Assembly: GCA_016180085.1 (NCBI GenBank)
Contig: JACPBX010000033.1
Coordinates: 1 to 15,148, forward strand
Origin: Candidatus Woesearchaeota archaeon
Lineage (GTDB): Archaea > Nanobdellota > Nanobdellia > Woesearchaeales > UBA10216
Direction of reading: 5' to 3'
Length of the DNA stretch: 15,148 nt
The notes beneath the pieces are model-generated. The model was not told the origin of the DNA. It did not search any database and saw nothing but the letters and a program-made list of their open reading frames with translations. Positions within the stretch are counted from its first letter, which is position 1. Every line of letters begins with the position of its first letter. A program made the translations under genes and the position numbers. Shown in pieces: positions 1 through 15,148 of the stretch.

Positions 1-243
1 CACCTACAGGTTGACTCAACTATCACTCCTCTCCGCTACCCCACAAGCGCAGACACTTACGATGCGTGCTGCTTCCTTCCGGACCTGACACATTAACCAT
101 AAATGCCAACCCTGCAGGACAGAGACTCAACGCTTTAGCTGAGGCCTACAGGCCAACACTAAACCGCCCCTCAAGCTTCGGTTCACCCGTAAAGCCCGTC
201 TGGTGTAACAGCGCAGGGCTGGCGCGCCAACCTAGTCTCCCGG
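1..243 (-). ncRNA. ffs: Signal recognition particle (SRP) RNA; 3' end probably beyond the window start
   Basis: Reverse complement of 68-89 is GTCAGGTCCGGAAGGAAGCAGC, the SRP54/Ffh-binding helix 8 motif with a GGAA tetraloop. The stem extends GGCATTTA (107-100) / TAAGTGTC (59-52). A 5' hairpin GGTTGG-CGCG-CCAGCC lies at 232-217. An upstream TATA (271-265) places the 5' end near 240-245. Both ends are approximate. Confidence 0.9.
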
Positions 244-264
244 CGAGGGGTAATGAAGGAAGGG

Positions 265-277
265 TTTTAAAGGTTTC
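265..277 (-). promoter_or_regulatory. BRE/TATA promoter of the SRP RNA
   Basis: The minus strand reads GAAACCTTTAAAA, with TTTAAAA at 271-265, about 22-25 nt upstream of the predicted RNA 5' end. Confidence 0.6.
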
Positions 278-285
278 TGATAAAA

Positions 286-648
286 TCAGAGAGGATAAAA
301 TCCTGATGTGATTTCGGCAGCCAAGCGGCTTTGTGGGAAGTCTCTGCGGTAACTGTCTTCTAATGGCATTAAGTGGTCACCAATTCCCGCCAGTGTACCA
401 TTTCCTCTCACAAATTGGTCAAGAGAATTGAACACCGCATTAGCCTGCTGCAATGCAGACTGTGCCTTAGCAAGGTTTTCTGGTGTCTGGTGCAGAGCTG
501 CTTCCCGTGCCCTATCTGCAAAAATGACTAGCGCCCTTCTTGTGTAGGCATGCCAACCCCATTGAGTTTTTTCCGAAGCAGCATAACGTTTTCTAAGGTT
601 TGTAAAGTCAGCTGATAGCTTCCTTATTATTATTTGATCTAGGGTCAT
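286..648 (-). CDS. Hypothetical protein, 120 aa, predicted mostly helical
   Basis: ATG-started ORF filling the gap between the protease and the SRP RNA. TATA box TTTATAAG (679-672) lies 24 nt upstream of the ATG. No recognisable motif. Confidence 0.6.
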   Translation of the reverse strand: MTLDQIIIRKLSADFTNLRKRYAASEKTQWGWHAYTRRALVIFADRAREAALHQTPENLAKAQSALQQANAVFNSLDQFVRGNGTLAGIGDHLMPLEDSYRRDFPQSRLAAEITSGFYPL

Positions 649-680
649 AGCATCAAGGAAATTAGTTTTTACTTATAAAT

Positions 681-1604
681 CTATATCAACCGCAAAATTC
701 CGTACCCCACAAAGCACCCCACCGCAATAAACGGCATCGCAGGGTAGAATTTACCTCTCTTGCCTATGGCTAGCAGGATTGTTAATGCGGCAGCAGCAGC
801 CACCGGAATTATCAGCGTCTTATAAAAGCCGAAAGTTGCAAGCGCTGCACCAGCAAAAAGCAGCGGGAAGCCAATGTCACCCCCGCCAATGACAGCATAA
901 TCCCCGGAGTCGGAATATTTTTCTTTTAGTGGAAGTTTGGCGGTGGCTGGCTGTTCCGGCTTTATTGGAGAAACTGCAGACTTAAGCGAGAGCTGCTTCG
1001 GGACAAAAAGGCCGGCAAACATGCTGTTGGCAGCCTGGAATTTGGCTAGGGCAATCATGTGCTTGCTCGCAAAAACAGCAAAAAAGTCGTATGCGGCAAC
1101 AAGGAGAAGCAGGATTGTGGCTGATTTGATGTTAAGAACAGGCACGAATATTGCTGCCAGGCCGCCGTAGATGAAAAGCTCACCTAAGTTGTGGGCCAGG
1201 ATGTTTGGCTTTAATACGCGGAAATATGCAATAATAATTGCCAAAATAGCAGCAACCACTTTGGGAAGGAAAGAGGAAAATGCGACTGTAAGCGTTATTA
1301 CCAGTGCAAGCGAGAACCAGATTTTCCAAAGCGATACCTTCCTGAACTTTATTATCAGCAGAAGTAGGAGAGTGCCGACAGCAATGGCCGCGCCAAGGAA
1401 GATAAATGAGGTATCAGGGGCAAGATTGGGTCTTTCCATGTTGTAAGGCAATGCCTCGTATACGGAAACAGGCCTCCCTGCCTTTTCCGTCGCCATTTTT
1501 GAAGCATCGGCATCCACGTACGAGCTCACCACAAAAAGGCCTATTATTTGGGCGGCCAAGAACATTGAAAGAAGAACAGCTGAAACAGGCACAGTATGCT
1601 TCAT
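681..1604 (-). CDS. Presenilin / signal peptide peptidase family intramembrane aspartyl protease (GxGD type, A22)
   Basis: Multi-pass hydrophobic protein with YD (AAYDFFAV..KHM), GxGD (IGGGDIGFP) and a PAL-equivalent motif (YPAMPF) in the canonical order. Confidence 0.93.
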   Translation of the reverse strand: MKHTVPVSAVLLSMFLAAQIIGLFVVSSYVDADASKMATEKAGRPVSVYEALPYNMERPNLAPDTSFIFLGAAIAVGTLLLLLIIKFRKVSLWKIWFSLALVITLTVAFSSFLPKVVAAILAIIIAYFRVLKPNILAHNLGELFIYGGLAAIFVPVLNIKSATILLLLVAAYDFFAVFASKHMIALAKFQAANSMFAGLFVPKQLSLKSAVSPIKPEQPATAKLPLKEKYSDSGDYAVIGGGDIGFPLLFAGAALATFGFYKTLIIPVAAAAALTILLAIGKRGKFYPAMPFIAVGCFVGYGILRLI

Positions 1605-1623
1605 GAGCCGGCATCAGAAAACC

Positions 1624-1635
1624 TTATATAAAAAA
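1624..1635. promoter_or_regulatory. TATA element shared between divergent genes
   Basis: TTATATAAAAAA is the only TATA-like element in the 59-nt gap between starts 1604 (-) and 1664 (+), and it can be read on both strands. Confidence 0.5.
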
Positions 1636-1663
1636 CTATTCACCGCCGCAACGGCGAACAACC

Positions 1664-2125
1664 GTGAAAATAGCGCATTCTGCCAGCATAAGGGTATTCT
1701 GCGGAGAAGGGGAGAGCGAGGGAGAGTTAACTAACGGCCTGAAATGGCTGGCTGCAGTTGATTTTGAGAAGGAAAAGGCAAGAATAAACAGGCAAACCGC
1801 CCTTGGATTCGGGGACAGGAAGATAGTCGTGCTCGAAGTTTCTTTGGCAAAGGACAGGCAGGTTAAGGCGTTTCTGGATAATCTTATTCAAAGATTGCCT
1901 GAAACCCAAAAGCAGCTCCTGGTGAGGCAGCTTGACTCGCGAGTAGATGACGATGCAAACTTCTTTGTGCGGTTTGAGAAGGAAACTCTGGCAAAGCATA
2001 GGGAATTGCTGCTTACCGATGGAGGGAACTGCTATCATGTGAAAATAAAGGTGGCTGCGTTCCCGGCGACAAGGAAAAAAGCGATAGAAACGGTGAAGGA
2101 CTTTCTTAGCGACGCGTTTTCATAA
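1664..2125 (+). CDS. Archaeal RNA-binding domain protein (DUF54 / COG1325-like, predicted exosome-associated)
   Basis: GTG start, 153 aa. The pattern of N-terminal beta strand (SIRVFC..E), 'LDSRVDDDANFFVRFEK' and C-terminal 'GNCYHVKIKVAAFPA' matches this family as remembered. Confidence 0.8.
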   Translation: MKIAHSASIRVFCGEGESEGELTNGLKWLAAVDFEKEKARINRQTALGFGDRKIVVLEVSLAKDRQVKAFLDNLIQRLPETQKQLLVRQLDSRVDDDANFFVRFEKETLAKHRELLLTDGGNCYHVKIKVAAFPATRKKAIETVKDFLSDAFS

Positions 2126-2492
2126 AGAAAAATAACGCTAGAAGAGCGAGGAAGACGTCGGAAGTTATCAATGTTAAAAGGTACACGATAATATTGTCAT
2201 AAGACAACACGCCAAGCTGCAGCATGAGGTTAAAGAGCAAGTAAAGCAGGAAAATACCTATGCCCGCCTTCAGGATAATTGCCTGACTTCCTTTTCCATA
2301 CGGGCTTTGGATCAAAAAAACAAAGATTAAAAAAAAGACCAGGGGGATGAAAAAAGGATAAGCATATGCCAGAAAAAGAAAACGGCTGTCAATCGGACTG
2401 GAATAATTCCACAAAACAGTGGTTATGGCATTAGCGGCGATAAGCGGCAATGCCAATAAAATTAGCAATGATTGTAATTTGCCCTTTTCCAC
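2106..2492 (-). CDS. Hypothetical membrane protein, about 4 TM helices
   Basis: GTG start, 128 aa, four hydrophobic stretches. TATA box TTTATAT (2522-2516) lies 24 nt upstream. The 3' end overlaps the convergent gene by 20 nt. Confidence 0.7.
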   Translation of the reverse strand: MEKGKLQSLLILLALPLIAANAITTVLWNYSSPIDSRFLFLAYAYPFFIPLVFFLIFVFLIQSPYGKGSQAIILKAGIGIFLLYLLFNLMLQLGVLSYDNIIVYLLTLITSDVFLALLALFFFMKTRR

Positions 2493-2605
2493 ATTTTATA
2501 AATACAGAGACAAGAATATAAACTTATCTCTTTGCCAAACTGAAAACCAAAAACAATATATTTAGGCACTAAACAGCTATATTGGTTATTGGTTGGGGTG
2601 TTTCT

Positions 2606-3430
2606 GTGGCTGATGAGGCAACGATTGCAAAATTAAAAGAAAAGGCAAGGCAGCTGCGAATTGGATCGATTAAGCTCGTTTACCAGGCTAGCTCAGGCCA
2701 TCCCGGAGGCTCGCTTTCGGCAGCAGACATAATGGCCGCGCTGTTCTACCACGCCATGCGTTATGACCCAAAAAGGCCCGACTGGCCTGACAGGGACAGG
2801 TTTATACTGAGCAAGGGGCACTGCACGCCATTGCTGTACTCTGTATTTGCTGATGTCGGATACTTCCCTAAAGAAGAGCTTGCGACATACAGAAGATTGG
2901 GAAGGCTTACAGGGCACCCAAACCCCAAGCTGCCTGGGGTTGAAATAGCAACTGGCTCGCTCGGGCAGGGGCTTTCTGTAGGGCACGGGATGGCGCTTGC
3001 AGGGAAGCTGGATAAGAAGGATTACTACGTTTACGTGCTGCTTGGGGATGGAGAATGCAATGAAGGCCAGGTATGGGAGGCAGCAATGTCTGCGGCACAC
3101 TACAAAAGCGACCACCTGATTGCCATTGTTGACAACAACAAGGTAGCGCAGGATAATTTGACTGCAAACCTGAAAGGCATTGAACCTGTTGACAAAAAGT
3201 TCGAGGCATTCGGCTGGCACGCGATAAGGATAGACGGGCATAACATGGCAGCCGTTATAGACGCTTTAGCAGCTGCGAAAAACGTAAGGGGAAAACCGGT
3301 TGTGATTGTTGCTGACACTGTAAAAGGAAAAGGGGTTTCGTTCATGGAAAACCAGTTCGCATGGCACGGCAAGGCGCCCAGCGAGGAAATGTTCAATAAA
3401 GCAATTGCTGAGCTGGAGGCTCAAAAATGA
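2606..3430 (+). CDS. Transketolase, N-terminal (TPP-binding) subunit
   Basis: Motifs GHPGGSLS, LSKGH, GHP, TGSLGQG, the TPP motif GDGE...DNN, and WHG. GTG at 2606 is preferred over TTG at 2582 because GGGGTG (2595-2600) is an SD-like sequence upstream of it. Confidence 0.96.
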   Translation: MADEATIAKLKEKARQLRIGSIKLVYQASSGHPGGSLSAADIMAALFYHAMRYDPKRPDWPDRDRFILSKGHCTPLLYSVFADVGYFPKEELATYRRLGRLTGHPNPKLPGVEIATGSLGQGLSVGHGMALAGKLDKKDYYVYVLLGDGECNEGQVWEAAMSAAHYKSDHLIAIVDNNKVAQDNLTANLKGIEPVDKKFEAFGWHAIRIDGHNMAAVIDALAAAKNVRGKPVVIVADTVKGKGVSFMENQFAWHGKAPSEEMFNKAIAELEAQK

Positions 3431-4389
3431 GCACTACAATCACCGCAACAGCCAAAGAGGCGGCAACCAGGGACGGTTACGGAAACGCGCTCATTAAACT
3501 GGGCAGCAGCGACCCAAACGTTGTTGTGCTTGATGCTGGGGTTTCTGATTCAACAAGGACCAACAAGTTTGCAGAGAAGTTTCCTGAAAGGTTCTTCAAC
3601 ATGGGAATAAGCGAAGGCGACATGGTCTGCACGGCTGCAGGGCTGGCGAAGTGCGGCAAGACTGCTTTTGCAACCAGCTTCATATGCTTCCTTCTTGGAA
3701 GGTCAATGGACCAGATACTCGTTTCAGTAGCTTATTCTGACAGCAACGTAAAAATAGTGGGCACACACGCTGGAGTTGCCATTGGCGAGGACGGGCCGAC
3801 TGCACAGGCAATAGGGGACGTCAGCTACATGAGGGCTGTGCCAAACTTCATCGTTATTTGCCCTGCTGATGCTGTTGAAGCAGAAAAGGCAATCATGGAG
3901 ATTGCCAAACGAAAAGGGCCTGCTTATGTCAGGCTGGGAAGGGGCAATGTCAGGACAATTTACGACGACAGCTACAAGTTTGAGATTGGTAAGGCTTCTG
4001 TGGTCGCTGAGGGAAATGATGCGGCAATAATTGCTTCAGGAATAATGGTGCAGGAATCGCTCGCTGCTGCGGAGGTTTTGAAAAAAGAAGGGATAAATGT
4101 GAAAGTTTTTAATATGTCAACAATAAAGCCGATTGATAGGCAGGCAATAATAGCTGCTGCAGAAACAGGCACAGTAGTAACTGCTGAAGACCACAACATC
4201 TATGGTGGCTTGGGAAGCGCTGTTGCTGAAGTATTGGCTGAAGAAAAGCTTGACGTTAAGTTTGAAAGGATTGGCGTTAAAGACCGGTTTGCCGAGTCTG
4301 ACAGCCAGAAGGTCCTGTTCAGGAAGTACGGGCTGGATGCTGAGGCGATAGCGGCAACGGTGAAGAAGGCAGTGACTGAGAAGAAATGA
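3427..4389 (+). CDS. Transketolase, C-terminal (pyrimidine-binding and C-terminal domain) subunit
   Basis: ATGA overlap with the N-subunit gene. Motifs ATRDGYG, GISE, THAG, GEDGPT, YVRLGR and EDHNIYGGLGSAVAE. The usual HQ motif reads AQ (see findings). Confidence 0.95.
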   Translation: MSTTITATAKEAATRDGYGNALIKLGSSDPNVVVLDAGVSDSTRTNKFAEKFPERFFNMGISEGDMVCTAAGLAKCGKTAFATSFICFLLGRSMDQILVSVAYSDSNVKIVGTHAGVAIGEDGPTAQAIGDVSYMRAVPNFIVICPADAVEAEKAIMEIAKRKGPAYVRLGRGNVRTIYDDSYKFEIGKASVVAEGNDAAIIASGIMVQESLAAAEVLKKEGINVKVFNMSTIKPIDRQAIIAAAETGTVVTAEDHNIYGGLGSAVAEVLAEEKLDVKFERIGVKDRFAESDSQKVLFRKYGLDAEAIAATVKKAVTEKK

Positions 4390-4415
4390 TTCTATATACG
4401 ATATTTTGCACCCAT

Positions 4416-4438
4416 CTAAAAGTATTTAAGCAAGCTTG
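4416..4438 (+). promoter_or_regulatory. BRE/TATA promoter of the accessory operon, followed by an 8-bp palindrome
   Basis: CTAAAAG-TATTTAAG (TATA 4423-4430) is immediately followed by the palindrome CAAGCTTG (4431-4438). Confidence 0.6.
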
Positions 4439-4453
4439 TTCTACCACGTAATT

Positions 4454-4513
4454 ATGGATTCAACTGCGACGATGAGTGGTGGTTGCATTTGGGCAATCAC
4501 AAAAGACTTCTAA
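4454..4513 (+). CDS. Putative 19-aa leaderless peptide MDSTATMSGGCIWAITKDF (not in the ORF track)
   Basis: The ATG lies 24 nt after the TATA box, the same spacing as leaderless genes elsewhere in this window. It ends at TAA 4511-4513, 26 nt before the wHTH gene. Confidence 0.5.
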   Translation: MDSTATMSGGCIWAITKDF

Positions 4514-4539
4514 AATAGCTGCAGCTGTAAAATTTCAGG

Positions 4540-4767
4540 GTGATTATCGGTGGCAATCGACTGCCGGATAGTTGCGCACGAGTACTTAAAGTTCTCACCG
4601 GTTGCGGGAAAGGAGTTTCACAGCAGCGGCTAATAGCCGAAACAGGGCTTTCTGAGAGGGCTGTGAAGTATGCGATAAAGGGGCTTGTGCAGGAAAAGTT
4701 GGCTTTCTACAAGATAGTTCTTGATGATACAAGGAGAAGACTATACTATGCAGAGGTAGGGAAATGA
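4540..4767 (+). CDS. Small winged-helix (MarR-like) DNA-binding protein
   Basis: GTG start, 75 aa. LPDSCARVLKVL...SQQRLIAETGLSERAVKYAIKGL...DTRRRLY resembles the archaeal LPPSAKLV...TVRYAL...DARQ.LY wHTH family. Confidence 0.8.
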   Translation: MIIGGNRLPDSCARVLKVLTGCGKGVSQQRLIAETGLSERAVKYAIKGLVQEKLAFYKIVLDDTRRRLYYAEVGK

Positions 4768-5147
4768 GAGACTACAGATTCAAAGACGGACAAAGGCTTG
4801 AACACATTGTGCACAGAACCTTGCCGCATGCAAAAAGGTTGGCTAATATCCTTACCGGAATAGATAACTTTGTGAGCATCTACAAAGCTGCACTAACAGT
4901 CGCACATAACCCGAGAGCTATTCCAAATGCGTTGTACACTACAGCGTTTGGTCTGATGAGTACTACGGCTTCACTTACAGCTGATACTGCAATTGCAGGA
5001 ACGATTTACAAAATAGCTTATCTCGATCCAACAAACTTGGAAAGAGCGGCTGATATATTCATTGGGCTTTTTGGTTTTTTGCCTGTTAGCATATTTATGT
5101 ACGTTTTAGGTCGTAGGTTGAATGAGTATATACAAGATACAAGATGA
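4764..5147 (+). CDS. Hypothetical protein with a C-terminal TM segment, 127 aa
   Basis: ATGA overlap with the wHTH gene (translational coupling). Hydrophobic stretch IFIGLFGFLPVSIFMYVLG followed by RR. Confidence 0.7.
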   Translation: MRDYRFKDGQRLEHIVHRTLPHAKRLANILTGIDNFVSIYKAALTVAHNPRAIPNALYTTAFGLMSTTASLTADTAIAGTIYKIAYLDPTNLERAADIFIGLFGFLPVSIFMYVLGRRLNEYIQDTR

Positions 5148-5183
5148 GTTTTGTCATAAGCTAAACGGAGAAGTGGTAGAAAA

Positions 5184-5744
5184 ATGTCAACAGAGATAAA
5201 TGTGCGACTTTTTGAAGCGTTGCAAAAACAGTTTTTCAAGCCTGCAACGTTAGTTGTAGGTTTCACTCTCCTTTTTAGCTTAATATTTTTCAGACCATTA
5301 ATCGCGTCACTATTCCTGATAGCACTAGGGGCTGTTTCTATCATTTACAAGCGCTGGGTAAGTATAGGAATAGATCTTGAACTTTGCAGCCTGTGTGCTG
5401 TTGCCGTAGGCTTAACTTACGGCTCTACTGCAGGGGCACTTTCGGGCGGCATTTCAATGCTCCTAGCCTTAAGCCTAAACGGACACGCGCTAGAAAACCC
5501 GTTTTTTGCAGCTATAAAAATCGGGACTGTTGCAGGTCTGGGCATCCTTGCAAGCATATTTGCCGCAAGTAATTTGGTGCTAATAGCAGGCATTTACACT
5601 TTTGTTGCTGACGCTATTTTTGTAGCAATAGCTTTGCAAACAGGCGGAAATGCCGGCAAATTATTTGTTTTCCTTATTACCCACACTCCAATTTTACTGT
5701 ACCAACTGAAACTGCTTTTACCATTGGCAAAAGCAGTATTGTGA
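5184..5744 (+). CDS. Integral membrane protein resembling an ECF transporter S-component
   Basis: 186 aa with about 6 TM helices. 'LELCSLCAVAVGLTYGSTAGALSG' resembles the S-component 'G..yGp..Ga.vG' pattern. The ORF is confident; the family is tentative. Confidence 0.65.
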   Translation: MSTEINVRLFEALQKQFFKPATLVVGFTLLFSLIFFRPLIASLFLIALGAVSIIYKRWVSIGIDLELCSLCAVAVGLTYGSTAGALSGGISMLLALSLNGHALENPFFAAIKIGTVAGLGILASIFAASNLVLIAGIYTFVADAIFVAIALQTGGNAGKLFVFLITHTPILLYQLKLLLPLAKAVL

Positions 5745-5755
5745 CGGGGGGTAAA

Positions 5756-6688
5756 ATGAAAAATGAAATGACATCTGCTGATTTGGAATCAAGAATAAAA
5801 GAAGCTCATACAACCATATCTAAAACTTTTGGAAAAAATGGCAACGGTGCAGAAAGTGGACGCGTAGTCACCACAGCAACAACACTCGTTGGAGCTGTTT
5901 TACGCCAAATGCCAGAACTTGACCTTGTGAGTGCACCAGACCACATTGCCCTTGCAGAGAATATTGCGCAGAGCTTTGCATCGGGAGGTAAACTAAAAAT
6001 ATTTGCCCCTTCTTGCCCTGACTACAAGCACGACGGCAGCACATACACTTTTGGCGAACTTGGTAACGGCGTAAGCCTCCTTGGGCTCTACCAGATAGAA
6101 TTTGCAGAGAAGCTCCTGCAACTTCTTGACGTTCATGGCGTCCCGTATGATTACATAGTCTTGACGGCCGACATTGAAGTGGAAGATGACGCAATGCTGG
6201 CAAAAAACAGAGTAACAAAAATGGAAGCAATTGAAAAAGTTAAAGGAACAATAAAAGAAACAGGCGAATACGCTAGTGGATTACTAATGCCTCAAAATGG
6301 AAGCACAGTACGCTCAGTTGGATTCTTACAGGAATTCAATGGATTTCCAGAATCGCAAAGGAGATATGAAGTTTTAATCGGGCAACTGCAAACCTCCTCT
6401 GCCGCGTTCAGGAAGGGCTTAGAACACCTTCATGAGGGAAGGCTTGGATTATATTCGAGGCTTTTTCCTGGTGCCAATCAAGCTGAATTGCACAATCTGA
6501 TGCCCCGCACCATAAGAACAATGGCACAGTATGCTACTTTAGGGCAATTGGCGAGAGAGCAAAACGCGGTTATAACTTCTCACAGGACATTAAACATTCC
6601 AGCCTATAATAACCCCAAACTGTTTTTAGGAAGACCAGAGGACTATAGAAGAGTGCCGGTTTTCAACTTTGACAGGGGGATATACTAA
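5756..6688 (+). CDS. Uncharacterised enzyme, about 310 aa; candidate cyclodipeptide-synthase-like / class Ic aaRS-derived (HUP) fold
   Basis: ATG 5756 follows an SD-like G-run (5746-5752); the track starts it at GTG 5741. Motif-like segments: FAPSCPDY, IVLTADIE, EAIEKVKGTIKE, RTMAQY, AVITSH. The ORF is confident; the function is inferred. Confidence 0.75.
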   Translation: MKNEMTSADLESRIKEAHTTISKTFGKNGNGAESGRVVTTATTLVGAVLRQMPELDLVSAPDHIALAENIAQSFASGGKLKIFAPSCPDYKHDGSTYTFGELGNGVSLLGLYQIEFAEKLLQLLDVHGVPYDYIVLTADIEVEDDAMLAKNRVTKMEAIEKVKGTIKETGEYASGLLMPQNGSTVRSVGFLQEFNGFPESQRRYEVLIGQLQTSSAAFRKGLEHLHEGRLGLYSRLFPGANQAELHNLMPRTIRTMAQYATLGQLAREQNAVITSHRTLNIPAYNNPKLFLGRPEDYRRVPVFNFDRGIY

Positions 6689-6689
6689 A

Positions 6690-7313
6690 ATGCCGCCCAT
6701 TTTTATGAAAGTAGCTCCATACGGCTACGGCAATGGAAAAAAGAAGGCTGAACTACGATATTACGCCAGTTTAGCGGCACAGCACATATCTCCACCGCTG
6801 CTGCCTGATTCGGAAGAGTACATCTTGAAACACGTCAAAAGGTACGACTTAAAGAATGTAAGACTTATCCTAAGCTCACCACAGAAGCGCGCATTACAAA
6901 CTGCAGGGATGATTAGGCGGCTGTTTCTTAACAACGCCCATGTGAAAGTTGATGCAAATCTCAATGAAGTGCCATTTTCGCTTTATGGGCTAGATTCAAG
7001 GAAGTACTCCAGTACAATTGCTAGAAATAAGTTTTTTGATGATTTTGTCAATAACAGGCTTCTGGAGTCGCGTGACTACCTCAAAAGCCGCGTAGAAAGA
7101 ATTTTAAGAAAAGCCAAAGACACAGACACTCTATTTGTAACTCACACGTTCCTGATGAAAATTTTAGAAAAGCTCATTGAATGCCCCGACCTGTTCAAAC
7201 ATCCTCAAAAATTCATTAGGAACGTCAACTTAAACAAGAGGTTGTTTGAATACTGTGAAATTTTAAAACTTACAAACAGGGAAATAAAGCAAACTTTAAA
7301 TAAACTAGGGTAG
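6690..7313 (+). CDS. Histidine phosphatase superfamily homolog lacking the RHG motif
   Basis: ATG 6690 lies 1 nt after the upstream stop, with GGGGG upstream. It retains LSSPQKRALQTA, LNEVPF and LFVTH, but the first strand reads IFMKVAPY instead of xxRHG. Confidence 0.8.
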   Translation: MPPIFMKVAPYGYGNGKKKAELRYYASLAAQHISPPLLPDSEEYILKHVKRYDLKNVRLILSSPQKRALQTAGMIRRLFLNNAHVKVDANLNEVPFSLYGLDSRKYSSTIARNKFFDDFVNNRLLESRDYLKSRVERILRKAKDTDTLFVTHTFLMKILEKLIECPDLFKHPQKFIRNVNLNKRLFEYCEILKLTNREIKQTLNKLG

Positions 7314-7325
7314 AGGATTTAAACC

Positions 7326-8447
7326 ATGCCAAAAGAATTCACGGTAACACCGTGGAAGGTAGAGGGAGAGGTCGATTATACCAAGCTCATAAAGGAGTTC
7401 GGGACAGAGGCTGTTGATGATAAGCTGCTGCAGCGGATAAAGAAGCACACCGGCGAGCTTCACCACATGCTGCGCAGGAAGATATTCTTCTCCCACCGCG
7501 ATATGAACTGGCTTCTGGACGAGTACGAGAAAGGCAACAAGTTCTACCTTTACACAGGCAGGGGGCCATCCGGGCACACTCATTTGGGGCATCTTGTGCC
7601 ATGGATGTTCACCAAGTGGCTGCAAGACAAGTTTGATGTCGAGCTGTGGTTCCAGCTGACCGACGACGAGAAATTCATGTTCAACGACAAGCTCGAGCTT
7701 GAGGAAACAAACAGGCTGGCTTATGAAAACGCGCTTGACGTGATAGCGCTTGGTTTCAAGAAAGGGAAAACAAAAATTTTCGCAGATACTGATTATGCAA
7801 AGACGCTGTACAGGCAGGCCATACGGGTTGCCAAGAAGCTGACCGTGTCTACTACAAAGGCCGTGTTTGGCCTGACAGATAGCAACAGCGTAGGGGAGCA
7901 TTTTTTCACATCGGTGCAAAGCGTACCGGCTTTCTTGCCATCAGTTTTGGCAGGCAAAAACATTCCGTGCTTGATTCCTCATGCAATTGACCAGGACCCG
8001 CACTTCCGTGTAACTCGCGATATTGTTCATAAGCTAGGCTACTACAAGCCTGCAGCAATACATTGCATTTTCCTGCCTGCTTTAACTGGGCCAAAAGGGA
8101 AAATGTCTGCTTCAATTGCAGAAACTGCAGTTTATACTACCGATGCCCCCGAAGTTGTTGAAAAAAAGATAAGGAAATACGCATTTTCTGGCGGGAGGGA
8201 TACCGTTGAGGAGCATCGCAAGAAAGGCGGGAATCCTGATATTGACGTTTCTTATCAGTGGCTAAGGTTCTTTGAGGAAGACGACAGAAAACTTGAAAAA
8301 ATTTACCATGACTACAAGAGCGGGAAGCTGTTAAGTGGTGAATTGAAAGAGATTTTGATTGAAAAGCTGGGGAAATTCTTGATGAAGCACCAGGAAAACA
8401 GGGAAAAAGCGAGAAAAGCGCTTGATTCCTACATTCTAAAGGACTGA
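7326..8447 (+). CDS. trpS: Tryptophan--tRNA ligase (archaeal/eukaryotic type)
   Basis: YTGRGPS, HIGH-equivalent HLGH, QLTDDEK, AIDQDPHFR, KMSAS, and FSGG...GGNPDIDV. Confidence 0.98.
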   Translation: MPKEFTVTPWKVEGEVDYTKLIKEFGTEAVDDKLLQRIKKHTGELHHMLRRKIFFSHRDMNWLLDEYEKGNKFYLYTGRGPSGHTHLGHLVPWMFTKWLQDKFDVELWFQLTDDEKFMFNDKLELEETNRLAYENALDVIALGFKKGKTKIFADTDYAKTLYRQAIRVAKKLTVSTTKAVFGLTDSNSVGEHFFTSVQSVPAFLPSVLAGKNIPCLIPHAIDQDPHFRVTRDIVHKLGYYKPAAIHCIFLPALTGPKGKMSASIAETAVYTTDAPEVVEKKIRKYAFSGGRDTVEEHRKKGGNPDIDVSYQWLRFFEEDDRKLEKIYHDYKSGKLLSGELKEILIEKLGKFLMKHQENREKARKALDSYILKD

Positions 8448-8496
8448 TTCGGCAGGTTTTTATACAACCATAAGATTTCTCCGGGTTTGATTTGGC

Positions 8497-10683
8497 ATGG
8501 CCGAATTAATCATAACTGAAAAACCGAAAGCTGCACAGAGGATAGCGGAAGCCCTGGCCGACGGCAAGGCAATAAAAAAAGGCGAGAGGGGAGTTTACTA
8601 TTACGAAATTACCCACGGGAAAAAAGACATAATTGTTGGCTGTGCAGTGGGCCATCTTTTCGGGCTTGCCGAAAAGGAGAAGAAAAGGGGCATGAGCTAT
8701 CCTGTTTTTGATGTTGAATGGAAGCCAACTTACGAAACAACGAAAACTGCGGCTTTCTCAAAAAAGTATTACGACACTCTCAAGAAGCTATCCAAAGGCG
8801 TTACTGATTTTGTTGTCGCTTGTGATTTTGATGTTGAAGGGGAAGTCATTGGGCACAACATCCTGCGCTACATCTGCAAGCAGAAGGATGCCAAGAGGAT
8901 GAAGTTTTCTACACTCACAAAAGAGGATTTGGTTGAAGCTTATGAGAAAGTTTCCCCCCATATTGAGTGGGGCATGGCGCATGCCGGGGAAACGAGGCAC
9001 GAACTTGACTGGTATTATGGCATAAACCTTTCCAGGGCATTAACCGGCTCAATCAAAAAGGCAGGCATTTTCAAGATACTGAGCATCGGGAGGGTGCAGG
9101 GGCCTGCGCTGCAGATTATTGTGCAGCGCGAAAAGGAAATAAAGGCATTCAAGCCTCAGCCGTTCTGGCAGCTGCAGCTACAAGGTAAGGTAAGAAATGG
9201 CGAGCTGACTGCCCTCCATGAGAAAGACAAGTTCTGGGGCAAGAAAGAAGCTGATACGGTTTATGCGAAGACGAAAGGGAAGAGCGGGACAATCGCCGAA
9301 GTCAAGCGGGATGAGTTCCAGCAGCAACCGCCATTTCCTTTTGATTTAACCACACTGCAGACAGAGGCATACAGGTGCTTTGGCGCTCCCCCAAAAGCGA
9401 CGCTTGAGATAGCTCAGGAGCTGTATACAGCTGGGCTCATTTCCTATCCCAGAACCTCATCCCAGCAGCTGCCGCCAACGATAGGATATTCAAAGATTTT
9501 GACGGCAATATCACGGCAACAGGACTATGAAGCACTATGCAAAAGGCTGTTACAGAAATCAGGCCTAAGGCCAAACAACGGCAAAAAGACAGACCCTGCG
9601 CACCCGGCAATATACCCAACGGGGCTGAAGCCAAAAGGGCTTGACAAAAGAAGCCAAAAGATTTACGATTTGGTTGCAAGGAGATTTCTGGCCACTTTCG
9701 CTGAAGCTGCAACAAGAGAAACAATGACAGTAAGGATTGATGTTAACGGAGAGATTTTTGTTGCAGCCGGAACGCGAACAAAAGTGAAGGGATGGCACGA
9801 GTTCTACGGGCCTTATGCGAAGTTCAAGGATGAAGAGCTGCCGCAGGTAACGAAAGGCGAAGAGGTCGCTGTGAAAAAGCTGGAACTTCTGGCAAAAGAA
9901 ACAAAGCCTCCAGCAAGATACACGGAGGCTTCGATAATAAGGGAGCTTGAAAAGAGGAACCTTGGCACAAAGGCAACAAGGGCTGAGGTTGTTGATACAT
10001 TATTCAAGAGGGGATACGTTAGTGGCAGGGCAATTGAGGCCACTGATTTAGGGATAAAAATTGTTGAAACATTGGGGAAATACAGCCCCGGAATAATAGA
10101 CGAAGAGCTGACAAGGCACTTCGAGCTTGAAATGGAAGAGATACAGGAGGATAAGAAAAAAAGTGTGGAAGTCCTTGAGGAGGCAAAGACTGTGCTCGTG
10201 AAGATACTTGAAGGCTTCAAGAAAAAGGAAAAAGGCATAGGCGAGGAGCTTATCGAGGCAACAAAGGAGTCTGAAACAAAGGAAAACACAATAGGAAAAT
10301 GCCCTGCCTGCAACTCAGGTACGTTAATGATGAAACGGGGCAAGTTTGGAAGGTTCATAGCATGCAACACATATCCGGAATGCAAGGCAACGTTCAAGCT
10401 TCCATCAAACGGATTTATCAAAAACACAGACAGGCTGTGCGAAACGTGCAAGCACCCCGTGATAACAGTTATCAGAAGCGCCAAAAAGCCCCAGGACGTC
10501 TGCATAAACCCGGAGTGCCCAAGCAAGGTCTCGCCTGACGCGAGGAAGCTGATAAAGGAGAACGAAAACAGCACCTGCAAAAAGTGCGGTGAGGGAAAAA
10601 TGGTCCTCAGAAGAAGCATATACGGGAGCTTCCTTGGCTGCGACAGGTTCCCGAAATGCAAGAACATAGTAAAGGTTCAGTGA
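8497..10683 (+). CDS. topA: DNA topoisomerase I (type IA) with three C-terminal zinc-ribbon repeats
   Basis: Toprim motifs ITEKP and ACDFDVEGE, GRVQ, catalytic ISYPRT, HPAIYPT and GTKATRA. Three C4 ribbons: CPAC..C..YPEC, CETC..CINPEC and CKKC..C.RFPKC. Confidence 0.97.
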   Translation: MAELIITEKPKAAQRIAEALADGKAIKKGERGVYYYEITHGKKDIIVGCAVGHLFGLAEKEKKRGMSYPVFDVEWKPTYETTKTAAFSKKYYDTLKKLSKGVTDFVVACDFDVEGEVIGHNILRYICKQKDAKRMKFSTLTKEDLVEAYEKVSPHIEWGMAHAGETRHELDWYYGINLSRALTGSIKKAGIFKILSIGRVQGPALQIIVQREKEIKAFKPQPFWQLQLQGKVRNGELTALHEKDKFWGKKEADTVYAKTKGKSGTIAEVKRDEFQQQPPFPFDLTTLQTEAYRCFGAPPKATLEIAQELYTAGLISYPRTSSQQLPPTIGYSKILTAISRQQDYEALCKRLLQKSGLRPNNGKKTDPAHPAIYPTGLKPKGLDKRSQKIYDLVARRFLATFAEAATRETMTVRIDVNGEIFVAAGTRTKVKGWHEFYGPYAKFKDEELPQVTKGEEVAVKKLELLAKETKPPARYTEASIIRELEKRNLGTKATRAEVVDTLFKRGYVSGRAIEATDLGIKIVETLGKYSPGIIDEELTRHFELEMEEIQEDKKKSVEVLEEAKTVLVKILEGFKKKEKGIGEELIEATKESETKENTIGKCPACNSGTLMMKRGKFGRFIACNTYPECKATFKLPSNGFIKNTDRLCETCKHPVITVIRSAKKPQDVCINPECPSKVSPDARKLIKENENSTCKKCGEGKMVLRRSIYGSFLGCDRFPKCKNIVKVQ

Positions 10684-11504
10684 GTTTTTTTAAGAATGGC
10701 TTTAGTCTGCTCAATTACATCACTTAACACATCAGGATCACGATTAATCACAAGTTTCAATTTTAGTTCCTTGAAAAGAAGGTTGTTGAAGGAGCTGAAT
10801 ACGCCTGATTTTGGCGGCATCATGTCTTTTGTCTGGTTATAGTACTCAGAAAGAGTTGCCCTTTCCCTTTCTCCAACAACATAGAAACTAATAACAGAGC
10901 CACCATAAACAAATACGCTGGTAGGGTGAGCGCATTCTACGCCAGTGTAAACGTGCGCACCGAGCGATGTCAAGAACCTGGCGACCATCTTGTCCATTGG
11001 TGAGTTGCCCCTGCACATGATATGCACCTTGATTTTGCTTGCAAAAGCCTTCAACTTATTTATGTCATCTTTTGATATAGGCATCCAGAAGAATCTCCTA
11101 ATTTGGATATATGCTTCCTTAGATTCGCCAAAAAAGGCCGTGTTTATTTTTGAAAATAGGAAATCCCACCCTTCGCTCCAAGAAGCAAAGTTTAGCTCCT
11201 GGATTTTCCTTTTCACACCAAGTCCATTTTCACCATATGCCACAGAAAGCTTGCTTACGAATTCCCCTGTTTTTTCAAGCCAAACAGGGCTTATCAGATA
11301 GCCATTTTCCTGTCTTGACAAAACACCTCCGGATAGGAGTTCCTTGACGGACTTATAGACCGCCTGGTAGGTTACTATCTTTCCTGACTTATTTTTTACT
11401 TCAGAATAAATTTTTCTTACAGTCAAAGGCCAAGATTCAGCAAGAATTTGCAAAATAACTTCCTTCGTGGTTTCCCTGCCACCAAATAAGTTGGCTTCTG
11501 ACAT
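10677..11504 (-). CDS. Winged-helix transcriptional regulator with a C-terminal effector domain (TrmB-like architecture)
   Basis: The likely start is ATG 11504 (275 aa), 25 nt downstream of TATA box TTTATAT (11535-11529). The track's upstream extension overlaps the divergent gene. N-terminal wHTH: TTKEVILQILAESWPLTVRKIY...VTYQAVYKSVKELL..GVL...GY. Confidence 0.8.
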   Translation of the reverse strand: MSEANLFGGRETTKEVILQILAESWPLTVRKIYSEVKNKSGKIVTYQAVYKSVKELLSGGVLSRQENGYLISPVWLEKTGEFVSKLSVAYGENGLGVKRKIQELNFASWSEGWDFLFSKINTAFFGESKEAYIQIRRFFWMPISKDDINKLKAFASKIKVHIMCRGNSPMDKMVARFLTSLGAHVYTGVECAHPTSVFVYGGSVISFYVVGERERATLSEYYNQTKDMMPPKSGVFSSFNNLLFKELKLKLVINRDPDVLSDVIEQTKAILKKTH

Positions 11505-11524
11505 CGTGATAGAGGAAAAAGTAA

Positions 11525-11542
11525 AAGAATATAAACTTTTTC
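11525..11542 (-). promoter_or_regulatory. BRE/TATA promoter of the wHTH regulator
   Basis: The minus strand reads GAAAAAGTTTATATTCTT: an A-rich BRE followed by TTTATAT. Confidence 0.6.
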
Positions 11543-11622
11543 GTTTACTTCTGCCATTTCCTTTAAACCGAGAATATTTCAGCTCGTTAAGCTGATTACG
11601 CTTGATGGATGGGCTTTCTCTT

Positions 11623-12657
11623 ATGGACTTGAAGCAGCTGATTGCCGCCCCACAAACGCGCGAAGCCATAAAAAGATTCTCACAAAACTACATTGCAGGG
11701 AAACCATTTGTTGCCTCATTACTGGTGACGGAAGAGTGCCAGGCTGATTGCGACTTTTGCAGTTACCGAAGAAGCAACACAAAAAGAGAACGGACAAAAC
11801 CCATTGACTCATATGTTGAAGCTTTGCGGCCACTGAACCTGCCTTTCCTATCAATAGTTGGCGGTGAACCTTTAATGAGAAAGGATCTTTCAAGAATAAT
11901 AAGGGAATCAAAGCAGGAAAACAGGATACCTTATGTTCAAGCCGTAACTAATGCTGGCTTGCTTACGCAAGGAAAATACAAAGAACTGGAAGAAGCCGGG
12001 TTGGATGGCCTGGTGATATCACTTGATTTCGCTTCCACAATGCACTCAACAGAGCGCGGCATCAAAAATCTTTACGAACGCATAGCCGGGATGCTGCCAA
12101 AGCTTAACGGGAGGACACAGGTTCGCCTAAATGCAATCCTGATGCGGGACAACCTAATAAGAGATGGAGACCATACTGGTGATGTGCAGGGAATAGTAGA
12201 ATTTGCAGAACGGTATGGCGTTCGAGTTAGTTTTGGAGCATACTCACCTCATAGGAACGGAAATGATGCGCATCTGCCGCAACCTGCTGACCGGGCAGTT
12301 CTAGAGCAGACAGTCAAATACCTGTTAGAAGTCAAAGCAAAGAGAGGCACGATAACTTCTACGGTTGAATATTTAAAGAAGGCCGGGGAATTCTTAAAAG
12401 GCAATGAAATAGGAAACTGCCAGGCGGGGAAGAGATTCCTTTGGATAAGCCCTGATGGAAAATACATGCCTTGCAATGATTATCCGCAATACACTTATGG
12501 CACTCCTGAAGATGCCAGAAGTTTCCCTGTTGCAAGAACCTGTACTGCATGCTATGCTGAATGCCGCGGATTGCCAGAGCAACTTGCCAGCCGCAACCTA
12601 ATAAAAGTAGCAAAGGTTGGCATAGGCTTTTCGGATATGGTAACTAAGGAGCCTTAA
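11623..12657 (+). CDS. Radical SAM enzyme with a C-terminal twitch/SPASM-type auxiliary cluster domain
   Basis: CQADCDFC (CxxxCxxC), GGEPLMR, VTNAG, ISLD...H...RG, then CQAG..ISPDGKYMPC and CTACYAEC. The start is uncertain (11602, 11605 or 11623). Confidence 0.92.
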   Translation: MDLKQLIAAPQTREAIKRFSQNYIAGKPFVASLLVTEECQADCDFCSYRRSNTKRERTKPIDSYVEALRPLNLPFLSIVGGEPLMRKDLSRIIRESKQENRIPYVQAVTNAGLLTQGKYKELEEAGLDGLVISLDFASTMHSTERGIKNLYERIAGMLPKLNGRTQVRLNAILMRDNLIRDGDHTGDVQGIVEFAERYGVRVSFGAYSPHRNGNDAHLPQPADRAVLEQTVKYLLEVKAKRGTITSTVEYLKKAGEFLKGNEIGNCQAGKRFLWISPDGKYMPCNDYPQYTYGTPEDARSFPVARTCTACYAECRGLPEQLASRNLIKVAKVGIGFSDMVTKEP

Positions 12658-12736
12658 AAAAATCTGCAAAGGAAATTGTCGTAATTCTGCAATAGCCAGA
12701 AAGGTTTAAATCGTGGCATCAGCAATAATAGGCTGA

Positions 12737-13159
12737 ATGCTCGCAAATGAGGACATAATAATCAGAGTGGCACTTGCCATATTAGTGGGAGCCCTGATAG
12801 GGCTGGAAAGGGAGAAAACAAAGCATGCTGCAGGGCTACGAACCCACCTGCTTGTATGCATAGGCTCAACACTGATAACCCTCACTTCAATTGACATGTT
12901 CCCGCAGAACCCAGCCCCGATAACAGCTGCCATAATAACAGGAATAGGCTTTCTCGGGGCAGGCACGATTTTCAGGGACAAGAACAATGTTCGCGGACTG
13001 ACAACGGCGGCAAGCATATGGGCAGTTGCCGGGCTTGGGCTTGCACTCGGGGCAGGCGCTTACGTAATAGCAGCAGCCGGAACCCTAGCAATGATGTTCA
13101 CCCTGGAATTTGGGCGAATACAATACATGATAACAAAGAAAAAGCGAAAGTGGAGCTAA
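12737..13159 (+). CDS. MgtC/SapB family membrane protein (membrane domain only)
   Basis: IGLERE...AGLRTH.LV.IGS, GIGFLGAG.I and GLTTAASIW. TATA box TTTAAAT at 12705-12711. Confidence 0.95.
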   Translation: MLANEDIIIRVALAILVGALIGLEREKTKHAAGLRTHLLVCIGSTLITLTSIDMFPQNPAPITAAIITGIGFLGAGTIFRDKNNVRGLTTAASIWAVAGLGLALGAGAYVIAAAGTLAMMFTLEFGRIQYMITKKKRKWS

Positions 13160-14478
13160 AACTCCAGGATTCCCTTGGCTTCTGCAACAAGGCTCGGGCT
13201 GCTGCCGCCGTGCCATGTTATCCTCGGCCTGACACGCATAGGGTAAAGGCGCTCGTTCGTGTCGTCAAAAAGCAGGGCAGCACCCTTAACCCTTGGAAGG
13301 TCATCAAGGCTTTTGTCAAGCCCCTCGCGCATATAGCTCTGCATCAGGGCCCCAAGGGCGTCAACGTCTATTTTTGCCGTGATTCTGTGCGAAATAACCA
13401 CATCTGACTGTGTCATGACATCCGTATGAATCTGGCCTGGCTGCTGAGAGGCGAGCACAAGCGAAATGCCTGGCTGGCGGCCTTCCCTGAGCACAGTTAT
13501 GAGGGCGTCTGAAGCCGGGGTTGAGCCGTGTTTGGGCAAAAACTCATGAGCCTCGTCAACAATAAGCCAGATGAGCGGGACTTCTTTCTTTGCTCCCTCT
13601 TCCCTGGTTCTTGACAGCGTGGTTGTCCTTTTTATGGACCCAAGCTCCTCAGCCTTCCTGACCATCATGCGCTCATTAAACAGCTTCTTGGCAACAATGC
13701 CTATTACCAATGCGCGGATATTGCTTTTGCCGCCAGCGACAGCGTAAGGGCTAAGGTCGATAACAGTAATCTGGCCCCCAATTGCCAAATCACTCACAGG
13801 CGTTGATTTCTCGCTAAACAAGCCCCATTCCTCGGCAGAGTAAAACATGTTCTCAACAGCAGCCTTGACCTGCTCCTCTGTGCGCCCATCACTCTTGACA
13901 GCATCAGCAATATCCTGAATGGAGAAGCTTTGCTGCTGCTTCCGCAAGCCGGAAACAACCCTTCCAATCAGCGAGCCGAACGGGCTTGTTATGTCAACAT
14001 TGAAAATGCTGCACCAGTCGCCGGCACTTAGCTCTGATGGATTGATTGAGAAAGGCAGGTCAACGGGTATGCCACGCTCCTTGTAGTCTGAGTAGCTGCC
14101 AAAAGGAACGTAAATCCTCGCATTAAAGCGCTGGTATTGGAACCCCCATTCCCTGAGCAGTTTCTCGTCTTTCTTGTTCTCATACTTCATTGTCCAGAAA
14201 ATGCCCATGGTGTCAAAAACAACCACGCTCAGATTACTCGTAAGCTCAGGCTCAAGGGACATCATGCCTTCAGCCATAGCCATAATAGAATACGATTTTC
14301 CAGAACCCCTCTTCCCAAAAACAGAAACAACGTGGCTTCTCAAAACGTCCATGTAAATCGCTGTTGAGAGCGATGTTGTCTGTCCCATCTTTACGTAGTG
14401 CTTGCCAATGAGAAACGTGCCCTTGTCGCCAAAAGCCTTCCTGTCCTCTTCATCTCTCCCGACAATTATCTCGTACAT
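13156..14478 (-). CDS. HerA/FtsK-superfamily P-loop ATPase (DUF87 type)
   Basis: The protein reads from the reverse complement (cat at 14476-14478, cta at 13156-13158), so the '+' in the track is wrong. Walker A GKRGSGKS, VFDTMG, Walker B LIVDEAH, R-E-G-R and the ASQQP motif. Confidence 0.93.
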   Translation of the reverse strand: MYEIIVGRDEEDRKAFGDKGTFLIGKHYVKMGQTTSLSTAIYMDVLRSHVVSVFGKRGSGKSYSIMAMAEGMMSLEPELTSNLSVVVFDTMGIFWTMKYENKKDEKLLREWGFQYQRFNARIYVPFGSYSDYKERGIPVDLPFSINPSELSAGDWCSIFNVDITSPFGSLIGRVVSGLRKQQQSFSIQDIADAVKSDGRTEEQVKAAVENMFYSAEEWGLFSEKSTPVSDLAIGGQITVIDLSPYAVAGGKSNIRALVIGIVAKKLFNERMMVRKAEELGSIKRTTTLSRTREEGAKKEVPLIWLIVDEAHEFLPKHGSTPASDALITVLREGRQPGISLVLASQQPGQIHTDVMTQSDVVISHRITAKIDVDALGALMQSYMREGLDKSLDDLPRVKGAALLFDDTNERLYPMRVRPRITWHGGSSPSLVAEAKGILEF

Positions 14479-14627
14479 TCACAGCCTCTTTTTACCCATT
14501 CCTGCTTCTGTGGCAATAAATACTTTGCTGTTATAACAGTTCACTCAGGTAAAGTCAACTTGTCTGTGTTTTGTGCCGTTATTTTTTGCAAAAAGCTTAA
14601 ATAATAGAACAGGGAAATGAGATGCCA

Positions 14628-14768
14628 ATGAACATTCCAAAGATCGGCCCGGGAAAGGGTCACGGCGGCATTATCAAGCTCCTCCTGCTGCTGGCAATAA
14701 TCGCGGCTGCAGCATACTTTCTTGACAAGAATGAGATAATACAACTCCCTTTCAAGCTGCCATTCTAA
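14628..14768 (+). CDS. Small single-pass membrane protein, 46 aa (48 aa if started at 14622); not in the ORF track
   Basis: MNIPKIGPGKGHGGIIKLLLLLAIIAAAAYFLDKNEIIQLPFKLPF. One clear TM helix. TATA box TTAAATA (14597-14603) lies 25 nt upstream of ATG 14628. Confidence 0.7.
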   Translation: MNIPKIGPGKGHGGIIKLLLLLAIIAAAAYFLDKNEIIQLPFKLPF

Positions 14769-14812
14769 GAGTGCGGAAAAGTTTATAAAACGCCGACAGC
14801 TGCCTACAGGCA

Positions 14813-15148
14813 ATGAACAAAGAGCTTGCTGAGTTGAAGAAGGAGATAGAGGCAATTGACTCCAAAAGAGAAGCTCTCATCGCCAGCACGAGGGAAATAC
14901 TGAAGGCTGCCAAAGGGGCAATTTATTCCCTGCAGCGAGGCGATAACGAGGCAGCTGAAAAGGCTCTTTCCGAACTGAAGCCGAAGATTGCTGCGCTCAA
15001 GCCGTATTCTGAGGACGCCAATTATGCAAGCGTCACAAAGCCGCCAATACAGGAATACGTGGAAGCGGCGTGCTTCAGCGAGTTTATCGCAACCGGAAAA
15101 ATACTGCCAAGAAAGGAGCTTGGGGTGTCTGCTGAAAATTACATAGCA
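14813..15148 (+). CDS. Translin/TRAX family protein (archaeal C3PO-like), truncated by the window end; not in the ORF track
   Basis: My translation: MNKELAELKKEIEAIDSKREALIASTREILKAAKGAIYSLQRG...PPIQEYVEAACF...ELGVSAENYIA. It has the family's D..RE...R and QEYVEA motifs. TATA box TTTATAAA (14782-14789) lies 24 nt upstream. Confidence 0.9.
   Translation, partial: MNKELAELKKEIEAIDSKREALIASTREILKAAKGAIYSLQRGDNEAAEKALSELKPKIAALKPYSEDANYASVTKPPIQEYVEAACFSEFIATGKILPRKELGVSAENYIA

What the first reader, a model, noticed from the sequence alone, without database searches (positions are those of the whole stretch)
4454..4513. Hidden 19-aa ORF as first cistron: precursor/pheromone or Trp-sensing leader
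Seen: MDSTATMSGGCIWAITKDF starts at the predicted TSS. It contains SGG followed by CIWAITKDF and has a single Trp codon. Established: double-glycine sites are cleavage points in bacterial peptide precursors, and TnaC-type leader peptides sense Trp through ribosome stalling. Inference: it is either the substrate or signal of the operon (core CIWAITKDF) or a translational control element. The 10-residue leader is much shorter than classical GG leaders, so both ideas are speculative.
Basis: partly seen in the sequence, partly recalled or inferred. Interest (0 to 1): 0.7.

Follow-up and report, generated by a model that had tools for sequence, protein, structure and literature searches.

The report
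Tryptophan-sensing frameshift leader of a regulator gene
The 19-codon frame is real, but it is most likely the start of the winged-helix gene behind it, built so that the ribosome slips one base forward at a tryptophan codon when charged tRNA-Trp is scarce; sister genes use Cys, Thr, Pro or His codons before the matching tRNA synthetase genes, a sensing scheme I found no published example of.

Summary
The ORF at 4454-4513 exists as described. Its ATG lies 31 nt after the TATA box, the usual spacing of leaderless genes in this Woesearchaeota genome. It is conserved in all 23 related loci, but not as a free peptide. What is conserved is a 16-nt motif: an SD-like GGTGRT, then TRY, a slippery codon and TGG.

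The winged-helix (wHTH) gene lies in frame +1 where the motif occurs once and in frame +2 where it occurs twice, as in this window. The in-between frame is always open. Eleven different motif spacings all equal 1 mod 3. Several lineages have no start codon for the wHTH.

The codon at the slip site matches the operon:
- Trp before TrpRS or trpEGDCB.
- Cys before CysRS.
- Thr before ThrRS.
- Pro before ProRS.
- His before HisRS.

Nine of ten predictions written down beforehand could be checked, and all nine held.

Best reading (0.7): serial programmed +1 frameshifts at "hungry" codons, prfB-like, make the regulator only when tRNA charging is low. The precursor/pheromone idea is rejected and the Trp-sensing idea is upheld with a different mechanism. 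There is no experimental evidence. Earlier unchecked notes of this scan describe similar frameshift sensors in Asgard, Korarchaeota and other DPANN genomes.

The parts
4405..4429 (+). Conserved promoter: upstream element TTTGCACCCATCTAAAAG followed by the TATA box TATTTAA (4423-4429).
   Evidence: The pattern occurs once per genome, always at this locus, in 14 of 25 genomes of the family. The TATA start lies 31 nt before the ATG, which is the genome-wide leaderless spacing.
4454..4513 (+). Zero-frame reading (the reported 19-codon ORF). It begins with a leaderless ATG and ends at TAA if no shift occurs.
   Evidence: conserved ATG, and frame 0 open as far as the motif in 23/23 loci.
4478..4493 (+). 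Shift motif 1: GGT GGT TGC ATT | TGG G. It consists of an SD-like GGTGGT, E-site TGC, slippery P-site ATT (4487-4489), sensor Trp codon TGG (4490-4492) and +1-frame codon GGG (4491-4493).
   Evidence: The nucleotides are conserved across genera with no synonymous drift.
4491..4550 (+). Middle segment of 20 codons, read in frame +1 after the first shift (GQSQK...GDYR).
   Evidence: The +1 frame has no stop between the motifs in 17/17 two-motif loci. The wHTH frame has at least one stop there in 16/17, and frame 0 in 8/17.
4539..4554 (+). Shift motif 2: GGT GAT TAT CGG | TGG C. It consists of an SD-like GGTGAT, E-site TAT, P-site CGG (4548-4550), sensor TGG (4551-4553) and +1 codon GGC (4552-4554). 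Without this shift the frame ends at TAG 4569-4571.
   Evidence: The distance between the two shift sites is 61 nt, which is 1 mod 3, as in every two-motif locus.
4540..4767 (+). Winged-helix (MarR-like) DNA-binding protein frame. The conventional call starts at GTG 4540. In the frameshift model it is entered at 4552, giving a product of 103 residues in all.
   Evidence: 17 of 19 members match Pfam HTH_24. The closest solved relatives are MarR-family proteins such as MepR. The stop TGA 4765-4767 overlaps the next gene's ATG 4764.
4764..7313 (+). Same-strand genes between the regulator and TrpRS: 127-aa and 186-aa proteins with no Pfam or NCBIfam match, a 315-aa enzyme with no family match, and a histidine-phosphatase-like protein.
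   Evidence: This set varies between relatives.
7326..8447 (+). Tryptophan--tRNA ligase (TrpRS), the presumed target of the Trp sensor.
   Evidence: NCBIfam NF008927 equivalog scores 523 bits against a cut-off of 478. A TrpRS lies downstream on the same strand in 16 distinct loci with UGG motifs.

Best explanation
The 19-codon ORF is the zero-frame reading of a recoded gene. Steps 1 and 2 are read from the sequence; steps 3 to 5 are inferred.

1. Transcription starts at or next to ATG 4454, giving a leaderless mRNA, and ribosomes begin there.
2. Twelve codons in, they meet the motif GGUGGU-UGC-AUU-UGG.
3. If charged tRNA-Trp is plentiful, UGG is read and translation ends at UAA 4511. This yields a 19-residue peptide with no known role.
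4. If charged tRNA-Trp is scarce, the A site stays empty and the peptidyl-tRNA on AUU slips one base forward. In relatives the slippery codon is CUU or UUU. An SD-like sequence pairs with the 16S tail three bases upstream and probably helps the slip, as in bacterial prfB. The ribosome then reads GGG and continues in frame +1.
5. Twenty codons later a second copy of the motif (GGUGAU-UAU-CGG-UGG) repeats the test and moves the ribosome into the frame of the winged-helix regulator.

The full 103-residue DNA-binding protein would therefore be made only when tRNA-Trp charging is low at both checkpoints. Ribosome traffic into the overlapping downstream genes would depend on the same condition. The regulator then presumably raises expression of its own operon, which ends with TrpRS.

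The frame arithmetic, the conserved motif and the match between sensor codon and operon are shown by comparison. The slip itself, its dependence on tRNA charging and the direction of regulation are inferred.
For: (1) Leaderless geometry. The TATA box starts 31 nt before the ATG, at the genome-wide peak.

(2) Frame arithmetic.
- The wHTH is in frame +1 in all 6 single-motif Trp loci and in frame +2 in all 17 two-motif loci.
- A simulated +1 step after the P-site codon of each motif gives one continuous ORF to the wHTH stop in every complete locus.
- One-, two- and three-motif leaders in other classes give offsets +1, +2 and +3.

(3) Motif spacing. The distances are 19, 28, 31, 34, 52, 61, 64, 67, 70, 76 and 157 nt, all 1 mod 3. 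The in-between frame has 0 stops in 295 codons, while the other two frames have about 24 and 14.

(4) Missing start codons. No ATG, GTG or TTG is available for the full wHTH in G017, G021, G040, L038, G133, G019:C77, paralog A of G020/G022, G393, G501:C87 and G490:C6.

(5) Motif conservation. The motif is conserved at all codon positions, and its copies lie in different registers, so the constraint is on the nucleotides rather than on a peptide.

(6) prfB-like parts.
- P-site codons are +1-slippery in most instances (CCC|N, CUU|U, AUU|U, UUU|U, GUU|C).
- An SD-like GGTGRT ends 3 nt before the P codon.
- The 16S tails of two relatives of the same family read GGATCACCTCC.
- SD-like motifs are used in this genome.

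(7) Sensor codon matches the operon.
- UGG precedes TrpRS in 16 loci and trpEGDCB in G020/G022.
- UGC or UGU precedes CysRS in G019:C77, G393, G493 and G490:C6.
- ACA precedes tRNA-Thr(UGU) and ThrRS.
- CCU or CCA precedes tRNA-Pro and ProRS.
- CAU or CAC precedes tRNA-His and HisRS.
- Ten predictions were written down before the contexts were read (G393 as recorded). Nine could be checked and all nine held; G490:C44 ends before any synthetase gene.

(8) The sequence is not an assembly error: there are no indels in independent contigs.
Against: - There is no RNA, ribosome-profiling or peptide evidence. All organisms are known only as metagenome bins.
- In this window, and in about two thirds of loci, the last motif contains a GTG or TTG in the wHTH frame. 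Independent initiation at GTG 4540 therefore cannot be excluded here, and the SD-like GGTG and that start codon are the same letters.
- The P-site codon of motif 2 (CGG) cannot re-pair in the +1 frame (GGU), so that step would need a slip-free +1 mechanism.
- In-frame CTT-TGG-G and similar heptamers occur in ordinary genes, so the short site alone is not enough.
- Two groups break the linkage. The Cys-codon paralog A of G020/G022 and the Pro-codon genes of G287/G406 are not next to CysRS or ProRS.
- In the three His loci the tRNA-His gene lies between leader and wHTH, and the frame is not kept in one of them.
- The tRNA set and 16S of G000 itself are missing from the bin.
Confidence: 0.7

Rival explanations
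1. Stalling-only leader. The short ORFs are true upstream ORFs. A ribosome pausing at the sensor codon covers or uncovers the GTG start of the next frame, which lies 8-10 nt upstream of the sensor. It thereby changes how much wHTH is initiated, with no frameshift.
For: This also explains the match between sensor codon and synthetase. It explains the fixed GTG-to-sensor spacing. Because the GTG sits in the +1 register of the motif, it also explains the 1-mod-3 spacing. G000 itself has GTG 4540. Leaderless sensor sORFs with Cys codons are known in mycobacteria (bioRxiv 10.1101/834739, listed).
Against: - At least ten loci from several lineages have no usable start codon at the last motif, yet keep an intact wHTH frame.
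- The sign of regulation would flip between one-, two- and three-motif versions of orthologous operons, for example G001 against G000 in one genus.
- This reading gives no reason for the P-site codons to be +1-slippery (CCC|N, NUU|Y).
Confidence: 0.15
2. The repeated motif is mainly a DNA operator, or an RNA hairpin, bound by the wHTH protein for autoregulation, and the small ORF is incidental.
For: Each motif holds a short palindrome (TTGC..GCAA, TGCC..GGCA). It lies downstream of the TATA box, where archaeal repressors act. The MFE fold places each motif in a local hairpin.
Against: - It does not explain the conserved ATG at the leaderless position, the whole-codon indels, the open middle frame or the missing start codons.
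- Above all, it does not explain why one codon inside the motif changes with the amino acid of the downstream synthetase while the rest stays.
- The whole leader does not fold better than shuffles (z = -0.6).
- There is no Rfam match.
Confidence: 0.06
3. The 19-residue peptide is itself the product: a double-glycine precursor or a signalling peptide modified by the operon's enzyme.
For: The ORF is probably translated, because it has a leaderless ATG. It contains GG followed by a Cys/Trp-containing tail.
Against: - The GG is not conserved.
- The tail after Trp varies in sequence, and the zero frame as a whole varies from 10 to 52 codons.
- No C39 peptidase or ABC exporter was found in the window.
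- The enzyme genes between wHTH and TrpRS are absent from many orthologous loci that keep the leader.
Confidence: 0.02

Closest known systems
prfB (bacterial release factor 2) programmed +1 frameshift
   Same: - A short zero frame.
- An internal SD-like sequence 3 nt before a slippery CUU-type P-site codon. One relative even reads TAT CTT TG., as in E. coli UAU CUU UGA.
- A slowly decoded A-site codon that reports the level of the factor that reads it.
- A shift to +1 that yields the full product, which makes the whole an autoregulatory circuit.
   Different: - The A-site codon is a sense codon (Trp, Cys, Thr, Pro or His), so the sensed species is a charged tRNA rather than a release factor.
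- One to three sites act in series.
- The product is a DNA-binding regulator placed before a synthetase operon, not the sensed factor itself.
- The host is an archaeon with a leaderless mRNA.
Hungry-codon frameshifting (Gallant) and yeast Ty1 CUU-AGG-C
   Same: [quoted passage not shown]
   Different: Those cases are laboratory starvation effects or a retrotransposon's fixed-ratio device. The 2016 review states that no trans-frame protein with a starvation-specific function made this way is known (PMC5009743).
Leader-peptide attenuation (trpL, TnaC) and mycobacterial leaderless poly-Cys sORFs
   Same: A short ORF at the 5' end whose translation reports the supply of one amino acid through its cognate codon. 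The mycobacterial sORFs are also leaderless.
   Different: There are no tandem regulatory codons in one frame, no terminator/antiterminator pair and no TnaC motif. Coupling to the downstream gene appears to go through a change of reading frame.
T-box leaders of Gram-positive bacteria
   Same: The same logic at the level of the regulon: each synthetase, biosynthesis or tRNA operon carries a leader with a codon for its own amino acid, and changing the codon changes the specificity.
   Different: A T-box is an RNA that binds uncharged tRNA directly and controls termination. Here the sensing is done by the translating ribosome, and there is no Rfam T-box match.
Antizyme +1 frameshift
   Same: A +1 frameshift used as the sensor of a metabolite, producing a regulator.
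   Different: It is eukaryotic, senses polyamines, and shifts at a stop codon.

Membership tests
prfB-type programmed +1 frameshift site | The downstream coding frame is +1 relative to a short upstream frame, and the two overlap at the site. | tested here: met
   The offset is +1 per motif in all 23 Trp-type loci, and in the Cys, Thr, Pro and His loci.
prfB-type programmed +1 frameshift site | The P-site codon can re-pair after a +1 slip (CUU to UUU). | tested here: inconclusive
   Met at motif 1: AUU here, CUU or UUU in relatives, and CCC or GUU in other classes. Not met at motif 2 of this window, where CGG would become GGU.
prfB-type programmed +1 frameshift site | An internal Shine-Dalgarno-like sequence lies about 3 nt upstream of the P-site codon. 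| tested here: met
   GGTGGT and GGTGAT end 3 nt before the P codon. The 16S tail GGATCACCTCC is present in two genomes of the same family, and SD use in G000 is shown. The 16S of G000 itself is not in the bin.
prfB-type programmed +1 frameshift site | The A-site codon is the in-frame stop UGA read by RF2. | tested here: not met
   The A-site codon is the sense codon UGG. This is therefore not a member of the prfB family. It resembles prfB in design only.
prfB-type programmed +1 frameshift site | A frameshift product has been shown experimentally. | not testable with these tools
   No RNA run holds the locus, and no proteomics data are available.
Leader-peptide transcription attenuation (trpL type) | Tandem regulatory codons and alternative terminator/antiterminator hairpins. 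| tested here: not met
   There is one Trp codon per frame. No terminator-like site lies in 4350-4850, and the leader fold scores z = -0.6.
TnaC-type arrest peptide | A conserved Trp-x3-Asp-x7-Pro arrest motif ending at a stop, sensing free Trp. | tested here: not met
   The sequence has no such motif, and the residues after Trp are not conserved.
Double-glycine leader peptide precursors | A conserved GG/GA/GS cleavage site after a 15-30-residue leader, with a C39 peptidase/ABC exporter nearby. | tested here: not met
   The GG is replaced by GD, SG, DG or VG in relatives. No peptidase or exporter family was found in the window.
T-box riboswitch | A match to the T-box RNA family (specifier loop, T-box sequence). 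| tested here: not met
   An Rfam scan of 4300-4900 at E up to 10 returned only a chance snoRNA hit.
MarR-like winged-helix DNA-binding domain (the downstream protein) | A sequence match to wHTH families. | tested here: met
   HTH_24 is matched in 17/19 members and MarR_2 in 12/19. The closest solved relatives are MepR and other MarR proteins, at E of about 2e-5. Only the wHTH core is present.

The most novel reading that the evidence does not exclude
Woesearchaeota and related tiny-genome archaea carry a modular sensing system for charged tRNA that plays the role T-boxes play in Firmicutes. A leaderless mini-frame holds one to three prfB-like +1 slip sites. The A-site codon of each site names the amino acid. 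Slipping at these hungry codons produces a winged-helix regulator, and ribosome flow, for the operon that holds the matching synthetase, tRNA and biosynthesis genes. This would be the first natural case of hungry-codon frameshifting used for regulation, and the first programmed +1 frameshift in an archaeal cellular gene.
Probability: 0.6. Interest if true: 0.95.

Novelty: new variant of a known kind. Interest (0 to 1): 0.87.

Why it matters
How archaea match synthetase and tRNA supply to amino-acid availability is largely unknown. They have no T-boxes, and no classical attenuation has been shown in them.

A ribosome-based sensor in which a single codon sets the specificity would answer part of that question. 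It would also supply the natural example that the frameshifting field has said is missing (PMC5009743), and it would add +1 frameshifting to the one proven archaeal recoding case (PMC8211752).

The idea is directly testable, because swapping the sensor codon should swap the amino acid sensed.

It also matters for annotation. Gene callers start these regulators at an internal GTG, at a truncated position, or miss them.

Tried and rejected
**Searches that found nothing**
- Rfam scan of 4300-4900: nothing real.
- ARAGORN on the window: no tRNA.
- RNA fold of the leader: not better than shuffles.
- Terminator and bacterial-promoter scans: none.

**Ideas rejected**
- Translational bypass from motif 1 to motif 2. 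The take-off and landing codons differ (AUU against CGG), and single-motif relatives still need a +1 step.
- An archaeal bulge-helix-bulge intron between the repeats. No such structure can be drawn, and the single-motif forms keep the first unit.
- A transcript-slippage site. The longest T run is 3.
- A single -1 shift from the 19-codon frame. In G000 that frame ends (4513) before the wHTH frame opens (after 4530).

**Limits of the analyses**
- The tRNA inventory and 16S of G000 are incomplete in the bin: only 10-12 tRNAs and no 16S 3' end.
- The depletion of NNT-TGG codon pairs is general and not specific to the motif.
- A loosened automatic rule for shift sites over-triggered inside some wHTH genes. 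The sites in those loci rest on reading by hand.
- The small ORFs that follow the wHTH in different classes are not homologous to each other.
- The only near-copy of the promoter element in G000 is the ribosomal protein L11 promoter, so it gives no sign of a Trp regulon.

Genomes G135 and G440 were flagged unpublished.

Full report
**Observation**

The frame ATG 4454 to TAA 4511-4513 reads MDSTATMSGGCIWAITKDF, with a single Trp codon at 4490-4492. It lies in the 150-nt gap between the transketolase C-subunit gene (3427-4389) and a 75-codon winged-helix gene conventionally called from GTG 4540.

The same strand continues with five more genes:
- a 127-aa protein and a 186-aa protein, neither with any Pfam or NCBIfam match;
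- a 315-aa enzyme with no family match;
- a histidine-phosphatase-like protein;
- TrpRS at 7326-8447 (NCBIfam NF008927, 523 bits against a cut-off of 478).

Record titles of the orthologous contigs name Candidatus Woesearchaeota from groundwater, and the runs that hold the window are groundwater metagenomes.

**The ATG is where a leaderless gene should start**

In the window's own genome, TATA-like heptamers pile up 32-30 nt before the ATG of long ORFs (about 140 of 826) and nowhere else. TATTTAA at 4423-4429 starts 31 nt before ATG 4454.

A 22-nt promoter pattern around it occurs once per genome, always at this locus, in 14 of 25 genomes of the family. It brought in seven more distinct loci from metagenomes.

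**What is conserved is a nucleotide motif, not a peptide**

Across genera the block (G/A)G(T/C) G(G/A)T T(G/A)(C/T), then a codon CTT/ATT/TTT or CGG, then TGG G/C/A shows no synonymous drift. The few changes it does show are non-synonymous in the small-ORF frame. The residues before it vary and the tail after it is not conserved.

Most loci, this window included, carry a second copy (4539-4554) in a different register from the first.

**Frame arithmetic**

In the 6 loci with one motif, the wHTH frame is +1 relative to the ATG frame. In the 17 loci with two motifs it is +2.

| Segment | Frame | Loci with a stop |
|---|---|---|
| ATG to motif 1 | zero frame | 0 of 23 |
| ATG to motif 1 | +1 frame | 23 of 23 |
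| motif 1 to motif 2 | +1 frame | 0 of 17 (295 codons) |
| motif 1 to motif 2 | wHTH frame | 16 of 17 |
| motif 1 to motif 2 | zero frame | 8 of 17 |

The distance between the two shift points takes eleven values: 19, 28, 31, 34, 52, 61, 64, 67, 70, 76 and 157 nt. All equal 1 mod 3. One of these spacings includes a hairpin-rich insertion of about 90 nt that stays open and in frame.

Stepping one base forward after the P-site codon of each motif gives a single open frame from the leaderless ATG to the wHTH stop in every complete locus. For this window that is 12 + 20 + 71 = 103 residues.

In several lineages the wHTH frame has a stop just upstream and no ATG, GTG or TTG before the DNA-binding helices. 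These are G017, G021, G040, L038, G133, the G019:C77 paralog, paralog A of G020/G022, G393, G501:C87 and G490:C6. They leave no conventional way to make the protein.

Independent assemblies show no indel in 4380-4800.

**The codon at the slip site names the operon's amino acid**

All UGG-type loci with enough sequence have TrpRS downstream on the same strand (16 distinct loci; one more has it adjacent but divergent). In G020/G022 the UGG-type gene sits directly before trpE-G-D-C-B followed by a TrpRS.

A paralog in G019 whose motif reads TAT CTT | TGC is followed by CysRS.

From the leader of G393, a different order, I read CGG | TGT and predicted Cys. CysRS lies in that operon (prediction as recorded).

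I then wrote down predictions for nine more loci from their leaders alone and fetched the contexts. The G393 locus makes ten predictions in all. Nine could be checked and all nine held:

| Locus | Sensor codons | Found downstream |
|---|---|---|
| G393:C2 | Cys | CysRS |
| G493:C10 | Cys x2 | cysteine synthase and CysRS |
| G490:C6 | Cys x2 | cysteine-synthase-like PLP enzyme and CysRS |
| G488:C2 | ACA x2 (Thr) | tRNA-Thr(UGU) and ThrRS (TIGR00418, 524 bits against a cut-off of 384) |
| G490:C2 | Pro | tRNA-Pro(UGG) and ProRS |
| G489:C7 | Pro | ProRS |
| G489:C10 | His (three sites) | tRNA-His(GUG), a hisC-like gene and HisRS |
| G488:C13 | His | tRNA-His(GUG) and HisRS |
| G490:C9 | His | tRNA-His(GUG) and HisRS |
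| G490:C44 | ACA x2 (Thr) | contig ends before any synthetase gene; not testable |

G501:C87, also read as Cys x2 in the same note, lies on a contig too short to check.

The P-site codon varies within a class. The A-site codon does not.

**Mechanism proposed**

The parts are those of the bacterial prfB site:
- an SD-like GGUGRU ending three bases before the P-site codon; the 16S tails of two genomes of the same family read GGATCACCTCC, and SD-like motifs are enriched before genes in G000;
- a P-site codon that can re-pair one base forward (CCC|N, CUU|U, AUU|U, UUU|U, GUU|C);
- an A-site codon whose decoding rate carries the signal.

Here that codon is a sense codon, so the signal is the charged cognate tRNA. 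Sites in series would give a steeper response.

What the regulator does is inferred. It is a bare MarR-like winged helix. A conserved element just upstream of the TATA box is a candidate target. The ATGA overlap with the next gene (4764-4767) suggests that ribosome flow into the operon also depends on the shifts.

**Rivals**

A stalling-only relay of overlapping ORFs that start at the GTG inside each motif explains much of the same pattern. It cannot be excluded for this window, which has GTG 4540. It fails in three ways:
- it does not work in the loci that lack a start codon;
- it would reverse the sign of control between one-, two- and three-motif orthologues;
- it gives no reason for slippery P-site codons.

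An operator or RNA-hairpin reading explains neither the frames nor the codon swap. The precursor-peptide reading fails on conservation and on context.

**Weak points**

- No expression or peptide data exist.
- CGG at motif 2 is not slippery.
- Two groups of sensor genes are unlinked from their synthetase.
- The His loci carry the tRNA gene between leader and wHTH.

**Known or new**

The 2016 review of frameshifting says that hungry-codon shifts could make starvation-specific trans-frame proteins, but that "no examples are known" (PMC5009743). The 2021 review of archaeal recoding lists a single proven -1 case in cellular genes and only suggested +1 cases (PMC8211752). Four further full-text searches found no description of this system.

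Earlier unchecked notes of this scan describe frameshift-type sensors before synthetase genes in Asgard, Korarchaeota and another DPANN class. I reached the present reading before seeing them, and they are not independent evidence.

I file it as a new variant of the programmed +1 frameshift sensor, not as a member of the prfB family.

Noticed in passing
L149 522-594; L151 538-613; L153 438-513; L154 286-362; L155 340-415: The operons behind Thr, Pro and His sensors also hold the cognate tRNA gene: tRNA-Thr(UGU), tRNA-Pro(UGG) and tRNA-His(GUG). In the His loci the tRNA lies between the leader and the wHTH. In two of the three, the post-shift frame runs open through the tRNA gene.
   Followed up: partly
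L027 (G006:C4) and L053, between the shift motif and the wHTH: A hairpin-rich insertion of about 90 nt sits inside the +1-frame segment and is kept open and in frame. It may be a small mobile element tolerated in the linker.
   Followed up: no
L136 (G490:C44), leader: There are four motif copies alternating CCC|GGT and CCC|ACA. Either member of each pair would move the ribosome to the next frame, so the leader might answer to Gly as well as Thr. The contig ends before the synthetase.
   Followed up: no
L130 (G287:C6), L131 (G406:C39); L076 10849-11040 minus (G020 paralog A): These sensor-wHTH genes have Pro (CCT) or Cys (TGT) codons but are not next to ProRS or CysRS, which lie on other contigs with ordinary starts. 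The G406 ProRS promoter (L192) has a TTGCC..TAT element like the one before the G406 sensor gene, which hints at control in trans.
   Followed up: partly
window 7326-8447 and loci: Two kinds of TrpRS follow the leader in different relatives. One is 77-92% identical to the window's enzyme and the other only 29-36%, so the leader has been kept while the synthetase type was exchanged.
   Followed up: no
L004, L008, L012 (G011, G005, G023), between the transketolase gene and the leader promoter: A small opposite-strand gene pair is inserted here in some relatives. By eye it looks like an AbrB-type antitoxin with a partner, but this was not tested. The conserved promoter and leader travel with the wHTH, not with the transketolase gene.
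   Followed up: no
L133 / L176 (G501:C73, 2127 nt): A contig binned into a genome of another order carries a leader of the window's own genus type. This is probably a binning error. Several contigs of this family are also titled 'uncultured Methanosarcinales archaeon' in public records, while their relatives are titled Woesearchaeota.
   Followed up: no
G000:C3:25144-25165 (L020): The only near-copy of the promoter element in the window's genome (2 mismatches) precedes the ribosomal protein L11 gene. Part of the conserved element may therefore simply mark a strong promoter.
   Followed up: yes
whole genome G000: In-frame NNT-TGG codon pairs are about half as frequent as expected (CTT 0.53, ATT 0.34, TTT 0.62, GTT 0.53), while NNC-TGG pairs are not depleted. 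This may be general avoidance of shift-prone pairs or just a T|T junction bias.
   Followed up: partly

Follow-up and report, generated by a model that had tools for sequence, protein, structure and literature searches.

This locus raises the question of what is made by a gene, here called X, at positions 5756 to 6688 of a 15,148-nt stretch of archaeal DNA (the window, meaning the whole stretch analysed), and of why a gene for tryptophanyl-tRNA synthetase (TrpRS) lies two genes away. The open reading frame runs from 5741 to 6688 on the forward strand. Translation probably begins at the ATG at 5756, with a GGGGGT ribosome-binding sequence 8-13 nt upstream, in agreement with the equivalent Met-Lys at which homologues of X start. 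The proposed coding sequence (5756..6688) specifies a 310-aa protein of near-neutral pI, a catalytic-domain-only relative of the class-Ic aminoacyl-tRNA synthetases (aaRSs). We number residues from this ATG; the residue numbers of an earlier note on this DNA are higher by five. That note had read X as an orphan enzyme of HUP fold, resembling the cyclodipeptide synthases (CDPSs), with a catalytic Ser among a set of conserved residues and a link to TrpRS. The fold, most of the listed residues and the TrpRS link hold, whereas the orphan status, the assignment to the CDPS or DIT1_PvcA family and the catalytic Ser do not. The explanation that we favour, and to which we give about an even chance, is that X and the gene downstream of it, Y, form a two-gene module of a Trp/tRNA-Trp regulon in Trp-auxotrophic, ultra-small Woesearchaeota and CPR/Patescibacteria.

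X is a member of an unnamed family that has no Pfam or NCBIfam model but is not an orphan. A word-indexed search returned 14 close homologues (43-82% identity, one of them labelled Woesearchaeota), and 289 relatives at E<=1e-3, 116 of them at E<=1e-10, came from a profile search that covered 1.84 billion cluster representatives. Across the family, which spans archaea and bacteria, the sequences are only 20-30% identical. X itself has no match in Pfam (E<=0.01), including PF16715, PF05141 and PF00579, or in NCBIfam; 47 relatives scanned singly gave no meaningful Pfam match and likewise no PF05141. Searches of PDB sequences with X and with family profiles gave chance matches only, and a full-text literature search found no paper on the family. 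Every string of X that had been compared by eye with AlbC is present in the 310-aa protein (IFAPSCPDY, 82-90; DYIVLTADIE, 132-141; EAIEKVKGTIKE, 157-168; VRSVGF, 185-190; AQY, 257-259; AVITSH, 271-276), but the similarity to CDPSs is statistically undetectable, with a BLASTP E value of 3.2 against a CPR CDPS and an hhalign probability of 2.7% for a 47-sequence X profile. The same profile gave 0.7% against PvcA-like proteins and 4% against TrpRS, all three values being weak negative evidence because the template alignments are small and shallow. X gave no BLASTP match to a CPR protein of the PvcA family or to the TrpRS next to it, and an HMM search of the X family against PvcA-like, CDPS and TrpRS proteins was likewise negative. 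Since neither CDPS nor DIT1_PvcA is matched by sequence or profile, we do not file X under either family.

The neighbours of X in the ESM Atlas are unnamed clusters (TM 0.70-0.73), and in two neighbouring clusters PF05141 is carried by a minority of members (11-21%). Although one Atlas cluster bears the label Uroviricota, phage genomes gave no tblastn match to X or to a 261-aa relative. HMMs for Y and TrpRS detected no fusions among 162 X-family proteins, and no fused X forms of 623-2000 aa were found, which is weak evidence. Proteins of 453-484 aa in Patescibacteria (L040-L048; for example, L040 883-2253) carry an X-like domain at the C-terminus, behind an N-terminal region of ~200 aa that has no Pfam match, with no Y or TrpRS nearby. 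These look like a paralogous X subfamily with another role.

An AlphaFold2 model of X built with the family alignment (pLDDT 87.5, pTM 0.88) has as its top Foldseek matches the CDPS 5ocd, the TrpRS homologue 3hzr, PIsnA 9dhm, PvcA 3e59 and many TyrRSs; a second look at the matches raised TyrRS to 13.1. The HUP fold that the earlier note had proposed is thus borne out by a class-Ic aaRS-like model whose nearest neighbours are CDPSs, PvcA/PIsnA and TyrRS/TrpRS, and the searches returned neither a non-HUP fold nor a confident match to a characterised family. In the Foldseek alignments, residues 34-310 span TyrRS from its N-terminus through the strand just before KMSKS, so that the chain of X stops where the KMSKS loop would start, and the anticodon-binding domain is absent. 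On the model, X is a catalytic-domain-only derivative of a class-Ic aaRS (TyrRS/TrpRS), roughly equidistant from aaRSs, CDPSs and PvcA. As had been claimed, the sequence contains neither a HIGH nor a KMSKS motif; by location, S107-L-L-G110, where the helix after strand 1 begins, would occupy the HIGH position. With HIGH, KMSKS and the anticodon-binding domain lost, X is unable to use ATP for canonical amino-acid activation, and canonical aminoacylation by X is excluded.

We then counted conservation over 148 distant representatives of the family. The most constant features are the C87-P88-D89-Y90 loop after strand 1 (C87, 141/142, 99%; P88, 141/142; D89 and Y90, each 131/142, 92%), the acidic pair after strand 2 (D139, 139/148, 94%; E141, 146/148, 99%) and Y259 (139/142, 98%), together with Y97 (127/140) and R229 (134/145). 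Six of the residues that had been proposed as conserved (C87, D89, Y90, D139, E141 and Y259) therefore stand, but H276 is kept in only 98 of 142 representatives (69%), and position 86 is Ser in 40 of 148 (27%), being otherwise V, T, C or A. Since S86 varies and the adjacent C87 is near-invariant, the candidate nucleophile of X is Cys87 rather than the Ser named before. In AlbC, the catalytic Ser37 follows the first strand and the pocket helix carries the pair Tyr178 and essential Glu182; TyrRS has Gln at the Glu182 position. Which of S86 and C87 fits the Ser37 position was judged from the strand ends. The Gly that had been noted four residues after Y259 is invariant among homologues and would be equivalent in position to Glu182. 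A Cys at a Ser37-like position is chemically plausible, since the S37C variant of AlbC still makes the covalent intermediate (PMC3105412).

The strongest clue to function is the genomic company that X keeps. In the window, Y (6690..7313, forward strand; 207 aa) starts 1 nt after the stop codon of X, and trpS (7326..8447, forward strand), encoding an archaeal-type TrpRS that scores 523 bits against the NCBIfam tryptophan--tRNA ligase model, starts 12 nt after Y. The window genome has one TrpRS and one TyrRS-like match in total. X loci came from exact-protein look-up, from scans of genomes and from a single metagenome scan. Scored with ARAGORN and with HMMs built for the three proteins X, Y and TrpRS, they gave 28 distinct X groups (<=90% identity), 25 of them with enough downstream DNA. 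Y lies immediately downstream of X in all 25, often with overlapping start and stop codons, and TrpRS comes directly after Y in 19. In two further loci (L006 and L055/L059), tRNA-Trp(CCA) follows Y and TrpRS lies a few genes upstream. The TrpRS partners were confirmed as trpS and belong to three lineages, archaeal A (that of the window), archaeal B (36-38% identical to A) and bacterial, and X identity between the groups is 23-30%. By our own estimate, chance cannot repeatedly give the order X-Y-TrpRS in genomes of ~1,000 genes. The linkage, first noted as TrpRS lying two genes from X, is thus stronger than it had appeared. The pair is probably co-expressed with trpS, as the tight co-directional spacing in the window suggests.

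The TrpRS genes next to X-Y also show features of their own. In two X-Y operons trpS is followed by a tRNA_bind gene. One CPR operon (L008 1859-3271) has, after X-Y, a TrpRS with a YbaK/ProX-type tRNA_edit domain joined to its N-terminus (470 aa in all), and the next gene encodes a Trbp111-like tRNA_bind protein; an editing domain on TrpRS is unusual. In a genome of the same genus as the window's, which lacks the X-Y module, transketolase, TopA, HerA and translin are 83-88% identical to those of the window and the TrpRS found at the same position only 34-36%, and in a genome of another genus (G074) TrpRS is 77% identical to the window's. From these comparisons (TrpRS at 7326-8447 in the window, 7876-8973 in L023, on G371:C1, and 9566-10660 in L001), TrpRS appears to have been replaced in place, with two archaeal lineages swapping at one locus. 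TrpRS transfer between archaea and CPR bacteria has been described (PMC5370408). We considered a special, 'resistant' TrpRS that travels with X-Y and rejected it: L001 has an X 82% identical to the window's beside a TrpRS only 38% identical, and G074, which has no X-Y, carries a TrpRS of the window type.

The partner Y has a normal histidine-phosphatase fold in its model (pLDDT 92.6), with phosphoserine, ribazole and sugar phosphatases as Foldseek matches, and scores 34.7 bits against Pfam His_Phos_1 (PF00300; cut-off 21.7), matched from profile position 19 onward only. In alignments of all Y proteins, K/R-x-A/F-P-Y takes the place of RHG and its phospho-accepting His, and the Glu and the second Arg and His are retained and invariant. 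Y is also basic, with a pI of 9.1-9.9 in 8 of 9 homologues and of 9.9 in the window. L055 has, besides the nucleophile-less Y that follows X, a canonical histidine phosphatase with LIRHG intact (3010-3627; Pfam E 3e-38) immediately ahead of X.

Archaeal loci have a third gene, M, not seen upstream of X elsewhere. In the window it encodes a 186-aa polytopic membrane protein (5184..5744, forward strand) and ends 11 nt before X; among the archaeal loci M is 51-74% identical and better conserved than X. M has a faint ECF S-component signal (E 0.8), EcfT was not found, and our guess is that M is possibly an amino-acid uptake component. The 1-Mb window genome (G000) has six M paralogues, M itself included (C37 7403-9369, corresponding to L074 4245-6388; C27 2472-2891; C29 40103-40627), three of them in tandem between the genes for ProRS and PTH2 (peptidyl-tRNA hydrolase) and one adjoining a Glu/Leu/Phe/Val dehydrogenase gene. 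These may form a Woesearchaeota-specific family of small amino-acid uptake proteins. A wHTH gene (4540-4767) and a 127-aa membrane ORF (4764-5147) were considered as module parts and dropped, having no counterparts in other loci.

Other features of these neighbourhoods were recorded as well. Upstream of the module, the window encodes a split transketolase (2582-4389) whose N- and C-terminal halves are separate overlapping genes, an ordinary arrangement for archaea. Relatives that lack M-X-Y have, between transketolase and TrpRS, a gene of the Asp/Glu/hydantoin-racemase family (L023 7136-7879; L022 11406-12080, reverse strand); its presence at the position of M-X-Y could be chance, or a non-homologous replacement related, for example, to D-amino-acid use. 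An archaeal SRP RNA (Rfam RF01857, 116 bits) occupies 1-242 on the reverse strand and is cut by the window end, and L001 has an archaeal SRP RNA gene in the same neighbourhood. Elsewhere, a PilB-like ATPase gene of G000 contains an intein with a LAGLIDADG domain (L076 6094-7962), and a CPR metagenome contig gave a group I intron match (L056 1083-1306).

Bacterial relatives of the locus carry signs of regulation by Trp. In four loci of a subgroup in which X is ~260 aa (L069, L068, L067 and L009), a short ORF with tandem Trp codons lies 100-150 nt before X and is followed by a hairpin and T-run, an intrinsic terminator. The leader peptides end in KSWWTQP, VVWWWTLPL, IVWWTLPL and FSWWQTISP, respectively, and by our own estimate WW is expected ~0.1 times in the three frames of a random 400-nt region. 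The L069 terminator has a predicted stability of -22.5 kcal/mol, and Rfam Trp_leader matches this locus with 27.6 bits (E 0.0014), below the gathering score. In L068, a Trp_repressor-family gene (E 1e-18) is divergent from X. L016 has a T-box match directly before X that scores 42 bits (E 3.6e-8) and so falls short of the gathering score, 93. The match includes a GGUGGCACCGC box and a very short stem I with the loop sequence GAAUGGGA, in which UGG is a candidate specifier. At Rfam gathering thresholds no T-box was found in 23 loci, relaxed T-box searches found none in L015, L009 or L068, and no leader could be detected in L015. The archaeal window yielded no Trp-sensing element; there, the evidence for coupling is confined to the close, co-directional spacing with trpS. 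In the loci that do show a sensor, we infer that the pair is switched on when charged tRNA-Trp is scarce. Such induction would argue for a role in Trp supply or charging, and against the spending of Trp-tRNA on a metabolite.

The distribution of the module is narrow. Of 401 genomes sampled from the window's phylum one carries it, and of 401 Patescibacteria 13 do; rarity of this kind would be expected of an accessory trait, for instance resistance, no less than of salvage. The window genome is 1.0 Mb and 83% complete. trpB was not found in any of the seven carrier genomes scored (1.0-1.5 Mb, including the window's), whereas the control genomes all scored.

Taken as a module of the Trp/tRNA-Trp regulon, X-Y would be made when charged tRNA-Trp is scarce and would raise the supply of Trp or Trp-tRNA-Trp, either by salvage of a Trp-related precursor or by support of charging. 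X would hold Trp, a Trp-like ligand or an aminoacyl end in its relic amino-acid pocket, with Y259 and D139/E141 standing where TyrRS binds the alpha-amino group, a placement based on the order of secondary-structure elements, and may carry out ATP-independent covalent catalysis through Cys87. Y would give a surface that binds anions or phosphate, to receive a phospho-substrate or tRNA, and in archaea M would import the substrate. Against this explanation, co-expression with trpS would also suit a Trp-tRNA-using enzyme, the T-box and Trp_leader matches are below the Rfam gathering scores, and one of the loci, L015, shows no leader.

The reading nearest to that of the earlier note is that X is a CDPS-like transferase, which would move Trp from Trp-tRNA-Trp to a Cys87 thioester and then to a second substrate, with the basic Y holding the tRNA. 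The fold of X is as close to CDPSs as to aaRSs, the ATP motifs are gone, strand 1 ends in the invariant Cys, in the probable place of AlbC Ser37, where S37C forms the intermediate (PMC3105412), and X is linked to trpS and tRNA-Trp genes; true CDPSs are, moreover, present in CPR bacteria. We nevertheless consider this unlikely, given the lack of a CDPS Pfam match, the low hhalign probability, the invariant Gly that would stand where AlbC has its essential Glu182 and the absence of tailoring genes near X. The regulatory logic, too, disfavours a secondary-metabolite enzyme that consumes Trp-tRNA: induction by a shortage of charged tRNA-Trp is the wrong logic for such a consumer, especially in 1-Mb Trp auxotrophs. 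The same induction argues against consumption of free Trp by a PvcA/IsnA-like X, which would condense L-Trp with a sugar phosphate, for example to an isonitrile. With PF05141 absent from X and from 47 family members, hhalign at 0.7% and no PvcB/IsnB-type dioxygenase among the annotated neighbours of any locus, we regard this possibility as highly improbable.

Two further explanations keep the link to charging and assign X-Y another task. The pair could be a resistance or decoy system, in which the TrpRS-like pocket of X captures or inactivates a Trp analogue or a Trp-adenylate mimic and Y handles the phosphate or phosphoramidate, with induction when inhibition of TrpRS makes charged tRNA-Trp fall. 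Sensors that respond to low charged tRNA-Trp are what this predicts, and a patchy, accessory-like distribution, the closeness to the gene of the drug's target, an aaRS-like pocket that contains a nucleophilic Cys and the swapping of TrpRS alleles between close relatives all accord with it. Yet X-Y occurs with all three TrpRS lineages and so is not bound to one allele, Y has no catalytic His for hydrolysis by the usual route, and we know of no producer or TrpRS inhibitor in these habitats, which we count against the idea; it is quite unlikely in our judgement. Alternatively, X-Y might be a non-catalytic cofactor that, much as helpers of the Arc1p or Trbp111 type do, attaches to tRNA-Trp or TrpRS and improves charging when Trp is low. 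The loss of the hallmark catalytic motifs from both X and Y, the very basic Y and the tRNA_bind genes that follow trpS in two operons are in line with this, but the near-invariant Cys, Asp, Glu, Arg and Tyr of X at 20-30% identity are not. Such invariance usually marks catalysis or the specific binding of a small ligand, and we hold a purely non-catalytic role to be very unlikely.

X-Y is tied to Trp repeatedly, by three TrpRS lineages, tRNA-Trp, a T-box, Trp-codon attenuators and TrpR, a convergence that is rare for proteins of unknown function and offers a directly testable handle. Tentatively, and with more doubt than belief, we suggest that X-Y, with M in archaea, provides a new route to Trp or Trp-tRNA-Trp in CPR and DPANN auxotrophs, and that X represents a fourth class-Ic functional lineage beside aaRSs, CDPSs and isonitrile synthases, with a Cys nucleophile and no ATP, salvaging a Trp precursor or loading tRNA-Trp from an alternative donor. 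CPR and DPANN organisms make up a large share of microbial diversity, and their amino-acid provisioning is poorly understood. X would also enlarge the set of catalytic derivatives of the TyrRS/TrpRS fold; the known ones, CDPSs and isonitrile synthases, are both chemically unusual.

X is another repurposed class-Ic aaRS catalytic domain, and its closest comparisons are with other proteins of this fold. CDPSs (AlbC, Rv2275, YvmC; PF16715), which use two aminoacyl-tRNAs and form an acyl-enzyme intermediate, share with X a class-Ic aaRS-like Rossmann domain without HIGH and KMSKS. X differs from them in having no profile match, Cys in place of Ser, Gly at the presumed place of AlbC Glu182, an extra 78-residue N-terminal helical region, an insert of ~15 residues after strand 1, an obligate phosphatase-like partner and regulation that answers Trp starvation. 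PvcA, IsnA and PIsnA (PF05141) are similar in fold, but X has no match to their profile and is paired with Y and trpS instead of a dioxygenase. The TyrRS/TrpRS catalytic domain (PF00579) is set apart from X by HIGH, the KMSKS loop, the anticodon-binding domain and the PF00579 profile, which X does not match. The regulation has a parallel in Bacillus rtpA (anti-TRAP), a non-biosynthetic gene behind a Trp T-box (bioRxiv 10.1101/2023.06.29.547145). The proteins are unrelated, and the hosts of X-Y lack trp biosynthesis genes, but in both systems expression is coupled to uncharged tRNA-Trp, not to free Trp alone.
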